Positions 1-64,000 of a DNA stretch of 64,000 bases are shown here, one piece after another. The translations under genes and the position numbers were made by a program. Origin of the DNA: a virus; IMG/VR virus record IMGVR_UViG_3300017917_001839, positions 58,295-122,294 of that record; one strand, 5' to 3'. A model generated the notes under the pieces. The model did not search any database. It had not been told where the DNA came from and saw only the letters and a list, made by a program, of their open reading frames with translations. Within the stretch, counting starts at the first letter, position 1. Each line of letters starts with the position of its first letter.

Positions 1-892
1 TTAGTCCGTCGCGAATATATTCTGCTTGTGGGCCATATGCTTCGCAACTGGTGTACAAGTGGAAACGTGGAATGTGCTGTGTACCATTAATTAGTTTGTC
101 AATAAGTTCTTTCTTAGAACCTAAGTTACTGTTAATAGCAAGACGCATCTTCTCTGCTTGTGGTGTACCGGCATTTTCCTTGAACCAATCAAACAACTTG
201 TAGATGTCTGGAGTCATTGTGGGCTCACCACCAGTGACACGAATCTCTTCTAGCTCTTGGCTAAGTGTAGGCCACCAACGCCAAAACGCATCTACATATG
301 GATTGAACTCATCGCGATCAAATGGCTCAGCATAAGGAGCATCATCAATAAAGTGTCCACGTGCGTCACTGCGGATATTATGATAGCCGCCGTTGTTGCG
401 GATATCCTTTACCCATGTAGTACTGAATGCAGGGTTACAGTAGCTACATGCAAACTGACAGGTACGGTTGAACGAAATTTCTAGAGTCTTAAGATTAACA
501 TCTGCGTCTGGATTTAGTTTAGCAATCTTCATCAAGTCCTCATCTTCATAGATAACAGTCTTGTATGTACGATCACTTACAGGCTCGTTGCCGTCAGCAT
601 CTTTGCCCATGTCCTCAATCTTCCAGCAGTATTCACATTCTTTAGGACGCTTGCCTTCCTGCATCATCTGACGCATTTTCTTTTTGTGCTTGGTGTTGTG
701 AATAGCACTGGGATTTTCTTTGATTTCTTCTAAATCAATTTGGTGTGCGGGAGGGTGATGGCAACTAGTAGTACCGCCATGCCCTAGCCAAATAGTAGCA
801 TTAAGCCACTTAGCCGCACAGAATGATTCGCTGACGCTGTCAATCATTCTCTTCTTAAACTCTCTGTGGCTTTCGCCCTGCTTACGTCCCAT
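1..892 (-). CDS. Radical SAM protein (3' end outside window)
   Basis: Absent from the ORF track because it runs off the window. Manual translation from ATG 892 gives MGRKQGESHREFK...FCAAKWLNATIWLGHGGTTSCHHPP...CEYCWKIE...NRTCQFACSYC (CxxxCxxC)...RVTGGEP. Paralogous to 903..2438. Confidence 0.85.
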   Translation of the reverse strand, partial: MGRKQGESHREFKKRMIDSVSESFCAAKWLNATIWLGHGGTTSCHHPPAHQIDLEEIKENPSAIHNTKHKKKMRQMMQEGKRPKECEYCWKIEDMGKDADGNEPVSDRTYKTVIYEDEDLMKIAKLNPDADVNLKTLEISFNRTCQFACSYCNPAFSTTWVKDIRNNGGYHNIRSDARGHFIDDAPYAEPFDRDEFNPYVDAFWRWWPTLSQELEEIRVTGGEPTMTPDIYKLFDWFKENAGTPQAEKMRLAINSNLGSKKELIDKLINGTQHIPRFHLYTSCEAYGPQAEYIRDGL

Positions 893-902
893 TGTGTGTC
901 CT

Positions 903-2438
903 CTAGATCATTGCATGTGCTTCTTGGCAAATCTGCCACCAGTCATCCATTTCTGGAAACACTGATAAAAAGTCTGTGCCTCTACGCTCATCGTGTTGCG
1001 TAAAGAACTTGTAAAAATTTGCTCGCGCTTTTAATACTTCTTCTTCACTTAACTTACTGCCCGCTTTCATCCATTCTAGATTACGACGAGCTTTATCAAT
1101 TTCAAAATCCTTAAAGCCTCTATAGTCGATGTACTGCTCGTTGGCAGCATTAAGTTCCATAAAAGCAATTGCTTCTTCTAAATAGTCCTGGTACCATTCT
1201 GGCATTACTTGTATGCACTGCCAGTGTGGCGCTCGCAATAACGGAATGTCAAACCAAATACGTTGCTTAGGACGTATTTCATAGTCTGGGTGTTTGTGTC
1301 CACCATTATCCGGTACTGGTATATATTTAATGCCTTGGCGATCTTTAGCAAACTCTTCGCGGAGCTCTAAAATAAACTGTAACCATTCACGGAAGCTGGT
1401 TAAGCTAAGTGCATTAAATGTATTAATAAATGTTATAGTAGTGTTGTCTGTTTCACGTAGAATACGTAACACATTCTTCTTTAGTACTTCAAAGTCCATG
1501 CCATTGCGCATATACTCTGCTTGCTTACCATAACCATCACAGCTAACGAACACAGCAAAGTTCTTACAAGCTGGTGCTACATACCAGTTGTTCCCACTGT
1601 TTGGATTAAACTTTTGTGGGTCCTCCCAAATTTGAATCTGTTCTAGTCTCTGTAGCGATTCAATAAACCGGTCCATTAGCTGTGGCTTCGGTGGACACAT
1701 ATTTGATGTAACACTCATTTCTAGCCATGCGTTAGGATTTGCATAAACATAGTCTAGTACTTTAAAAGTGTTAATGTCCATAAGTGGCTCGCCGCCAGTC
1801 ATACGGAACACTTCTAGGTTCTTGTACAGCTCGGGCCACCACTTCCAAAATGCTTCTACATAAGGATTTTCATCCTGTGCCACACGCAAAGGCATTAGGC
1901 CTGCGCGAGCCAAACTTTCTGTGTTGTTGTGTTCCCCACCTACAATCTGGTAAGGACCAAAATCTTTTACTTCTTGGTGCCAGCTTGTGCTTAGGTGAGG
2001 ACTGCAATAACTGCATTTAAAGTTACAGGCTTGATTGAAGTTAACTTCTACATAACGAGGGTTAATGTTACCCTGCCATCCGGCTGCTTTAATATCTTCC
2101 TTAGCGTTTTGTGCCCAGTATTCACCACTGCGGTAAACACGGTCGCTGCGACCGCCTACATCCTCGATGCGCCAGCAATAGCTACAACCAGCTGGGCGTT
2201 TACCTTCCAACATCTCTCTGCGCTGTTCTTTTTTCTCAGACGTATTGTGTAGTGCGCTAGGATTGGCTTTTAGTTCTTCTAGGTCAATTTTATGTGTTGG
2301 TGGATGATAGCAACTGTGCGTCATACCGTTAGTAAGATGCATAGATACCTGCGCCCACTTTGCATAACACATAGTTGGGCTAATAACATCTAGCTCTTGC
2401 TGTGCCGCATCTGCGGCTTGTTCGTATATGCTAGTCAT
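903..2438 (-). CDS. Radical SAM protein with N-terminal Cys-rich (SPASM/twitch-like) region
   Basis: CNFKCSYC motif, MTGGEP motif, N-terminal CYAKW...CYHPP...CSYCW. Confidence 0.88.
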   Translation of the reverse strand: MTSIYEQAADAAQQELDVISPTMCYAKWAQVSMHLTNGMTHSCYHPPTHKIDLEELKANPSALHNTSEKKEQRREMLEGKRPAGCSYCWRIEDVGGRSDRVYRSGEYWAQNAKEDIKAAGWQGNINPRYVEVNFNQACNFKCSYCSPHLSTSWHQEVKDFGPYQIVGGEHNNTESLARAGLMPLRVAQDENPYVEAFWKWWPELYKNLEVFRMTGGEPLMDINTFKVLDYVYANPNAWLEMSVTSNMCPPKPQLMDRFIESLQRLEQIQIWEDPQKFNPNSGNNWYVAPACKNFAVFVSCDGYGKQAEYMRNGMDFEVLKKNVLRILRETDNTTITFINTFNALSLTSFREWLQFILELREEFAKDRQGIKYIPVPDNGGHKHPDYEIRPKQRIWFDIPLLRAPHWQCIQVMPEWYQDYLEEAIAFMELNAANEQYIDYRGFKDFEIDKARRNLEWMKAGSKLSEEEVLKARANFYKFFTQHDERRGTDFLSVFPEMDDWWQICQEAHAMI

Positions 2439-3010
2439 GCTGGTACCTCATCACCGGTATTAGCAAAATACACTTTACCAGGCTTTGCGTTACTTAAGGC
2501 TAAGTCAACAGTTCTATTAGCATATTCAACTGTATTATCGCTGTTTAGGCCGCCCGGGCAAATACCTAGCGCATTGATACCATCTGCTGCGGCAGCATAT
2601 ATAAGCTGATGCTCAAGTGCCCGCAACATTCTGTATGCTAGCAGTTCCATGCCATGTTCTTTTAATACTGCAATACTGCTGGTAATAAAGATAAACTTTG
2701 TTTGTTTAAAGTATTCAACTAGATAAGTTTTAAACAACAAAACCGAATCCATATGTTCATACATGGGCTTTAGTGTATAGTCTCTGTGAAACTCGGGATG
2801 ATAGTCTAGGAATGGCTGTTGGAAACCACCACTTACATGTTGATTAAAAATAATCATGTCGGGTGCGTCGAGACCTTCTACAAAATCTTTTGGTTCTGTA
2901 TAGTCAACTGTGCCGCGACCAAACGCAAAAACATGATGGCCAGCAGACTCTAGTGCTGCCTTAACTGCAACAGCAAAAGGAGAAGTTGAACCAAACAGCC
3001 ATACTATCAC
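2435..3010 (-). CDS. Short-chain dehydrogenase/Rossmann-fold-like protein
   Basis: N-terminal LFGSTSPFA, FIFITSS and ICPGG motifs resemble SDR elements; the canonical YxxxK appears as YRMLR, so it is divergent. Confidence 0.5.
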   Translation of the reverse strand: MIVWLFGSTSPFAVAVKAALESAGHHVFAFGRGTVDYTEPKDFVEGLDAPDMIIFNQHVSGGFQQPFLDYHPEFHRDYTLKPMYEHMDSVLLFKTYLVEYFKQTKFIFITSSIAVLKEHGMELLAYRMLRALEHQLIYAAAADGINALGICPGGLNSDNTVEYANRTVDLALSNAKPGKVYFANTGDEVPA

Positions 3011-4005
3011 TGTAACAAGCCTTTTTCTAACAGCTCTTGAATCTGCTTTTCACGAATCATTACACCCCAACGGCGTGGGTTTACATAAGTCTTTTTAAAG
3101 AACTTACACATCTGCGGATTAGGATCAAACAGCATCATTTCATTGATGCCTTCGTTGAGTTCTTTACCTAGATCGCATACTGCATTATACAACATTTCTT
3201 TGCTCCATGCAACCTTTGTATAGCGACAAACAGTATCGCCTGCAAACTGCGGAGCAATTTCTTTATTGAAATAATCCTTAAACCATTCATAATCAGCAAT
3301 TTGGTTTGTGTCCCAATCTGTAAGTACGGTTAACTTACAACCTAAACGTGCGCCGTAAATTGCCCATAGACCATTTTCAACATCGGTGCCAATATTGCAC
3401 CATGTCTGTAGTCTGTTATAGTTGCCCCACCAAATTTTGTCCTTGAACTCATCAGCGCGAACACGCTTGCCCTGATCCAGACTCATCTTCACGCCTTCAC
3501 GGAAGCCTGCACGAAAAGCCTGGAACGGGCTGGCTGTTTGATGTACTTCACTGAATGTGTCGTTTAACTGAATATAGTTTAGCTTCCAGCAGAACTCCAT
3601 ACCTTCGCCATCGGCCGCTGCTTCATGGGTCTGCATTTGTAACGCATATTCTTTTGGCCAGCACTTTAGGCCGCCATTGCCGTACACTAGTCCGTTCAAC
3701 AAATTCTTAGCATTCCAACTAAAGATGCTTTGGCTGATATTGTTGCCGTCGTGGTCGGTGTCAGGTACATCTAGCACCTGCTCAAAGAAGTCGTCCATTA
3801 CGATGTTGTCGCCGTCTACCGTAATAAAGCGATCAGTTTCGCTTTGTGCAGCCGCGGCTTTATGAGCCGCATCAAACCCCTTAACACCGTGAATTCTTTT
3901 GGCCCAAGGAACCTTATTAAGGAGGTCAGCCCAATTTTCTTCGGCGTTGGGCTCATCGTAACTAATATAGAAGATGTCTAGTTCAGTAACATCAATTTTG
4001 GCCAT
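3007..4005 (-). CDS. Glycosyltransferase-like (GT-A fold) phage protein
   Basis: ISYDEP...RIHGVKG...AHKAAA...FITVDGDN (DxD-like). Confidence 0.55.
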   Translation of the reverse strand: MAKIDVTELDIFYISYDEPNAEENWADLLNKVPWAKRIHGVKGFDAAHKAAAAQSETDRFITVDGDNIVMDDFFEQVLDVPDTDHDGNNISQSIFSWNAKNLLNGLVYGNGGLKCWPKEYALQMQTHEAAADGEGMEFCWKLNYIQLNDTFSEVHQTASPFQAFRAGFREGVKMSLDQGKRVRADEFKDKIWWGNYNRLQTWCNIGTDVENGLWAIYGARLGCKLTVLTDWDTNQIADYEWFKDYFNKEIAPQFAGDTVCRYTKVAWSKEMLYNAVCDLGKELNEGINEMMLFDPNPQMCKFFKKTYVNPRRWGVMIREKQIQELLEKGLLQ

Positions 4006-4020
4006 ATGTGTGTCCTGTAA

Positions 4021-4677
4021 TTAAGTACGCACATATTTATCAAACGCTTTTGTGGTGTAGATGCTACATTGGCTGTAGTCTGTGTCAGTTTTAATTTCAA
4101 TTTCTTCAGACGTAATCAAGTTTGCTAAACTAACATTAACGGTCTTTAGCATAAAATGCGGATCGTTCTTAGCAGTAATATAAAACTTTAAGATCTTCTT
4201 TCCCTTAGCAACCATGTTACTGGGTTCAACGTCCGAATACTTCTTTATCAAATTTTTATGGGCTGTTACCGTAAACTCTGTTGCCGTTAATTTACATTTG
4301 ATATCATAGCTGCTTGTTTTTGCAGGTTCTACCAAAGAAAGGAATTCCTCTTCAGCAGCAACATATTGGCTTTCAACAGATCTACTTTCAATGCTGAACA
4401 AATTATCTACTAGCGGATCTTGCTTAACATAGAATAAGTTATGATTCTTACCTTTGAGTATCTCTACTTGATCCTGTGTAAACTCATGCTTGTTAGTCCA
4501 GTGTGATAATACTTCTACATCTTCATCTGTGGTAACGCATAGAATAGTACCTGTTTCATCAAAGTAAACAGTTGCAGGTTTATTTGAGTTAGCTTTAATC
4601 AATGCACCGGCTGTGCCGCCTGCTGCTTCTTTAGCTGCAATAAATCGCAGACGTCTTAGCTCTGCTTCAGATTCCAT
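4021..4677 (-). CDS. Hypothetical protein
   Basis: 218-aa ORF, co-oriented with and overlapping the upstream gene. Confidence 0.7.
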   Translation of the reverse strand: MESEAELRRLRFIAAKEAAGGTAGALIKANSNKPATVYFDETGTILCVTTDEDVEVLSHWTNKHEFTQDQVEILKGKNHNLFYVKQDPLVDNLFSIESRSVESQYVAAEEEFLSLVEPAKTSSYDIKCKLTATEFTVTAHKNLIKKYSDVEPSNMVAKGKKILKFYITAKNDPHFMLKTVNVSLANLITSEEIEIKTDTDYSQCSIYTTKAFDKYVRT

Positions 4678-5530
4678 AATCCTGCTCCATTTGTTTTATC
4701 ATATCAGCAGTTATCCAATCTTTTTCTACGTAATGAAATGGCAGTGTTTGCTGAAAGTTACCAATTTTAAAATCTGTATAACTGTTATAGTATGTAGGTA
4801 GAGTGTCTGTCCAACACTCACTAATTTTGCTACTAGGCACATTCTGTACATGGCTCTTCATGTGTACAAACGTTGGTACTGCATCAATGTTTTCTCGGGT
4901 ACATTCATGTTCAATACCCAGTAGCTGCATAGCTAGTGCAAATGCAACGTCACCGCTGAGCCAATCAGGTTTGCCTTCAGGCATATACTTGTAGAAGAAA
5001 CGCTGCCAGTGCTGGAATACAATTTCAGTCATAGCAAACAATTCACTTGCTAGTTCACTTTTCTTAAAATAAAAGAAAGCGGTGTACACATTGGGTAGAT
5101 TGTTTTTTACAAAGTATTCACGATAGTAGTTACTGCTAACAGTTTCTCCGCGGAAGGTACGCACCTTAGTAGTAGCCCATACATCACGCTGTGCTAGTAT
5201 ATCCCACCAGTGACTTACATCTGTGGGGAAGATCATATCTGTGTCTAATATAACTGTTTCGTCATACGGAGTCATATACAAGTATTTCCACTTGTTGTTG
5301 ATCTTCCACTCTGCATCTGCTGCATCATCCTGCCAAGGAATGTCAACTATGTAATCAAACACTTGCTTGTGCTTACTAGTAATTAGCTTTTTAGTTTCAG
5401 CGTCAACACAGACTGTTAGATTGTTAACAGTGCTTTGAGTAAGTTTTAAGTTGAGCGCAAGGGCATAAGCCTGCTGGAGGTAATCCACAGACTTTGTGTT
5501 TTGTGCTATAACTATATAACCTCTACTCAT
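4667..5530 (-). CDS. Glycosyltransferase, GT8-like/nucleotide-diphospho-sugar transferase
   Basis: RGYIVIA...Y..QAYALALNLK, TPYDETVILDTDMIF (DxD), HMK. Confidence 0.65.
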   Translation of the reverse strand: MSRGYIVIAQNTKSVDYLQQAYALALNLKLTQSTVNNLTVCVDAETKKLITSKHKQVFDYIVDIPWQDDAADAEWKINNKWKYLYMTPYDETVILDTDMIFPTDVSHWWDILAQRDVWATTKVRTFRGETVSSNYYREYFVKNNLPNVYTAFFYFKKSELASELFAMTEIVFQHWQRFFYKYMPEGKPDWLSGDVAFALAMQLLGIEHECTRENIDAVPTFVHMKSHVQNVPSSKISECWTDTLPTYYNSYTDFKIGNFQQTLPFHYVEKDWITADMIKQMEQDYGI

Positions 5531-6147
5531 CTAACCCCGCTAGCTAATACAATCTTACAAATGTGTTCTAGTCGTTCGATGTGTTCCATAGCACGCCACG
5601 GACTAGTATCAATGCTAACAACACCGTGACCTTTAATGCCAACAATATCATAAGCAACATTACCATGGTCATCTAGTTGTAGGTTCTCATGACACTTGGT
5701 TGCTAGTTCTTCGCTGATAGGTGGAACATCTGGAACGTTGGGTGCTACACGAGTATAACGTCCTAATTCCGGAAAGTCTTTTACTAAATCTGCGAGCTCA
5801 ATGCCGGCGTGCATAGCTGCCACACAATAAGTAGGATGCAAGTGCATCACAACACGCACATCGTTACTGTGCTGACCCATTGCTCTTTGTAAACCAAAAT
5901 GCAACGGAATCTCTCCGCTAGGCTTTAATTTAGCACTAATGTCAGAATAGAATTCTTCTTGCCATAGTAAGCCATGAATACTAATCTTTTTAAATTGATC
6001 AGGCTGTAGTGTTTGCTTACGTACACCGCTAGGCGTAATGTAAAAATGATTACGGTCATGATGGCGAATACTTACGTTGCCGTCGCGACTAGTAATCCAA
6101 TTGCGTCTATATGCCTCTACCAGTGTATCACAAATCGTTTCTAACAT
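5527..6147 (-). CDS. Class II aldolase/adducin family protein
   Basis: GNVSIR, ITPSG, PSGEIPLH, HLHPTY (Zn ligands), GHGVV. Confidence 0.85.
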   Translation of the reverse strand: MLETICDTLVEAYRRNWITSRDGNVSIRHHDRNHFYITPSGVRKQTLQPDQFKKISIHGLLWQEEFYSDISAKLKPSGEIPLHFGLQRAMGQHSNDVRVVMHLHPTYCVAAMHAGIELADLVKDFPELGRYTRVAPNVPDVPPISEELATKCHENLQLDDHGNVAYDIVGIKGHGVVSIDTSPWRAMEHIERLEHICKIVLASGVR

Positions 6148-7036
6148 AATTTAACATATCCTCACTTATTCGGTTAATGGCCCATTTATTCATGACATGT
6201 AAATCTACGCCTGACCATTTAGTAAGCATAAAGTCGCCCGGGCTACGTGGCTTTTCTAGATACATGATTAATGTGTTATCGTTAACTGCGCTGTGTACAT
6301 CATCTGTATCAAATGTCTTATATAATGTAGTAGGTAATTGGGGTATACCTCGTTCTTGGAAACCACTCATCATATGTGCTGCTATACTAAAGCTATAATC
6401 GTTGCGATAAAGTGTGCCGTTCCATTTATACAAATCTTTGTAGTATTGTGGATTATTTTTAACATGCTTTACACAATTAAAGAAACTTTCAGCATAGGGT
6501 GTTTTACGAAAGTAAACTACTGTGGCCCAGTACATTGTAACACCAAAGTCATTTAAACGATTTAATGTTGGATCCTTACGTTCATACATGATGTCTTGGT
6601 AGCGCCAGTTCATCATTAATTCTTCGTTGTGTCCCCAACATTGATTTAGCGTATCGCTAAGTATCAAATAGTCAACATCAAGTAGTATAGTTTCGTCATA
6701 CGGACTTAGATCATATGCATCACAGCGATTAACGTTATAAAAACTTAAAGGCTTTGCTGTATGACTAGTATCTTTGTAGATACGTGTATTTGATAGTTTA
6801 AACTCTTTGTCTTTTTCAACAACAATAACGTTGTTAATAGCACTGTTAATTGTTGCTTTACCTAAACTTTTTTCTGCATAGTCTAGGCTAGCCGGGTCAG
6901 TAACTACAGTAATATTTTTAATGCCAAGGTGACGCTGAATTAGAAAGCTGTTGACTATAGCTAATCTAAAGTAATCAATTTCAGCGTTGTTGTGGGCAAA
7001 CATAATGATGCCACGATCATTATTTGCCTTCTTCAT
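6128..7036 (-). CDS. Glycosyltransferase, GT8-like (paralog of 4667..5530)
   Basis: RGIIMFA, SPYDETILLDVDY (DxD), RNDYSFSIA, HVMNK. Confidence 0.65.
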   Translation of the reverse strand: MKKANNDRGIIMFAHNNAEIDYFRLAIVNSFLIQRHLGIKNITVVTDPASLDYAEKSLGKATINSAINNVIVVEKDKEFKLSNTRIYKDTSHTAKPLSFYNVNRCDAYDLSPYDETILLDVDYLILSDTLNQCWGHNEELMMNWRYQDIMYERKDPTLNRLNDFGVTMYWATVVYFRKTPYAESFFNCVKHVKNNPQYYKDLYKWNGTLYRNDYSFSIAAHMMSGFQERGIPQLPTTLYKTFDTDDVHSAVNDNTLIMYLEKPRSPGDFMLTKWSGVDLHVMNKWAINRISEDMLNYVRNDL

Positions 7037-7379
7037 TGAGATCTAATACCTTGTGTACTTTGCGTGACTTACGTAGTTTTTCGTACTCAGCGTAATAGTC
7101 ATTGGTTACTTCAAAATAACGACTGAGGACTTCATCGTAAAAGTCTTTGAGATTGATCTTAATAGGATTTTTATAAATGTCCAGTAATACTGCTTCTGTT
7201 TGCTTTTCGTCAAGTAACAACTTACAGAAATTGATCAATTCCATATTAATTGTAAATGTGCCACCGTTTACACTGTAGCTCAATAAACTTTGAGTTTTTG
7301 CTCGCAGTGCTGCTTGCTGATTATTCAGTGTTACCCTGTAATTAGCAAATTCTAATGCTTGAGTTAATCTTGCGCTCAT
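7020..7379 (-). CDS. Hypothetical protein, first gene of the accessory operon
   Basis: 119-aa ORF with a TAAATA box 5 nt upstream of the ATG. Confidence 0.75.
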   Translation of the reverse strand: MSARLTQALEFANYRVTLNNQQAALRAKTQSLLSYSVNGGTFTINMELINFCKLLLDEKQTEAVLLDIYKNPIKINLKDFYDEVLSRYFEVTNDYYAEYEKLRKSRKVHKVLDLNEEGK

Positions 7380-7384
7380 ATCAA

Positions 7385-7391
7385 TATTTAC
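7385..7391 (-). promoter_or_regulatory. Putative late promoter (GTAAATA)
   Basis: TAAATA core resembling the T4 late promoter, located between a terminator and ATG 7379. Confidence 0.55.
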
Positions 7392-7395
7392 AAAT

Positions 7396-7429
7396 AAAAA
7401 AAGCCAGCTACCTAAGTAACTGGCTTTTT
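7396..7429 (-). terminator. Rho-independent terminator
   Basis: AGCCAGUUAC-UUAG-GUAGCUGGCU followed by a U tract; the single mismatch is a U-G wobble only on the minus strand. Confidence 0.88.
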
Positions 7430-7468
7430 GTTCAACACTTTAGAAAACAGACTCAACAGTCTGCCATA

Positions 7469-7681
7469 TTACTTAGGCTGTACTGGAGCGCCTTCAGCTG
7501 GCTTAGCTGAACCGCCTAGTGTAGCGTCAGCTGGTGCCGCTGGAGCAGGTGCTGTTGCATTGTCAGCTGGTGCAGTTGTTGCTGTAACTGCTTCTGCTGG
7601 AGCAGGTGCTGGCTCGTTTTTTGTGCAAGCGGCTAGACCTAAAAATGCAGTAGCTACTGCGATTGTTGTGAACATCTTCAT
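7469..7681 (-). CDS. Small Ala/Pro-rich lipoprotein
   Basis: SD AGGAG at 7691-7695 favours ATG 7681; MKMFTTIAVATAFLGLAA-C signal II peptide with lipobox LAAC. Confidence 0.75.
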   Translation of the reverse strand: MKMFTTIAVATAFLGLAACTKNEPAPAPAEAVTATTAPADNATAPAPAAPADATLGGSAKPAEGAPVQPK

Positions 7682-7725
7682 AGATTGTTTCTCCTTTATG
7701 TTCTTCACGTTTATACTTATATCAT

Positions 7726-7758
7726 AAAAAAGCCAGTTACCGAAGTAACTGGCTTTTT
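7726..7758 (-). terminator. Rho-independent terminator (cUUCGg loop)
   Basis: AGCCAGUUAC-UUCG-GUAACUGGCU followed by a U tract, downstream of 7781..8806. Confidence 0.9.
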
Positions 7759-7780
7759 GGTTTAACTAAGAGGTTAGTTA

Positions 7781-8806
7781 TTATGAACCGCTAATAGCGC
7801 CAGCTGATACAGTTGGTGCTGTAAAGCTAAAGCCCGAACCGTTAGCATTTGGTTGTATGCGGCGAGCGTTTAGTGTTAGTGTACCGTCAATGTAGTCGTT
7901 GTTAAAGCTATCATCGCCAGTACCTGGAATGCCGTCTGCACCTACACCACTACCGGATGCGTGAGGGTCATACCAAGTGGCTTTCAATGTTACCACAGTC
8001 GGGTCGGTTGTACTATTAACCTTGCCTTCTAACTTAAAGTAGTTAGATGCATATGAACCCGAACCATACTTAATATATAACTGTTGGTATGAAGTAGTTA
8101 GCTCGTAGAATCCTAAACCGGCACTTGTTCCTGTTGCACCACTGCTAGTTGTGTTATCGTAAGTAACAAAAACGTCACCCATAGCACTTAGCAAGTTAGT
8201 CCAATCAGTGTTCTGTGTGGTACTGCTACCACCTGAACGACTTGAGCTAAATCCAACTCTACCGCCCCCGTTAAAGAACGCACGGCAAGCAGATTCACTG
8301 CCCCAAGTAAATGTTGTTTCTTCTGTTAGTGTTGTATACCAAGTTGTTGTTCTTGTAGCACTAGCATCTGTTGATGTTGTAGTGCTTGCAGGACTAAATC
8401 TATTGTCCCAGCAATCTTTAATATTCAACATTAAGTTGTTCCAAGTTGCAGCACTGATTGTATCTGACGTTGTTACGTCGGTACCAACACCTGTGCGAAC
8501 TGTTTGACCTAAGAATGCACACAATGCCTGTACTTCGTCCTGTAGTCGTTTAAAACCACCTGTAGCATTATCTGCATATACTAATCCGCCTGCGCTTGCA
8601 GCGGTAAGAGCTGTGCCACCCTGGCTGTAACCAAACGTACTAGACGCGGTGTAAGTCCCTAGTGTAACATCTTGTGCTGTGCCAAGTAGATTGTTAACGT
8701 TTGTTCTGGCATTGTTGAAATCAACTGCCTGAACAGTATCAGTACCGGCTACGACTTGCGTCATATTAGTGCCGCCTGTTATTGTGACTGTTGCGCCTGA
8801 TGGCAT
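7781..8806 (-). CDS. Putative virion structural protein (Thr/Ser/Gly-rich)
   Basis: Composition, RAFFNGGG motif, position in the tail module, SD AGGAG. Confidence 0.6.
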   Translation of the reverse strand: MPSGATVTITGGTNMTQVVAGTDTVQAVDFNNARTNVNNLLGTAQDVTLGTYTASSTFGYSQGGTALTAASAGGLVYADNATGGFKRLQDEVQALCAFLGQTVRTGVGTDVTTSDTISAATWNNLMLNIKDCWDNRFSPASTTTSTDASATRTTTWYTTLTEETTFTWGSESACRAFFNGGGRVGFSSSRSGGSSTTQNTDWTNLLSAMGDVFVTYDNTTSSGATGTSAGLGFYELTTSYQQLYIKYGSGSYASNYFKLEGKVNSTTDPTVVTLKATWYDPHASGSGVGADGIPGTGDDSFNNDYIDGTLTLNARRIQPNANGSGFSFTAPTVSAGAISGS

Positions 8807-8836
8807 ATTGTTCTCCTAAAATCTTTACTATATTTA

Positions 8837-10672
8837 TTAAAGAATAACAGCTTCGACTACGCCATCGCCAGCATCTGCCTTTGATTCTAGTGCTATTGCA
8901 AATACATCATTGGAATGTGGTACACCTGCTGTAGCGCGGCCATTTGTTGAAGCAATTAATCTATCACCTTTGTTGACTACACCAGAAACTTTAACTGGCA
9001 CTCGTCCTTTTAGCGCAACATAAGTTCCGCCTTCTAATTCACTATTCATCATGTAAGCTGGTGCACCTGATACAACACCAATGGCACGTTGACCAAAAGC
9101 TGTTGAAGCTGTTACTTCTTTCTCGCCACCAACAATCATAACAGTGCCGACTTCATATTCTGCATCTGCTAGATACTTTTCTGCCAAGTCAGCATAACGT
9201 GCTGTTGTAGCTGTAGCTGTAACAACACCGGCAGCAAAGTTACCACTGCCATCACGTGCTACAACTTTACCTGCTGTGTTAGCTGATGTTGCATCTACTG
9301 CAATATCGTCAGCATTTACAATCATGTAGCTACCTGCACCTACTGCTAGTGTTACTGCACCACTTGTGCCGCCGCCGGTTAGACCTGCGCCTGCGGTAAC
9401 ACTTTCAATGTCACCTGCTAGTGTTTGCCACGATACAACACCAGAACCGTTGGTTACAAGTGCTTGTCCATTTGTACCTCTGCTGGTTGGTAGTGAGAAC
9501 GAAGTGCCGCCGCTACCAATTGTTACGTTGCTGGTTACACTAATGTTAGCAAAGTAACCATTTAGAATTACGTTGCTCGATGTTCCTAAGTCTGCTGTAG
9601 TAAAGTTAATTACATCAGCTACTGTGATGTTGTTTGCATAAACGTGATCAACATATGATGATGTATTACCTAGTGTTACTGTGCCAGCTGGTAGCAAGCT
9701 ACCTGATGTACCATTACCTAGATATACTGTACCTGTATGTAGGTCAGCAAATCTAAATGACGAGCTACCTAAGTTGAATGCATTGTTTGAAGTTGGTACA
9801 TATCCGCGGCCAGTGTGGATAACATTGTTTGCAGATACGTTAGAACCATCGCTGCCAACGCTACCAGTATTAATAATGTAAGCAGCATCAGCACGATATG
9901 CGCGATCTGTTAGTGCAAGTGATGTTGTGTCATATTCAGATCTTAGGTTGAGACCTGGATTAATAGTAGTGCCAATACCACCCGATGCTACTAGTTCAGC
10001 ATAGTAATTGATGCTTTCGCCTTCACTGGGACTTGATGTATTTTGCACATTAAACGAACCATGGTCACTAAAGATAGCCATGATTGTTTCTTTACCGTTG
10101 TTTGTAGTAGTTGTACCCTGGTTAATAGAACCGTTAGCAGAATCGTTAACATATGTTAGGGCTAAAACTGCGCGATCAACACCGCTACTGTCTTTGAGGA
10201 AGATGTTGCGAATTTTTGTACCATAATTGTTTGGGGAACCAATATTGGTAGTTGCGCTATATGAGTTAGTAACTTCGCCAGCATATCCTGCAACTTTGAA
10301 ACTTGAGCCATCGTGTACGTACAACTTATCATTCTTTGTATCAAAGAAAGATGTACCGGCGGTTAAACTAGTTGACGGTTCTGTTGAACCAACTACAATG
10401 TTAGTAGCACGCTTCCAGCGACTTCCGTCCCAGACCTTTAAAAGGTTTTCACCTTTGTCATACCAAAGCTGACCTTCGAGTACTGTGCTAGTTGATGGCG
10501 CTGTTGTGCTAGCAAAATTTTCTAAGTGACGAATACTATTTCTTACAAAGTATTCACCGTAGTTAGAAACGTTGCGCCCAACTAGTGCTAAGGCGTATGT
10601 GGTTTGATCAACGGTACCGTCTGCTACGGATACCGTTAAACTACCATCTGAATTTGTTACTGTATATGGCAT
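8837..10672 (-). CDS. Tail fibre-like structural protein
   Basis: N-terminal LVGRNVSNYGE...LENFA...GQLWYD; C-terminal YADLAEKYLADAEYEVGTV...VALKGRVPVKV typical of phage fibre C-termini. Confidence 0.7.
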   Translation of the reverse strand: MPYTVTNSDGSLTVSVADGTVDQTTYALALVGRNVSNYGEYFVRNSIRHLENFASTTAPSTSTVLEGQLWYDKGENLLKVWDGSRWKRATNIVVGSTEPSTSLTAGTSFFDTKNDKLYVHDGSSFKVAGYAGEVTNSYSATTNIGSPNNYGTKIRNIFLKDSSGVDRAVLALTYVNDSANGSINQGTTTTNNGKETIMAIFSDHGSFNVQNTSSPSEGESINYYAELVASGGIGTTINPGLNLRSEYDTTSLALTDRAYRADAAYIINTGSVGSDGSNVSANNVIHTGRGYVPTSNNAFNLGSSSFRFADLHTGTVYLGNGTSGSLLPAGTVTLGNTSSYVDHVYANNITVADVINFTTADLGTSSNVILNGYFANISVTSNVTIGSGGTSFSLPTSRGTNGQALVTNGSGVVSWQTLAGDIESVTAGAGLTGGGTSGAVTLAVGAGSYMIVNADDIAVDATSANTAGKVVARDGSGNFAAGVVTATATTARYADLAEKYLADAEYEVGTVMIVGGEKEVTASTAFGQRAIGVVSGAPAYMMNSELEGGTYVALKGRVPVKVSGVVNKGDRLIASTNGRATAGVPHSNDVFAIALESKADAGDGVVEAVIL

Positions 10673-10688
10673 ATTTTATTTCCCCAAA

Positions 10689-11342
10689 TTAACTTAACTG
10701 TACCCTAACAGTGTAAATTATTTCAATTATTCTGTTTTGTGATTTTTGTACAGGGTGAAAAATCACGTGAGTCAACATTGTGCTTGTATTGATTGGTTCT
10801 TCTGCTGCTGTATCTCTAGGATAGCTAAACAATGCTAATTCGTCAAAAATATAGTCGCCTTCGTTAGTAGTACTACTATCAAACAAATCTTGATCGCCGG
10901 GCTCGTCGTAACCTAAGGTACATGTTATTTTAATATCAGTATAACTTGGGCCGGGAATGACTTCAATTTTATCTGTTAATGAATTAGCTGAAACAATTTT
11001 ATAATAAGTTCTGCTGTATAGATTAGCACCACTTTCGTAAGCTTCACTTACACGTGGTGTCTTGTATACTACACGGCCACTGGTATCAACACTGGTTGCA
11101 CCATTACCAAATGCCATATAATGAATATATGCACCTGCGGCATTATTCAAAGCATTAGCAACAATGTTAGCCATGTTACCGTAGTGAATAGCGTTACGCT
11201 TATTAATAAGCTCTTCACCGGTTTCTTTGTCGCGGATAAGGATATGCCCGCTCATGCTTAGACCAGCATAATCATTGGGCTGCTCATCTATCTCGCGATT
11301 AGATTCCATACTATTCTCACTTTTTTGGTCTTCTGTTGACAT
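10689..11342 (-). CDS. Putative baseplate/structural protein
   Basis: GHILIRD...NAIH...FGNG...FDELAL...HVIFHPVQKS; start placed at ATG 11342 because the longer ORF start (11375) lies upstream of the GATAAATA box. Confidence 0.6.
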   Translation of the reverse strand: MSTEDQKSENSMESNREIDEQPNDYAGLSMSGHILIRDKETGEELINKRNAIHYGNMANIVANALNNAAGAYIHYMAFGNGATSVDTSGRVVYKTPRVSEAYESGANLYSRTYYKIVSANSLTDKIEVIPGPSYTDIKITCTLGYDEPGDQDLFDSSTTNEGDYIFDELALFSYPRDTAAEEPINTSTMLTHVIFHPVQKSQNRIIEIIYTVRVQLS

Positions 11343-11350
11343 AATACGTT

Positions 11351-11381
11351 TATTTATCACTTTTTTAAAACTCATTTTAAT
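11351..11381 (-). promoter_or_regulatory. Putative late promoter ATTAAAA-N3-GTTTT-N8-GATAAATA
   Basis: The motif recurs at 36291, 44102 and 50642 in intergenic positions. Confidence 0.65.
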
Positions 11382-11383
11382 TA

Positions 11384-14300
11384 TTAGATATTATGTACGA
11401 ATTTCATCAAGCTAGTTACGTTTGCAAAGTCAGCGTTGGCTCTATCAGTTAAACTGATAGCTGTTTGTCCGCTAATTGTTGCTTCGTCAAAGCCTGCTGA
11501 GTCCCATCCAATAGTATCGTAAGGTGTTGGATCGTTGTAACGAACACCAATTTCTAGCCAGATATTAGCAGCTGGATTTAGATTATTAAATGTCTCTGTT
11601 TCAGCACCGTTCCATACTTCTACGTCAACGCTATTACCTAGTAAATCAGTAATAATCCAATCCTGTGCAGTTGTTCCTGCGCTACCACGTGTGAGTAGGC
11701 TTAGTGTATTACCAACTTTTCTTTCGTAGAGAACACGCTCTGTTCCAACCCAAACAATGCCTGGTAAGCCTGGTTTTGGTTCTGGTAGTATGCTTGCATC
11801 TACTACTGTAATTTCAGTTGAATAACTATAAACATTAGCTGCTAGTTTTGTTTGAGTGTTATCTAGTACACGCAAATATTCGGTTTCACCAAATAGATTT
11901 TGGTGCACCTGATATGTTACATTACTTGCAGTGCTGTTAATTGGTGTTGATGCAATTACAGTATTGCTATTACCAATTGGATAGATGCTTGTGGTTACAC
12001 GCATAATCAAGCTCTCTAGCGGATCAAGCAATGCTAGTTCTTCTGGACGTTCTTCACCGTATAGGATCTTCTTAAATGTTGCACCGTCAAAGCCTTCATA
12101 GGTAGTATCATTTCTACGTAGTGTAATGTTACCCTGTGTTGCTTCGCTGAAGATACCTTCATAGTTAACAACTTCAATATTTTGATCCCAACCAACTGTA
12201 TCCCATGGATCAGTGTCGTAACCAAAGTTAGTTAATAGATCTGTAGTTGAATCAAATCCTTCAACAAACTTAGTAAAGACATTTGCATCTAGTGTGTCGC
12301 CGCGGAAACCGCCGCCTACTTTTTCTTTAACCAGTGCAAGTGTAATATCTAAGTTACCACTGTTGATGATATCGTACATCAGTGTAGCATTTGTTGTAAT
12401 TGAAGTATTTGAACCAGCAAATGTTACACCAGTGTATGTCTGGCTCACGTGGTTATTAACTTCTGCTTCAAACGCTGCACGTACTACAGGATCAAACTTG
12501 AAGATACGATCTGCTGCTCTTAGATAGCTGTTAGCGCCTACATCTGCATTGCTCATGCTGTTGATGTTAGCCATGTTCCATGCAATACTTTGATTGTAGG
12601 TAGTTGTATCAGCATTGAATCCAAACTGTGTCAATTGCCAGTTAGTTCTATCAAACACAAGTTTAGTATTATTGTGTCTAAATGGCAACTGAGCTTTGTT
12701 TGTTATGCTATAGTAATTTGCATAACGTGGATCGTTTGCCATAATAGTTGCATCGTCGGCATCAAAGTCATCAAGTACTCTGATGGTATTTGTACTTCTG
12801 TCTGCATATGCTGGCTTGTCAAAGTCGCTGATGCTGTTCTGACCAATGTATTCGATTGGCGCACGCTTACCATCTTTGTACTCACGAATCTTAGCAGTAT
12901 ATGGCTTAACTTCATTCATATACTCGATAACTTTACTAAAGTTATCTGGCTTGAAGCCAACAGTTGGAATCAAGTCTTCTTCTTCTTTTTCGATATAGAT
13001 GTATGAAGTTTTGAACGCCCAGCTTAGTTGTCTTTGTTCAGCATATGCATACTTGAGCATTTCAAAGAATACTACGTTCCAGTACTCGTTGTTAGCAAAT
13101 ACTGTATCAACTAGTGCTTGCAAGAACTTGCGCAATTCATCTGACATTTCTGCTGTCGTATCATCGCTGTACAATCTGTCAGATAGTCTTACTGTTTCGT
13201 TCTTGATAGCAATTAGCTTGTATTCGTCGTTGGCTGCAACATACATCCAGAGTTGATGGCGTGAACCAGTAGGATCATTAACCTGTACCACTGTGCCGTC
13301 ATTTACGTTCTTGTAGATTTCAAGCTCGCTTACACTCGAAACATTAAACACTGGCTTGTAACTGCTATTGTATCTAATCTTAGTATTTGTTGATAGATCA
13401 ATTCTTTCAACAGCATACCATGTTACACGCTCAACATAATTTAACGTTTCTGGAAGATCTGCATCCCAACCGCTATAATTTGATTCTAGCTGTATATCAG
13501 CTAAAATTTCGTTGATAGCAGAGCGCAATACACGTCTTGCCTCCTTGATGTCTTTGAACATTGTCTGGCGTGGTCTAAACGCAATACCGTAACGTTCTAC
13601 TTCGCTGAGTAGAGGATCTGGTACAACTTGACCAATTGCGTTTTCAGCACACAAGCTGTCAATTAGCTTGTCTGTTAAGTGTTCTGGAACAGTACTGTTG
13701 TTATCACCTTCGCGCATCAACTTCCATGCAGTATGCTTCATACCTTCTGGGTTTAAGTTTCTGCTTAAGTTGATTTGAATAATATTTTCATCTTCGCGTA
13801 GATTTGTTGCAACGTTGCTTAGAACAAATGCGTTGCTGCTAACAAAGTTTATTAAGTTAATACCGTAACCCACAGGGTTAGCAATATAACGTGCAACTGT
13901 TAAAACATCTAGTTTTCTTCCAATATTTGTTAGACGATCGTCTAGCTTGCTGCGGTTTTGTACCCAATAGTAGAAATACTGTTCGTACTTCTGCTCAGCA
14001 TCGTTCCAATGTCTTTCTGTAACGTATCTATCTACCCAACGTGGTGTACCGTCACCAGTCCAGTTTTGTGGTAGGACTTTACTTTCTACCCATTCGCAGA
14101 CTGTGACTGTACTACCTGGGAATGTACGACCCCAATTTAACCAACGCTCGCGATTTGAGCCTTGCTCATACCACATATAACGTAGTGTGCTGGTATCCCA
14201 CCAAACTTTACCAATGTTGTTACGGCCAAAGTTTGTGCGAGCATTGTTGTAACTTACAGGATCTTGCTCAGTAATGAAATGGATTTCATTGCGCATAAAT

Positions 14301-17300
14301 CCTGGTAGTACACCCTTAAATGGGTCCCAGAAATGTAAGTCAAATTCCTTATCGCCGTTTTCACGATCGTATACAAGAGAATTCTTAACGTATTCAACAT
14401 CTACCATTGGCTCTTGTACACGTACCGGTGTTACATTAGCATTATCAAAGAATGCCCAACCATTACCACCGTAATTGTCTACCCATGCCTTAGGGAAATC
14501 AGTTAAGTCAAGTGCGCCTGTAACAGGATTTAACAACTGTGTTTCGTTAGCAAAACGTTGACTTTGGAATACATATGTGTTATTGTACTGCTTAGATCCG
14601 TTTAGAGTTACTCGTCCTCCAAATATTGTTTGTAGGTCGTATCTATAAACTTCTCCAGTAAACAACAGGTTACCAATGTCGCCTGTGCCTGATTCGCTAA
14701 AGCGACCATCGTTTGGAATTAAATCTGCTGTATTATTTTCTAATGCACCAGTTAGATCCACAAACTTGTTATTAGCTGAAGTATCTTCAGTTACATCGCC
14801 AGGGATACCATTTTCTGGATCAGCTAAATCATCGGTAATATAAGTTTTGATATCTTCTGATGGTGGTTTTCCGCCATTAACATTTGTACCAGGTACAACT
14901 TTATCGGGTGTACCTGGCCAGCCCCATTCTTCGATGGTGTTAACGCAAAGTAGACTTAGAACCTGTGGTGCTTCAATTGCACCTTGGCTTCCTACTAGTT
15001 CTGCCTGTTGTTCAAGTGTTAGAGCACCAAATGCACCTGTGTTATATAGATTATTAATAGTAGAATCTATTTCAGCTTCAGTTGGGTTTGGTGTGCTTAT
15101 TGTTGCTTGAATACATAACATACCAGTGTTATAGTCACCAACAGGAATACCTAGCTTGTCTAGGAAGCCTGGGTTATTGGTATCAATGTTAACACCTGGG
15201 TATTTTGGAGATACTAAGTTTAGACGTCCAACGCCTGGCCCAATTGGGTCTACTTCAAATCTAATATCGTCAGGGCTGTAACCTGCACCTGTTAGCGCAT
15301 TGTTCAACATTGTTGCTAGCGCATCAGGTACGTTAACATCAGATACTAGTTCTGGCAGACCTAGGTCTTCACGTGCAGAGCTCTTTTCTGAGCAGTCTGG
15401 AACATCTTGTGATGTAATGAATACCCTTGCACCTGTACCACCACCAAGCTCTAATGGGTTAACATAGTTGCCGTAGTCAGGGCTTAATGGGTTAAGGTCA
15501 ATAGCATATTGCTTGCTTAACTTCTGTCCGCCAATTTCTACATATGTTAGAGGATCATACCCGCCGGGTGTGCCTTGATATTCCACAAATGTTCTTGTCT
15601 TGGAATCAAAACGTACTTCGCGGAATCCTACCCAGTCAGGGTGTTTTGTACCGCCAAATGGTGCACCAGCATATACAGGATGCCCTGGACCATATTGTGC
15701 ATTGTCGCGTATTGGGTCAGCATAACCTAGAATGTTATCTGGTAGAGGACTGTTACCCAAGTACTCAAAGTCGTACTCTAGTGGTATACCCATTGTTAAG
15801 TCTGCTGGGAAGATCTTGTATAGACCGCGGTCAATAATCTTCAGGCTTGTAATAGCACCTTCGCCATCAACACCTGTAACAACAAACTTAGCTACACGTA
15901 CTGGTCCTGCTGCACTAGTAAATCCTTCAACGAATGCATTAGCAACCGCTGTGCTAGGATCGCCAGTTTTAACAAAGTCAGGTGATAGTGCTACCTTAGC
16001 AGATAGTACTGCATCTACCTTACCAATACGTGGATCAATAACTTCTGTCATACCGCGCGAGCTAAATGGCTCCACAACAGATACTTCAACGTTGGTCAGT
16101 GCTGCGATATTTGCTGAGAACGAAGCATTTGCATTACCAAAGAACGCATCTTTAATCTTTATTTGATTAGTTGATGTATTAATTGAAGTAATTAAGAATA
16201 CTTTGTCGTTTAACAAGTTAGCTGTAGCATTTGTTTCATCGCAAAGTATAGTTACATAACCTGGTTGCTGTGCTAGTGCAATAATGCTTGGGTCAGTTGT
16301 AATGGTAACTTCGTCATTGCGTGCTGATACATTACCTGTAGTAATTACAGGGCTTAGTGTTAAGCTCGCGCTGTCAGTGTAAACATTACCAAATGTTACG
16401 CTATTAGCTGTAACTCTAAAGAACTTCTCATCAAGTTCAATTCTACCACCCGGTAGTTCGCGAGAAATCTGTGCTAGAACTACAGTATTTCTGCTGTATG
16501 TGCCAGATGGATTAGCTGCATCAAGTGTAATGTATGACTGACTGGATTGACCGCCAACATCAACTACACTAATTGGTGGCGGCTCAGCGATGTCATAACC
16601 AATACCATAGTTGAGCATTTGAATTTCAGCAATGCCACCATTTGCATTTAGCTGTGTTACGATAGCACTAGCACCAATACCCGGGCTGTTACCGTCACCA
16701 ATAATAATCTTTAAGTTAGCTGCATTTGTATAACCAACACCTGGCTCGTCAATACAAATTGTTGTTAACGGACCAATAGTACTGTTAACAGGAGTACCGC
16801 CAACTAGTCTTAGACGATCGCCAATTCTATAACCTTTACCACCAGTTGCATAAACTGATGTTGTGGTGTTGCTGATGTTCTGCGATGGAATAAATGCACC
16901 ATCTGTTGATGATGTACCAACTGTAACATCATTGTTTAAGTTAATCAATTCACCATCATCATTCTTGTAATAACGAGAATATGTTTTAGGTTGATAAACT
17001 TGATCTTCTGAATTGTATGAGCTTGTAGAAATTAGAGAAACGTCAGTATTGCTGATAGTTTGCGATGTATTTCTCTGTTGCTCAAAACCTCTAACAATAT
17101 GGAAGTCAGCAACTTGCTTGTAGCGGCCTCCGGCACAACCGTTCTTGACAGCAAAGCCTGCATCAGTACATGAGTTAATCTTTAACTGATTTGTTGAAGT
17201 ATCAATTAATGCTTTAACGCCCATATTAGCACAGTTAATCTGTGCAGCAATATCTTTGATTGACTTACCAGGTCTAAAGATAATCTTTCTGTCGTTAATG

Positions 17301-20300
17301 TACATTTCTGAATTATCTTGAACGCCTAGCAAATCTTCGTCGCTGATTGTTGCGCTTGGTGTAGGTCTTGCAATTGGTGCAACCGCAGGTTGACCTGCTC
17401 TTACGTAAGCACCAGTATCATCTAATCCAAGTGGTGTAATATTGATTGTTGGTACTACAGAGAATTCAATCTCGTCAGTGTCAACTGGTAGATACTCCCA
17501 TGGAACAGGAACGCTTGGACCTAAGTTGTCATAATTGACTGGCGGATTTCCGCCGCCGCCACCTCCGGTGCCGCCACCGGAACCTGGTGGTACACCAACG
17601 CCAGGAACAAAGTCAACACCGTCACCTAAATCAGGTGTTAGTGTAACTGTGTCCATACCGCGCTGGCCCGGGATAACTCCACCAATTTGTTCATTGCTGT
17701 ATGAGTTGCCGCCAATACGATCAATTACGCTTCTTGTACCTGTTACGTCAAAACCTGTTCGTCCTGCAATTGGTCCAGTTTGTACTACGTTACGAATTGC
17801 AGTTGAACCATCTGGCAAGTAATAAGTTGACGAAATCTTAGTTGGCTGATACACCACACCGCGCATAGTCTTGTCGAGGCTTGCTGCAACACTACGGAAC
17901 CATGGCTCGTTTTGAATATTAACACTGTTTAATGGGCGCGGTGCTCTAGAAACTACTTCTAGTTTCTTAGCTAATGGGATCACAAATCCGCCTGTTACAC
18001 GCTGGCTTGTTGCATTAACATATCTATCTTTGCGTAAAGGAATTTCAAAACCATAACGCTGTGGACCAACAACCTTGGCATTTGAATTAATTGCCTTGAA
18101 TGTCGTTGGCATAAAGTTATAGCCAGTTAGTGATGGGCTTGAATATCCGCTGAAGTTTTTCTTTGTACCAAAAATGGCTTCCCAAATATTCTTAAGGCCG
18201 CCGCCAATTGCACTAGCTACATCGCCAACAAGATCAAATGCATCACCCGCAAGGCCGCCAACAAAGTCAGCCGCACCACCAATTGTTCTACCAACGTCAC
18301 TAATGAACCCGCCGCCGGTACCGCCTGTTAGTAGGCCTTGTGTTTCAGCTGACAATCTTGTAATTAATGCACCTTCACCTGTGCCAGTAAAGCCGGAAGT
18401 TTGTACTCCTGCTAATGTAGCTGATGAGTCTAGCATAGATGGTGTTACCAGAGACGATCTATCTGTTAAAATACTTGTACCTGTAACGCCAGATAAAGTA
18501 TCGCCGGTAATACCAAAGCTGGTTGTATAACCACCAGTTGAAATTGGGTTATAAATTGGACTGTCAAATGTTAGAGGAACAGTAACTTGTCTGTCACCTC
18601 CGCCACCACCACCGCCTGGTGTAGTTACTGGAGTAGTGCCAGTATCTGTACCACCTGTAGTACCACCTGTTGTAGTTCCTGTGGTTGTAGTTCCTGTGCT
18701 ACCAGTTGAGGTAGAAGGATCTTGATAACCTGGATCCCCTGGGCACAGTCTACCGGTAAATTCAACTGGCGCAAATGTACTTGTACCTGGTGGCTGTACT
18801 TCTAGAGTAAACGAACCGCCCTTCTTGTTATTACCAAAGACACCACGTAAGAAGTAGTACTTACCGGCTTCCAGTGACACTGTGCCTGTTGAGGATGCAG
18901 GTGGATGTAAACCACCGTTTGCTACAGTAGCATTGGTCCAGTTATAATTTCTTTTATCATCTGGTCTATGACCATCTTGCTTGTACTTCTCTTCAAGTGG
19001 CTTTGTATCGTCAATGTCTGATACCCAAATCCAAGACGCATCGTCTGATGTAGTCTTGAATGTATGTGTACCAGTTGCAGATGCTTTGTAGTAGCCCTTA
19101 ATTTCGTAAGTGCAATACTCTTCCATTGAAGCAATTGCAACAGTAGTAGCCTGTGTTGATTCTTGTAAACCGCCGTTGGCATTAGCACTGTTTGGGTCAG
19201 CAGTTTTAGCACTGTAGCCTGACTGATTCTTATATGTTGGGTGAGCCTGATATGGATAGTAAATGTTGTCGCCTTGGTTACGTAGTGGGCCTTTTGCACC
19301 ATTACCAAAATAACCATCATCTTTACCGGGCGATTTCTTACCAAACAATCCACCAAAGCTCAATCCCAAGAACTTGTTATTCTTAGTCTTAGCATCACTG
19401 AATACATACTTGTCAATGATTGCGCCATCTTTAAATCTACGTGAACCTCTAGTTGCGTTTTCGCAACCAGGTGGTGGAGGTGGCTCAACCACACGCTCAT
19501 AGCGTTTTGTAAAGTACATAGCAAGTCTATAAGTACCAACAGTGTTACCTACACCTTTGTGTACAGTTACTCTTACAAATTCGCCCTTGCGGCAATCAAT
19601 TCTACGAGAGATAAAGCCATAACCCTTTACACCAACTGGGTTGCCAGCTGGGCCAACTGCTAATGCTGCTATTTCTGCATTATATGTTACAGGATTTGCG
19701 TATACTTGTTCAGTGTCGACAAACCATGCTTCGTTGACCATAGGAACAAACGAACGACCAAAACCAGGTACAATGTCAATGCCATATACACCAATTTGTT
19801 CGCCGTCGTCTACGTTTTTATTAGTACCAGTTGAGCTGGTATCAATTACAACTTGTACACCTTTAGTAAATGCCTCATCTTCGGCTTGCTCAATAGTAAT
19901 ACCGTTTGCAAGTGTACCAGCAGAGCTAAAGTCAAAGAATACCATAAACGGATTGTTACCAACAATCTTATACACAAATGTTTCGTTTACTTGTGCGCCT
20001 TGTGTTGAACGGGCATCTTTATTTTTTTCCGTTTCTAAGCCTAGTACTTCTTCAGAGTCGCGCAAGAAGCAAGGTATGTTTGATGTATCAACATTCACTT
20101 CGGGAATTGGAATATTTGATTGATCAATGTCACACTGGGTTGGTAGACCAGCAAGTGCGCCGCCATGAATAATTGGAGCAGGAGGTGTATTGTCTGCGCC
20201 TCCCACTGCTGGGACATCTTCTACAGAAGGAATGCTTTGTGGATCAAACCCTCTGCCAAATCCGGTACCTAGACCAGGAGGTGTTCCTGCACCGGCAGGT

Positions 20301-23300
20301 GTAGTGGTTGATGTACCACCTGTTGCATCATTTTCATCATCATCGCCAGTTGAACCACCTACTGCTGGTGTAGTTGGATCAAATGCATTCCAAGGATTCT
20401 CTGCATCACCAAATTGTGGATTAAATTCTGGATCAGTTGGTAGTAATGTTGTATCAGTAATACCATTTTTCCAGCCTTTGCCGCCCCAGCCAGTATCAGG
20501 AATTGGACGACGCAATACTGCATCAAATGGAAGTTCTGTTAAGCGAATATACTTAACTCGTGTTACAGTACCTTCATAATCTCTATAGATTGGTGTTGGG
20601 TTACCATTGCTGTCGACATTCTTATAGTCGTATCCAACTAGCTGATTCACGTAAGTGTGTGGCTCTGTCCAGAAGCAAGCTATAAAGATTTCTTCTGGTC
20701 TTAAACCTGTAATTGCTGCATTACTATAGTCTGAAGGAGGAACAATACTGTCAACAAAATTATCTTCACGTGTGTTAATAACTGGCGATACTGTAAAGTC
20801 ATTGCTATATTTGAAACGCTGCTGTCTGGTTGTCCAACCGTTAACAGACTTACCAGGATAGGCGCCAGCAGTTGTAACCGGGCTGCGTTCTGAATCTGGA
20901 CGGTGTCCGTCATTTTCTGTATAGTATCCGCGGCCGAAGCCCCAATATGTTGGTGCATCATATGCACCAATCAATGAACCCGGACCTTTAGGATCAGGTA
21001 CCCACTGACCAGGTGTTAAACCAGGAGTCCACATTAGGAATGTATTCATGCCGTTGCCATTGACAGCAATACGAGTTTCGTCGTTTACTGTTGATGCACC
21101 AATCATCATTGGCTGTGGTAGATTTGCAAAGTTAAGTTCTGCATCGCTTCCATTGCCATTTTCTCTTGCAAATGGTTCTGGGATTAGCTGCTTACCAACA
21201 TACCATGCTGGTTCCACTGGCGGGATATTAATTGTATACTTGTTTGGGTTAGCCGATACTGTATCAACTTGATTTGGATTGTATGGTCTAATATTTGCAA
21301 TATAGTATAGATTTTCTAATGGCAAGCCATCAAAATCATTGTACGCATTTACTGTACCAAAGAAGTTATGTGCAACGGCCGGTGGATACACTCTGTCTAC
21401 TAGAATGTAGTAAACTTTACCTGCTGAGTTTTGAACTAGTTCGTATACTTCGTAGATAAATTCACCGCTGGTCTTTAATCTCCAGCGAGGACCAGTATAA
21501 GTACCAGATCCGGGCACACCACTAAATGTTCTAGTGTAATCAGTGCCATCTGGATTCTTCATTACGTATCCGCGCCACTTAACACCCATGGTAGTCGATA
21601 CTGCTGGGTCTGCTTCAGCTGATCCTGGAATAATTCTTAACTTAGGCTTATTAGGATCGTGCCCTTGTGGCAGTACAGGTATTGATGTTTCAAGTGCTTC
21701 ATTATCTTCGCCGTCAGGATTTACACCTGTATCAGAATCTGTTCCGTCACTTGTAGCAGTATTACCTGGTCCTGTTGCATCCAATGACGCATCACCCTCG
21801 GTAGTGTATACATTATATTTTGTGTAGTCTTCGATTAACGGATTCCATACATACAACTGACCGTCGCGCTCGTAAGTAAAGCCGTATGTTGGGCCTTTTG
21901 GAATAGGACCTTTGTTAAAGCCTTTGTCAACAACCTTTTCAATGTTAGTTGAAAGAGGAATCTTGCCTACGATTTTTACATTGTCACCAATTGCAGTATT
22001 AATAACCTGCTGATCGCGAACATATGGACCATAGTTGTTAATTGCACCAGCTGGGATTTTAACAGAACTTGTGTCGCTTACTGATACAGGTGTTTGAGGA
22101 TCTTTCAAGAAGTTGAAGCCCATCTTAAACACACGTTGATCGCCGTCAGCAACAATAGCAGATCTGCGTAGATTGATTGCACGGTTAATCGATGTTGCTA
22201 GACCGCCTAAGTTATTAAAGCTATCAATCTGGATTTCTGAGTTGTTTAGCTTAACCTTATTATGATCAATTGTAGTTAGGATAGGGTAGCGACCGTTGAA
22301 TACATTCTCAGGCTCACGTGCAATAATAAATCCTGTGGAGACGTTAGCATCTTCGTTTAGGATATCATTATTAAACACAACGTTACCATCAGCTTCAACA
22401 GTGTACATGTTCTTAGCTACTAGGAATGAGTTTGACAAATACATTACTGTAACGTCGTTTAAGTTCATTCCTGCATCAACTGTAACTACGTTGGCGTCTG
22501 CATTTGCGTATGCAATCTTTTCGTCGTAGTAATAATATGTTGTATCATCCACTGGGTAGCGACCAAGAATATTAATTGTATTTGGTGTAATGCTATCAAT
22601 GAAATATGTTTGGTTGTATTGCTTTGGATCAGCAAAGTGAACAGCAATACGCTTTTTCTTTCTAGCGTAGATTGGCTGAATACCGTGGTTTGAAATTGTA
22701 GTAATTTGAATACCACGAGTAATAATGTTACCGCTGAAGTTTTCTGTTTCAAAAAATGGTGCAGCAATAACTACACTGTTTGCTGTTGGAACAGATCTTA
22801 CGTTGTATGCACCACTAAATGCTGTAGATGCTACTCTGATCACATCGCCTGTTTGTAGACCGTGTGCATCAGCAGTAAACAACTTAGACAATGTCATGTG
22901 ATATACATCAACTGTTCTTGCTGTAGTACCGGGACGCTCAACAGTAAACGATATAGGTGTTACATTTGATACAGTGAAGTATGTGTTAGAGTCACCAAAG
23001 TCTTCAAAAGCTGTAACGCTGTATTCAACGTTGCTCAATGCTGCCACTACGTTAGCATTTGCAAAGTAATCGCTGCGAACAACAAAGCTGTTGCCTACTA
23101 CGTTAACACTTTCTACATAATATTGCTTGTTGTTTGCTGTAGGGTTTCCTGTAAAAGTTAGTGTAACGTGACCGCTAGCAGTTACATAAGCTACGTTTGA
23201 TGAACCAACTGTTACATTGCCTGCGCCATTATATGTCAGGTTTGCAGAATATGTATAAGTGTTACCAACAGCATCATTAAAGGATACTGCATCGCCTTCT

Positions 23301-26300
23301 GCAAGTGTTGGGATTGAAATACCACTAACAGTAACAATATTATTTGCATCAGCTGCACTTATTGTTGCATTCTTGTATGAGTATGTTGATACAGGTTTGA
23401 TATCTGTGATAGCAATACGTGCTGTTGGGTGAGGCCCAATACTCTTAATACGAGCTTCAATCATGCGTGGTGCTTCAACATCTAGGATGTTTAGCTCGTT
23501 CTGCTTGATGATTGTTTCGTTAGTCCATACTACTACATTATCACTAACATTAGCGTTCTTAAGTGTTAAGAAGAAATCTAAATATCTAGTAGTATCATTT
23601 TCGCCAATTTGATTGGAATCAATGTAGTTGAACAGGCTTTCTGTTGTATACAGTTTAGCATCACCTGCATAGTCAGCTAGGTATGTTAATCCACCAGCTG
23701 GTTGCAACTTATATACGTTCCAGTCGTTGTCTTCGGATACAGCAACGTGAATGTAGCTATTACCAGATGGCTTAATGATAATGTTATCTTCAAATAAGTC
23801 CGGTAGACTTGCAACATCATATGACATGAAGTTGACGTTTGCTGGGTTTACGTAACCAGCGTTAGGAATACTTGGATACTTGCTGTCAATTATACCAGAG
23901 TAATCTACGTCCGATGTTGTTGGCCATAGATTATGTTCTCTGACACCTAGTGGTTTCTTTAGGAAACGTTCTGTGTCATCGATGTCAATAAGAATAACAT
24001 CGTCATCCTTTGCATCAGGTGTAATTTCGTATATTCTCTTAGTGCCAAGTTTAATAGCAATTGAGTCAGTAGTAAATACTACAATTTCTAAAGATGCGCC
24101 AGGTACATCGCCTTGATATGCATCAGTGAAGTCGACGGTTGCTTTTTCAACAATCTTAATAACTGACTGTGCAGGTAAGATATACTTGGTTCTTGGTGGT
24201 GACTGAGTATAATCAAACGCTGGTGTTAACACAGTCTTTGGCAATAGCGAAATGTTTGTGAAAGTAATTGATGAAGATGTTAAGCTGAATAATACCTGGC
24301 TTGGTTCATTATTAATTTTAACACCGTTAACAAACACATCAACAAACGGATACTGGCCGTCAGTTAAAACAATGTTTTCTGCGGCAATAGTTGTGCTATC
24401 ATTTTCTGTGCCAGTATTTAAATTCAGTGTAAGTGATTGATTTTCGTCAGCTACTGAAACTGTATTGATGCTCCAGCGATCGCCAGCATCGTATACCCAG
24501 TTAGTACCAGCAACAAAGTTTTTATCAACAGATACAAGAATGTTTTCTGATGTAATATTTGTAGCTGTTTCAATTGCATAACGTTGGCGTGGTTGATATC
24601 TACCACTGGTTAGATATAGTCCAGCATCTGCATTAACAATGCTGAAATCATTGCCAGACAATCCTAGTGTATAGCCAATATCAATGTCAGCATTACCGCT
24701 GATATCTGTATCTGTTCTATAAACAGATGCAACAATATTTCCGCCTAAACCGGCAGCACTATTAATAGTGCTTACTAACTCGTCTGCTGAAGTAACAGAA
24801 CTTAAGTCAACTACTACGTTTGCGTTACCAAAATGATCAGTAATCTCAATGGATGTTAAACCTGTTGTATCAACCCAGCTATTGCTGCTTAATGCTGTTA
24901 CAGTGTTGAACTTAGTTGCTACAGTATCAGCAAGTACATAACCTGCAATAACTTTTAGACCTACAATTGGTTGATCTGGGTTAGTGCCGTAGCCATAGCC
25001 TTGGTTAGTAACTGTAATTGAACCAAGCTCGCCATCACTGTTTAGTGTGGCTTCTGCGGTTGCTTGAATGCCACCAGTGCTTGTTGGAGGAGAAATTACA
25101 ATTTGAGGTACACTGTAATACTTGTGCTTACGCTCAAGTACTTCAATCTTCTCGACAATATTTGTTGTATCTTCTGGGAAAGCTAACGTAATCAACTGAG
25201 GATCGTTTAGGAACTCACTCTTTTCAAGTTTAAGTTCAATGCTTTGATCGTTTTCGGTATCACCAAAGTCGCCAACACGCAATGCCCATTCGTCATAGAC
25301 AGTTACGTTGCCTTGCACAATTGCATTACTGCGAGCAATTCTACCTAAGCTGGTTGTTGTACCTTTGCTTTGTAGCATGCCTAAGTAGAAATCAACTTGC
25401 TGGTCGTCTGTGATGTCTAGCTCTCTGAGATATTCTTTATCCTGATAGCCAAACTGCGCACGAGCAACTTGATAGATCTGCTTATCAACCGGAACGAATC
25501 CTAATTCATTATATCTGCTAATAGTACCAGCTAGATTATCTAAGTTAGGCTTTAGTTCATCGCCAGAGATAACAAAGCCTTCTGTAATGTAACGACCATC
25601 CCAGTTTGCTGTTCTCTTGGCTTTTAGCTTAAAGCGGCTGTGCTTTTGATTTATTGTTGGATCATAAATGACATCATTGAACACTGTGAGGTTATCAATG
25701 GTCATTGCATGTTCAATTTCTTGTGTATAGATCAATGCACTATAAATCTGACGGCCAGCTGGTGGCGCAATTTCAATGCGATTGTCTTCGCGTACAATTT
25801 CACATTCAGTTGGCGAAATTACAGCGCCTTCTGCATCCATTAATACAAACTGATCGCGGTCAACTCTGTTCAGCTTTGAAATAAATCCTAAGTCTGTAGA
25901 GAATGTAACATTAGTTGCCATTGGGCTTAATTCTAATGTGTTACCAATTTCCCAGTTACCTGTTACCCAGAACAGGAATTGTTTTGCAGCATATGCCCAG
26001 TCACGTACAGCATTGATACTGCTATCATATTCGCCAAAACTAAAGCCAACTGATTTTTGGTATCTTCCCAAACTAATCAGGAAGTCAAACAGTTCATCAG
26101 TAGTTGTGAACTTTGTTTCGTAATCAACACGAACTAGTTCACCGGTTGTTTCTTGATACAGTACGCCGGTAGCAGCACCAACCTGTGGTAGTGCCGATAG
26201 TCTTGTCCATTTACTTTTATCAAAAGTAGCTGACCCTGCAATGTCTGTGGGCGCACGATAATAACTATTTTGATATCTTACAATTGAGAATTGCTTGTAA

Positions 26301-29300
26301 GAAATATTAGGTGTCCAATCAACAAAGTTTGCTGGCTCACCGCCAACACTCACTTTTTCTCTTGGCCCACTAACATCACTTGCTAGAGTTAAGAAGTAAC
26401 CAAAGTTTCTATCAAAACCTCTAACTTTATAACCATCTTCTAGTTTTTCAATGATTACACCGCTATAGAAGTTTCTAGTCTTATAAGGTGAACTGTGAAT
26501 TACAACATTAATATTCTCTGGTGGAACAATAAGACTTGTAGCATTACCAGATGAACTATACTGATCAGTGCGTAGGATCATTGTATCTTTGTCAACAAAT
26601 CCTGCAAATCTATGACCTAGCTTAACGTTGAGTGTTCTTAGCTTATAGGCAAAGCTATTATTAATAGTTAATCCCTGGAAGTTCAACCAGCTGTTAATAA
26701 ACTGAGTGTAACCAATATTTGTAATAAAGTTTCCAGCAGTATCTACTTCACCGTGTACACGGAAATGATCTGGTCTACTCCACTGCCAACGAGCGCGAGT
26801 TTCTTTCTCAACAATAAAGTCTGGGTTAGCAACAGTTCTTTCAATTCTAGTTGGGTCTGCAAATAAGGTAGCAAACTGTGCAGGCTTACCTAGCAATAGT
26901 GCTTCCGCTACAGCAAAAGGATAGTCTTCGCTGTATCTCCAGCTGATTTCTACTGGGGCGCCATCGCCAAACTTCCAATCAGCACTAATAGCATCAGTGT
27001 AAGAATTTTCAATGATTTTATCGCTGTCAATTGCCTTTGTTAATCCAGAGGTAGGAACTGGTGCAGCATTGATAGTATTGTTTACAACATCAACAGGCAA
27101 TGCACGATATTTGTTGCCCCAAACCGCAGTACTAGTTGAGTGTGCTTGTGTGCCGCCGCCAACTGCATATGGGAACATTGGTTTGCCGCTATCGTCTATG
27201 GTAGCAACATAATATCTAATAGGTGTGCTTGGGCTGTCTGGTGTAACACCATAGCGAGTATTATAGCGGTTTGCATAACCTGGCTTATTTTCAATTGCTT
27301 GATCTAAGTCAAAGTCCTCAACAAACATACCGGTGTGTGCGCCACCAGGACCAGTTTGACGAACGCCGGAACGTAGTCTAAATGGACTCTTAATGTTAAC
27401 AATCTCACTAGTTGAATCTAGCGGATCTTTATAACCGTATGGGCCATAGATAGGTAAACCGTCAAACGCCCAACCAATAATTGGAGAGTGTTCTGTGCTA
27501 TCCCATTCAGTTAAGCCTACAATTTCAGGGCTAATGTTATGGTAGTGAAATAGCCCGTTGACTGTGCTATGACTATATGTTGTGAATTCGTTGAAGTCTG
27601 TTACATTACCATTATTGTAATGCCATTCGCCTTCGTCGTTCCAAGTCTTGGTTGACCTTGGTGTATAATATGCAATACCGTTAACCATAACGGCTACTGC
27701 ATAGTCAGGCATAGTAGTTTCAGTTTCTGAAACTATTCTAGGAATTACATAACTTACATCTTGCTCTTCAATTTCACTGTGTCCAACAAAGTTTGGATGA
27801 AGATCTAGATCGTGATTAACTAACGCACGACCTTCAACGTAAATGTTACTCGAATCAAAGCTAACGTTAATGCCGTCAAATTCTAGGAAACTGTTTGTAG
27901 CATAGCCCAAACTTGCATTAGCAGTAGCATTTCTCCATGCTTCTGTTTTGGTTGTTGATCCAGTTGAAATTAAGTTGTATGGTGAAATTAATTCGCCATT
28001 TGCGTCAACAGGAATAACTTGATGTAGGCCAATTCTTCTGAAAGGATTGTTTTCTAGATATCTACCGTTGGAGTAGTTTTCTCTGGTGCCTTGACGGATA
28101 ATACCTTCTTCAAGGTCGTCCCACATAGCAGTGTTATTGCTACTGTAATCTGTGCCGTACTGATCTACCCACCAGCTAGGTTGTTCAGTAAATCCTAGCA
28201 TCTCCCATGGATTAGTATTGGGACGGAAGGTGTCGTAGTAATAATCATACCAGCCCTTCCAGTAGCCACCAATATCTTGATTACCACGGTAGTTCCAAGT
28301 CCACGAATCATCTGCATCAAAGAATTCATTGACAATTGGATCTACTCTGTTAGCAGCGGTCCATGTTGCAAAGTGGTAACGCATTAAGTCATACCACTCT
28401 TTGTATTCAAATCCGGTGTTGCGGAATGCGCCTGGCTTCACGCTAGTTCTGTTAAGTTCTGGTAGGCTGTTTGCAAGTCTAAATTGAGACTTAGCAGCAT
28501 TGTAAATGCGCTTTTCAAATTCTAAGAGTAGTTCGTCTCGACGATCACCTAATGCAGGTGTACGTGAACCGTCGTGCCCAATAATAACATTAATTGGCTC
28601 TTTAAAGCTATAATCAGTATCAATAGTAGGCTGATACAACTGGAACAAACCAAGGATGCTCGGAGTAGGAGGACACTGTGCGCTGTCGCGTTCGCTGTCG
28701 TAGATCTTTAGTGAAACTGTATTGCCTAAATCGAGTGTAATTGAAGATCTATTAATCTCAACGGTAATAGGATTAAAGCTGGTAATTGTATAATCAGAAT
28801 CAACATTTAATAGTGTTGTTGATGTACCTGCTTTGAGGTAAACTAATAAACTGTTTTCAATTTCGTCTAGGTTTGCAAATGTTGATGAAACGAACTCAGA
28901 AGCAGTTCTATCATTAACAACAAAAGTTTCTTCAACATAGTTGTCGCCAAATGGAACTACGTATGTTCTGTTAAAGACATCTTTGCCAACCTTAAACGAA
29001 GTAACATTTCTCAATACTTGTTCTAGAACATATTCGTTAGAGAAGTTGCTGATATCATACGTATTGTAATAGTTGCTGATTTCGCTCTTTAATCTATTCT
29101 TGTACTTTTGATATTCGCTAGAGTTAAATCTAATGGCTTCAACTAGATTATGTGGTTGACTGTCAAGCAGGAATGCTGCTAAAATAGCTGAGTGGTCAGT
29201 GTGTACAATGTCAGTGGCCAGTGCAGCGTCTTTTGGAGAACTTGCAAAATTGTTTACACTTAATGCATCTCCTGCAAAGCCATCCTGAGCCTCAATAAAC

Positions 29301-31720
29301 TTTTTAAAGTGTGGTAAGAACTCAGGTTCTGAAATTACATCAAAACTGTTATTATACGGACTTCTCCATGATAGGGGAACTTCATATTTGCTAATGCTAT
29401 CGTACGAAATTAGACCAATGTCACTTAGTGCAGAGATTTCAATAAAGTCACCTGCTACAAAATTAAATTCATCAAAGTCAATAAATGTAGGTCTACTTGC
29501 ACCGTAAGTAAAATCAGTGCGATTTACACCATTAACTTTAACTTCAATGTCATAGCCACTGTTCTTGCTTAAGTCCTGGCTTGGTTCGCATCCAATGAAG
29601 AAAGTCTTTGAGACGTTGTCAATATCAAATTGGTCAAGCGTATATGATGTATAGATTCGTTGTACAGATGGCTTACCGATAGTTTTCCAATCTGTTTGAT
29701 ATTCTTCGGTATCATCAATCAGCTTATAGAAAAAATATCCTTGTAGCAAAGTATCGTTTTCAGTACCAATTGGAGTGTAATAATATGGCTTTTGATTAAT
29801 TTCTGTAACAAAAGCTATTTCACTGCTGGCTTTGAATGGTCTGTAATATAAATTAAATCCTAATACAGTATCTTTGGTTGCTGAACGTGTAATCTGTACT
29901 TCGCTAGAAATATCAACTAAATCTCTGACATATCCAAAGATTCTATTGCCTGCAAAAGTTGCGTTTGGATACTTACCTGGATCAGCAAGATATACACCAG
30001 CATCGTCATAAAGATTGAATAGTGGATCTTGGTTAACAGATAACTTCTCTTGGCAGATTGCTAAACCTTCACCGGTAAACTTATATTCTTTACCAATGTT
30101 AAATGTTCCGTTCTTAATCTGTACAACATCACCTTTGATTAATTCCCAAGGCACAAAGTTTTCGTCGCCGTCAACTGCGCCAGCTGGATTCAGCTCAGGA
30201 TCGCCAACACGTTGAACTTCAATAGTGTTAGTGCTGGTATTGGTAAATGCTTGATAGATAAACTTTGATATGCTTGGATCTTCGTTGGGGAAGATAATAG
30301 TAGCACGTTCAACTGGTACGTCGTCAATTACTAAACCGGTTCTACTGCCGTCAAGCTCATCTAGCGTTAATGTAGTACATGCAATGTTTACTGCACCAAC
30401 ACCTCGAATACCATGATTGTATAATTCTAATCTGTGATCAAACTCGATAATAGGACGCTGCGCACGATATGCTTCGCTAGGAACAGCTTGCCCAGCATCA
30501 ATGAAATTGTTTTTGTGGTACCAAAAGTTTACACGACTCCATACGTTCTTGTTAGCTGCACCGCGGGCCTGCACAATGTAATCTGGTACGCTCTGTGATA
30601 GGCCGCCGCCCCATTGTAGGTCACCTTCGCCGTCGGTATCAGTATCTTTATCAAAGCTATATGTGCCACCTAGTAGATAATACTTGCCAGTGTTTGGGTC
30701 AACACCAGATTTAGCTTGACTTGATAAAATGTTAACATTGCTGCTGGTAATAGTGTGCATTTCATCAAGTATTACTGCACCTACGAAATCTTTACCAGTT
30801 TCACTTTCAATTGAAATTCGAACTTGATCGCTGTAATGATCGCCTGACGAATTAATAATAACAGATGTTACAGATCCGTTAGCATCAACTACAATGTTAC
30901 CTGTTGCAGGCGTAGACGATGCGCCACTGAACACAACAACATCGGTATTGCTATAACCTGTACCACCATTTAGAACAGTAACACTCGAAATGTTACCAGC
31001 ACTGTGACGTATATCTGGATCATCGAGTGAAATAAAACTTGCGTCATAAACATCGTCAACCGGTGTTGAGAATCTTGTGCTAAAGTTATCAACTAGTGGA
31101 ACAAGATAGATTTTTTCACCAACACCTTCAACAATGTATTCAATGTTAAGTTGACTTGATGGAATTACGTATTCGCCTGCAAACTTAATAACCATACCAC
31201 TGCGGAACTCTTTGCCCACAGGTGGTGTAAATGCGTTCTTACCAATAATGTCGCGAGTAATATCAATTGGTGATTCCAGCGTACCTCTAACTTCAATTGG
31301 TGTTGGGCCAGCTGGATACCAATAATATTCTTGATAATTGATTAGCTTATCGGCATCAATTGGTGGCATGAATACATTGTATTTTTCGCCAAAAATTCTA
31401 TTATGATTTTTAATATCAACGCCGTAGGTGGCTAATGATTCAATAAACTCATCGTAGAAAACTAGGTTTTCGCTTACGCCTGTATTAGGATTTATATTAT
31501 TAACCGTAGGTGTAACATTGTAAAAACGTCGAGTCACTGTAGGCTGTGGTACATAACTACCATTCACATTTACGTCATCGCTGGTCTTATTGCCAATAAA
31601 ACCTTGAATGTTTTCAACGTTTGCTTTGCTGAATAATTGCTCTACTGTGCTTTCAAAGAAATTCTTTGTAGCTGTAGTTTGCAATACCCCGGGTAATTTT
31701 TTATAAATTTTGTCTGACAT
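11384..31720 (-). CDS. Giant (6778 aa) virion structural/baseplate protein with YHYH-like and PA14-like domains
   Basis: Uninterrupted 20.3-kb ORF directly downstream of the gp6-like gene; GxGY repeats; FHYH...HSPIIGWAFDGLPIYGPYGY; FKTTSDDASWIWV...NGGLH. Confidence 0.8.
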   Translation of the reverse strand: MSDKIYKKLPGVLQTTATKNFFESTVEQLFSKANVENIQGFIGNKTSDDVNVNGSYVPQPTVTRRFYNVTPTVNNINPNTGVSENLVFYDEFIESLATYGVDIKNHNRIFGEKYNVFMPPIDADKLINYQEYYWYPAGPTPIEVRGTLESPIDITRDIIGKNAFTPPVGKEFRSGMVIKFAGEYVIPSSQLNIEYIVEGVGEKIYLVPLVDNFSTRFSTPVDDVYDASFISLDDPDIRHSAGNISSVTVLNGGTGYSNTDVVVFSGASSTPATGNIVVDANGSVTSVIINSSGDHYSDQVRISIESETGKDFVGAVILDEMHTITSSNVNILSSQAKSGVDPNTGKYYLLGGTYSFDKDTDTDGEGDLQWGGGLSQSVPDYIVQARGAANKNVWSRVNFWYHKNNFIDAGQAVPSEAYRAQRPIIEFDHRLELYNHGIRGVGAVNIACTTLTLDELDGSRTGLVIDDVPVERATIIFPNEDPSISKFIYQAFTNTSTNTIEVQRVGDPELNPAGAVDGDENFVPWELIKGDVVQIKNGTFNIGKEYKFTGEGLAICQEKLSVNQDPLFNLYDDAGVYLADPGKYPNATFAGNRIFGYVRDLVDISSEVQITRSATKDTVLGFNLYYRPFKASSEIAFVTEINQKPYYYTPIGTENDTLLQGYFFYKLIDDTEEYQTDWKTIGKPSVQRIYTSYTLDQFDIDNVSKTFFIGCEPSQDLSKNSGYDIEVKVNGVNRTDFTYGASRPTFIDFDEFNFVAGDFIEISALSDIGLISYDSISKYEVPLSWRSPYNNSFDVISEPEFLPHFKKFIEAQDGFAGDALSVNNFASSPKDAALATDIVHTDHSAILAAFLLDSQPHNLVEAIRFNSSEYQKYKNRLKSEISNYYNTYDISNFSNEYVLEQVLRNVTSFKVGKDVFNRTYVVPFGDNYVEETFVVNDRTASEFVSSTFANLDEIENSLLVYLKAGTSTTLLNVDSDYTITSFNPITVEINRSSITLDLGNTVSLKIYDSERDSAQCPPTPSILGLFQLYQPTIDTDYSFKEPINVIIGHDGSRTPALGDRRDELLLEFEKRIYNAAKSQFRLANSLPELNRTSVKPGAFRNTGFEYKEWYDLMRYHFATWTAANRVDPIVNEFFDADDSWTWNYRGNQDIGGYWKGWYDYYYDTFRPNTNPWEMLGFTEQPSWWVDQYGTDYSSNNTAMWDDLEEGIIRQGTRENYSNGRYLENNPFRRIGLHQVIPVDANGELISPYNLISTGSTTKTEAWRNATANASLGYATNSFLEFDGINVSFDSSNIYVEGRALVNHDLDLHPNFVGHSEIEEQDVSYVIPRIVSETETTMPDYAVAVMVNGIAYYTPRSTKTWNDEGEWHYNNGNVTDFNEFTTYSHSTVNGLFHYHNISPEIVGLTEWDSTEHSPIIGWAFDGLPIYGPYGYKDPLDSTSEIVNIKSPFRLRSGVRQTGPGGAHTGMFVEDFDLDQAIENKPGYANRYNTRYGVTPDSPSTPIRYYVATIDDSGKPMFPYAVGGGTQAHSTSTAVWGNKYRALPVDVVNNTINAAPVPTSGLTKAIDSDKIIENSYTDAISADWKFGDGAPVEISWRYSEDYPFAVAEALLLGKPAQFATLFADPTRIERTVANPDFIVEKETRARWQWSRPDHFRVHGEVDTAGNFITNIGYTQFINSWLNFQGLTINNSFAYKLRTLNVKLGHRFAGFVDKDTMILRTDQYSSSGNATSLIVPPENINVVIHSSPYKTRNFYSGVIIEKLEDGYKVRGFDRNFGYFLTLASDVSGPREKVSVGGEPANFVDWTPNISYKQFSIVRYQNSYYRAPTDIAGSATFDKSKWTRLSALPQVGAATGVLYQETTGELVRVDYETKFTTTDELFDFLISLGRYQKSVGFSFGEYDSSINAVRDWAYAAKQFLFWVTGNWEIGNTLELSPMATNVTFSTDLGFISKLNRVDRDQFVLMDAEGAVISPTECEIVREDNRIEIAPPAGRQIYSALIYTQEIEHAMTIDNLTVFNDVIYDPTINQKHSRFKLKAKRTANWDGRYITEGFVISGDELKPNLDNLAGTISRYNELGFVPVDKQIYQVARAQFGYQDKEYLRELDITDDQQVDFYLGMLQSKGTTTSLGRIARSNAIVQGNVTVYDEWALRVGDFGDTENDQSIELKLEKSEFLNDPQLITLAFPEDTTNIVEKIEVLERKHKYYSVPQIVISPPTSTGGIQATAEATLNSDGELGSITVTNQGYGYGTNPDQPIVGLKVIAGYVLADTVATKFNTVTALSSNSWVDTTGLTSIEITDHFGNANVVVDLSSVTSADELVSTINSAAGLGGNIVASVYRTDTDISGNADIDIGYTLGLSGNDFSIVNADAGLYLTSGRYQPRQRYAIETATNITSENILVSVDKNFVAGTNWVYDAGDRWSINTVSVADENQSLTLNLNTGTENDSTTIAAENIVLTDGQYPFVDVFVNGVKINNEPSQVLFSLTSSSITFTNISLLPKTVLTPAFDYTQSPPRTKYILPAQSVIKIVEKATVDFTDAYQGDVPGASLEIVVFTTDSIAIKLGTKRIYEITPDAKDDDVILIDIDDTERFLKKPLGVREHNLWPTTSDVDYSGIIDSKYPSIPNAGYVNPANVNFMSYDVASLPDLFEDNIIIKPSGNSYIHVAVSEDNDWNVYKLQPAGGLTYLADYAGDAKLYTTESLFNYIDSNQIGENDTTRYLDFFLTLKNANVSDNVVVWTNETIIKQNELNILDVEAPRMIEARIKSIGPHPTARIAITDIKPVSTYSYKNATISAADANNIVTVSGISIPTLAEGDAVSFNDAVGNTYTYSANLTYNGAGNVTVGSSNVAYVTASGHVTLTFTGNPTANNKQYYVESVNVVGNSFVVRSDYFANANVVAALSNVEYSVTAFEDFGDSNTYFTVSNVTPISFTVERPGTTARTVDVYHMTLSKLFTADAHGLQTGDVIRVASTAFSGAYNVRSVPTANSVVIAAPFFETENFSGNIITRGIQITTISNHGIQPIYARKKKRIAVHFADPKQYNQTYFIDSITPNTINILGRYPVDDTTYYYYDEKIAYANADANVVTVDAGMNLNDVTVMYLSNSFLVAKNMYTVEADGNVVFNNDILNEDANVSTGFIIAREPENVFNGRYPILTTIDHNKVKLNNSEIQIDSFNNLGGLATSINRAINLRRSAIVADGDQRVFKMGFNFLKDPQTPVSVSDTSSVKIPAGAINNYGPYVRDQQVINTAIGDNVKIVGKIPLSTNIEKVVDKGFNKGPIPKGPTYGFTYERDGQLYVWNPLIEDYTKYNVYTTEGDASLDATGPGNTATSDGTDSDTGVNPDGEDNEALETSIPVLPQGHDPNKPKLRIIPGSAEADPAVSTTMGVKWRGYVMKNPDGTDYTRTFSGVPGSGTYTGPRWRLKTSGEFIYEVYELVQNSAGKVYYILVDRVYPPAVAHNFFGTVNAYNDFDGLPLENLYYIANIRPYNPNQVDTVSANPNKYTINIPPVEPAWYVGKQLIPEPFARENGNGSDAELNFANLPQPMMIGASTVNDETRIAVNGNGMNTFLMWTPGLTPGQWVPDPKGPGSLIGAYDAPTYWGFGRGYYTENDGHRPDSERSPVTTAGAYPGKSVNGWTTRQQRFKYSNDFTVSPVINTREDNFVDSIVPPSDYSNAAITGLRPEEIFIACFWTEPHTYVNQLVGYDYKNVDSNGNPTPIYRDYEGTVTRVKYIRLTELPFDAVLRRPIPDTGWGGKGWKNGITDTTLLPTDPEFNPQFGDAENPWNAFDPTTPAVGGSTGDDDENDATGGTSTTTPAGAGTPPGLGTGFGRGFDPQSIPSVEDVPAVGGADNTPPAPIIHGGALAGLPTQCDIDQSNIPIPEVNVDTSNIPCFLRDSEEVLGLETEKNKDARSTQGAQVNETFVYKIVGNNPFMVFFDFSSAGTLANGITIEQAEDEAFTKGVQVVIDTSSTGTNKNVDDGEQIGVYGIDIVPGFGRSFVPMVNEAWFVDTEQVYANPVTYNAEIAALAVGPAGNPVGVKGYGFISRRIDCRKGEFVRVTVHKGVGNTVGTYRLAMYFTKRYERVVEPPPPPGCENATRGSRRFKDGAIIDKYVFSDAKTKNNKFLGLSFGGLFGKKSPGKDDGYFGNGAKGPLRNQGDNIYYPYQAHPTYKNQSGYSAKTADPNSANANGGLQESTQATTVAIASMEEYCTYEIKGYYKASATGTHTFKTTSDDASWIWVSDIDDTKPLEEKYKQDGHRPDDKRNYNWTNATVANGGLHPPASSTGTVSLEAGKYYFLRGVFGNNKKGGSFTLEVQPPGTSTFAPVEFTGRLCPGDPGYQDPSTSTGSTGTTTTGTTTGGTTGGTDTGTTPVTTPGGGGGGGDRQVTVPLTFDSPIYNPISTGGYTTSFGITGDTLSGVTGTSILTDRSSLVTPSMLDSSATLAGVQTSGFTGTGEGALITRLSAETQGLLTGGTGGGFISDVGRTIGGAADFVGGLAGDAFDLVGDVASAIGGGLKNIWEAIFGTKKNFSGYSSPSLTGYNFMPTTFKAINSNAKVVGPQRYGFEIPLRKDRYVNATSQRVTGGFVIPLAKKLEVVSRAPRPLNSVNIQNEPWFRSVAASLDKTMRGVVYQPTKISSTYYLPDGSTAIRNVVQTGPIAGRTGFDVTGTRSVIDRIGGNSYSNEQIGGVIPGQRGMDTVTLTPDLGDGVDFVPGVGVPPGSGGGTGGGGGGNPPVNYDNLGPSVPVPWEYLPVDTDEIEFSVVPTINITPLGLDDTGAYVRAGQPAVAPIARPTPSATISDEDLLGVQDNSEMYINDRKIIFRPGKSIKDIAAQINCANMGVKALIDTSTNQLKINSCTDAGFAVKNGCAGGRYKQVADFHIVRGFEQQRNTSQTISNTDVSLISTSSYNSEDQVYQPKTYSRYYKNDDGELINLNNDVTVGTSSTDGAFIPSQNISNTTTSVYATGGKGYRIGDRLRLVGGTPVNSTIGPLTTICIDEPGVGYTNAANLKIIIGDGNSPGIGASAIVTQLNANGGIAEIQMLNYGIGYDIAEPPPISVVDVGGQSSQSYITLDAANPSGTYSRNTVVLAQISRELPGGRIELDEKFFRVTANSVTFGNVYTDSASLTLSPVITTGNVSARNDEVTITTDPSIIALAQQPGYVTILCDETNATANLLNDKVFLITSINTSTNQIKIKDAFFGNANASFSANIAALTNVEVSVVEPFSSRGMTEVIDPRIGKVDAVLSAKVALSPDFVKTGDPSTAVANAFVEGFTSAAGPVRVAKFVVTGVDGEGAITSLKIIDRGLYKIFPADLTMGIPLEYDFEYLGNSPLPDNILGYADPIRDNAQYGPGHPVYAGAPFGGTKHPDWVGFREVRFDSKTRTFVEYQGTPGGYDPLTYVEIGGQKLSKQYAIDLNPLSPDYGNYVNPLELGGGTGARVFITSQDVPDCSEKSSAREDLGLPELVSDVNVPDALATMLNNALTGAGYSPDDIRFEVDPIGPGVGRLNLVSPKYPGVNIDTNNPGFLDKLGIPVGDYNTGMLCIQATISTPNPTEAEIDSTINNLYNTGAFGALTLEQQAELVGSQGAIEAPQVLSLLCVNTIEEWGWPGTPDKVVPGTNVNGGKPPSEDIKTYITDDLADPENGIPGDVTEDTSANNKFVDLTGALENNTADLIPNDGRFSESGTGDIGNLLFTGEVYRYDLQTIFGGRVTLNGSKQYNNTYVFQSQRFANETQLLNPVTGALDLTDFPKAWVDNYGGNGWAFFDNANVTPVRVQEPMVDVEYVKNSLVYDRENGDKEFDLHFWDPFKGVLPGFMRNEIHFITEQDPVSYNNARTNFGRNNIGKVWWDTSTLRYMWYEQGSNRERWLNWGRTFPGSTVTVCEWVESKVLPQNWTGDGTPRWVDRYVTERHWNDAEQKYEQYFYYWVQNRSKLDDRLTNIGRKLDVLTVARYIANPVGYGINLINFVSSNAFVLSNVATNLREDENIIQINLSRNLNPEGMKHTAWKLMREGDNNSTVPEHLTDKLIDSLCAENAIGQVVPDPLLSEVERYGIAFRPRQTMFKDIKEARRVLRSAINEILADIQLESNYSGWDADLPETLNYVERVTWYAVERIDLSTNTKIRYNSSYKPVFNVSSVSELEIYKNVNDGTVVQVNDPTGSRHQLWMYVAANDEYKLIAIKNETVRLSDRLYSDDTTAEMSDELRKFLQALVDTVFANNEYWNVVFFEMLKYAYAEQRQLSWAFKTSYIYIEKEEEDLIPTVGFKPDNFSKVIEYMNEVKPYTAKIREYKDGKRAPIEYIGQNSISDFDKPAYADRSTNTIRVLDDFDADDATIMANDPRYANYYSITNKAQLPFRHNNTKLVFDRTNWQLTQFGFNADTTTYNQSIAWNMANINSMSNADVGANSYLRAADRIFKFDPVVRAAFEAEVNNHVSQTYTGVTFAGSNTSITTNATLMYDIINSGNLDITLALVKEKVGGGFRGDTLDANVFTKFVEGFDSTTDLLTNFGYDTDPWDTVGWDQNIEVVNYEGIFSEATQGNITLRRNDTTYEGFDGATFKKILYGEERPEELALLDPLESLIMRVTTSIYPIGNSNTVIASTPINSTASNVTYQVHQNLFGETEYLRVLDNTQTKLAANVYSYSTEITVVDASILPEPKPGLPGIVWVGTERVLYERKVGNTLSLLTRGSAGTTAQDWIITDLLGNSVDVEVWNGAETETFNNLNPAANIWLEIGVRYNDPTPYDTIGWDSAGFDEATISGQTAISLTDRANADFANVTSLMKFVHNI

Positions 31721-31731
31721 TCTTACAATCC

Positions 31732-34700
31732 TTAGCGATCAGTACGTAATGTTTGCGAATTAATTTTTTCTACTATTTCAATATCGTTTACTGTGGCTGT
31801 GCTTAAAAACAGTTCGTTTGGTTCAGCTTTTACTTGGAATAAGTCACCAAACTTGCCGCTTGAGTTCTTTGGTAGAATAACGATACTACCGATGGCGCTG
31901 CCTAACTGTTGGTGTACATAACTACTCAATTCAGTGAAGTAGAAAGTTTCACCAAATTCCCAGTTAGTTACATCAAAGTAATTGTTAAAGGCTGCAATGA
32001 TTCTTGTTTTCAACTCGTTGTCGCTGAGTTGATTTGATAGTTTAACTACACGGAAACGTGCCTGGAATTCAGCATCGGCGTTTTGTCCAAACAATGGTTT
32101 GAACTTGGCACTGCGGAATACTAGACTATCGCTGGCGCTCTTGTATTCATTGAGATTTTCAAACTCAATGCTTAACTCAGCTGATGTTGGCTCTCTTGGC
32201 ACTGCTCGACCCACAGGCTGCGCTTGGTACGCAATGATTTCGTTATAATAACTAGTTGTAAGTACAATCATTTCTACTACGTTACTAATACTTGGGTCAA
32301 TTCTCACATCGCTTGGTGCTACATGCTGCCAACGTATAATGCTTTGTTCCTGTGTTAGGCTTGTTGTGTTCTGTGTTGGGCCGCGGCCGTGTTTAACAAA
32401 GAAGTCGTTGGTTTGAATAGCACGTACTATATTTAAGTCAGTGCTACTTGGGGTCATCAAATAACAGGCGTCTTCTTCAACTGCATATACTTTTATACCC
32501 ACTGCGCCGCCTAGATTATTTTCTAGATACTGTTCTACAATGCTTAGGTTCTTTACTAGAATCCAATCAACTGTGCTTAGTGTTGTATTGCTTACATAAC
32601 TACCAGGACTAATAATATTTCCTGTAAAGTTTACAGAGATTGAATTTTCATAACGGTAATCTAGTATTACACCACTAACTGGTTTATCATAGCTGTAGCC
32701 GTCAAAATCAGTATAGTATTCAAATAGCTGTAGGTCATCAGCATCAACATATTCAGCAAACTGTAACGGTCTGTCTGGGACCAAGTCGCTGTCAGTGTCA
32801 TATGGTGCAACAACTACCTTACGTGGATCTGTATAGCCATCGGCGTATTTGTATACGTCAACTACTTGCCAAACAATATCTTTGTCTAAACTTTCTTTGT
32901 TATTTAGATAGTTTAATATTAACTGGTCTTTGTATACAATACCAGTACTGTCAGCTGATAAGTGATAGATATTGTCTTGTAAATCACTGTAAATTAAATT
33001 ACCTGTCTGTGCAGAAATATTGCAATTTGCAAGATACAATCTGCCGGTGACGCCGGTATTCAATGCTGAACCATTTTCGCCGTATGAATAAACAGTAGTG
33101 TTACCATGGAATATTTCTAGGCCAGTACCTGCATCATTAAATAATCTATAAGTGATATTTCCGTTAGCATCAAGGATGTTTGCACCAAAGGTTGTATTAT
33201 TAAAAGGTATAACAATACTGCTTGGTATTCTTGAAAGCTGACCACTGTTATTTGCAATAGTAACGTTAGTGGTAAGGCTGCTTTCAGTACCATCATCAAA
33301 GTAAGTGTTTAGGCGAACAGTTGCTTCACCTACATAACGGTTACCACTTGAAGTGTTAACTATATCATTTAATGAGCCAGGTGCTGGATCAAAAAGTCCA
33401 AAGTTACTTTTCCAATTTACCTCAACGTCATTCCACTTAGTGCCGCGAGTGCGCAAAGGAATATTGGTTGCAAAGTTTGCTGGCGTATACAGAGAACCAT
33501 TTTCTTTGTTTCTCCAGTAGGTAATATTATTTTTACGGAACCACTCAATTGTTTCTGCACTACCAGGTTTAGTGTTTAGAGTGTTGAAAGTAATCAAATC
33601 GCTTGATGATTTGTTATTGCTGTCAACTACTTTAACATTTTTAATATTGTAGAACTTTAGTTCGCTAACGCTTTGTACAACATAATCTTCGCCGCGAATA
33701 GTTACATTATATCTGTAGCTTGAATTGTTAATTGGGCTGTATTCAAACAGTAATAACCAGCTACTATCTAAGCCTTGGCTAGATGTATTTTCTGCATAAG
33801 CTACATTATAATCGGCAGTTTTATTAAGGTCTTTTCCAGCAATAACATACCAGTAGTCGGCTGAAACATTATATCCTAAGCCAAAAGTTGATTTGTTTCT
33901 AATAGCAGATCTAATTGAATCTGCTTCAGTGTTATTAAACAATTTTCTTAGAGAAGCAATTACTTCTTCAGCATACCAACTGTCATTAACTTCCTCGCTG
34001 AGTGTCCATGGGCCAACACTAGTAGTTAAACCGCTTGTTAGCGCACCGTTATAATCAACATTAACAATTCTTACCCACTTATAATCTTCTAAATTATTGG
34101 AGTTAACAAACTTAATAAAATTGTTAACCTTAAACATTGCTGTGCGTGGATCGTTATTTGTCATAACAACAGTTTCACCACTGGTACTAAATGTCTCAGT
34201 CATGTAACCTGTTTTACTTTTTCCGCTTAGTGGCAATGGCTTCCAGCGAACATTAAGTCGTGTTGTTTTAAATTTTTCTGATGAGAAATCTGTCCAAAGA
34301 TTTCTCAATCCATAATAAACAAAGTTATTAAGTCTTTGTTCTTTGAGGTACTGCGGGATAATACCTGCAACAATTTCTGCTGCGGTATTATTATCATTTA
34401 CAATAATAGTTTTTGTTGAATTTCTATCTTCAACATATAGAATAGCATCTTTGGCAAAAGTATCTACATTATTAAATGAACCTGTTGGGTCATTGATATC
34501 AATATAGCGACTGTGACCAGCGTGAGTTCTATTCAATGCCTTAATTTTAGTAATGTTATTACTTTGGCTTAGAGGAAATACATTATAATCCTGCGCACTA
34601 ACCATTCTGTTTTGTGCATAGTAAACTTGAGGCGCACGCTCTTTAATAGCTTCCAGTGACTCAGGTGGCAGACTGTTATTAACTCTGCGCTCTAGGCGGA

Positions 34701-35895
34701 ATGTTAGTGTAAGTGACTGCTCTCTACCACGAGCATCTTCATAAGGTATTGCTACACTTATACTACGTGCATCTTCTGGCTGAATAGCATAACGAGTAGG
34801 ATCGCTGGTTCTAAACCACATACGGAAAATGCCGTTTGGAATGTTACCAAAGTTTCCATCTGGATATTTGATTCTTACGCCACCATTGTTGATGTTTTCA
34901 ACAGCATATAGATTCTTAGTACCTAAACTGATACTGTTGTAGTTTAGTGTTTGACCAATAGTGTTTGGAATCTTTTCCCACTTGTTAAGTACTAAACCTT
35001 CAGTATTAATTTCCTGTAAGTATACATCAGTTTCGTTGATGTTTGGAATTAACACATCTTCAGTTCTATTTTCAACTGGCGTTGTATAGTTAAAATCTCT
35101 AAAGTCTAGATTTCCTTGTTTAAACATAACAAAGAAACCAGTGTTATTACTGCTTAAGCCTTTACCGTCATTGCGATAAATCAAATTAAACAAATTTGTA
35201 GGATCAGGATGGCGTTCGTAGAAATATCCGTTGTCAATTAAGTCTGGATTAACTACGTTAAATGGTTTAGCAGAACCATTGATGTTTAATGTAAAGTTAT
35301 ACGCCAGTGGTGACCCAATGGGCGTATTCATTTGATACAGTTCAGATGAGATACCACCAACTGTTCCACGTTTAGAAGGAGACGAAAAACGATTTGAGCT
35401 GGTCATTGCAGCATTTAGAATTGTAATAAACTGCTCGTAGCTTTGTGGGTTGTTGGCATCGTCCCAGTAAACTGTTCTATTGTTTAATGGGTTTCCTAAA
35501 CTGTCATTTAATGGCTGTGTGGTTCTAACGCTGGTTAGTTTCATCAAACCGCTAGCTGCAATGTTACGCTTTGGATTGTATCCAAGCATACGAGCTAGTT
35601 TGAAAACACTGTCACGACGTTCAGCAGTTTCTAAGAAGTTTTCACGACTGTTTAAGTCCATACGGAATGCAAGACTTTGGCTTAGATATGCTAGCATTTC
35701 AATGATAGCAATAAATTCGCTGCTTTCAATATAGTCGTTGAAATTCTCAGGGAAGTTAGCTTTTACATATTCAACTAAACTTGTTCTGATGCTGTCATAG
35801 TCATAGGCGCGAAAATTAATCTGGCTGTAGGCCTTGTATGCTACTTTCCAGTCTTCACTAGCAAATAAGTTATTTTGTCTGTTTACCAATGACAT
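31732..35895 (-). CDS. gp6: Baseplate wedge subunit, T4 gp6-like
   Basis: YDYDSIR...ENFNDYIESSEF...ENFLETAERRDSVFKLARMLGYNPKR; ESLEAIKERAP...QNRMVSAQDY. Confidence 0.8.
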   Translation of the reverse strand: MSLVNRQNNLFASEDWKVAYKAYSQINFRAYDYDSIRTSLVEYVKANFPENFNDYIESSEFIAIIEMLAYLSQSLAFRMDLNSRENFLETAERRDSVFKLARMLGYNPKRNIAASGLMKLTSVRTTQPLNDSLGNPLNNRTVYWDDANNPQSYEQFITILNAAMTSSNRFSSPSKRGTVGGISSELYQMNTPIGSPLAYNFTLNINGSAKPFNVVNPDLIDNGYFYERHPDPTNLFNLIYRNDGKGLSSNNTGFFVMFKQGNLDFRDFNYTTPVENRTEDVLIPNINETDVYLQEINTEGLVLNKWEKIPNTIGQTLNYNSISLGTKNLYAVENINNGGVRIKYPDGNFGNIPNGIFRMWFRTSDPTRYAIQPEDARSISVAIPYEDARGREQSLTLTFRLERRVNNSLPPESLEAIKERAPQVYYAQNRMVSAQDYNVFPLSQSNNITKIKALNRTHAGHSRYIDINDPTGSFNNVDTFAKDAILYVEDRNSTKTIIVNDNNTAAEIVAGIIPQYLKEQRLNNFVYYGLRNLWTDFSSEKFKTTRLNVRWKPLPLSGKSKTGYMTETFSTSGETVVMTNNDPRTAMFKVNNFIKFVNSNNLEDYKWVRIVNVDYNGALTSGLTTSVGPWTLSEEVNDSWYAEEVIASLRKLFNNTEADSIRSAIRNKSTFGLGYNVSADYWYVIAGKDLNKTADYNVAYAENTSSQGLDSSWLLLFEYSPINNSSYRYNVTIRGEDYVVQSVSELKFYNIKNVKVVDSNNKSSSDLITFNTLNTKPGSAETIEWFRKNNITYWRNKENGSLYTPANFATNIPLRTRGTKWNDVEVNWKSNFGLFDPAPGSLNDIVNTSSGNRYVGEATVRLNTYFDDGTESSLTTNVTIANNSGQLSRIPSSIVIPFNNTTFGANILDANGNITYRLFNDAGTGLEIFHGNTTVYSYGENGSALNTGVTGRLYLANCNISAQTGNLIYSDLQDNIYHLSADSTGIVYKDQLILNYLNNKESLDKDIVWQVVDVYKYADGYTDPRKVVVAPYDTDSDLVPDRPLQFAEYVDADDLQLFEYYTDFDGYSYDKPVSGVILDYRYENSISVNFTGNIISPGSYVSNTTLSTVDWILVKNLSIVEQYLENNLGGAVGIKVYAVEEDACYLMTPSSTDLNIVRAIQTNDFFVKHGRGPTQNTTSLTQEQSIIRWQHVAPSDVRIDPSISNVVEMIVLTTSYYNEIIAYQAQPVGRAVPREPTSAELSIEFENLNEYKSASDSLVFRSAKFKPLFGQNADAEFQARFRVVKLSNQLSDNELKTRIIAAFNNYFDVTNWEFGETFYFTELSSYVHQQLGSAIGSIVILPKNSSGKFGDLFQVKAEPNELFLSTATVNDIEIVEKINSQTLRTDR

Positions 35896-35901
35896 TGTTG
35901 A

Positions 35902-36285
35902 TTATCCTATAGCATCTGTGGCAGAGATTGCCTGTCTAACGTATTCAAGATATAGTGCGTCCTGGTCGCCTGTTTCTACATACTGAATAGTTACTTCAAT
36001 TCGTAATGCTTGATCTGCATAAAACATAATTGTCTCTACATGTCTTACTCTAGGATCAGCATCTATAATTCTTTTTACATCTTCTTCAATTTCAGCTCTG
36101 GTTAGTGTATCTTCAGGATTCATTAATAGATCCCAAATACTGCTACCATAGTTTGGTCTCATCAATCTTTCTCCCTTGCGGGTATAGAAAGTATTGAGCA
36201 AATCACGCTTAACAAGTTCCATATCCTCCAATGTATATGGAGCTCTAACCCTGTCAACTGTGCTGAAACCTTTAAATGTTACCAT
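35902..36285 (-). CDS. gp25: Baseplate wedge subunit, gp25/GPW family
   Basis: DLLNTFYTRKGERLMRPNYGS...DPRV. Confidence 0.88.
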   Translation of the reverse strand: MVTFKGFSTVDRVRAPYTLEDMELVKRDLLNTFYTRKGERLMRPNYGSSIWDLLMNPEDTLTRAEIEEDVKRIIDADPRVRHVETIMFYADQALRIEVTIQYVETGDQDALYLEYVRQAISATDAIG

Positions 36286-36290
36286 AACAT

Positions 36291-36321
36291 TATTTATCTT
36301 AAAAGTTAAAACTCGTTTTAA
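36291..36321 (-). promoter_or_regulatory. Putative late promoter ATTAAAA-N3-GTTTT-N9-GATAAATA
   Basis: Box lies 5 nt upstream of the gp25-like ATG. Confidence 0.65.
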
Positions 36322-36342
36322 TGATGCCTTAAAAACAGCCGG

Positions 36343-36371
36343 TTGACAGCCACCAAAACTTGTGCTATAAT
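36343..36371 (+). promoter_or_regulatory. Sigma70-type (early) promoter
   Basis: Perfect TTGACA-N17-TATAAT. Confidence 0.88.
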
Positions 36372-36399
36372 GTAATGTAAGCTGAAAAATAGGACCTAT

Positions 36400-36867
36400 A
36401 TGGACATCTCAGTTTTTGGTACTAAAAATAAAAAATTAATCAACGAGCTGTGCGAAGCTTCGGAGTTTTTTGCACGTTGCTTGATGGATAAGCGCATGGT
36501 TGATAACCTAGAGCTCGATATCGAGCTTGACTCTAAGCTAGATGTGCAAGGCACTGCCATCAATGAAGATGGCACTCGGCGCAGTAGATATTTTACAATT
36601 CAGTTACGTAATGGTCGCGGAGATGATTTGATTCAAACTCTAGCACACGAAATGGTTCATGTTAAGCAACATGCTAAAAATGAACTTGTCAAGGACTACG
36701 GCACGGCACGTGGCGGCTATAAGTTAGAAAGTGTGTGGATGGGCAAAGTGTGGCGACCAAAAGCTGGAGAAGATTCTTATTTTGATTCTCCGTGGGAAGT
36801 TGAAGCATATGGTCGCGAAGTTGGTCTAATGCATCGCTGGATCAAGCATAAAGAAAAATCAAAATAA
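36400..36867 (+). CDS. HExxH zinc metallopeptidase-like protein
   Basis: TLAHEMVHVKQ...PWEVEAY; SD AGGA. Confidence 0.7.
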   Translation: MDISVFGTKNKKLINELCEASEFFARCLMDKRMVDNLELDIELDSKLDVQGTAINEDGTRRSRYFTIQLRNGRGDDLIQTLAHEMVHVKQHAKNELVKDYGTARGGYKLESVWMGKVWRPKAGEDSYFDSPWEVEAYGREVGLMHRWIKHKEKSK

Positions 36868-36872
36868 ACCGG

Positions 36873-36901
36873 TTGACATAACAACCCGGTTCAGTTATAG
36901 T
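36873..36901 (+). promoter_or_regulatory. Sigma70-type (early) promoter
   Basis: TTGACA-N17-TATAGT with the same CCGG prefix and AATGTAAGC suffix as 36343. Confidence 0.8.
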
Positions 36902-36984
36902 AAGAATGTAAGCAAGAAATTGCGTACATAGGCCGGTAACACTTGTTACCATTTTGTTTAACTTAAGTATGAGATATAAAGTTA

Positions 36985-37242
36985 ATGAATAAGATGATGC
37001 GTAAGTTTGAAGAAGTCTGCGAAAGTGCGGATCGGTTCAACTCAGAAAATCGCACTGAACGATTCTTTAAGCTGTTTGAACAGCGTAAGAAGTACGTTAC
37101 AGTAGGATTGTATGATAGTGTGACCAAGAAGCACGTTCTGTTTGACAGCATCAACCTAGTCGGTAATTTCCGTTACAACAGTAATGGTGTACCAGGTGAG
37201 CTGTTTGAAATGGAACGCATGATTACTTCTGCTTCTAAGTAA
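36985..37242 (+). CDS. Hypothetical protein
   Basis: 85-aa ORF between a promoter and a terminator. Confidence 0.65.
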   Translation: MNKMMRKFEEVCESADRFNSENRTERFFKLFEQRKKYVTVGLYDSVTKKHVLFDSINLVGNFRYNSNGVPGELFEMERMITSASK

Positions 37243-37282
37243 TTAACTAGTTATAGTATGATAGTGTAGAAATAATGTATTA

Positions 37283-37314
37283 AAAAATATAGGGCCGAAA
37301 GGCCCTATATTTTT
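37283..37314. terminator. Bidirectional terminator
   Basis: AAAAATATAGGGCC-GAAA-GGCCCTATATTTTT between convergent genes. Confidence 0.88.
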
Positions 37315-39970
37315 ATGAGAATCCAAATTCGTTTATCTTTTGACGAATATACTCTGCTCGCACATTTGCTAAATGCTGTGCTAATCGCAAGAAACCAACA
37401 TCCCCGGGTTGTAGATTGTCTGGTGGTGCTGTATCTACTTCGTCGGGCGTTTGGAACAGTTCACCTTCATAAATTCTTCTAGCTTCTATGTCTTCTCTAT
37501 AAACCAACGGACCGTCTGTGCCAGCACCACTGATATCGGCACCTAGGTTCCAGGTTTTCATTAAGCGTGGAATTTCACTGTATTTGCCTTCGTTGAGTGC
37601 TGCAAGAACATTGCTGTTAGCAAAGTTTTCTGGCCCAATTGCTAGTGCAAAGCTAGACAGTGCTGCCGTTTGATTATCGTTTAGCGGAACCTTAATCATG
37701 TACTTAACACTTTCAAATGCCGTGTTTAAGTCTGCACTAAGCGCCATTGAAGTGCTAACTGGACCAAGTCCTTGAGCAAAGTCAACAATCTTATTACCTA
37801 ATGCATCTTCGTAAATAATACTTGGTCCGTCTCTGCGAACAGTGAGTCCTGCTTCTTTTAATTTATTTGCCAAGTCGTCAGCATTTTTTGCAAACTTAAA
37901 TGCATTATCAACACTGGCTCTCATTTGTTTAAATGCATCTGCATTTAGATTAGCTGCTAGGCCTTTAGCATCAATAGCGAACTGATTAAGTCGTGCTTCG
38001 TACTCTTTTAGTTGCTTTTGCACACCAACTATTTTATCCTTTAGCGCATTCGAAATAGGAATTCTAATTGGTGGTATGGCTGTTTCAATAGACTTGACAA
38101 CATTTTTTAAATTTGTTACTTCTAAAAATTTCTTCTCTGCTGCGGCAGCAAAATTATTCAGTGCATTTTGTAAGTCTGCATATGTAGGGATAGAATTGTT
38201 TATGCGTTCTAATCGAGCATTTAAGTCCCTAAGCGATTGCTCTCCTGATTTTGTAGCATTTGCAGCCGCAGTAGTACCTGTTCCACCTGCTGGTGTTGCA
38301 CTACCCGAACTTGGTGCACCACCGGGTGTTTGATAACCTACCCCAACTTTTGAACCATTTGGGCTCTGAACATCTGCTGGTTTGCCTGGAGTGTTACTCT
38401 CACCAGGTGCAGCACTATCTGCTGTTGCTGAATCCGATCCAACTCGAGATGGATCATCCTGTGCTGGATCTATGGGCTTACCGGCATGGCCTTCATATGG
38501 TTCTGCTGTAACTAAAATTGGTACAATAGTGTCTAACTCGTCTTGCTTACCAGGACGTTTGCCTTGTAACGGAATTGAAGGCTTACCGTCCTTGGCATTT
38601 TCAATATTGAAAACAGGTTCTTCGCGTGATTGATCTTTTTGTTTGTTAGTGCCTATACGAGACGCCGACGGTGCTGGTAATGCAGGCGGTAATATTGGCA
38701 TAGCACCATTTAAGTGTATCATAGCACCTCTAATGCCAACCATTGCGCCGCCATCAATTCCTAGCAGTGATGCTTTTACTGACATAGGTAATTTAGCATC
38801 AAGTACCATTGGGCCTGCTGTTTGTATACTTGCACCAGTTATACCCGATGTAACCTTAAAAGCACCAGCAGAGTTTAGATTTATATCAGAACCAGCTGAT
38901 GTAGCATTAAAAGCAGTTGCGGCATATTGGTTGATTGAGCTGGCTGCTTCAATGTTAAAGTTTCCGCCGCTGCCTAATGCAGCACCCACAGCAGGCGACT
39001 TAACAATACCTTTGTATTCTTTACCGCCTATGTTATCACCGGCTGCTTTAATGTTTACGTTTTGCCCAGCTTCAATGTTGATATCTAAATCTGCACGTAA
39101 GTTAAAGTTGCCGCGTGTACGCATATTAATACTACCAGCAGAAAATACGTTAATGGTGTCGCCATTGAGCTCTAGCCATGTGCCATTCTTATTAATGATG
39201 TAAATTAGTCCTGTGCCATCGTCCATTAATATTTGTTGGGCGCCAGCAGTGCGTAAGCGCACCATGCGGCTGCCTATACGGTCATCCATAACAAACTGAT
39301 GACCAGCAAGTCTGTTATTAAAGTTTAACGGGTCTCTGGGACCGGGTGTTAGTATACCAAATACTTCACTGGGACTTTCTCTGCGGCTACTGCCAGATCC
39401 TGCGCCACGAATCCGATCATTAATCAAACCTTGCTTAACAATTTTTTCTGCTAAGTCAACGTGAATAGGTCTAATAGCATCGTTGTGAGTGGTGCGCTCA
39501 TCGCGTTTGTTTTTTTCTGCTACAGGTACTAGTAGCTTTGAATCGCTGTAGCTGGTACCACCGGCCATACCTGGAACCATATAATTGTATTTGTCTGGGA
39601 ATAAGCAGCCAATAATAAAAGGAAACTTTAGGTTGCCGTCGCCAAAGCACACCAGAACAAGGTTGCCAATGTCTGGGGGTACCATCCACATGCCATAACT
39701 TTTTTGTGTCTGCTCATAGCTTTCAATTTTACCGCCAATGGCAGCTGGGTCAGTACCGCCAGCAAATGGGCTAGTCCAGATACACTGAAACCTAGCAGCG
39801 GTATTAGTTTTGTCTTTGCCTAACGCACTAATGAATACATCTATTCTACCGGTACGGCTAAGATCCTTTGTTCCCATTACCTCACCAATGTAGATACCAT
39901 GGGTAGGATCTTTGGCAGCGTCTTTGCGTGTTTCTGGATTGCTGTTACTGATTCGCGAATTGTCTGTCAT
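37313..39970 (-). CDS. gp5: Baseplate hub/spike, T4 gp5/VgrG-like, with C-terminal lysozyme-like region
   Basis: OB-fold N-terminus (GIYIGEV...GRIDVFI...SYGMWMVPPDIGNLVLVCF), GHQFVMDD beta-helix, C-terminal PLNDNQTAALSSF...W...RR.YE.ELF. Confidence 0.75.
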   Translation of the reverse strand: MTDNSRISNSNPETRKDAAKDPTHGIYIGEVMGTKDLSRTGRIDVFISALGKDKTNTAARFQCIWTSPFAGGTDPAAIGGKIESYEQTQKSYGMWMVPPDIGNLVLVCFGDGNLKFPFIIGCLFPDKYNYMVPGMAGGTSYSDSKLLVPVAEKNKRDERTTHNDAIRPIHVDLAEKIVKQGLINDRIRGAGSGSSRRESPSEVFGILTPGPRDPLNFNNRLAGHQFVMDDRIGSRMVRLRTAGAQQILMDDGTGLIYIINKNGTWLELNGDTINVFSAGSINMRTRGNFNLRADLDINIEAGQNVNIKAAGDNIGGKEYKGIVKSPAVGAALGSGGNFNIEAASSINQYAATAFNATSAGSDINLNSAGAFKVTSGITGASIQTAGPMVLDAKLPMSVKASLLGIDGGAMVGIRGAMIHLNGAMPILPPALPAPSASRIGTNKQKDQSREEPVFNIENAKDGKPSIPLQGKRPGKQDELDTIVPILVTAEPYEGHAGKPIDPAQDDPSRVGSDSATADSAAPGESNTPGKPADVQSPNGSKVGVGYQTPGGAPSSGSATPAGGTGTTAAANATKSGEQSLRDLNARLERINNSIPTYADLQNALNNFAAAAEKKFLEVTNLKNVVKSIETAIPPIRIPISNALKDKIVGVQKQLKEYEARLNQFAIDAKGLAANLNADAFKQMRASVDNAFKFAKNADDLANKLKEAGLTVRRDGPSIIYEDALGNKIVDFAQGLGPVSTSMALSADLNTAFESVKYMIKVPLNDNQTAALSSFALAIGPENFANSNVLAALNEGKYSEIPRLMKTWNLGADISGAGTDGPLVYREDIEARRIYEGELFQTPDEVDTAPPDNLQPGDVGFLRLAQHLANVRAEYIRQKINEFGFS

Positions 39971-39973
39971 GTA

Positions 39974-42844
39974 TTACTTTCCCTTTGGTGCGTATACGTG
40001 TAAGTGGTCGTTATGATCTGTACTGTTCCACACAACTTTCCAGCCTTGTGATCTGAGTGCAGCCGCCATGGAGTCAAATTTTGCTTTCTGTGCTGGATTG
40101 AACCACTCTTTGTTACCTGTGCCAATGTTAACGTCAAATGCACGACCGTCTGCGTGTTCCCCAGATGAGTGAGCATCTTTATTGTAATTGCCAGGGGTTA
40201 AATCTGGATTTTCACTAGGTATTGTACCATTTTGTTCCAACCATGATTTGAGCTGTGCCATATTTGCCTTGCTAGCTGGCGGTGGTGTACCAACAGTTGG
40301 TGCTAGCGGATCGCCTGTGGTAGTACCCGGGTCAGTAGGATTACCAATTTCACTGGCGGGTGTTCCTAAAGTTTCAGAAGCTTCTTTGTACCCTTCGACT
40401 GTGGTTAAATCTGGCGGTGTTTGATCGCGACGAACTCGTTTAACTTTGTGTAAGGGTAAAGCTATATCTTTGGTTGCTTCTACATCTACAGTGTAAATAC
40501 CATTTCTAAAATTATTAACAACTTTAAGGATTCTATAGAGTCCACTAAATGACTTGCTCATGCCGTTAAAATTCCAGAAGCCTGAATTTTTATTACTGTC
40601 CTCGTCCGACACATCTGGATCATATGATTGGGCTGAGGCAATTTGCAGAATAATAAAATTGTCATCACTGGTATAACTTACACTAGTAGGAGTACTGCTA
40701 GCAGCCATGTTTGTTTCGCCACTGGCTTTGCCCAAGTACCATGGATCGCCTCTTAGTGTTAAATTAACTTTGTTTAAGAACGCACTTGCATTATGTTGAT
40801 GATGTACATAACCAAATAATGTATTTGCCGGACTAGTTGTAACATATGTTGCTGCTTCTGCAATATTAGGAACTGTGCTGGTGCCTAATACTTCGTATCT
40901 AAAATCAGCGTTGGCCATGTCAAAGTTTTTAAGATCGCTGACATCAATTGCGTCAGTCGACATAACCAAATCTTCCGAATATGTAAAGCCACTGGTTTCT
41001 GGTTTATAAGCTGCACCACCAGGTGTGGTTCCGGTTGGAGGGGCAGTGTCGGAAGAACTAGTGTTAGACATCACCGCAGATGATGCTAGCTTATTAATGG
41101 TTCTTGAATCTAACGAAGCGACCAGATCGCGTTGGGCTTTGCCAGTAGTATCATTAAGAATTGTTCTAAGTTGTTCTTGTGGTCTATCTATTGCATTGGC
41201 TATTTTTTGTATAGATGCTGCATTACCTTTGATCGAATCTAAAAGATCGCCAAATTTAGCCTTAGCACCTGCAATTTTAGATTTGCTAAAAAGTTCCTTA
41301 CCGCTAGCATCAGCTGTCTGTGCAATAGTTGAATTTAATGCAACACCAGATGTTATACTGACGTCGCCGATAACGCCGCCATTTGGTGGCACAAGCAAAA
41401 CTTGAGCACCATCCCAGGCAATATCCATGTTTATGATTTGATCATTGCGACCGGTAAACAAGTAGTAATAACTTTTATGTATCTTATTTTCTTTATACAT
41501 TGTTTGCAATTTAACTGTAGCAGCGGCTTCGCTGCCAGTGATATTGACCTCATCGATGGTCAATGCCACATCACTGCGGCCTGTGTTGTATAAAGTTGGT
41601 TTGTAGGTATATCTACGTGTATATGCTATTCGTTTTTTATCCCACTGAAGTTCTTGTACTTCAGCATTCATTCTCATCCACGAAATAAAAACTTTTGCTG
41701 CATTAACTGCTTTATCAGCAGGATCTTGCATATTGCTTTTTCTGGTAATCATTTCTAAGAACTCTTTGTTCATACTTAACAGTATGAAAAAGTATCTCTC
41801 AAAAGTAACACCTTTGGGGATGGTAATTTTATCACCAACCACAACAATGTCTGTTTTGCCAGTATTCTTTGGCACTTCTTCTGCGCCGGATTGTTCTTCC
41901 TCAAGTGTTTCTTTAGTCTCGTTGGTCCAAGCTCTATTAACATCTTCGGAATTTAAATCATTACTGGTATTTAGAGTTTCGTCTTTGATTTTAACCGTCT
42001 GGCCGCCTTCAAATCCTACTGCGGTTGATCCATCACCAATTAACCCAGATAAATCAAATTTAATTTCATCCGGTCGTTCATAATTGTTTGCTGCATTATC
42101 AGCGTAATACTTGTTTAGTTGTTTTTCAAAATCTCTTACGTGTTCAGTTATTGTTTTGCCAACACTGGTTATTGCAAATGGAACTCTGTACAGAGAGTCA
42201 ACGAAAGCAGTGACATTCTCTAGGTTAACTTCAAAATCATAGTAGCTGCCAGTGTTATCAACCTTAACAGCAATTTTTTGCAATCTACATTTAAAGGTAA
42301 TGGGACCTAGAATAGTTGTGACTTCACCACCTTGATCGTTATCATCCGGGTCATGATTATATCCCTGGAATCTAACATCTAGATACATTATTGGAGTTGT
42401 TGTTACTTGGTTGCCTAGAAATATATCAGCAGCGGCTATTTGATCTAACAAATTGGCGCCGCCGGGTTGAAATACCCTAAATTTTGCTATTTGCTGTAGG
42501 AAACCACCTTTTTCGTTTTTAGCAGCCACGATCTCTAAGTCGTCAATGATGTTTCCTGTAACACCAGTTTGCGCAATAGTTACTTGTTTAATATCTCGGC
42601 GGCCTGTTACAACAATAGTTTGCGTATCGCTCTCGGCAGGCGTATCTGAACGTGCTGTATCGGCAGTATCTTTCTTTTCTGCGTCGCCACTAACTGAAGA
42701 GCTTTTAGCAACAGGTATCATGTACAACCTTAGGTTGTACGAAGGATTGTCGTACTGATCTAAAATATTTCCCCATACAGTACCTAAATATGGATCAGGT
42801 ACCTCAGGAGTACGACCTGCTGTGGATGCTCTTAAATTTGGCAT
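39974..42844 (-). CDS. Putative baseplate hub protein with C-terminal peptidase M15-like domain
   Basis: Position between gp53-like and gp5-like genes; LTLRGDPWY and FSGLYRILKV..F; C-terminal SGEHADGRAFD...HNDHLHV. Confidence 0.6.
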   Translation of the reverse strand: MPNLRASTAGRTPEVPDPYLGTVWGNILDQYDNPSYNLRLYMIPVAKSSSVSGDAEKKDTADTARSDTPAESDTQTIVVTGRRDIKQVTIAQTGVTGNIIDDLEIVAAKNEKGGFLQQIAKFRVFQPGGANLLDQIAAADIFLGNQVTTTPIMYLDVRFQGYNHDPDDNDQGGEVTTILGPITFKCRLQKIAVKVDNTGSYYDFEVNLENVTAFVDSLYRVPFAITSVGKTITEHVRDFEKQLNKYYADNAANNYERPDEIKFDLSGLIGDGSTAVGFEGGQTVKIKDETLNTSNDLNSEDVNRAWTNETKETLEEEQSGAEEVPKNTGKTDIVVVGDKITIPKGVTFERYFFILLSMNKEFLEMITRKSNMQDPADKAVNAAKVFISWMRMNAEVQELQWDKKRIAYTRRYTYKPTLYNTGRSDVALTIDEVNITGSEAAATVKLQTMYKENKIHKSYYYLFTGRNDQIINMDIAWDGAQVLLVPPNGGVIGDVSITSGVALNSTIAQTADASGKELFSKSKIAGAKAKFGDLLDSIKGNAASIQKIANAIDRPQEQLRTILNDTTGKAQRDLVASLDSRTINKLASSAVMSNTSSSDTAPPTGTTPGGAAYKPETSGFTYSEDLVMSTDAIDVSDLKNFDMANADFRYEVLGTSTVPNIAEAATYVTTSPANTLFGYVHHQHNASAFLNKVNLTLRGDPWYLGKASGETNMAASSTPTSVSYTSDDNFIILQIASAQSYDPDVSDEDSNKNSGFWNFNGMSKSFSGLYRILKVVNNFRNGIYTVDVEATKDIALPLHKVKRVRRDQTPPDLTTVEGYKEASETLGTPASEIGNPTDPGTTTGDPLAPTVGTPPPASKANMAQLKSWLEQNGTIPSENPDLTPGNYNKDAHSSGEHADGRAFDVNIGTGNKEWFNPAQKAKFDSMAAALRSQGWKVVWNSTDHNDHLHVYAPKGK

Positions 42845-43155
42845 TAGGCGCTCTCAGCTACAATATTAACAGTTTCCTTAGTTGGAAGTCGTATTGATTT
42901 TCCAGCAGAAAAATCCCTAACTGGATCTTCAATGACATCAGGATTTCTCAGTGCAAATACCCACCAAAGACGTGAGTTACCATATAACACATACGCTAAA
43001 AGATCTGGTCTTTCATTGTATGCTTGGTCAATTATATATTCTTCATCGCTTTCATATTTTGGAATAGATGGCAGCGCATTGTAATCTAAAAATAAACCAT
43101 CAATGATCGCAGTATTCTTAACAAAACTGTCTTTGCGAATTCTATCAGCTGACAT
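42844..43155 (-). CDS. gp53: Baseplate wedge subunit, gp53/LysM-like
   Basis: YNERPDLLAYVLYGNSRLWWVFALRN. Confidence 0.75.
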   Translation of the reverse strand: MSADRIRKDSFVKNTAIIDGLFLDYNALPSIPKYESDEEYIIDQAYNERPDLLAYVLYGNSRLWWVFALRNPDVIEDPVRDFSAGKSIRLPTKETVNIVAESA

Positions 43156-44084
43156 TAGATAAACCCGTCCTTATATGCTTTACCTGTACGAACTGCATTG
43201 ATATCAAATCTTCTGCGTAGTTTGTGTGGTGTATAATTTGGGGTCAATGTAATAACGATGTTTGTTTTTGTTGGTACATGAGTTACTGTATCATTTACAA
43301 GTACAGGTACATAGTCAACGTCATCGCTCAACTGTATACTATAGTTTGTGACTACAACAGGAACTTTGTTGAACCCGTGGTCGCCTAGATATTCAAATAA
43401 CAACACAGGGGGAGGTGTGCCATAATCACCGCTAGCAACAGCGGCGTCACCAAAGTAGGCTTTTGTACAAACTTTAAGGAATGTCATTACAGCAAGAAGA
43501 TATCGTGCTTCATAAATGTCGTTGGCTGTGAAGTCTGCTGCTACAGGGATATCAGGTGGACGACTACTAACAAATGTGTTAATAGGATAGTTCATGCCTT
43601 GCATTAGTGCTTGGTTATACTCAGCTGTGCCACTTAAAAAGATATTTGGTGTGTACTGCCAAACCAACCCACCGCTTTCTTTGAGTGGTCTCATTAGTGC
43701 ATCGCCTCCGGCTAGAGCTCCATAAAATTGCTCAATGCCTCCGGCTTTTGGTCTAAGTCTGGCACGCCAGTCGTAGCCCTTAGATAGTTTATTGCTGGTA
43801 CCATCGCTGCTTATTGTATTCTGAGAAGCTATGATATTTGACGTTTCTTCGGCGATAGCCGACAAACGCTCGTTAACCAAAGTACGATAACTGTTATCGC
43901 TGAAATCTGGGATGCCGCCGCCAAAACCCGGCAAGAAGTTGTTAACAATTGTTCCTAAACCAGATCGTAGTATTGGATTCTTAACAGAGGATAACCCTTT
44001 GCCTACCTGGTTACTTAACTTGCTTTCAACAGTTCGCCCCAGCTGAGTGAAAATACTGCCGTTTGTGAATCTATTTTGTGCCAT
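43155..44084 (-). CDS. Putative baseplate-tail tube junction protein (gp48/gp54-like)
   Basis: YTPNI...GTPPPVLLF.YLG...F.KVPVVVTNYSI.L.DDVDY; position in module. Confidence 0.55.
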   Translation of the reverse strand: MAQNRFTNGSIFTQLGRTVESKLSNQVGKGLSSVKNPILRSGLGTIVNNFLPGFGGGIPDFSDNSYRTLVNERLSAIAEETSNIIASQNTISSDGTSNKLSKGYDWRARLRPKAGGIEQFYGALAGGDALMRPLKESGGLVWQYTPNIFLSGTAEYNQALMQGMNYPINTFVSSRPPDIPVAADFTANDIYEARYLLAVMTFLKVCTKAYFGDAAVASGDYGTPPPVLLFEYLGDHGFNKVPVVVTNYSIQLSDDVDYVPVLVNDTVTHVPTKTNIVITLTPNYTPHKLRRRFDINAVRTGKAYKDGFI

Positions 44085-44101
44085 AGCGTTCTCCTATGTA
44101 G

Positions 44102-44133
44102 TATTTATCTATCAATTTAAAACCCATTTTAAA
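44102..44133 (-). promoter_or_regulatory. Putative late promoter TTTAAAA-N3-GTTTT-N9-GATAAATA
   Basis: Heads the baseplate operon. Confidence 0.65.
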
Positions 44134-44169
44134 TGCTAGCCAGAAATTTCAAGAAACGCCAGAAAATTG

Positions 44170-44197
44170 TTGACTTCAGGATAAAATAATGTATACT
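44170..44197 (+). promoter_or_regulatory. Sigma70-type promoter for gp55-gp47-gp46
   Basis: TTGACT-N16-TATACT. Confidence 0.6.
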
Positions 44198-44222
44198 GTT
44201 AGAATATCTTACAGGAGTCTGC

Positions 44223-45107
44223 ATGACAATAACAACAGCTAAAAAGCAAAACTATCTCAATAACAAAGACATTCTAAAGGAAATCCATAAAAGCAAGATT
44301 ACCTTTTGTTATGTTGAGGATGATCGTTACGATATGTACGATCTTATTGTTGATAGTGTAAAAGACATCAATAAAAAAGCTCTAACACAAGCCAAGGAAA
44401 ATAAGGCTGCACGGATTCAGAGCGAGGGTTATGCGGAAGCAATGTTAGGACATGACTCTAAAGATTATCGTAACAAGCCCAAACAAAAAGATTTCGCAGT
44501 CGATCCGGATTCAATTGGCGACGACGAAGTTGTATTTCGTGTTATGACTTACGAGCATATTCCCGAAGAGGAAGGTCGTAAGAAGAATCCTAAAAACGAA
44601 GCTGAAGAAAAGAGTCGTGTAAACTTTCCCCCATTCAAGCACTATGCTTATCAAAATGGTGAGCTTAAGGAAGTTGTTCGCAGTCACTGGCGCGGTAGTT
44701 TAAGTAATGGCGAGTTTTGTGTTGATCACGGACGTATCACTAATACCTTAGGTACTATGTTCTTAAAGCTAGTTGAACGTTACAGCCATCGTGCTAACTG
44801 GCGTGGTTATACTTACATTGACGAAATGCGTGGTCAAGCATTGGTACAGCTAAGTCAAGTTGGACTACAGTTTAACGAAGCAAAGTCTGATAACCCATTT
44901 GCGTATTATACTGCCGCTGTTAACAATAGCTTTACACGAGTACTTAACTTAGAAAAGCGCAATCAAACCATTCGCGATGATATTTTGATTGAACAAGGGC
45001 ACATGCCTAGCTACAGTAGACAGCTAGCGCACGAAGCAGAAATCCGTCAACTCAGAGAAACTGCGGAAGCAGATAGACCTTCCCACGAGGAATACGACGA
45101 CCTATGA
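44223..45107 (+). CDS. gp55: Late-transcription sigma factor, T4 gp55-like
   Basis: NYLNNKD...NWRGYTYIDEM...FNEAKSDNPFAYYT..V.NSF.R.L..EK; synteny with gp47/gp46. Confidence 0.85.
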   Translation: MTITTAKKQNYLNNKDILKEIHKSKITFCYVEDDRYDMYDLIVDSVKDINKKALTQAKENKAARIQSEGYAEAMLGHDSKDYRNKPKQKDFAVDPDSIGDDEVVFRVMTYEHIPEEEGRKKNPKNEAEEKSRVNFPPFKHYAYQNGELKEVVRSHWRGSLSNGEFCVDHGRITNTLGTMFLKLVERYSHRANWRGYTYIDEMRGQALVQLSQVGLQFNEAKSDNPFAYYTAAVNNSFTRVLNLEKRNQTIRDDILIEQGHMPSYSRQLAHEAEIRQLRETAEADRPSHEEYDDL

Positions 45108-46120
45108 GCCAGCTGTTTAAAACAGCGGCTTGCTTTACAGACATTCACTACGGTTTAAAGCAAAACAGCCGCGTCCATCTAGATGACTGTCATCGATTTG
45201 TTGATTGGTTTATTGCAGAAGCAAAAGCTCGCGGAGCAGAAACCTGTATCTTCTTAGGTGACTGGAGTCACCATCGTGCCAGCGTAAACGTTGCTACAAT
45301 GAACGCTAGTATTAAGGATCTTAAAAAGTTAAACGACAACTTTGAAAAGGTTTACTTTATCACCGGTAACCACGACTTGTACTACAAGGACAAGCGTGAA
45401 CTAAACAGCGTTGAGTATGCTCGCGATCTACCAAACTTTGTTATGGTTGATGAAAAGTTCGTGCAAGATGATGTTGCTATTCTCCCATGGCTGGTAGCAG
45501 ATGAGTGGAAGCAAGTACAAAAGATGCGAGTCAAGTATTTGTTTGGTCACTTAGAGCTGCCTTACTTCAAAATGAATGCTATGGTAGAGATGCCAGATCA
45601 CGGCGGTCTCAAAGCAGAGCATTTGAGCGGTCCAGAATATGTGTTCAGCGGACACTTCCACAAGCGTCAGTACAAGAATAACATTCACTATATTGGTAAT
45701 GCTTTCCCACATAATTATGCAGACGTAGACGACAACGAACGTGGTGCAATGTTCCTTACTTGGGGTGAAGAACCAGTATATGTTAACTGGCCAGACTGTC
45801 CTAAGTTTAAGGTCTTTAGTCTCAGCGAATTAATTGATAACCATGAGAATTTACTTGACGAATATACCTATGCTCGTGTAAAATTAAACATTAATATTAG
45901 CTATGAAGAAGCTAACTTTATACGAGAAAAATTTTCTGAGCTGTATAAAGTTCGCGAACTGCAATTGATGCCTGTTAAGGACGAAGAGCAGGAATTCGAA
46001 GGCGGCGAGATTAAGTTTGAAAGCGTAGATCAAATTGTTCTCAGTCAGCTGGATACAATTGAATCTAACACCGTTGATAAGCAAGTATTAATTGATATCT
46101 ATAATAAACTTGAGGTCTAA
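45104..46120 (+). CDS. gp47: Recombination endonuclease subunit (Mre11/SbcD-like)
   Basis: DIHYG, LGDW, GNHD, GHLE and SGHFH phosphoesterase motifs. Confidence 0.92.
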   Translation: MSQLFKTAACFTDIHYGLKQNSRVHLDDCHRFVDWFIAEAKARGAETCIFLGDWSHHRASVNVATMNASIKDLKKLNDNFEKVYFITGNHDLYYKDKRELNSVEYARDLPNFVMVDEKFVQDDVAILPWLVADEWKQVQKMRVKYLFGHLELPYFKMNAMVEMPDHGGLKAEHLSGPEYVFSGHFHKRQYKNNIHYIGNAFPHNYADVDDNERGAMFLTWGEEPVYVNWPDCPKFKVFSLSELIDNHENLLDEYTYARVKLNINISYEEANFIREKFSELYKVRELQLMPVKDEEQEFEGGEIKFESVDQIVLSQLDTIESNTVDKQVLIDIYNKLEV

Positions 46121-47889
46121 TGCTAAAGATTAAAAATGTAAGTGCCAAGAACTTCATGAGTATTGGCGCTCAGACGCAGGCTGTTAATTTTGATAATTGC
46201 AACCTTACACTAGTGTTAGGGCATAACCTTGACCTAGGCGGGGATGGCAGTCGTAACGGCACAGGCAAGACAACAATTGTAAATGCACTCAGCTACGGAC
46301 TATACGGCGAAGCATTAACTAACATTAAGAAAGATAACCTAATCAACAAGACAAATGGCAAGACCATGATTGTCACAGTTGATTTTGAAGTTAATGGCAA
46401 GGCATATCGTATTGAAAGAGGCCGTAAACCAAACATCTTGCGCTTCTATGTTGATGGTGTTGAAACCAACGAAGACGATGATGCACAAGGCGACAGCAGA
46501 GAAACACAAAAAGAAATTGAACGCATTGTTGGCTTCCCGCATGAAATGTTTAAGCACATTGTTGCGCTAAACACTTATACCGAGCCTTTCCTCAGCATGA
46601 AGTCTAATGACCAACGTGCAATGATTGAGCAGTTGTTAGGTATCACCGAGCTAAGTCAAAAAGCAGATATTCTCAAAGAGCTGCTTAAGCAAACCAAGGA
46701 TGCTATTCGTGATGAAGAAATACGCATCAATGTAGTTAAGACCAGCAACGAGCGTATTGAAAAGAACATTGCCGAAATTGAAAGTCGCAGTAAGGCTTGG
46801 GAAAAGACCAAGTCAGATAAACTTGCTGACATGCAAAATGTTATCAGCGCACTCAGCGAGATTGACATTGAAAAAGAGATCGAAGGTCACAAGACTAATC
46901 AAGTTAACAAAGAACAGCGCGATGCAAAGACTGTTTTAGAAAACGAAAGAGATCGAACTGAAACGTCGCTGAACCGCAGTAACAAAAAGTGCGATGAGCT
47001 AAAGAGCAACATTAAGAATGCACTAGAAGGTGTATGTCCTGCGTGTAAGCAAAGCACAGCACATTTAGATACGCACGAAGAATATACCGCAGAGCTTAAC
47101 GTTAAACTTGGTGAAGAAACAAAGTATAACAGCGAAGTAGCAGAACGACTGAAAGAAGTTAAAGATGCTATTGCTGCACTAGGTATTGTTGCAGAAGATG
47201 TTACTACTTTCTACGATAGTATTGAAGGTGCGTTGGAACACAAACATAATCTAGAAACGCTAACTGCACAGTACAACGAAAAAACTGTTGAAGTTAATCC
47301 GTATACTGATCAAATTGAGAGTTTAAAAAGCACAGGGTTACAAGAGATTAGCTTTGAAACAATTAACGAGCTTACGTATCTTAAGGACCACCAAGAGTTC
47401 TTGCTCAAGCTACTAACAAGTAAAGATAGTTTTATTCGTAAAAAGATTATTGATCAAAACATTGCTTACCTAAACCATCGTCTTGCATACTATCTTGACA
47501 AGATTGGTTTACCGCATGACGTTAAATTTAACAGTGACCTCACAGTTGAGATTACTGAGTATGGTCGCGATCTAGACTTTGATAACTTGAGTCGCGGTGA
47601 ACGTAACAGACTTATTCTAAGTTTGTCATGGGCTTTCCGTGACATTTACGAAAGTTTGAACCAACCCATGAACTTGATGTGCATTGACGAACTTATTGAC
47701 AGTGGCATGGATAGTATGGGTGTTGAAAACAGTCTTGCTATCCTTAAGCGGATGAACAGAGAAAATGGTAAAAACATTTTCCTAATCAGTCACAAAGAAG
47801 AACTAGTTGGTCGTGTTAACAATGTACTAACAGTTATTAAGGAAGGTGGCTTTACCAGCTACAACACTGATACCGAATATGTAGAGTAA
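46120..47889 (+). CDS. gp46: Recombination ATPase subunit (Rad50/SbcC-like)
   Basis: Walker A NGTGKTT, CPAC zinc hook, LSRGE signature, IDE Walker B, ISH. Confidence 0.92.
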   Translation: MLKIKNVSAKNFMSIGAQTQAVNFDNCNLTLVLGHNLDLGGDGSRNGTGKTTIVNALSYGLYGEALTNIKKDNLINKTNGKTMIVTVDFEVNGKAYRIERGRKPNILRFYVDGVETNEDDDAQGDSRETQKEIERIVGFPHEMFKHIVALNTYTEPFLSMKSNDQRAMIEQLLGITELSQKADILKELLKQTKDAIRDEEIRINVVKTSNERIEKNIAEIESRSKAWEKTKSDKLADMQNVISALSEIDIEKEIEGHKTNQVNKEQRDAKTVLENERDRTETSLNRSNKKCDELKSNIKNALEGVCPACKQSTAHLDTHEEYTAELNVKLGEETKYNSEVAERLKEVKDAIAALGIVAEDVTTFYDSIEGALEHKHNLETLTAQYNEKTVEVNPYTDQIESLKSTGLQEISFETINELTYLKDHQEFLLKLLTSKDSFIRKKIIDQNIAYLNHRLAYYLDKIGLPHDVKFNSDLTVEITEYGRDLDFDNLSRGERNRLILSLSWAFRDIYESLNQPMNLMCIDELIDSGMDSMGVENSLAILKRMNRENGKNIFLISHKEELVGRVNNVLTVIKEGGFTSYNTDTEYVE

Positions 47890-47890
47890 A

Positions 47891-48439
47891 ATGATTTTAG
47901 TATTAACTACTCCACGTACCGGAAGTACAAGTTTCTGTGAACAGCTTGCTAGAACGCATTCATATGAAAATCTAGATGAGTATTTTGATGAGGAATCTAC
48001 GGTAGATGATCAACTTACTAAGCTAGAGTATATTAAGCAAAACAAAAATACAGTAATAAAGTGTTTTCCGTGGCATTTGAACCATTCATTGTTTTTAGAA
48101 AAGAATGTAATAACCTTAGCTGAAAAAATTTATATATTGATACGTAGTAATTTTGCTGATCAATGTAAAAGCTACTATCTTGCTAAGTCTACTGACATTT
48201 GGAGTGGTGCACCACAGCAACACCAAACTGTATATGTTGATGATGAACTTTTTAACTTTTGTGTCAAACGTCTTATTAGTGGGTACAACCAACTAGAGAA
48301 ATATTATAGGATTGTGGATTCAGAGCTAGTAGATTATAATGAGCTCTCATTTGAGATCGGAAGAAAATATATTAGACCTGTTACTTTTATCAACGAACCT
48401 AAATATGTTGACTTTGATGTAAAAGCATTGTTTACCTAA
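47891..48439 (+). CDS. Sulfotransferase-like P-loop protein
   Basis: ILVLTTPRTGST (5'-PSB-like loop), E.F, LIR...Q..SY. Confidence 0.55.
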   Translation: MILVLTTPRTGSTSFCEQLARTHSYENLDEYFDEESTVDDQLTKLEYIKQNKNTVIKCFPWHLNHSLFLEKNVITLAEKIYILIRSNFADQCKSYYLAKSTDIWSGAPQQHQTVYVDDELFNFCVKRLISGYNQLEKYYRIVDSELVDYNELSFEIGRKYIRPVTFINEPKYVDFDVKALFT

Positions 48440-48480
48440 ATGTCCATGGTATATTTCCAAACTCCAAGTAAATATGAGTT

Positions 48481-48903
48481 ATGGAATGGACATATAAAGG
48501 TCAAACAGTAAACGAATTACCGGAAGGTACTGAAGCGTTTGTTTACTTGATTACTAACTTAACCAACAACAGAAAGTATGTGGGTAAAAAGTTAGCCAAG
48601 TTTAAAAAGACTCGCCCTCCACTAAAGGGCAAGAAAAACAAGCGTAGAAGTACAGTTGAAAGTGATTGGCGAGAGTACTGGGGCAGTAACGATCATCTTA
48701 AAGAAGATGTTGTACGTTTGGGCTCCGGTAACTTTACTAGGGAGATACTTTATTTCTGTCCTAGCAGAGGTGTAGCCAGTTATTTAGAAGCTAGAGAACA
48801 ATTTGATCGCAAAGTACTCGAAACGGACGAATATTACAACGGTATTATTAACGTTAGAGTAGGCGGTTCACAAATATTAAAAGAAGCACTCAAGGCATTA
48901 TAA
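48481..48903 (+). CDS. GIY-YIG family nuclease
   Basis: FVYLITNLTNNRKYVGKK, YWGS, FTREIL, E, YYN. Confidence 0.82.
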   Translation: MEWTYKGQTVNELPEGTEAFVYLITNLTNNRKYVGKKLAKFKKTRPPLKGKKNKRRSTVESDWREYWGSNDHLKEDVVRLGSGNFTREILYFCPSRGVASYLEAREQFDRKVLETDEYYNGIINVRVGGSQILKEALKAL

Positions 48904-49420
48904 CTACAATACAACATGGCATCCAGGCTTACACGGCTTACCAAAAAACTCTCCCAGGCATCAAATCCTTAAATTAACTAAGGCACAAACATAGGCACTG
49001 CACCGCCCCACCGAGGACTATATCGGTTTCCTTGAGGCTCCGTTTCGCTACGGCGTCAGATTCTGGAATGCAGTCGGCAAGATGCAAACAACGTTATGGC
49101 ATTGAAAGAATGTAGGCTCTGAGAAAAAGCAACCTACAAGCGGGTATAATCAAACTCCACTAGATTATACTGGCTTCCGAGCGAATACAAGTGACGGTAG
49201 TGTATGGGGAGAGAAGGCGCTCTGCTTCCTAATAAGCACCCGGGTTGGAGATGGTGAAGCTCATCGTGATGACGCTTTTCTTTTTGTTCATCCTGCAAAG
49301 GGTGAACTATGGCTCCACTTTCGTGATAACTTCTTAATAGTACTAAAATATCTTACAAGTGAATGAGTGAAGTGAAACGAAACGAATGAACGTAGTAAGA
49401 TAAGGCCTTAAAGGCCTAAC
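48904..49420 (+). ncRNA. Putative structured non-coding element (ncRNA or replication origin)
   Basis: No ORF of 60 aa or more; multiple stems, several using G-U pairs on the + strand. Confidence 0.45.
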
Positions 49421-49476
49421 AGTATGCACAATGAATAGCTGTGAGCATTTGTATTAGTGGTTCAAATCAACTAGCC

Positions 49477-49505
49477 AAAAAAAAATCCCAGCCTAAACTG
49501 GGATT
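49477..49505 (-). terminator. Rho-independent terminator
   Basis: AAUCCCAG-N6-CUGGGAUU followed by a U tract, right after stop 49508. Confidence 0.85.
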
Positions 49506-49507
49506 CT

Positions 49508-49741
49508 TTATAGATACTCCGAGGGTTGTTTGCCTGACTTAACTTGATTGTAGTTGTTTAATATTTTAACAGCTAACTCTCTTTCACTAAAACTCATGTT
49601 CCAGAGATCGTTCCATCTAAATGCACCCTCACTGTAGATTACTATTTCGGTAATCTGCTTTTGTAATTCCCCAGCTTCCTTTCTCAGCTTATTGATATAG
49701 TTTATAATATCTTGGGGTTCAGCTGATGCTAGGAAGCCGTG
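49508..49741 (-). CDS. -1 frameshift extension of the baseplate hub chaperone (gp51-like)
   Basis: Open -1 frame HGFLASAEPQDIINYINKLRKEAGELQKQITEIVIYSEGAFRWNDLWNMSFSERELAVKILNNYNQVKSGKQPSEYL*, with no upstream ATG, beginning at slippery T TTT TTC. Confidence 0.7.
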   Translation of the reverse strand, partial: HGFLASAEPQDIINYINKLRKEAGELQKQITEIVIYSEGAFRWNDLWNMSFSERELAVKILNNYNQVKSGKQPSEYL

Positions 49742-50580
49742 AAAAAATTTACTGGGTCAAAGCCAACCTCCTGTTCGAATGCTCCGTGGTCTTCACATTC
49801 TAACTGGACTCGCTTGTTGACGCCGATCTTGTTGATGCCTGCGATCTTTTCTTCGATGGTCTTGCCAATAACGGTTTCGCAGTTCTCTAGGAACTCACGA
49901 ATCATTTTAGAGTCATCAACTACAAAAGTGTTACCTTCTTCGTCAACACCTTTGATATTAGCAACACTGTCAACAATAAGATCAAAGTTAAGTGCTGCAA
50001 TTCTCAAGAAACTATCGTTGAATGCCTTAAGCTGTTCCATCTCATCCTTAATGTCAGCTAGACCTTGTAAGCTACGTGTGCTCTTGAAATTAGCAATACC
50101 TGCCTTTACGGTACTTTCGTAGCTGAACGGCTTAAGTTCAATTACCAGACCGTTATGTGTTTCAAATGTATAAGTTGACTCTAGCACCTGCATGGTTTCA
50201 AGTGCTGCTTCAACACTAGCAATGCCCGAACACTCTTTGCCGCAGGTTGGGCAGTTACCTTTTACTTCAATGTCGTCGCCGTAGCTAGCACCTTGAATAG
50301 CAACCAGTAGCGCATCAATGTCGTTGCTGATTAGTCTACGTGGTTTCTTCACAGATGGAACACAACTGGAAATTAGTTGAGCAACAGCTTCACCATTCAG
50401 CAACGCATCCGGGTTCTTCATGATCAGCTCATCTTTTGCAGTCATGGGATAAACAGGCAACTCATTGCTGGATGGCATATCTACCACGTCTGGGTTATAG
50501 AAACGGCCACCACTGGGAATCTTGGTGTACAGCTTTGGCGCCCTAAAATACCCACTAAGTGGATTAGTTTGATTTGCCAT
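49729..50580 (-). CDS. gp26: Baseplate hub assembly chaperone, T4 gp26-like
   Basis: NPLSGYFR.P...PSGG.FY...MTAKDE...DIDALLVAI..ASYG...CPTC...FDPVNFF. Confidence 0.72.
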   Translation of the reverse strand: MANQTNPLSGYFRAPKLYTKIPSGGRFYNPDVVDMPSSNELPVYPMTAKDELIMKNPDALLNGEAVAQLISSCVPSVKKPRRLISNDIDALLVAIQGASYGDDIEVKGNCPTCGKECSGIASVEAALETMQVLESTYTFETHNGLVIELKPFSYESTVKAGIANFKSTRSLQGLADIKDEMEQLKAFNDSFLRIAALNFDLIVDSVANIKGVDEEGNTFVVDDSKMIREFLENCETVIGKTIEEKIAGINKIGVNKRVQLECEDHGAFEQEVGFDPVNFFTAS

Positions 50581-50604
50581 ATTAAAACTCCTGTTAATTA
50601 ATAA

Positions 50605-50670
50605 GATAAATATTGTATATTGGTATATCTATCAGTAATGGTATTTATCACCATAAAAACTGTGTTTAAT
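50605..50670. promoter_or_regulatory. Face-to-face late promoters (+ GATAAATA 50605-50612; - GATAAATA 50642-50649)
   Basis: Intergenic region between the divergent chaperone and tape measure genes. Confidence 0.6.
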
Positions 50671-50681
50671 GGATTTTTTGA

Positions 50682-53600
50682 ATGGCTGAAGCTGTATTAC
50701 CTGATGGCAGTGTTGTAAAGTTACCCGACTTTGCGTTAGAACAAACGCAAGCACAGATGCTGGCCACGCTAAAAGTATTGCTTAAAGGCGACAAAGAGTC
50801 ACAGGAACTTTATGAAAAGTTCCTGGATGAAGTTAAACAGGGAAACAAAGATTCTAAAAAAGCTGACGAAAAAGCACAAAAAGTTTTAGAAGAGATCAAA
50901 AAAACAAATATCAAGCAACAAGCGTCTTTTAGACAAAAAGTTGCAGACCGAATTGAAGGTGACGTACAGGGCGTGTTTGTTGGCGCAGGTCGTGCTGTTA
51001 GCGGACTTGCTACAGCCGCAGTATTAGCCACTGGTGCTATCATTGGTTTTGGTGCAAAGATATTTACAGGGTTAACTGATAACCTACGCGACCTAACACA
51101 AGCAGGTTTAGGTTTCAACGAAGGACTGGGACAAGGTGCTGCCGTTGCTATCCAACAGTTTAACTCTTTAGGCTATAGCACACAAGAAGCAACGCAAACA
51201 ATGATTAAGTTTGCTTCTCTAACTGCTACATTGGGTCGAACAGGCCCGGGCTCGTTGGTTAACACAATGAAGTCGTTTAAAGCTCTAACCAATAATGGTT
51301 TAGATCTAGGCATGACATTCAAAGAAGCTAACGAAGCACTATTAGAAGAATTAGAAACTCGTTCAAGTTTAGGCATGCTGGAAGGTTCTGTTACCGGTAG
51401 ACAGCTAGCAGCGGCTAACGAACAAATTAAATTACAAACAGCGTATGCAAGTGTACTAGGTATTAGTGCCGATAAGCTACGTGAAATGAACAAACAGACG
51501 CTGAGCCAAAACACTGGTCTTGTTGCGTTGATGAGTAAGTTTGGTAATAGTGTTTACGAAGGCGCCGCAGCGTTTAATACTGTTATGGCTGCTCGAGGTG
51601 AACAACTAGCTAAAGTTAGTCAGCTGTTCCTAGATGCTGGTGCGCAAAGTAGTGTATTCATTAGTGATGCAGCACGCGAATTAGCAGCCGCCGGCGTAGG
51701 TGGCATTACTGATACATTAATTAGCTTTGGTAGACAATTGCAATCTGGTGCGCTAAACAGCACAGCAGAAGGTGAAGCGGCTGCTCTAAAACTTCAAAAG
51801 AAAATAGGCAGTCTAAACAATACTCAAATTCAAAACTTACAGCGTGTAGTTGAAGCCGGCGGCGCCGGTGCTGAAGCTGCTAAAACAATTCTTCTTGCCT
51901 ACCTCGAAGTAAAACAAACTGAACGTAAGATGGCTGAAGTTGCTAAACGTTTAGGTAGTGGATTAAACATTGATGATCTGATGAAGGCTAGAATCAGTTT
52001 TGATAATAGTATTGCAGAGCTCAAAGGTGCGTTTGATGCATTACTAACCGCAGCAATGATTACTTTCACGCCAATGATTACTAAGTTTGCAAATAGTTTA
52101 ACAAAGTTTTCACAGGCGTTCCAAGATGAAACTGGCCGCGGCGGAAGAAAGATACGCGGTATTGGTACAGCACTACTTGATGGTATCAAACTAATTGGCG
52201 ATTCTATAATGAAGCTATTTGGATTTGACCCTGAAAAGTTAGTCGATCCAGACATGATACGCGATACTGTAGTTAAAAAGATTGACGGATTTGCAAAAAG
52301 TGTATCATCCATGATTGATAGATTTAGTGCTTACCTAGATACCTTTAAAGTAGGTGAAGGCGAAGCACAAAGAATTGATTGGTCTGCAATGTTCCGTGAT
52401 ATGGGTAAGCAAGTTGCAATAGGTATCTTAAACGGTATTGGTGATTTTCTCTGGTCATTGCCTGGCATGCTACTTGATGGTGCTGTGACTATGGTCAAAA
52501 GTGTCTTTATGGATCCACCAGAAGGTGAGGAGAAAGTTGGTGATACTATTCTCAGTGGTGTTTTAAAAATTGTTGGTGCATTATTTGCAGTAGGTGCTAT
52601 TAAAAGTATAGCGGCTGTTGGTATAGGAAAAATTAAAAGTGCAATCGCTGGAAAAATATTTGGCGAGTCAGCTGAATCTCTTTCTCAAAAGAGAACCGGC
52701 GGTTTATTAGATAAGATTCGAGGAAAAACACCTGAAACACCGGGCGGCGCTAGCCCTGCAGGTGCAAGTACATCAAAAGGTGGATCACGTGGTGCAGGTA
52801 AGTCTAACGTTGGTGCAGGATTTGCAAGCCTACTAGAAAATATTGGTAAAGGTTTAGGCGGACTAGGTAAAGGCCTAGGTGATTTCTTAAAGAGCGTTGG
52901 CAGTGGAGCCGGCAAAGGCTTAGAAGGATTATTTAAAGGCCTAGGTAAAGGTTTAACAGCACTAGGTAATCCAAAAGTATTACTTGGTACACTAGCACTT
53001 GGTGGTATTGGCGCAGCATTATTTGTAGCAGGAAAAGCACTACAAGAATTTACTAACATTGATGTACCAACAGTCTTAGTAGCAATTAGTGCATTAGCAG
53101 GTCTAGGTGTTGTAGCAGCAGCCGCAGGCTCATTTGCACCATTACTGGGTCTAGGTGCATTAGCAATTGGCGCTATTGGTTTAGCATTACATGCATTTCC
53201 TATAGACTTATTAAAAGCATTTGGCGATGTTTTAAACACAGTTGTAAACACTGTGATGGTGGGCATGCCGCCTATCATTACCGCGGTAGGTGATGCTCTA
53301 GCAAAATTAGTTGAAGTAGGTGCTAAAGGCTTTGACACAGTAATGCAAAGTGTTGGTACACTACTAGAACGAATTAATAAACTAGACGGTGGTAATTTAT
53401 TAGAATCTGCCGCTGGTATTGGTGCTGTAGGTGCAGCATTAGCAGCCTTAGGCGCTGGCAGTGTAGTTGGCGGCATTGGCAATTTCTTTGGCAGCTTGTT
53501 TGGCGGCGGCGATCCATTTGATCGTTTGATGAAGGTAGCAGACGCTTCTGGTAAGTTTGATGTGCTATCAGGTAGACTAAGCACACTAGCAGGTGTTATG

Positions 53601-54158
53601 GGAGAAACCGCTAAAGTAATTAAATCACTAGATCCACAGAACTTAGAAAAGATTGTTACCGAGTTTACAAGACTGTGGAGAAACTTAGCCAACGTTGAAC
53701 TAAACACAAAACCATACTATGACTTTGCGGCGATCAGCACAGAAGCTATGCTAAAGAATGCTGACGCAATTAACAAGATTGCTGCCGCAAACAAAGCACA
53801 GAACTTAGCTTATGCAGAGTTTATTAAATTAGACGATACTAAGTTTGCTAAGAACGTTCAAAATGCCTACAACTATAATGCAGCAAATGCCGGTGCAACT
53901 GAGCAAGGCGGACTAACACAAACTGTTAAAAATGTATTTGCGTCGCTGTTTGGCAATAAACCTGCTACACCTGTAGATAACTCAAAAATTAAGCCAACTG
54001 CACCAACTTCGGGCAACGTAGCCGAAAGTCCATTACTAAACTCATTGCAAACACCAGTGGACAAAGATTCAATTGGCAGAACGCCTGCACAAATTCTAGA
54101 ACAGGTTGAACGAGTATTACGTAGCGAATTAGGACAGATCCGCGAAAATACTAAGTAA
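50682..54158 (+). CDS. Tape measure protein
   Basis: 1158 aa, Ala/Gly/Leu-rich helical, hydrophobic segments, GKGLG repeats; adjacent to the chaperone. Confidence 0.7.
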   Translation: MAEAVLPDGSVVKLPDFALEQTQAQMLATLKVLLKGDKESQELYEKFLDEVKQGNKDSKKADEKAQKVLEEIKKTNIKQQASFRQKVADRIEGDVQGVFVGAGRAVSGLATAAVLATGAIIGFGAKIFTGLTDNLRDLTQAGLGFNEGLGQGAAVAIQQFNSLGYSTQEATQTMIKFASLTATLGRTGPGSLVNTMKSFKALTNNGLDLGMTFKEANEALLEELETRSSLGMLEGSVTGRQLAAANEQIKLQTAYASVLGISADKLREMNKQTLSQNTGLVALMSKFGNSVYEGAAAFNTVMAARGEQLAKVSQLFLDAGAQSSVFISDAARELAAAGVGGITDTLISFGRQLQSGALNSTAEGEAAALKLQKKIGSLNNTQIQNLQRVVEAGGAGAEAAKTILLAYLEVKQTERKMAEVAKRLGSGLNIDDLMKARISFDNSIAELKGAFDALLTAAMITFTPMITKFANSLTKFSQAFQDETGRGGRKIRGIGTALLDGIKLIGDSIMKLFGFDPEKLVDPDMIRDTVVKKIDGFAKSVSSMIDRFSAYLDTFKVGEGEAQRIDWSAMFRDMGKQVAIGILNGIGDFLWSLPGMLLDGAVTMVKSVFMDPPEGEEKVGDTILSGVLKIVGALFAVGAIKSIAAVGIGKIKSAIAGKIFGESAESLSQKRTGGLLDKIRGKTPETPGGASPAGASTSKGGSRGAGKSNVGAGFASLLENIGKGLGGLGKGLGDFLKSVGSGAGKGLEGLFKGLGKGLTALGNPKVLLGTLALGGIGAALFVAGKALQEFTNIDVPTVLVAISALAGLGVVAAAAGSFAPLLGLGALAIGAIGLALHAFPIDLLKAFGDVLNTVVNTVMVGMPPIITAVGDALAKLVEVGAKGFDTVMQSVGTLLERINKLDGGNLLESAAGIGAVGAALAALGAGSVVGGIGNFFGSLFGGGDPFDRLMKVADASGKFDVLSGRLSTLAGVMGETAKVIKSLDPQNLEKIVTEFTRLWRNLANVELNTKPYYDFAAISTEAMLKNADAINKIAAANKAQNLAYAEFIKLDDTKFAKNVQNAYNYNAANAGATEQGGLTQTVKNVFASLFGNKPATPVDNSKIKPTAPTSGNVAESPLLNSLQTPVDKDSIGRTPAQILEQVERVLRSELGQIRENTK

Positions 54159-54196
54159 GGCTAAACCTTAATTAACAAAAAACTTTTAGGGCCTAT

Positions 54197-54204
54197 GATA
54201 AATA
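54197..54204 (+). promoter_or_regulatory. Putative late promoter GATAAATA
   Basis: Upstream of the portal gene. Confidence 0.6.
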
Positions 54205-54232
54205 GTGCTATATTCGGATATAGAGGTCTCTA

Positions 54233-55966
54233 ATGAGTTGGCGAAAACATTTTACACCCGTAGATAACAGCGGTCTGCCGTTAAACATACAACCAAAGAC
54301 TAGCGGGGATCACTACGGTCTAAGCACAACTAGTCGTTATAGTAGTTGGCTACCTGAAGTGTATGCCGGTTCTCCTAACCGCTTGATGCGTTACATTCAA
54401 TATGATCAGATGGATCAAGATCTTGAAATCAACGCTGCATTAGACACTATCGCTGAATTTGGCACACAAGAAGATGAGTCAAGTGGTTTGCCTTTTGAGA
54501 TTGTTTACGAAAACGATCCTAGCGATACAGAAAGCAAAATTCTAAACAAGACATTGATACAGTGGTGTAACCTAAATCAGCTCAACAAGCGTGCATTCCG
54601 TATTTTCCGTAGTACAGTAAAATATGGTGACCAATTCTTTATCCGTGATCCAGAAACATTTGAACTATACTGGGTTGACCCTGCTAACATTGAAAAAGTA
54701 ATTGTCAATGAAAGCGAAGGCAAAAAGATTGAAACTTATTTTATTAAGAACCTAGACCAGAACATGCAGGAACTTGTGGCAACACAGGTAAGCCCAATGC
54801 ATGCTCGTCCATATGGCAGCGGCCAAGGTATTACAGGTGTAATGAGCAGTGTTAACACTGCCGCTAGCAATTACTTAACTGGTGCAATCAATGGTGCTGA
54901 CCAAGGCTTGCCGGTGGATGCAAAGCATGTGGTGCATATTAGTTTAACTGAAGGTATGGACACAGCTTGGCCGTTTGGCGTAAGTATCCTAGAGCCAATC
55001 TTCAAAGTATTCAAGCAAAAAGAATTACTAGAAGATAGTATTATTATCTATCGTGTACACCGTGCGCCTGAACGTCGTGTGTTCTTTATTGACGTAGGCA
55101 ACATGCCTCCACACAAAGCACGTCAGTATCTAGAACAGGTAAAATATGAAGTACAGCAAAAGCGTGTACCTAACAAGAACAAAGACGGTAGCAGTGTAGT
55201 TGACGCTGCATACAATCCTATGAGCATGCTAGAAGATTACTTCTTTGCTCAAACAGCAGAAGGCCGCGGTAGTAAAGTTGATACATTACCTGGCGGTGAA
55301 AACTTAGGTCAGATTGACGACCTACGTTACTTCAACAATAAACTATTGCGTGGTCTACGTGTACCTAGTAGCTATTTGCCCACAGGCCCAGAAGACGGCA
55401 GTGCTGTTTATAATGATGGCAAAGTAGGTGTAGCATACATTCAAGAATATCGTTTTGCCAAGTATGTAGAACGTTTACAGAAGCAGATACAAGAAGACCT
55501 AGACTTTGAGTTTAAGATGTTCCTCAAGCACAGAGGCATTGAAATTGACAATGGTGATTTCAATATCCAGTTTGTTAAACCAATGAACTTTAGTAGCTAC
55601 AGAGAAATCCAGCTGGACACCGAACGTGCCAACTTGTTTAACAGTGTAGCAGCTACAACTTACTTGTCAAGCAGATTTAAACTTAAGAAGTATCTAGGCT
55701 TAACAGATACTGAGATCAAAGAAAACGAGCAGATGTGGCGTGAAGAAAACAACTACGAAAAGTTCAGCGATGATGAACAAAACGTTGACTTAAGAAACAT
55801 TGGTATCCGAGCCCAACCTGATTCGGCTGTAAACACCAGCATTGAGCCCGACCTTACAGACTTAGAAACACCGGCACCCGAAGCAGGGGCAGCACCTGAA
55901 GCAGGGGCAGCACCTGGGGCAACACCAGCAGCAGGTTTAACACCTACACCTCCCGGGGGACTATAA
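54233..55966 (+). CDS. gp20: Portal protein, T4 gp20-like
   Basis: LLEDSIIIYRVHRAPERRVFFIDVGNMP, MLEDYFF...GRGSKVDTLPGGENLG.IDD..YF..KL.RGL.VP. Confidence 0.95.
   Translation: MSWRKHFTPVDNSGLPLNIQPKTSGDHYGLSTTSRYSSWLPEVYAGSPNRLMRYIQYDQMDQDLEINAALDTIAEFGTQEDESSGLPFEIVYENDPSDTESKILNKTLIQWCNLNQLNKRAFRIFRSTVKYGDQFFIRDPETFELYWVDPANIEKVIVNESEGKKIETYFIKNLDQNMQELVATQVSPMHARPYGSGQGITGVMSSVNTAASNYLTGAINGADQGLPVDAKHVVHISLTEGMDTAWPFGVSILEPIFKVFKQKELLEDSIIIYRVHRAPERRVFFIDVGNMPPHKARQYLEQVKYEVQQKRVPNKNKDGSSVVDAAYNPMSMLEDYFFAQTAEGRGSKVDTLPGGENLGQIDDLRYFNNKLLRGLRVPSSYLPTGPEDGSAVYNDGKVGVAYIQEYRFAKYVERLQKQIQEDLDFEFKMFLKHRGIEIDNGDFNIQFVKPMNFSSYREIQLDTERANLFNSVAATTYLSSRFKLKKYLGLTDTEIKENEQMWREENNYEKFSDDEQNVDLRNIGIRAQPDSAVNTSIEPDLTDLETPAPEAGAAPEAGAAPGATPAAGLTPTPPGGL
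55880..55915 (+). repeat. 18-bp tandem duplication (EAGAAP x2) in the portal C-terminal tail
   Basis: gaagcaggggcagcacct repeated twice exactly. Confidence 0.9.
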
Positions 55967-56163
55967 TGAGAATAGATGAATTTTACAATCCAGAAAACGA
56001 CCAGTTTGACAGTCGCTCTAAGAACGATACACGTAAACCAGTATTAACTTTAGAACAACTTAACAAGCTAAGAAAAGTTAGAGAGATTAAGCGTGCCGAA
56101 GCAATTGAACACGAAAAATTTGTTCGTGTTATGTATGCACAGCAAGCACAAGAGCAGATTTAA
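55966..56163 (+). CDS. Small hypothetical protein coupled to the portal gene
   Basis: TAATG overlap; DTRKPVLTLEQLNKLRK...MY. Confidence 0.7.
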   Translation: MRIDEFYNPENDQFDSRSKNDTRKPVLTLEQLNKLRKVREIKRAEAIEHEKFVRVMYAQQAQEQI

Positions 56164-56169
56164 TGTACA

Positions 56170-57321
56170 ATGCCAGATCTGAGCAATAATGATCCACAAC
56201 TGTGGCGAGATATTAGAGTTTACGAAGATCGGATTACTGTTGTAATTAGATTTGGTTTAGATGATTATGCCAGCAGTTATGCAGACTTATTAAAATCTGC
56301 ATACAACGGAAAACAACACATATACCTAGACTATTCCTCAGAGGCATCTGCATTTATTCTGGGATCTGCTGAATCAGAAGACGATTGGGTATATGCTCAG
56401 CTACACAAACTCATAGATGCTACTGGCATACCCTATGAAAATTTTTCCTATTATTCGGGCAACCTTTACAATCAACAGTCGTATGACGGTTGGCGAATAG
56501 CAAAAAACATACCAAATAGCATGGCTTCACTGGGCCATCGTCAGCAATGGGCACATATTGTAATTGACTGCCACCTTGACTGTTCGAGCAAGTACGAAGA
56601 AAATAGGCACAATATTAGGCCACAATACTTTACTTGTTTAAACGGTGCACCTAGGGCACACAGATTTAAAACACTACTGCATTTGTGGGATGAAGGATTA
56701 TTTCCTTACGGCATTATCACATATGTGAGTTCTCATCCTAGAACCTTAGAAATTTTAAACAATATGGGTTACAGCGAACTCGCTGCAAAACTACCATTGT
56801 CTGTGGATTGTTTTACAGAATATAATGTTATACAAAGCCACCAAAGTAACTTATCTCCCGCATTTTATAATATCTACGATCAAACATATTTTGATGTTAC
56901 AACAGAAACATTATATGGCGAAGGAACCAGCAGTCGTGATTCTATAAAAATGCTAAACATGAATACCTGGTGGAGAGAAATGTTTTTTACAGAAAAAACA
57001 TACCGCAGTATTTTTTATAAAAGACCATTTTTATTATTTGGCAGTCAGTATCAGTTAGCGTACTTACGTAAACTAGGATTTAGAACTTTTGATGGCATAT
57101 TGTTTGATGAAAGTTACGATTCTATCGAAAATTGGCAAGAACGTTTAAAAGCAATTATGCTAGAAACTAAACGCATTTGTACTACCAAAAGCCTTAACGA
57201 AATACATAATATAATGTATTCTCAGGAAATGCAAGACATACTTGACTACAATTACAACCACTTAATAGAGCTTGGTGAGAGACACGAATTGATTACTTTT
57301 TTTGGAAATCTTAGCACTTAA
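56170..57321 (+). CDS. Hypothetical protein, possibly glycosyltransferase-related (GT-B-like C-terminus)
   Basis: FTCLNG.PR.HR, FDVTTET, FFTEKT.R....RPF, LRKLGFRTF...DESYD. Confidence 0.5.
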   Translation: MPDLSNNDPQLWRDIRVYEDRITVVIRFGLDDYASSYADLLKSAYNGKQHIYLDYSSEASAFILGSAESEDDWVYAQLHKLIDATGIPYENFSYYSGNLYNQQSYDGWRIAKNIPNSMASLGHRQQWAHIVIDCHLDCSSKYEENRHNIRPQYFTCLNGAPRAHRFKTLLHLWDEGLFPYGIITYVSSHPRTLEILNNMGYSELAAKLPLSVDCFTEYNVIQSHQSNLSPAFYNIYDQTYFDVTTETLYGEGTSSRDSIKMLNMNTWWREMFFTEKTYRSIFYKRPFLLFGSQYQLAYLRKLGFRTFDGILFDESYDSIENWQERLKAIMLETKRICTTKSLNEIHNIMYSQEMQDILDYNYNHLIELGERHELITFFGNLST

Positions 57322-57479
57322 TTGCTGTCTAACCACAGCTAAATAGAATACTAAATCTATTTTGGCCTCATTTTGACCCCATTTATACCGTAAAAACACC
57401 ACTTATGTGTAAGTAATAATGTGGAGTAGACGCGGTATATGTGTCTACACATTATTATATGACAAATTAGGAGGCCACA

Positions 57480-58268
57480 ATGTCAGAATCACGTGCTAAA
57501 TTAGAACAGATTCTCGAACTCCTTCTTTCTGAGGATAACGAAAAAGCTGAAGAAATGCTACACGAATACGTGGTAGCAAAAGCCCGTTCAGAATATGAAC
57601 GTGTTCTTGAAGCTGAAGACGAAGAAGTCGAAGAGTCAGAAGAAGCTGTCGAAGAATCAGAAACAGTTGATGAAGTAGTTGACAAGAGCAACGACTTTGA
57701 AGATGATATCCTAGCTGACGAAGAAGAAATCGAAAACGATGAGTCAGGTCTAGACGAAGCCGAAGACGAAGAAGGCGAGGAAGAAGGCGGTGAAGGTGAA
57801 GAAGACCTAGAAGATAAGGTCGACGATCTAGAAGCCGAACTAGAAGATCTACGTGCTGAATTCGAAAAGCTAATGGCTGGCGAAGAAGGTGAAGAAGAAC
57901 ATGGCGATATGGACATGGGCGACGCAGAAGGCGGCGACATGGAAGTCGACATGGGCGGCGAAGAAGGTGAAGACGAGATGATGGACTCAGTAGAGTACGA
58001 TCTTGACGAAGAAGTCGACGAAGACAGTGAAGTTGTTGAAGAAGCTACAAAGCTACAAGACAAAGTTGCTGCTCCTAAGGCTCCAGCTGTTGACGCTTCA
58101 AATGGTACATCACCAGTAGCCAAGCACAAGGCGGGTTGGGAAACCGGCGCACCTGTAAAAGCTAAAGATGGCGGCGAAGGTAACAAAGGCGCAAACAAGC
58201 CTAAGAACCACACACCTACAAACAACATGGGTATTAAGCCTGTAAAGGTAAATGCGCCTAAGGCGTAA
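57480..58268 (+). CDS. Highly acidic prohead core protein
   Basis: Glu/Asp-rich; lies between portal and protease; SD AGGAGG. Confidence 0.7.
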   Translation: MSESRAKLEQILELLLSEDNEKAEEMLHEYVVAKARSEYERVLEAEDEEVEESEEAVEESETVDEVVDKSNDFEDDILADEEEIENDESGLDEAEDEEGEEEGGEGEEDLEDKVDDLEAELEDLRAEFEKLMAGEEGEEEHGDMDMGDAEGGDMEVDMGGEEGEDEMMDSVEYDLDEEVDEDSEVVEEATKLQDKVAAPKAPAVDASNGTSPVAKHKAGWETGAPVKAKDGGEGNKGANKPKNHTPTNNMGIKPVKVNAPKA

Positions 58269-58285
58269 TTGTAGGGGTAATTATA

Positions 58286-58909
58286 ATGGCACGTAAACTT
58301 TACGAATTTATGAACGCAGACATGGGCGGTTTCAAGCTCATGGAAAGCGAAGATGGCAAGGACTTGTTTATGCATGGCCTTTTCATTCAAGGTGATGTAA
58401 AGAATCAAAACGGTCGTGTTTATCCACGCTCCGAAATTGAACGTGCTGTAGAAAGTGTTAGAGGCAGATTAAGCAAAGGCGAAACTGTGTTGGGCGAATT
58501 AGACCACCCAGAAGAGCTTCAAATTAATCTGGACCGTGTGAGCCATATCATCACTGATATGCACTGTGAAGGCTCAAACGGTATTGGTAAACTTAAAATC
58601 ATAGACACACCTATGGGTAATATTGCTCGCAGCTTACTAAAAGCTGGGGCAAAACTGGGCGTTAGTAGTCGTGGAAGTGGTAACGTTAATGAATCCGGTA
58701 AGGTTTCAGATTTCGATATCGTAACTGTTGACATTGTGGCCCAGCCCAGTGCGCCAGACGCATATCCAAAAACTATCTATGAGAGTTTGTTTAACATGCG
58801 CGGCGGCGAAGCTGTTTACAGAACAGCCGCCGCGATGACACACGATAAAAGTGCAGAAAAACATTTGGTGAAGGCCATCACAGGCTTGATCCGAGAACTA
58901 AGACTTTAA
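58286..58909 (+). CDS. gp21: Prohead protease, T4 gp21-like
   Basis: NQNGRVYP, LGELDHP, RVSH, LGVSSRGSG, TVDIVAQPSAPDAY. Confidence 0.93.
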   Translation: MARKLYEFMNADMGGFKLMESEDGKDLFMHGLFIQGDVKNQNGRVYPRSEIERAVESVRGRLSKGETVLGELDHPEELQINLDRVSHIITDMHCEGSNGIGKLKIIDTPMGNIARSLLKAGAKLGVSSRGSGNVNESGKVSDFDIVTVDIVAQPSAPDAYPKTIYESLFNMRGGEAVYRTAAAMTHDKSAEKHLVKAITGLIRELRL

Positions 58910-58930
58910 TTATAAAGTAGGAGACCTACT

Positions 58931-60043
58931 ATGGCAGTGACATTTAACGAACTACTTGAAGGCGCCGGACTCAGCAATGATGCCCGTATGGCCATTCAAG
59001 AAGCCTGGGAGTCACGCCTTGTTGAAGCTAAAGAAGAACTAACAGCTGAACTACGTGAAGAATTTGCACAGCGTTATGAGCACGATAAGGCTCAAATCGT
59101 TGAAGCAGTTGATAACTTTATCACTTCAAAAGTTCATGCCGAAGTTGCTGAACTAGCTGAAGACAAGAAAGCACTCGCACAGGAAAGAGTTAAGTATCGC
59201 AGAGCCGTTAGTGAGCATGCTAAACTTCTAGACCGTTTTGTAACAGAAATGGTTGCTAAGGAAGTTAAAGAACTACGTGCCGATCGTGTTCGTGTAGCTG
59301 AACATGTTTCAAAGTTAGATAACTTTGTTACAGATCAGTTAGCTGAAGAACTAAAAGAATTCCACGAAGACAAGAAAGCACTAGTAGAGCAAAAAGTCAA
59401 AATGCTACGTGAAGGCAAGCGTCAACTTGCTGAAGCTAAGAAGGACTTTATCAGCAAGGCTGCTAACAAGGTTGAGCTAGTTATCAACCGTGTTATCAGC
59501 GAAGAAGTTAAAACCTTCCGTAATGACATCACAGCAGCTCGTGAGAACGACTTTGGACGTAGAATTTTTGAAGCTTTTGCAAGTGAATATAACACAAGTC
59601 ACTTAAACGAAGCTAAGGAAATTAAGAAATTCCAAAAAACACTAGCCGAAATGGATAAGAAATTATCAGAAGCCCATGCGCTTATTGCAAAGCAAAACGA
59701 TGCAGTTAAGCTAACAGAAAGCAAACTGAGAATTGCAGAAGATCGTTATGCCCGTAAACAAAAGCTAGACGAACTAATGCGCCCACTAGGCAAAGAGAAG
59801 AAAGAAATCATGTCTGATTTGCTTGAGTCTGTAAAGACAGAAAAACTTGAAGAGTCATTCAACAAGTATCTGCCAAGCGTACTCGAAGGTGAAACACCAA
59901 GAGCGAAAAAGACAACACTCAGTGAATCAGTTGTCAAAGAACACACTGGTGATAAGAAGGCACCTGTGCAAACAGAGGCCGATGACAACGCGGATGTAGT
60001 CGAACTAGACAAAATCCGCAAACTAGCCGGACTTTCAAAATAA
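58931..60043 (+). CDS. gp22: Prohead scaffolding protein, T4 gp22-like
   Basis: Coiled-coil Glu/Lys-rich protein between protease and capsid genes. Confidence 0.8.
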   Translation: MAVTFNELLEGAGLSNDARMAIQEAWESRLVEAKEELTAELREEFAQRYEHDKAQIVEAVDNFITSKVHAEVAELAEDKKALAQERVKYRRAVSEHAKLLDRFVTEMVAKEVKELRADRVRVAEHVSKLDNFVTDQLAEELKEFHEDKKALVEQKVKMLREGKRQLAEAKKDFISKAANKVELVINRVISEEVKTFRNDITAARENDFGRRIFEAFASEYNTSHLNEAKEIKKFQKTLAEMDKKLSEAHALIAKQNDAVKLTESKLRIAEDRYARKQKLDELMRPLGKEKKEIMSDLLESVKTEKLEESFNKYLPSVLEGETPRAKKTTLSESVVKEHTGDKKAPVQTEADDNADVVELDKIRKLAGLSK

Positions 60044-60057
60044 TAGGAGTTATAGAG

Positions 60058-61203
60058 ATGGCAAACTTATTTGAAAGCAACTGGTCCGCAACCAAAGAAG
60101 CACTTCTCGAAGGTCTTTCTGGCAGCAGAAAGGCAACATTGGATGTGGTCCTCGAAAATAGCAAAAGATATTTGTCAGAGGCCGCCTCAGCAGGTGCAAC
60201 AGGTGCGGGTTCAGTCGCAACCCTAAACAAGGTAATGTTACCACTAATTCGTCGCGTAATGCCAAGCGTTATTGCTAACGAACTAGTTGGTGTTCAACCA
60301 ATGACAGGCCCAGTGGGCCAAATCCACACTCTCCGCGTTCGTTACGCTGAGACAGGTGGTGGTGCAACAGCAGGTGACGAAGCTCTAAGCCCATTCAAGC
60401 TAGCTTCAACATACGCTGGTTCACCAGATGCTACAGCAGCAGCTGAAGGTACACCAGGCCGCAAGATGAGCATCCAGATCCTCAAGGAAACAGTAGAAGC
60501 TAAGACAAGACGTCTAAGCGCACGCTGGACATTTGAGGCTGCACAAGACGCAGAAGCAATGCATGGCGTAGACGTAGAAGCTGAAATCATGCAAGCTCTT
60601 GCACAAGAAATCGTTGTTGAAATCGACCAAGAAATTATCGGTTCACTACGTACTCTTGCTGGTGCAGGCACAACACTTGATTTCCAAGGTGGTTCAATCA
60701 TCGGTACTCCAACATACGTTGGTGACCGTCATGCGCTACTAGCAATTGAAATCAACCGTGCAGCAAACCGTATCGCAGCACGCACACGTCGTGGTGCAGG
60801 TAACTACATCGTAGTAAGCCCAGAAGCACTAACAATCCTACAGTCAGCTAGCACATCAACATTTGCTCGCACAACTGAAGGTAGCTTCGAAGCCCCAACA
60901 AACACTAAGTTCGTTGGTACACTAAACGGTACAATCCGTGTGTTCGTAGACAACTACGCCGCAGACGGTACAAAGGTACTAGTTGGTTACAAGGGTTCAA
61001 GCGAGACAGATGCTCCTGCATTCTACTGCCCATACATTCCATTAATGAGCACAGGTCCAGTAATGGATCCAGCTACATTTGAGCCAGTAGTTAGCTTTAT
61101 GACACGTTATGGTTATAAGGAACTAACAAACACTGCAAGCTCACTTGGTAACGCAGCAGACTACGTAGATGCAATCACACTTGCAAACGTATCCTTCCAG
61201 TAA
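60058..61203 (+). CDS. gp23: Major capsid protein, T4 gp23-like
   Basis: LIRRVMP..IA.ELVGVQPMTGPVGQI, VEAKTRRL.ARWT.E.AQD, FYCPYIPL, FMTRYG. Confidence 0.96.
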   Translation: MANLFESNWSATKEALLEGLSGSRKATLDVVLENSKRYLSEAASAGATGAGSVATLNKVMLPLIRRVMPSVIANELVGVQPMTGPVGQIHTLRVRYAETGGGATAGDEALSPFKLASTYAGSPDATAAAEGTPGRKMSIQILKETVEAKTRRLSARWTFEAAQDAEAMHGVDVEAEIMQALAQEIVVEIDQEIIGSLRTLAGAGTTLDFQGGSIIGTPTYVGDRHALLAIEINRAANRIAARTRRGAGNYIVVSPEALTILQSASTSTFARTTEGSFEAPTNTKFVGTLNGTIRVFVDNYAADGTKVLVGYKGSSETDAPAFYCPYIPLMSTGPVMDPATFEPVVSFMTRYGYKELTNTASSLGNAADYVDAITLANVSFQ

Positions 61204-61227
61204 TAGTTAACTCTATATTTGGAGAAG

Positions 61228-61258
61228 AAAGCCCTCGCCTAGTGCGGGGGCTTTTTTT
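61228..61258 (+). terminator. Rho-independent terminator after the capsid gene
   Basis: AAAGCCCTCGC-CTAGT-GCGGGGGCTTT followed by a T tract. Confidence 0.9.
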
Positions 61259-61284
61259 GACTTTTAATTCTTTTTCTTTTTATT

Positions 61285-61292
61285 GATAAATA
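61285..61292 (+). promoter_or_regulatory. Putative late promoter GATAAATA
   Basis: Between the terminator and the next gene. Confidence 0.6.
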
Positions 61293-61328
61293 GTTCTATA
61301 AGTGATCAACACCTAAGGAACGATTTAC

Positions 61329-64000
61329 ATGTCAAAACGTACGGTTATCAAAGCTGATGAAGAGCTAGTAATCAAAGGTAAACTTACCGTTGAAGGTAAC
61401 GTTACGCAGATTGAAACTACCCAAGTTGTTAATAGACTAGAGTCTAACAGCCTGGTAATTAACAGCGACGGTGAAAACGTTACTGCTGAGTTGACATTAA
61501 ACAGTGATGGTACACTTGCTACAATTAGTTTTGACAACGCAGATGGCGAGTTTAATTTTAATCAGCCAATTAATTTAGGTTCCTATCCAATCACTACAAC
61601 TGGTAACATTACCGGTGCTAATGTAATTGGCACTTATCTTTATGGTAATGGTAGTAATATTACAGGCCTTACAACCACTATTGTAAGCGAAGGAACAAAT
61701 TTATACTTTACCGCAGCAAGAGTCCGCGGTAATGTTAGTGTAGTCGATGAAGGCGGTGATGGTAGCCTAACATATAATACAAGCAGCGGCGTATTCACAT
61801 ATACTGGTCCAAGTGCTAGCGAAGTTCGCGCACATTTTTCCGCTACATCTGCTACAGGCATCACTTACGATAGCGCAAATGGTATATTTGCATTAGCTAG
61901 TATTCCAAATAGTAGTTTAACAAATAGCGCAATTACTATCAACGGACAATCTACTCCGTTAGGAGAAACAATAACACTTGACACCGGAGACATTGACGAA
62001 AACGGTAATTTGTATTTTACTACTGCTCGTGCAAATACTGCAATGGACACCTATTTAGTAGGTGGCGACGGCATTGATTATACATCTGGTACTATTGCCG
62101 TTGACAGTACAGTTATTAGAGACACCGGTGATCAGACTATTACAGGTAACACTGCATTTGTTGGCACAACAAGTGTTACCGGTGACATTGTTCCTACCGC
62201 AGCTAACACATATAATTTAGGTAGCTGGGCAAATCACTTTGATTATGTATTTGCTAATGTGTTACATGCTGAATATTTAGACTTAGCAGATGCAAACATT
62301 GCTGACATTCACAATTCATTTTATGTTGGTATAGCTGACAGTCCCCTTATTACACGATCAGGCTATGGTTTAACATTTACGCACAACACTACAGGTGCAT
62401 ATTATGAAGTAAATGCAGGCGACGGCTTGCAGATATCTGGCAACAATGTTGCTGTAGACAGTACAGTAGTTAGAACCACAGGTGATCAGACTATTACTGG
62501 TAACATTGGTATCAATGGTACGCTAACAGTTGCTGGTACAATCAATAGCCAAAACGTAGAAGATACTTACGTTAAAGATACAAAGATTACTCTAAACTCA
62601 AATGCTGCCGTTGACAATACTGTAAGCATTGAAGTTAATAGACCGGTTGCAGGTTCCAACACTTATATTAAATGGGACGAGTCGACTAATCAATGGAAGT
62701 TTACAAATAACGGTAGTACAGAATTCCTGTTACCAACCAGCACCACAGATTTAGACGAAGGTGCTAACTTATATTATACCGCTGCTCGTGCAAACACTGC
62801 AATGGATACTTACTTAGTAGGTGGTGCAGGCTTAACATATAGCAGTGGTACATTTGCAGTCGGTGCAGGTACAGGTATTACTGTAAACGCAGATGACGTT
62901 CAGCTGAATGCTGATTATGTTAAAAATCTAATTAGTGGTTCAAACGGAATCAGCTACAATTCAACTACTGGTGCATTAACTGTGGACAGCACAGTAATTA
63001 GAACCACAGGCGACCAATCAATTTCGGGTATTAAAAACTTTACTGGCGAACTAGTTATTCCGTCAGCATTACCTACTTCAAATAACACCATTTATGTTAA
63101 TGCGGGCAACACCGCAGTTTATGCTTATGTTAATGGTCAGCATGTTCAGCTTACAGCAGATAGTGACGTAGGTCAAGTAGAAGATGTAGGCTCTACTGGC
63201 ATAGATATTTATGCTGGTTCTAGATCGGTAGTCTTAGGCAATAACACAGTTTATTATCACGGTATTAGAAGTATCAATGCAGGTAATTATTTAGATATCA
63301 GCGAATCAGCTAACGTAATTAGTGTTGCTGGTAATGCTGCAGGTATCAGAGGTTTGATTAGTGCTAGCGGTAACATTAGCTATGATAGTGCTAATGGTAT
63401 TATCAGTGAAAACTTAACCACAACAGACATTGACGAAGGTAATAACTTATACTTTACTACAGCAAGAGTTCGAGGTAACATCAGTGGTTCAGGTCTAATT
63501 ACCTATAACAGTAATACTGGTGTAATCAGCACTACTGCAGACAATTACAGTAATTGGAATGTTCAAACTGATAGTGGTGTTGGTGCAATACACAGTGTTA
63601 CAAGCAACAGTACAGTTATTGTTTCGGGTGGTACAGGTATTACTGTAACTAACACTGGTGGCAATATTACTATTGCAAGTACTAATGCCGCAGACATTGA
63701 AGCAGTTACAGCAGGCAGTGGTTTAACTGGTGGCGGCGTTAGCGGTGCAGTAACACTAAACGTAGGTGCAGGTGATGGTATTACAGTCAACGCCGATAAT
63801 GTTGCATTAAGCACAAGCGGTGTAGTATCGGGCACATATGGTAATGCTAGTGCAGTTTCACAATTGGTAATTGATGCATATGGTAGAACCACAAGCGCAG
63901 CCAATGTTGCTATTTCAATCTCAGCAAGTCAAGTAAGTGACTTTACTAGTGCTGCAAACACCGTAATTGATGCCAGAGTAAGTGGTGGTGCAGGCCTAAC
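61329..64000 (+). CDS. Long repetitive fibre protein (3' end outside window)
   Basis: ATG 61329 (SD AAGGA), MSKRTVIKADEELVIKGKLTVEGNV...; in-frame repeats EGxNLY(F/Y)TxAR x4 and VDSTV(I/V)RxTGDQ x3; absent from the ORF track because it runs off the window. Confidence 0.8.
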   Translation, partial: MSKRTVIKADEELVIKGKLTVEGNVTQIETTQVVNRLESNSLVINSDGENVTAELTLNSDGTLATISFDNADGEFNFNQPINLGSYPITTTGNITGANVIGTYLYGNGSNITGLTTTIVSEGTNLYFTAARVRGNVSVVDEGGDGSLTYNTSSGVFTYTGPSASEVRAHFSATSATGITYDSANGIFALASIPNSSLTNSAITINGQSTPLGETITLDTGDIDENGNLYFTTARANTAMDTYLVGGDGIDYTSGTIAVDSTVIRDTGDQTITGNTAFVGTTSVTGDIVPTAANTYNLGSWANHFDYVFANVLHAEYLDLADANIADIHNSFYVGIADSPLITRSGYGLTFTHNTTGAYYEVNAGDGLQISGNNVAVDSTVVRTTGDQTITGNIGINGTLTVAGTINSQNVEDTYVKDTKITLNSNAAVDNTVSIEVNRPVAGSNTYIKWDESTNQWKFTNNGSTEFLLPTSTTDLDEGANLYYTAARANTAMDTYLVGGAGLTYSSGTFAVGAGTGITVNADDVQLNADYVKNLISGSNGISYNSTTGALTVDSTVIRTTGDQSISGIKNFTGELVIPSALPTSNNTIYVNAGNTAVYAYVNGQHVQLTADSDVGQVEDVGSTGIDIYAGSRSVVLGNNTVYYHGIRSINAGNYLDISESANVISVAGNAAGIRGLISASGNISYDSANGIISENLTTTDIDEGNNLYFTTARVRGNISGSGLITYNSNTGVISTTADNYSNWNVQTDSGVGAIHSVTSNSTVIVSGGTGITVTNTGGNITIASTNAADIEAVTAGSGLTGGGVSGAVTLNVGAGDGITVNADNVALSTSGVVSGTYGNASAVSQLVIDAYGRTTSAANVAISISASQVSDFTSAANTVIDARVSGGAGL

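Follow-up and report, generated by a model that had tools for sequence, protein, structure and literature searches.

The locus and its relatives

What fills the longest stretch without genes in an otherwise gene-dense viral genome, directly behind a small nuclease gene? The window analysed here is a 64,000-nucleotide (64-kb) stretch of the 122-kb virus record IMGVR_UViG_3300017917_001839 (positions 58,295 to 122,294). Within it, positions 48904–49728 form the biggest stretch lacking any open reading frame (ORF) of at least 60 aa in six frames, with a length of 825 nt against 145 nt for the runner-up, which bears out an earlier sequence-only reading that had called it the largest ORF-free gap. 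Judged by comparison with its relatives, the segment from about 48982/48997 to 49417 (+ strand) is a conserved, pseudoknotted non-coding RNA gene of approximately 420–435 nt.

The flanks of this gene are of a different nature. Between it and the nuclease gene lies a spacer on the + strand (48904..48981) with repeated GGCA/GGCT motifs, which is variable among relatives and shows no conservation; it ends with an (A/T)AGGCA motif immediately 5′ of the RNA. The string (A/T)AGGCA...ATAG before the first helix was considered as a genome-wide promoter-like motif and rejected, since the remaining matches fall within genes. Downstream, a terminator-like hairpin (49477..49509; A9, TCCCAG/CTGGGA and a T-rich tail, readable on both strands) stands between the RNA and a convergent gp26-like gene (49729–50580, − strand). 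A weak rimP alignment in the Rfam search displays this hairpin and its U-run on the − strand, while the output of the promoter/terminator consensus scan does not contain it.

Relatives of the RNA were found at no fewer than 273 loci, with at least 221 distinct sequences and lengths of 370–560 nt. When regions downstream of orthologous nuclease genes were collected, as the sequence-only reading had advised, the RNA was detected in 40 of 81 targets by one profile round and in 72 of 81 after five more; at eight loci with no RNA match, the sequence stops at most 440 nt past the nuclease gene. Two motif scans of viral contigs contributed at least 239 further loci, at least 205 of which bear the element. 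The carriers are mostly T4-like myophages in uncultured aquatic contigs, with the order gp47-gp46-small nuclease-RNA-...-gp26, together with a few further phages and rare mobile-element-like islands of Alphaproteobacteria; two bacteria in culture, Endobacterium cereale RZME27 and Alsobacter soli SH9, carry homologues. The RNA has been retained across phages whose recombination proteins share only ∼54% identity, and a search for a consistent ORF across 40 RNA matches found none.

The family is previously undescribed and absent from Rfam 15. In BLASTN searches of 50,697 cultured-phage records, neither the window region, nor the relatives L017 and L092, nor the Endobacterium copy had a match; plasmids likewise gave none for the Endobacterium copy. 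No description of the family was found in the literature outside supplementary files, which may list candidate RNAs.

Fold and covariation

The proposal of an undescribed non-coding RNA on the + strand is supported by conservation, by frequent G-U pairs, by the absence of an Rfam match and, above all, by covariation. In a structure-blind MAFFT alignment of 43 sequences, the 87 pairs of the model are formed in 77.1% of cases compared to 62.5% in shuffled alignments, and 71 of them show change on both sides. The covariation score of the same alignment is 0.403 against 0.181 for shuffles (none of 500 as high) and 0.09–0.135 for slid controls. A model-guided alignment of the core, with 73 distinct sequences, raised these values to 87.9% paired (65.9% shuffled) and a score of 0.547 (0.175 shuffled). 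A comparison of folding energy with shuffled sequence had also been suggested, and proved mildly unusual only, with z of −2.29 for the + strand and +0.31 for the − strand (20 shuffles each); the case for an RNA is therefore built on covariation rather than energy. The G-U pairs that had been noted as favouring a + strand RNA are indeed numerous in the conserved helices, and would be A-C mismatches on the opposite strand. Conservation, lack of coding potential, strand, covariation and the pseudoknot described below are all directly supported.

RNAalifold on raw MAFFT alignments recovered part of the fold only. The covariance model used here (R2) replaced an earlier one (R1) that was built on an automatic consensus; R2 misses a subgroup with a different P5 loop and gave no match in its members L018, L048 and L075. 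The fold comprises at least 13 helices, including a 5′ three-way junction, a GNRA hairpin, an H-type pseudoknot and a terminal hairpin. One helix of the model, P11, is poorly supported, being formed in just 38% of cases in the 43-sequence alignment.

All parts lie on the + strand. The 5′ three-way junction (48997..49074) has four helices, namely P1 (48997–49002/49069–49074), the P2 hairpin (49010–49014/49023–49027), P3 (49028–49031/49065–49068) and, inside P3, the hairpin P3a (49037–49042/49051–49057), and 21 of its 22 pairs change on both sides. It is followed by the P4 hairpin, GATGC/GCATT (49081..49103), with double-sided change in four of six pairs, and by the P5 hairpin (49111..49138), the stem of which is 100% paired with three of four pairs covarying (91.5% paired in the model-guided alignment). 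The 16-nt loop of P5, CUCUGAGAAAAAGCAA (49117–49132), is near-invariant in the two subgroups that share it. In the P6 hairpin, GGTATAAT/ATTATACT (49143..49171), nine of ten pairs covary, and all ten do so in the model-guided alignment.

The loop of P6 contains CTCCA (49155–49159), the 5′ strand of a pseudoknot with TGGAG (49246..49250), which emerged from a covariation scan. All six of its pairs counted show double-sided change, and distant members of the family form it as well, from unrelated letters. Between the two strands, a joining region (49175..49204) begins with an invariant UUCCG (49175–49179), seen as invariant CCG columns, and includes a purine-rich segment, GUGACGGUAGUGUA, which by eye we take to resemble a loop-E strand. 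The P7 hairpin, UGGGG/CUUCC with an inner stem of 2–3 bp (49205..49229), is 93.3% paired in the model-guided alignment; its third pair is a conserved G-U (pair 233–252, G-U in 55 of the 73 distinct sequences).

Beyond the pseudoknot, the P9 hairpin, GAAGC/GCTTT (49256..49278), was recognised by eye in the alignments. The P10 hairpin, GTTCATCC/GGGTGAAC (49286..49307), has a GNRA-type loop, GCAA in the window and GAGA, GCAA or GUAA in relatives, and seven of its nine pairs change on both sides. A UAUGGCUCC motif with invariant TATGG/CTC columns opens the segment that follows (49308..49329). The 3′ domain (49350..49417) consists of a long hairpin with a purine-rich loop, ATCTTAC/GTAAGAT (49350–49356/49395–49401), seen by eye in the window's subgroup only, and of the terminal hairpin AGGCCTTAAAGGCCT (49403–49417), in which seven of eight pairs change on both sides.

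Most of the stems that had been picked out by eye from the single sequence thus recur, as eight of the nine fit helices kept in relatives. ACTGCA/TGCAGT (P1), ACCGA/TCGGT (P2), CCGT/ACGG (P3a), TGTAGG/CCTACA (P5), the P6 and P10 stems and the two copies of AGGCCT (P13) all agree with helices in which covariation was counted. The stem TATCTTAC/GTAAGATA occurs in the window's subgroup only, where double-sided changes are visible by eye in the alignments and are uncounted. The exception is GAAGGCG (49214) with CGCTTTT (49273), which is unsupported: GAAGGCG sits inside P7, and GCTTT at 49274–49278 pairs with GAAGC at 49256–49260. The pseudoknot had been overlooked in that list.

A pair of identical boxes

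Two short repeats, each a box of 7 nt, mark this RNA. Box A, CAUC-GUGAUGA (49262–49272), lies in the P9 loop, and its repeat, box A′, UUUC-GUGAUAA (49319–49329), follows P10; both are on the + strand. Across the family the layout is CUC plus seven nucleotides in the P9 loop and UCU plus seven after P10, with the consensus NNAURAW. Among the matches listed, 219 of 274 loci have a UCU box preceded within 140 nt by CUC and the same five letters, and these 219 loci hold 27 box variants, which differ between lineages. Where the search left the letters free, the two boxes agree at positions 0–1 in all 160 distinct sequences and at position 6 in 97%. The window's own boxes went unscored by the automatic search because AUC rather than CUC precedes box A.

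We know of no counterpart to such self-identical boxes. For representatives of the 27 variants, no internal complement (6 nt, G-U allowed) was found at a fixed position. UUGUGU, present 44–51 nt upstream in one subgroup, pairs with the box through wobbles only and is promiscuous. In the 122-kb record, the window's box occurs no more often than expected by chance. Reading the boxes as T-box-like codons for a tRNA, mini-ORF starts, take-off and landing sites of ribosome hopping or full anticodon-loop complements suits some variants and fails for others in each case, as worked out by hand; AGAUAAU, ACGAAAU and AACAGAA are among the examples, and position 37 would often be a pyrimidine. In the bacterial member L326, the P9 loop is complementary to box A′ (8/9, by eye) rather than identical to it, which does not fit a simple two-site picture.

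Box C/D kink-turns combine RUGAUGA and CUGA boxes, form tandem sheared G-A pairs and are bound by L7Ae-type proteins. The window's GUGAUGA and GUGAUAA invite the comparison, and CUGA strings lie near box A′ in one subgroup; many lineages carry UAAU or AAAU, and there was no meaningful match to a snoRNA model.

Replication origin or known RNA class

Could the region instead be a replication origin, or encode an R-loop primer RNA? It is a non-coding region in which convergently transcribed modules meet, and its repeated short boxes could be read as iterons. T4-type R-loop origins depend on a persistent RNA-DNA hybrid starting from a promoter and do not need conserved RNA secondary structure. Here, compensatory changes maintain pairing at the RNA level, and the pairs kept include G-U pairs whose − strand counterparts would be A-C mismatches; the − strand has a fold z of +0.31. 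The GC-skew change at the locus, which had been suggested as a check, coincides with the switch of coding strand, and the element also occurs in non-T4 phages and bacterial islands. Nothing beyond its non-coding nature speaks for the RNA-primed origin that the sequence-only reading had entertained, and we regard an origin function as extremely improbable.

The same reading had recognised no hallmarks of tRNA, tmRNA, RNase P or group I/II introns, and the database searches agree. Searched against Rfam 15, the 64-kb window has no match that reaches a gathering score, the region itself has none at E up to 10, and eight relatives and four bacterial loci bearing the RNA have none at E up to 1. With ARAGORN, the window and its 122-kb record yielded neither tRNA nor tmRNA, and tRNAs turned up at 2 of 13 other RNA-bearing loci.

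A strongly diverged two-piece tmRNA, RNase P RNA, group I intron core or glutamine riboswitch is an equally remote prospect, for all that the RNA is similar in size to the 453-nt tmRNA of the nearest cultured relative and has short strings that resemble, by eye, the glutamine-riboswitch E-loop. Its GGGG/CUCC-type helix with a G-U third pair is also reminiscent of an alanine acceptor stem. Yet the same Rfam and ARAGORN tools easily detect the tmRNA of phage Melnitz (106.7 and 113.4 bits, tag ANDNYVPVDYALAA) and its glutamine riboswitch (52.8 bits), and report nothing in the window (E up to 10) or at 12 other loci with the element (E up to 1). A T-loop, a CCA end and a tag reading frame are all missing, as are flanking exons, and by eye the pseudoknot topology is unlike P3/P7 of group I introns.

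Individual classes were rejected on similar grounds. For tmRNA, there was no match to RF00023, RF01849 or RF04321 or by ARAGORN, and no tRNA-like domain. GIY-YIG genes often reside in group I introns; in this case RF00028 gave no match (E up to 10), a complete ORF lies upstream, and the terminator-like hairpin and a convergent gene lie downstream. RNase P RNA, which is characterised by conserved regions CR-I to CR-V and the P4 pseudoknot, had no Rfam match. Glutamine riboswitches have a three-stem junction, an E-loop and a pseudoknot ahead of the gene they regulate; RF01739 and RF01704 had no match in the window, and short strings only are alike. HEARO/OMEGA guide RNAs, for which an IscB or TnpB neighbour is obligatory, had no Rfam match, and the new RNA has a GIY-YIG or PDDEXK gene, or no nuclease gene, as its neighbour. 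The covariance models of GOLLD, ROOL and other large RNAs in Rfam also found nothing, whether at the gathering score in the window or at E up to 10 in the region.

The new RNA nevertheless shares features with several of these systems. Like GOLLD and ROOL, which are large ornate RNAs frequent in phages and prophages, it has several hundred bases, many helices and pseudoknots, conserved loops and carriage by phages and mobile elements, and its gene stands singly, tied to no particular protein gene. Unlike them, it is smaller (370–560 nt), is not usually beside tRNA genes and matches neither model. One study reports oligomer formation for GOLLD, ROOL and OLE (PMC12286853). The two-piece tmRNA of Melnitz-type marine myophages, which are related phages, is likewise a stable RNA of ∼450 nt, reported to be early-expressed (PMC9004378), whereas the new RNA is unrecognised by Rfam and ARAGORN, has another genome position and lacks a tRNA-like domain. 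No permuted tmRNA was found in five long records carrying the new RNA, all five of which are incomplete.

Transcription

The sequence-only reading had placed a promoter at a TAAATA box (48469), which went unconfirmed: a sigma-70-type consensus scan of the window gave no + strand promoter there, before the nuclease gene, or before the RNA. As no promoter was found between the two, the RNA of the window may simply be the 3′ part of the nuclease mRNA. Elsewhere in the family, L092 and L133 have TTGACA/TTGACT-17-TATAAT positioned for transcription to start at P1. In L092 a terminator lies just upstream of this promoter, forming a self-contained unit of terminator, sigma-70 promoter and RNA.

Contigs from four RNA libraries of four studies span 48982–49251, 48982–49254, 49195–49400 and 49011–49134, with homology to the RNA starting at 48982. 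This evidence consists of assembled contigs, which may contain DNA and can neither rank genes nor prove ends. Each of 24 metatranscriptome runs contains only 4–19% of the sampled words. Runs X6, X7 and X8 have contigs over the RNA and little or nothing over the flanking genes, apart from 42 nt covering the end of the nuclease gene in X8, and two contigs end at 49251 and 49254, one continuing into adapter sequence. Because such contigs cannot rank genes or prove ends, no conclusion is drawn from the bare flanks or from these two stops. The presence of the RNA in RNA-library contigs is a direct observation, as are its own promoters in relatives and its separability from the nuclease gene (see below).

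These data bear on whether the element is simply a cis-acting 3′ UTR that stabilises, terminates or regulates the nuclease or gp47-gp46 mRNA, with no role of its own. That no promoter was found between the nuclease stop codon and P1 in the window would suit this, as would the start of P1 no more than ∼10 nt past the stop codon in L006/L007 and the closure of the transcription unit by the terminal hairpin and the terminator-like hairpin. However, an element of over 400 nt that combines 13 helices with a pseudoknot, a GNRA loop and a near-invariant 16-nt loop goes far beyond the needs of a stabiliser, and elsewhere the RNA has its own promoter and unrelated neighbours and is kept when the upstream gene is exchanged. 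We consider a 3′ UTR without further function very unlikely.

The neighbouring nuclease

The gene upstream of the RNA (48481..48903, + strand), here called seg140, encodes a 140-aa SegE-type GIY-YIG protein. It matches the Pfam profile SegE_GIY-YIG (PF19835) with E 9e-33 over residues 3–123 and the whole 123-position profile, and the general GIY-YIG profile (PF01541) with E 0.012, below its cut-off. Pfam shows the catalytic domain alone, in agreement with the suggestion of a minimal 140-aa nuclease without a separate DNA-binding domain. Residues Y22, Y33-x-G35, R56, E103 and N120 are invariant in nine relatives (34–84% identity), and presumably correspond to the catalytic positions of I-TevI (the Tyr of GIY, the Tyr-x-Gly of YIG, Arg, Glu and Asn).

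Amino-acid identity of seg140 is 75–84% for pairs in which that of gp46/gp47 is 53–55%, while identity at four-fold sites is 0.32–0.54 for seg140 and 0.36–0.50 for gp46, meaning that synonymous sites are equally saturated. From this saturation and the higher protein identity we infer that seg140 is old, vertically inherited and under selection. A mobile Seg-type homing endonuclease was rejected for the gene, which has no C-terminal NUMOD or helix-turn-helix and combines saturated synonymous sites with a conserved protein; a full-length SegE+NUMOD3 relative is present at L159.

The idea of a non-coding RNA partnered with the nuclease is not supported, as the two are separable both ways, although adjacency is frequent. 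Among the matches listed, a GIY-YIG gene lies directly upstream of the RNA in 170 of 194 informative distinct loci, a PD-(D/E)xK nuclease (PDDEXK_15, PF24608) takes this slot in 11, and neither nuclease is found in 13. The Endobacterium island (L326) has an HNH-like ORF ∼850 nt upstream of its RNA. In L079 two unrelated genes are inserted between nuclease gene and RNA, so that here, as in L189, the upstream slot is filled by other genes, while L067 keeps the order of nuclease gene and RNA in a rearranged context. No nuclease gene was found among the scanned flanking ORFs of the promoter-RNA units L092 and L133, nor among ORFs scanned beside L103 and L131 and one downstream of L098. Conversely, cultured cyanophages, rhizobiophages and Melnitz have a seg140-family protein with no adjacent RNA, and four whole records of cultured phages with such a protein lack the RNA throughout.

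One explanation for the adjacency is that the RNA serves the nuclease as a cofactor (a guide, aiming scaffold or regulator) or is its maturation substrate, with the boxes specifying a nucleic-acid target. The same-strand arrangement at those 170 loci would follow from this, the order kept in L067 despite rearrangement and the HNH-like ORF near the Endobacterium copy are consistent with it, and the taking of the slot by the unrelated fold PDDEXK_15 or by the SegE+NUMOD3 enzyme of L159 can also be read as functional coupling. In addition, seg140 is strongly constrained despite having no DNA-binding domain, and the boxes are lineage-specific, as guide segments are. Against this, the RNA is free-standing with its own promoter in L092 and L133, where the scanned neighbours include no nuclease; L079 has its two-gene insertion, the scanned neighbours at L103, L131 and L098 are nuclease-free, and the seg140 family is widespread in cultured phages without adjacent RNA. 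The boxes are just 7 nt long and come as two identical copies rather than one long guide, and seg140 directly follows gp46/gp47, the expected place for a recombination nuclease. We therefore rate an RNA-nuclease system as rather unlikely.

The comparison with HEARO/OMEGA (IscB, TnpB) runs along the same lines. In both cases a small nuclease gene on mobile DNA adjoins a structured RNA a few hundred bases long, in which short lineage-specific segments are set in a conserved scaffold. In contrast, the neighbours of the new RNA are GIY-YIG or PD-(D/E)xK proteins and not RuvC/HNH IscB or TnpB, RNA and nuclease each occur without the other, there are no transposon ends, and what varies is a pair of identical 7-mers within the fold instead of one terminal guide.

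Alternatively, the locus could be a hot spot of homing endonucleases, at which free-standing nucleases have repeatedly settled by an RNA gene that is their cleavage target. Three or four nuclease families in one slot, one of them with a NUMOD3 DNA-binding tail, and the other genes found there in L079 and L189 are what such a history might leave. T4 segB in its tRNA cluster is a parallel, in that a Seg-type GIY-YIG gene adjoins conserved stable-RNA genes in a T4-like genome, and SegB is described as a site-specific homing enzyme (PMC2330249). Unlike segB, seg140 lacks the DNA-binding half and evolves as a constrained core gene; its saturated synonymous sites and conserved protein indicate old vertical descent and not recent selfish spread, and with 170 of 194 loci its distribution is not sporadic. 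A homing hot spot is accordingly a still weaker candidate, to which we give little credence. An association of seg140 with the recombination genes gp46/gp47 is more likely than one with the RNA, and the gene is probably a neighbour outside the RNA mechanism.

Interpretation

On balance, the locus is probably best read as a new phage non-coding RNA family, a trans-acting RNA scaffold that binds one partner twice. The RNA would act in trans as a rigid scaffold on which a lineage-specific 7-nt box is exposed twice in single-stranded form to a single cognate partner, which would bind both copies. The box pair, identical within each RNA and drifting between lineages, is a constraint that ordinary RNA pairing does not seem to explain, and it suggests a partner that is read twice. 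A protein dimer or a nucleic acid acting by base-pairing may be this partner, in which case the RNA would function as a sequestering RNA or an assembly RNA in the course of infection. The step to a rigid scaffold acting in trans and showing both copies to one doubly bound partner is itself tentative, and we hold it as a possibility that falls well short of even.

A bolder and unlikely proposal makes the RNA the specificity subunit of a phage machine of a new kind, which would process nucleic acids in an RNA-dependent way. The two self-identical boxes would then read two copies of one short sequence, for example partner sites of cleavage or strand exchange that are required to match, and the chemistry would be done by interchangeable adjoining small nucleases (GIY-YIG, PD-(D/E)xK, HNH), or, at the bacterial copies, by the serine recombinases next to them. 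Equally bold would be the alternative of a natural ribozyme of a new type or of an RNA particle that assembles itself. Few large natural RNAs combine many covarying helices with a pseudoknot, and to our knowledge almost every such class studied has proved to be a ribozyme, the core of a ribonucleoprotein, a guide RNA or a self-assembling particle.

The family is widespread, with its 273 or more phage and mobile-element loci, crosses phage types and reaches bacterial islands. The tempting RNA-guided reading of the locus is corrected, in that the adjoining nuclease is probably a core recombination-type enzyme. As homologues are present in Endobacterium cereale RZME27 and Alsobacter soli SH9, the RNA is open to bench study now, and the partner of the boxes, once found, would reveal how an RNA is used in a clade of abundant freshwater and marine phages.

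Genomic setting of the RNA

The window comes from a 122-kb IMG/VR virus record in which T4-type genes are present. T4-type gp47/Mre11-like and gp46/Rad50-like ORFs (45104-47889, + strand) are followed on the same strand by a 182-aa ORF (47891-48439), found in some relatives only (L005, 55%) and weakly matching Stf0 sulphotransferase at its N-terminus (PF09037, E 3.2e-5), and by the 140-aa ORF of seg140 (48481-48903), which matches the full Pfam SegE_GIY-YIG profile (E 9e-33). In none of the frames does an ORF of 60 aa or more cover the interval 48904-49728, which, at 825 nt against 145 nt for the runner-up, is indeed the window's largest gap of this kind, as a sequence-only reading had stated. 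Beyond it lie a gp26-type baseplate gene (49729-50580) on the - strand, opposite to the RNA, and a 1158-aa ORF on the + strand.

The spacer ahead of the RNA (48889-48990) carries about six GGCA/GGCT repeats, spaced roughly 10-40 nt. Most T4-like relatives have an (A/T)AGGCA motif 12-15 nt 5' of helix P1, also seen at the end of the nuclease ORF; the copy before P1 may serve as a signal for processing or for the start. Whole records carrying the RNA (G000 and G001-G005) measure 120-250 kb, yet CheckV rates them just 33-72% complete, so these phages may have very large genomes, of roughly 350 kb.

A conserved, structured RNA

Relatives of seg140 were confirmed in 589 stretches of viral contigs, from which the best 80 loci were kept, and homologues of the downstream region were sought in 81 targets by BLASTN and then iterated nhmmer. 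The first round placed a homologous element directly 3' of a seg140-type gene, and on its strand, in 40 of the 81 targets; five further rounds raised the number to 72. The eight loci without a match each end within 440 nt of the gene. No conserved ORF exists within the element, since the longest open frames of the 40 first-round matches vary in strand, frame and position. Viral contigs searched in two motif scans yielded at least 239 new loci, at least 205 of them with the element, and the total with the element stands at no fewer than 273 fetched loci and 221 distinct sequences. Relatives range from about 370 to 560 nt and form at least three subgroups, with the 3' half and overall plan in common and a divergent middle.

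Folding energy, a check proposed in the sequence-only reading, was mildly better than that of shuffled sequence on the + strand (z -2.29) and no better on the - strand (z +0.31). Covariation among relatives, which that reading had also proposed to seek, is present. RNAalifold predicted 40 pairs from 26 sequences, with compensatory changes in 25. When every pair of columns was scanned, a pseudoknot also emerged, formed by the P6 loop and a segment about 90 nt further 3'. A hand-written model of 16 helices and 87 pairs, including the pseudoknot, was scored on 43 diverse sequences aligned by plain MAFFT. Paired cells amounted to 77.1% (62.5% shuffled), both sides had changed in 71 pairs, and the covariation score was 0.403, compared with 0.181 for shuffles and 0.09-0.135 when partners were displaced by 1-3 columns; no observed value was attained in any of 500 shuffles, and all six pseudoknot pairs covary. 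R2, a covariance model of the P5-P6-P7 core, gave 83 matches in 100 sources; its alignment was 87.9% paired versus 65.9% shuffled and scored 0.547 versus 0.175, values drawn from 73 distinct rows that were fitted to the model and are hence biased towards it.

Eight of the nine stems originally listed fit the helix model, while GAAGGCG/CGCTTTT does not. The + strand orientation argued from G-U pairs was correct: such pairs are frequent, and the opposite strand would show them as A-C mismatches. The element is a structured RNA on the + strand. Its P5 loop of 16 nt is almost invariant in two subgroups, P10 loops are GNRA-type, and in relatives one hairpin is flanked by tandem G-A. The third pair of P7 (window 49205-49229; GGGG.../...CUCC; columns 233/252 of alignment A5, window ~49207/49227) is a G-U pair in 55 of the 73 distinct sequences, a layout shared with the G3-U70 pair of tmRNA and alanine acceptor stems; P7 is not followed by a CCA end.

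Presence in RNA libraries

The 24 sequencing runs indexed each contain 4-19% of the words sampled. Contigs from four RNA-designated runs, each belonging to a separate study, are 88-99% alike to the window and cover 48982-49251 (X7), 48982-49254 (X8), 49195-49400 (X6) and 49011-49134 (X1, together with the nuclease gene and the 3' end of the gp26-like gene). This shows near-identical sequence in RNA libraries, short of proof for transcription, ends or level. The match starting at 48982 begins in the spacer before P1. The contigs ending at 49251 and 49254, from two studies, stop right after the 3' strand of the pseudoknot, and one continues straight into adapter sequence; these ends could be a processing site or an assembly accident.

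Relationship to the nuclease gene

The sequence-only reading had cast the RNA as partner of the GIY-YIG nuclease. The order gp47-gp46-(variable)-small nuclease-RNA-...-gp26(-), preserved across most loci, could be read as such a functional link, but the two genes are separable. Two ORFs of 343 and 142 aa (4297-5756) are inserted between them in L079, a ~170-aa PDDEXK_15 protein fills the nuclease slot in 11 distinct loci, and 13 loci have neither nuclease upstream on the same strand (one, L090, has a SegE gene on the opposite strand). In L092 and L133 the RNA has its own promoter (TTGACA/TTGACT-17-TATAAT), with the implied transcription start at P1, and in L092 a terminator lies immediately upstream of this unit. 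The seg140 family also occurs without the RNA: 512 records match it in cultured phages, the closest being Methylophilales phage Melnitz (72.6%), and in S-SRM01, phiN3, S-SSM4 and Melnitz the space after the gene is too small for the RNA and R2 finds no match in the whole genome. We thus regard a functional link as improbable. The RNA is best seen as a gene independent of the nuclease, their adjacency being explained most simply by a conserved gene order where the recombination module ends. For a replication origin, the other role proposed, no evidence was found.

The PDDEXK proteins (PF24608, 'phage putative PDDEXK endonuclease'; L094:2614-3123, L166:11831-12349 and nine others) lie between gp46 and the RNA, and constitute a non-homologous replacement of GIY-YIG in a fixed slot. 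In L159 the slot holds a 357-aa SegE+NUMOD3 enzyme. Neighbours of the RNA in L092 and L133 are a tropism-determinant-like protein, phosphorylases and unknowns, and L103 offers another kind of phage context.

As Y22, Y33-x-G35, R56, E103 and N120 are invariant, seg140 is probably an active enzyme. Its protein identity is 75-84% to relatives whose gp46/gp47 identity is 53-55%, while identity at four-fold degenerate sites is alike (0.32-0.54 for seg140, 0.36-0.50 for gp46). Seg140 is thus of the same age as its neighbours and subject to far stronger selection, a pattern unlike that of a homing gene in recent spread. Its place directly after Mre11/Rad50-type genes, and the ability of a PD-(D/E)xK nuclease to replace it, would fit a structure-specific recombination or repair nuclease.

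Copies in bacterial genomes

A P5-motif scan of 185,579 species genomes returned 10 stretches, four of which were confirmed by R2 and nhmmer. One is on a Legionellales MAG contig, probably of phage origin, where a seg140 gene lies upstream, and another in a Marinicaulis MAG. The other two are in cultured alphaproteobacteria, beside serine recombinase genes: Alsobacter soli SH9 (L335:4509-4950), just after a large serine recombinase gene, and Endobacterium cereale RZME27 (L326:4944-5260), flanked by an HNH-like ORF and a resolvase gene. By eye, all four retain P5, P6, P7, P10 and the pseudoknot, the last re-formed with 7-9 new pairs. Within a class sample only the centre genome has the RNA (1 of 151), so its occurrence in bacteria is sporadic and mobile-DNA-like.

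Known RNA classes

Rfam gave no match at gathering score across the window, only chance-level matches in 47500-50500 (E 0.57 or higher), and none in the four bacterial-genome loci; ARAGORN found none in the window or in its 122-kb record. These searches argue against a known RNA class. The description "undescribed ncRNA" was apt for an element that is conserved, non-coding, covarying and without an Rfam match, and we found no account of it in main texts of the open literature.

In Melnitz (L083:1985-2451), ARAGORN and Rfam recovered the two-piece tmRNA already published and, behind it, the glutamine riboswitch; a PDDEXK-superfamily gene, unlike the PDDEXK_15 proteins in sequence, lies ~500 nt upstream. 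A non-T4-like relative has tRNA-Ile(UAU) and tRNA-Met genes (L098:5475-5651) 1.3 kb upstream of the RNA; among 13 loci scanned, the only other with a tRNA is L103, ~5.7 kb from the RNA.

Paired boxes and a working model

In 219 of 274 loci, UCU+x (box A', after the conserved UAUGR motif that follows P10) has, within the preceding 140 nt, a CUC joined to the same five letters (box A, located in the loop of P9), a coincidence with a chance rate of about 0.2%. The 7-mers occur in 27 variants with consensus NNAURAW. Positions 0-1, left free in the search, are identical between boxes in 160 of 160 distinct sequences, through nine dinucleotides; agreement holds in 97% at position 6 and falls to 40% at position 7. 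The window has (C)AUC-GUGAUGA at 49262-49272 and UUUC-GUGAUAA at 49319-49329, both on the + strand. No complement of the boxes occurs at a fixed place within the RNA. The boxes are thus kept identical rather than complementary, an outcome that ordinary helix covariation would not yield and that suggests that one partner reads both. In the Endobacterium copy (L326), the P9 loop UCUGAAAUGG does not repeat the box-A' region CCAUUCCAG but complements it (8/9 by eye), which we cannot reconcile with the identical boxes of other members.

As a working model, the RNA would act in trans as a scaffold, binding one cognate partner at two identical sites, box A and box A'. It is best regarded as a stand-alone gene that represents a new family of large RNAs carried by phages and mobile elements.
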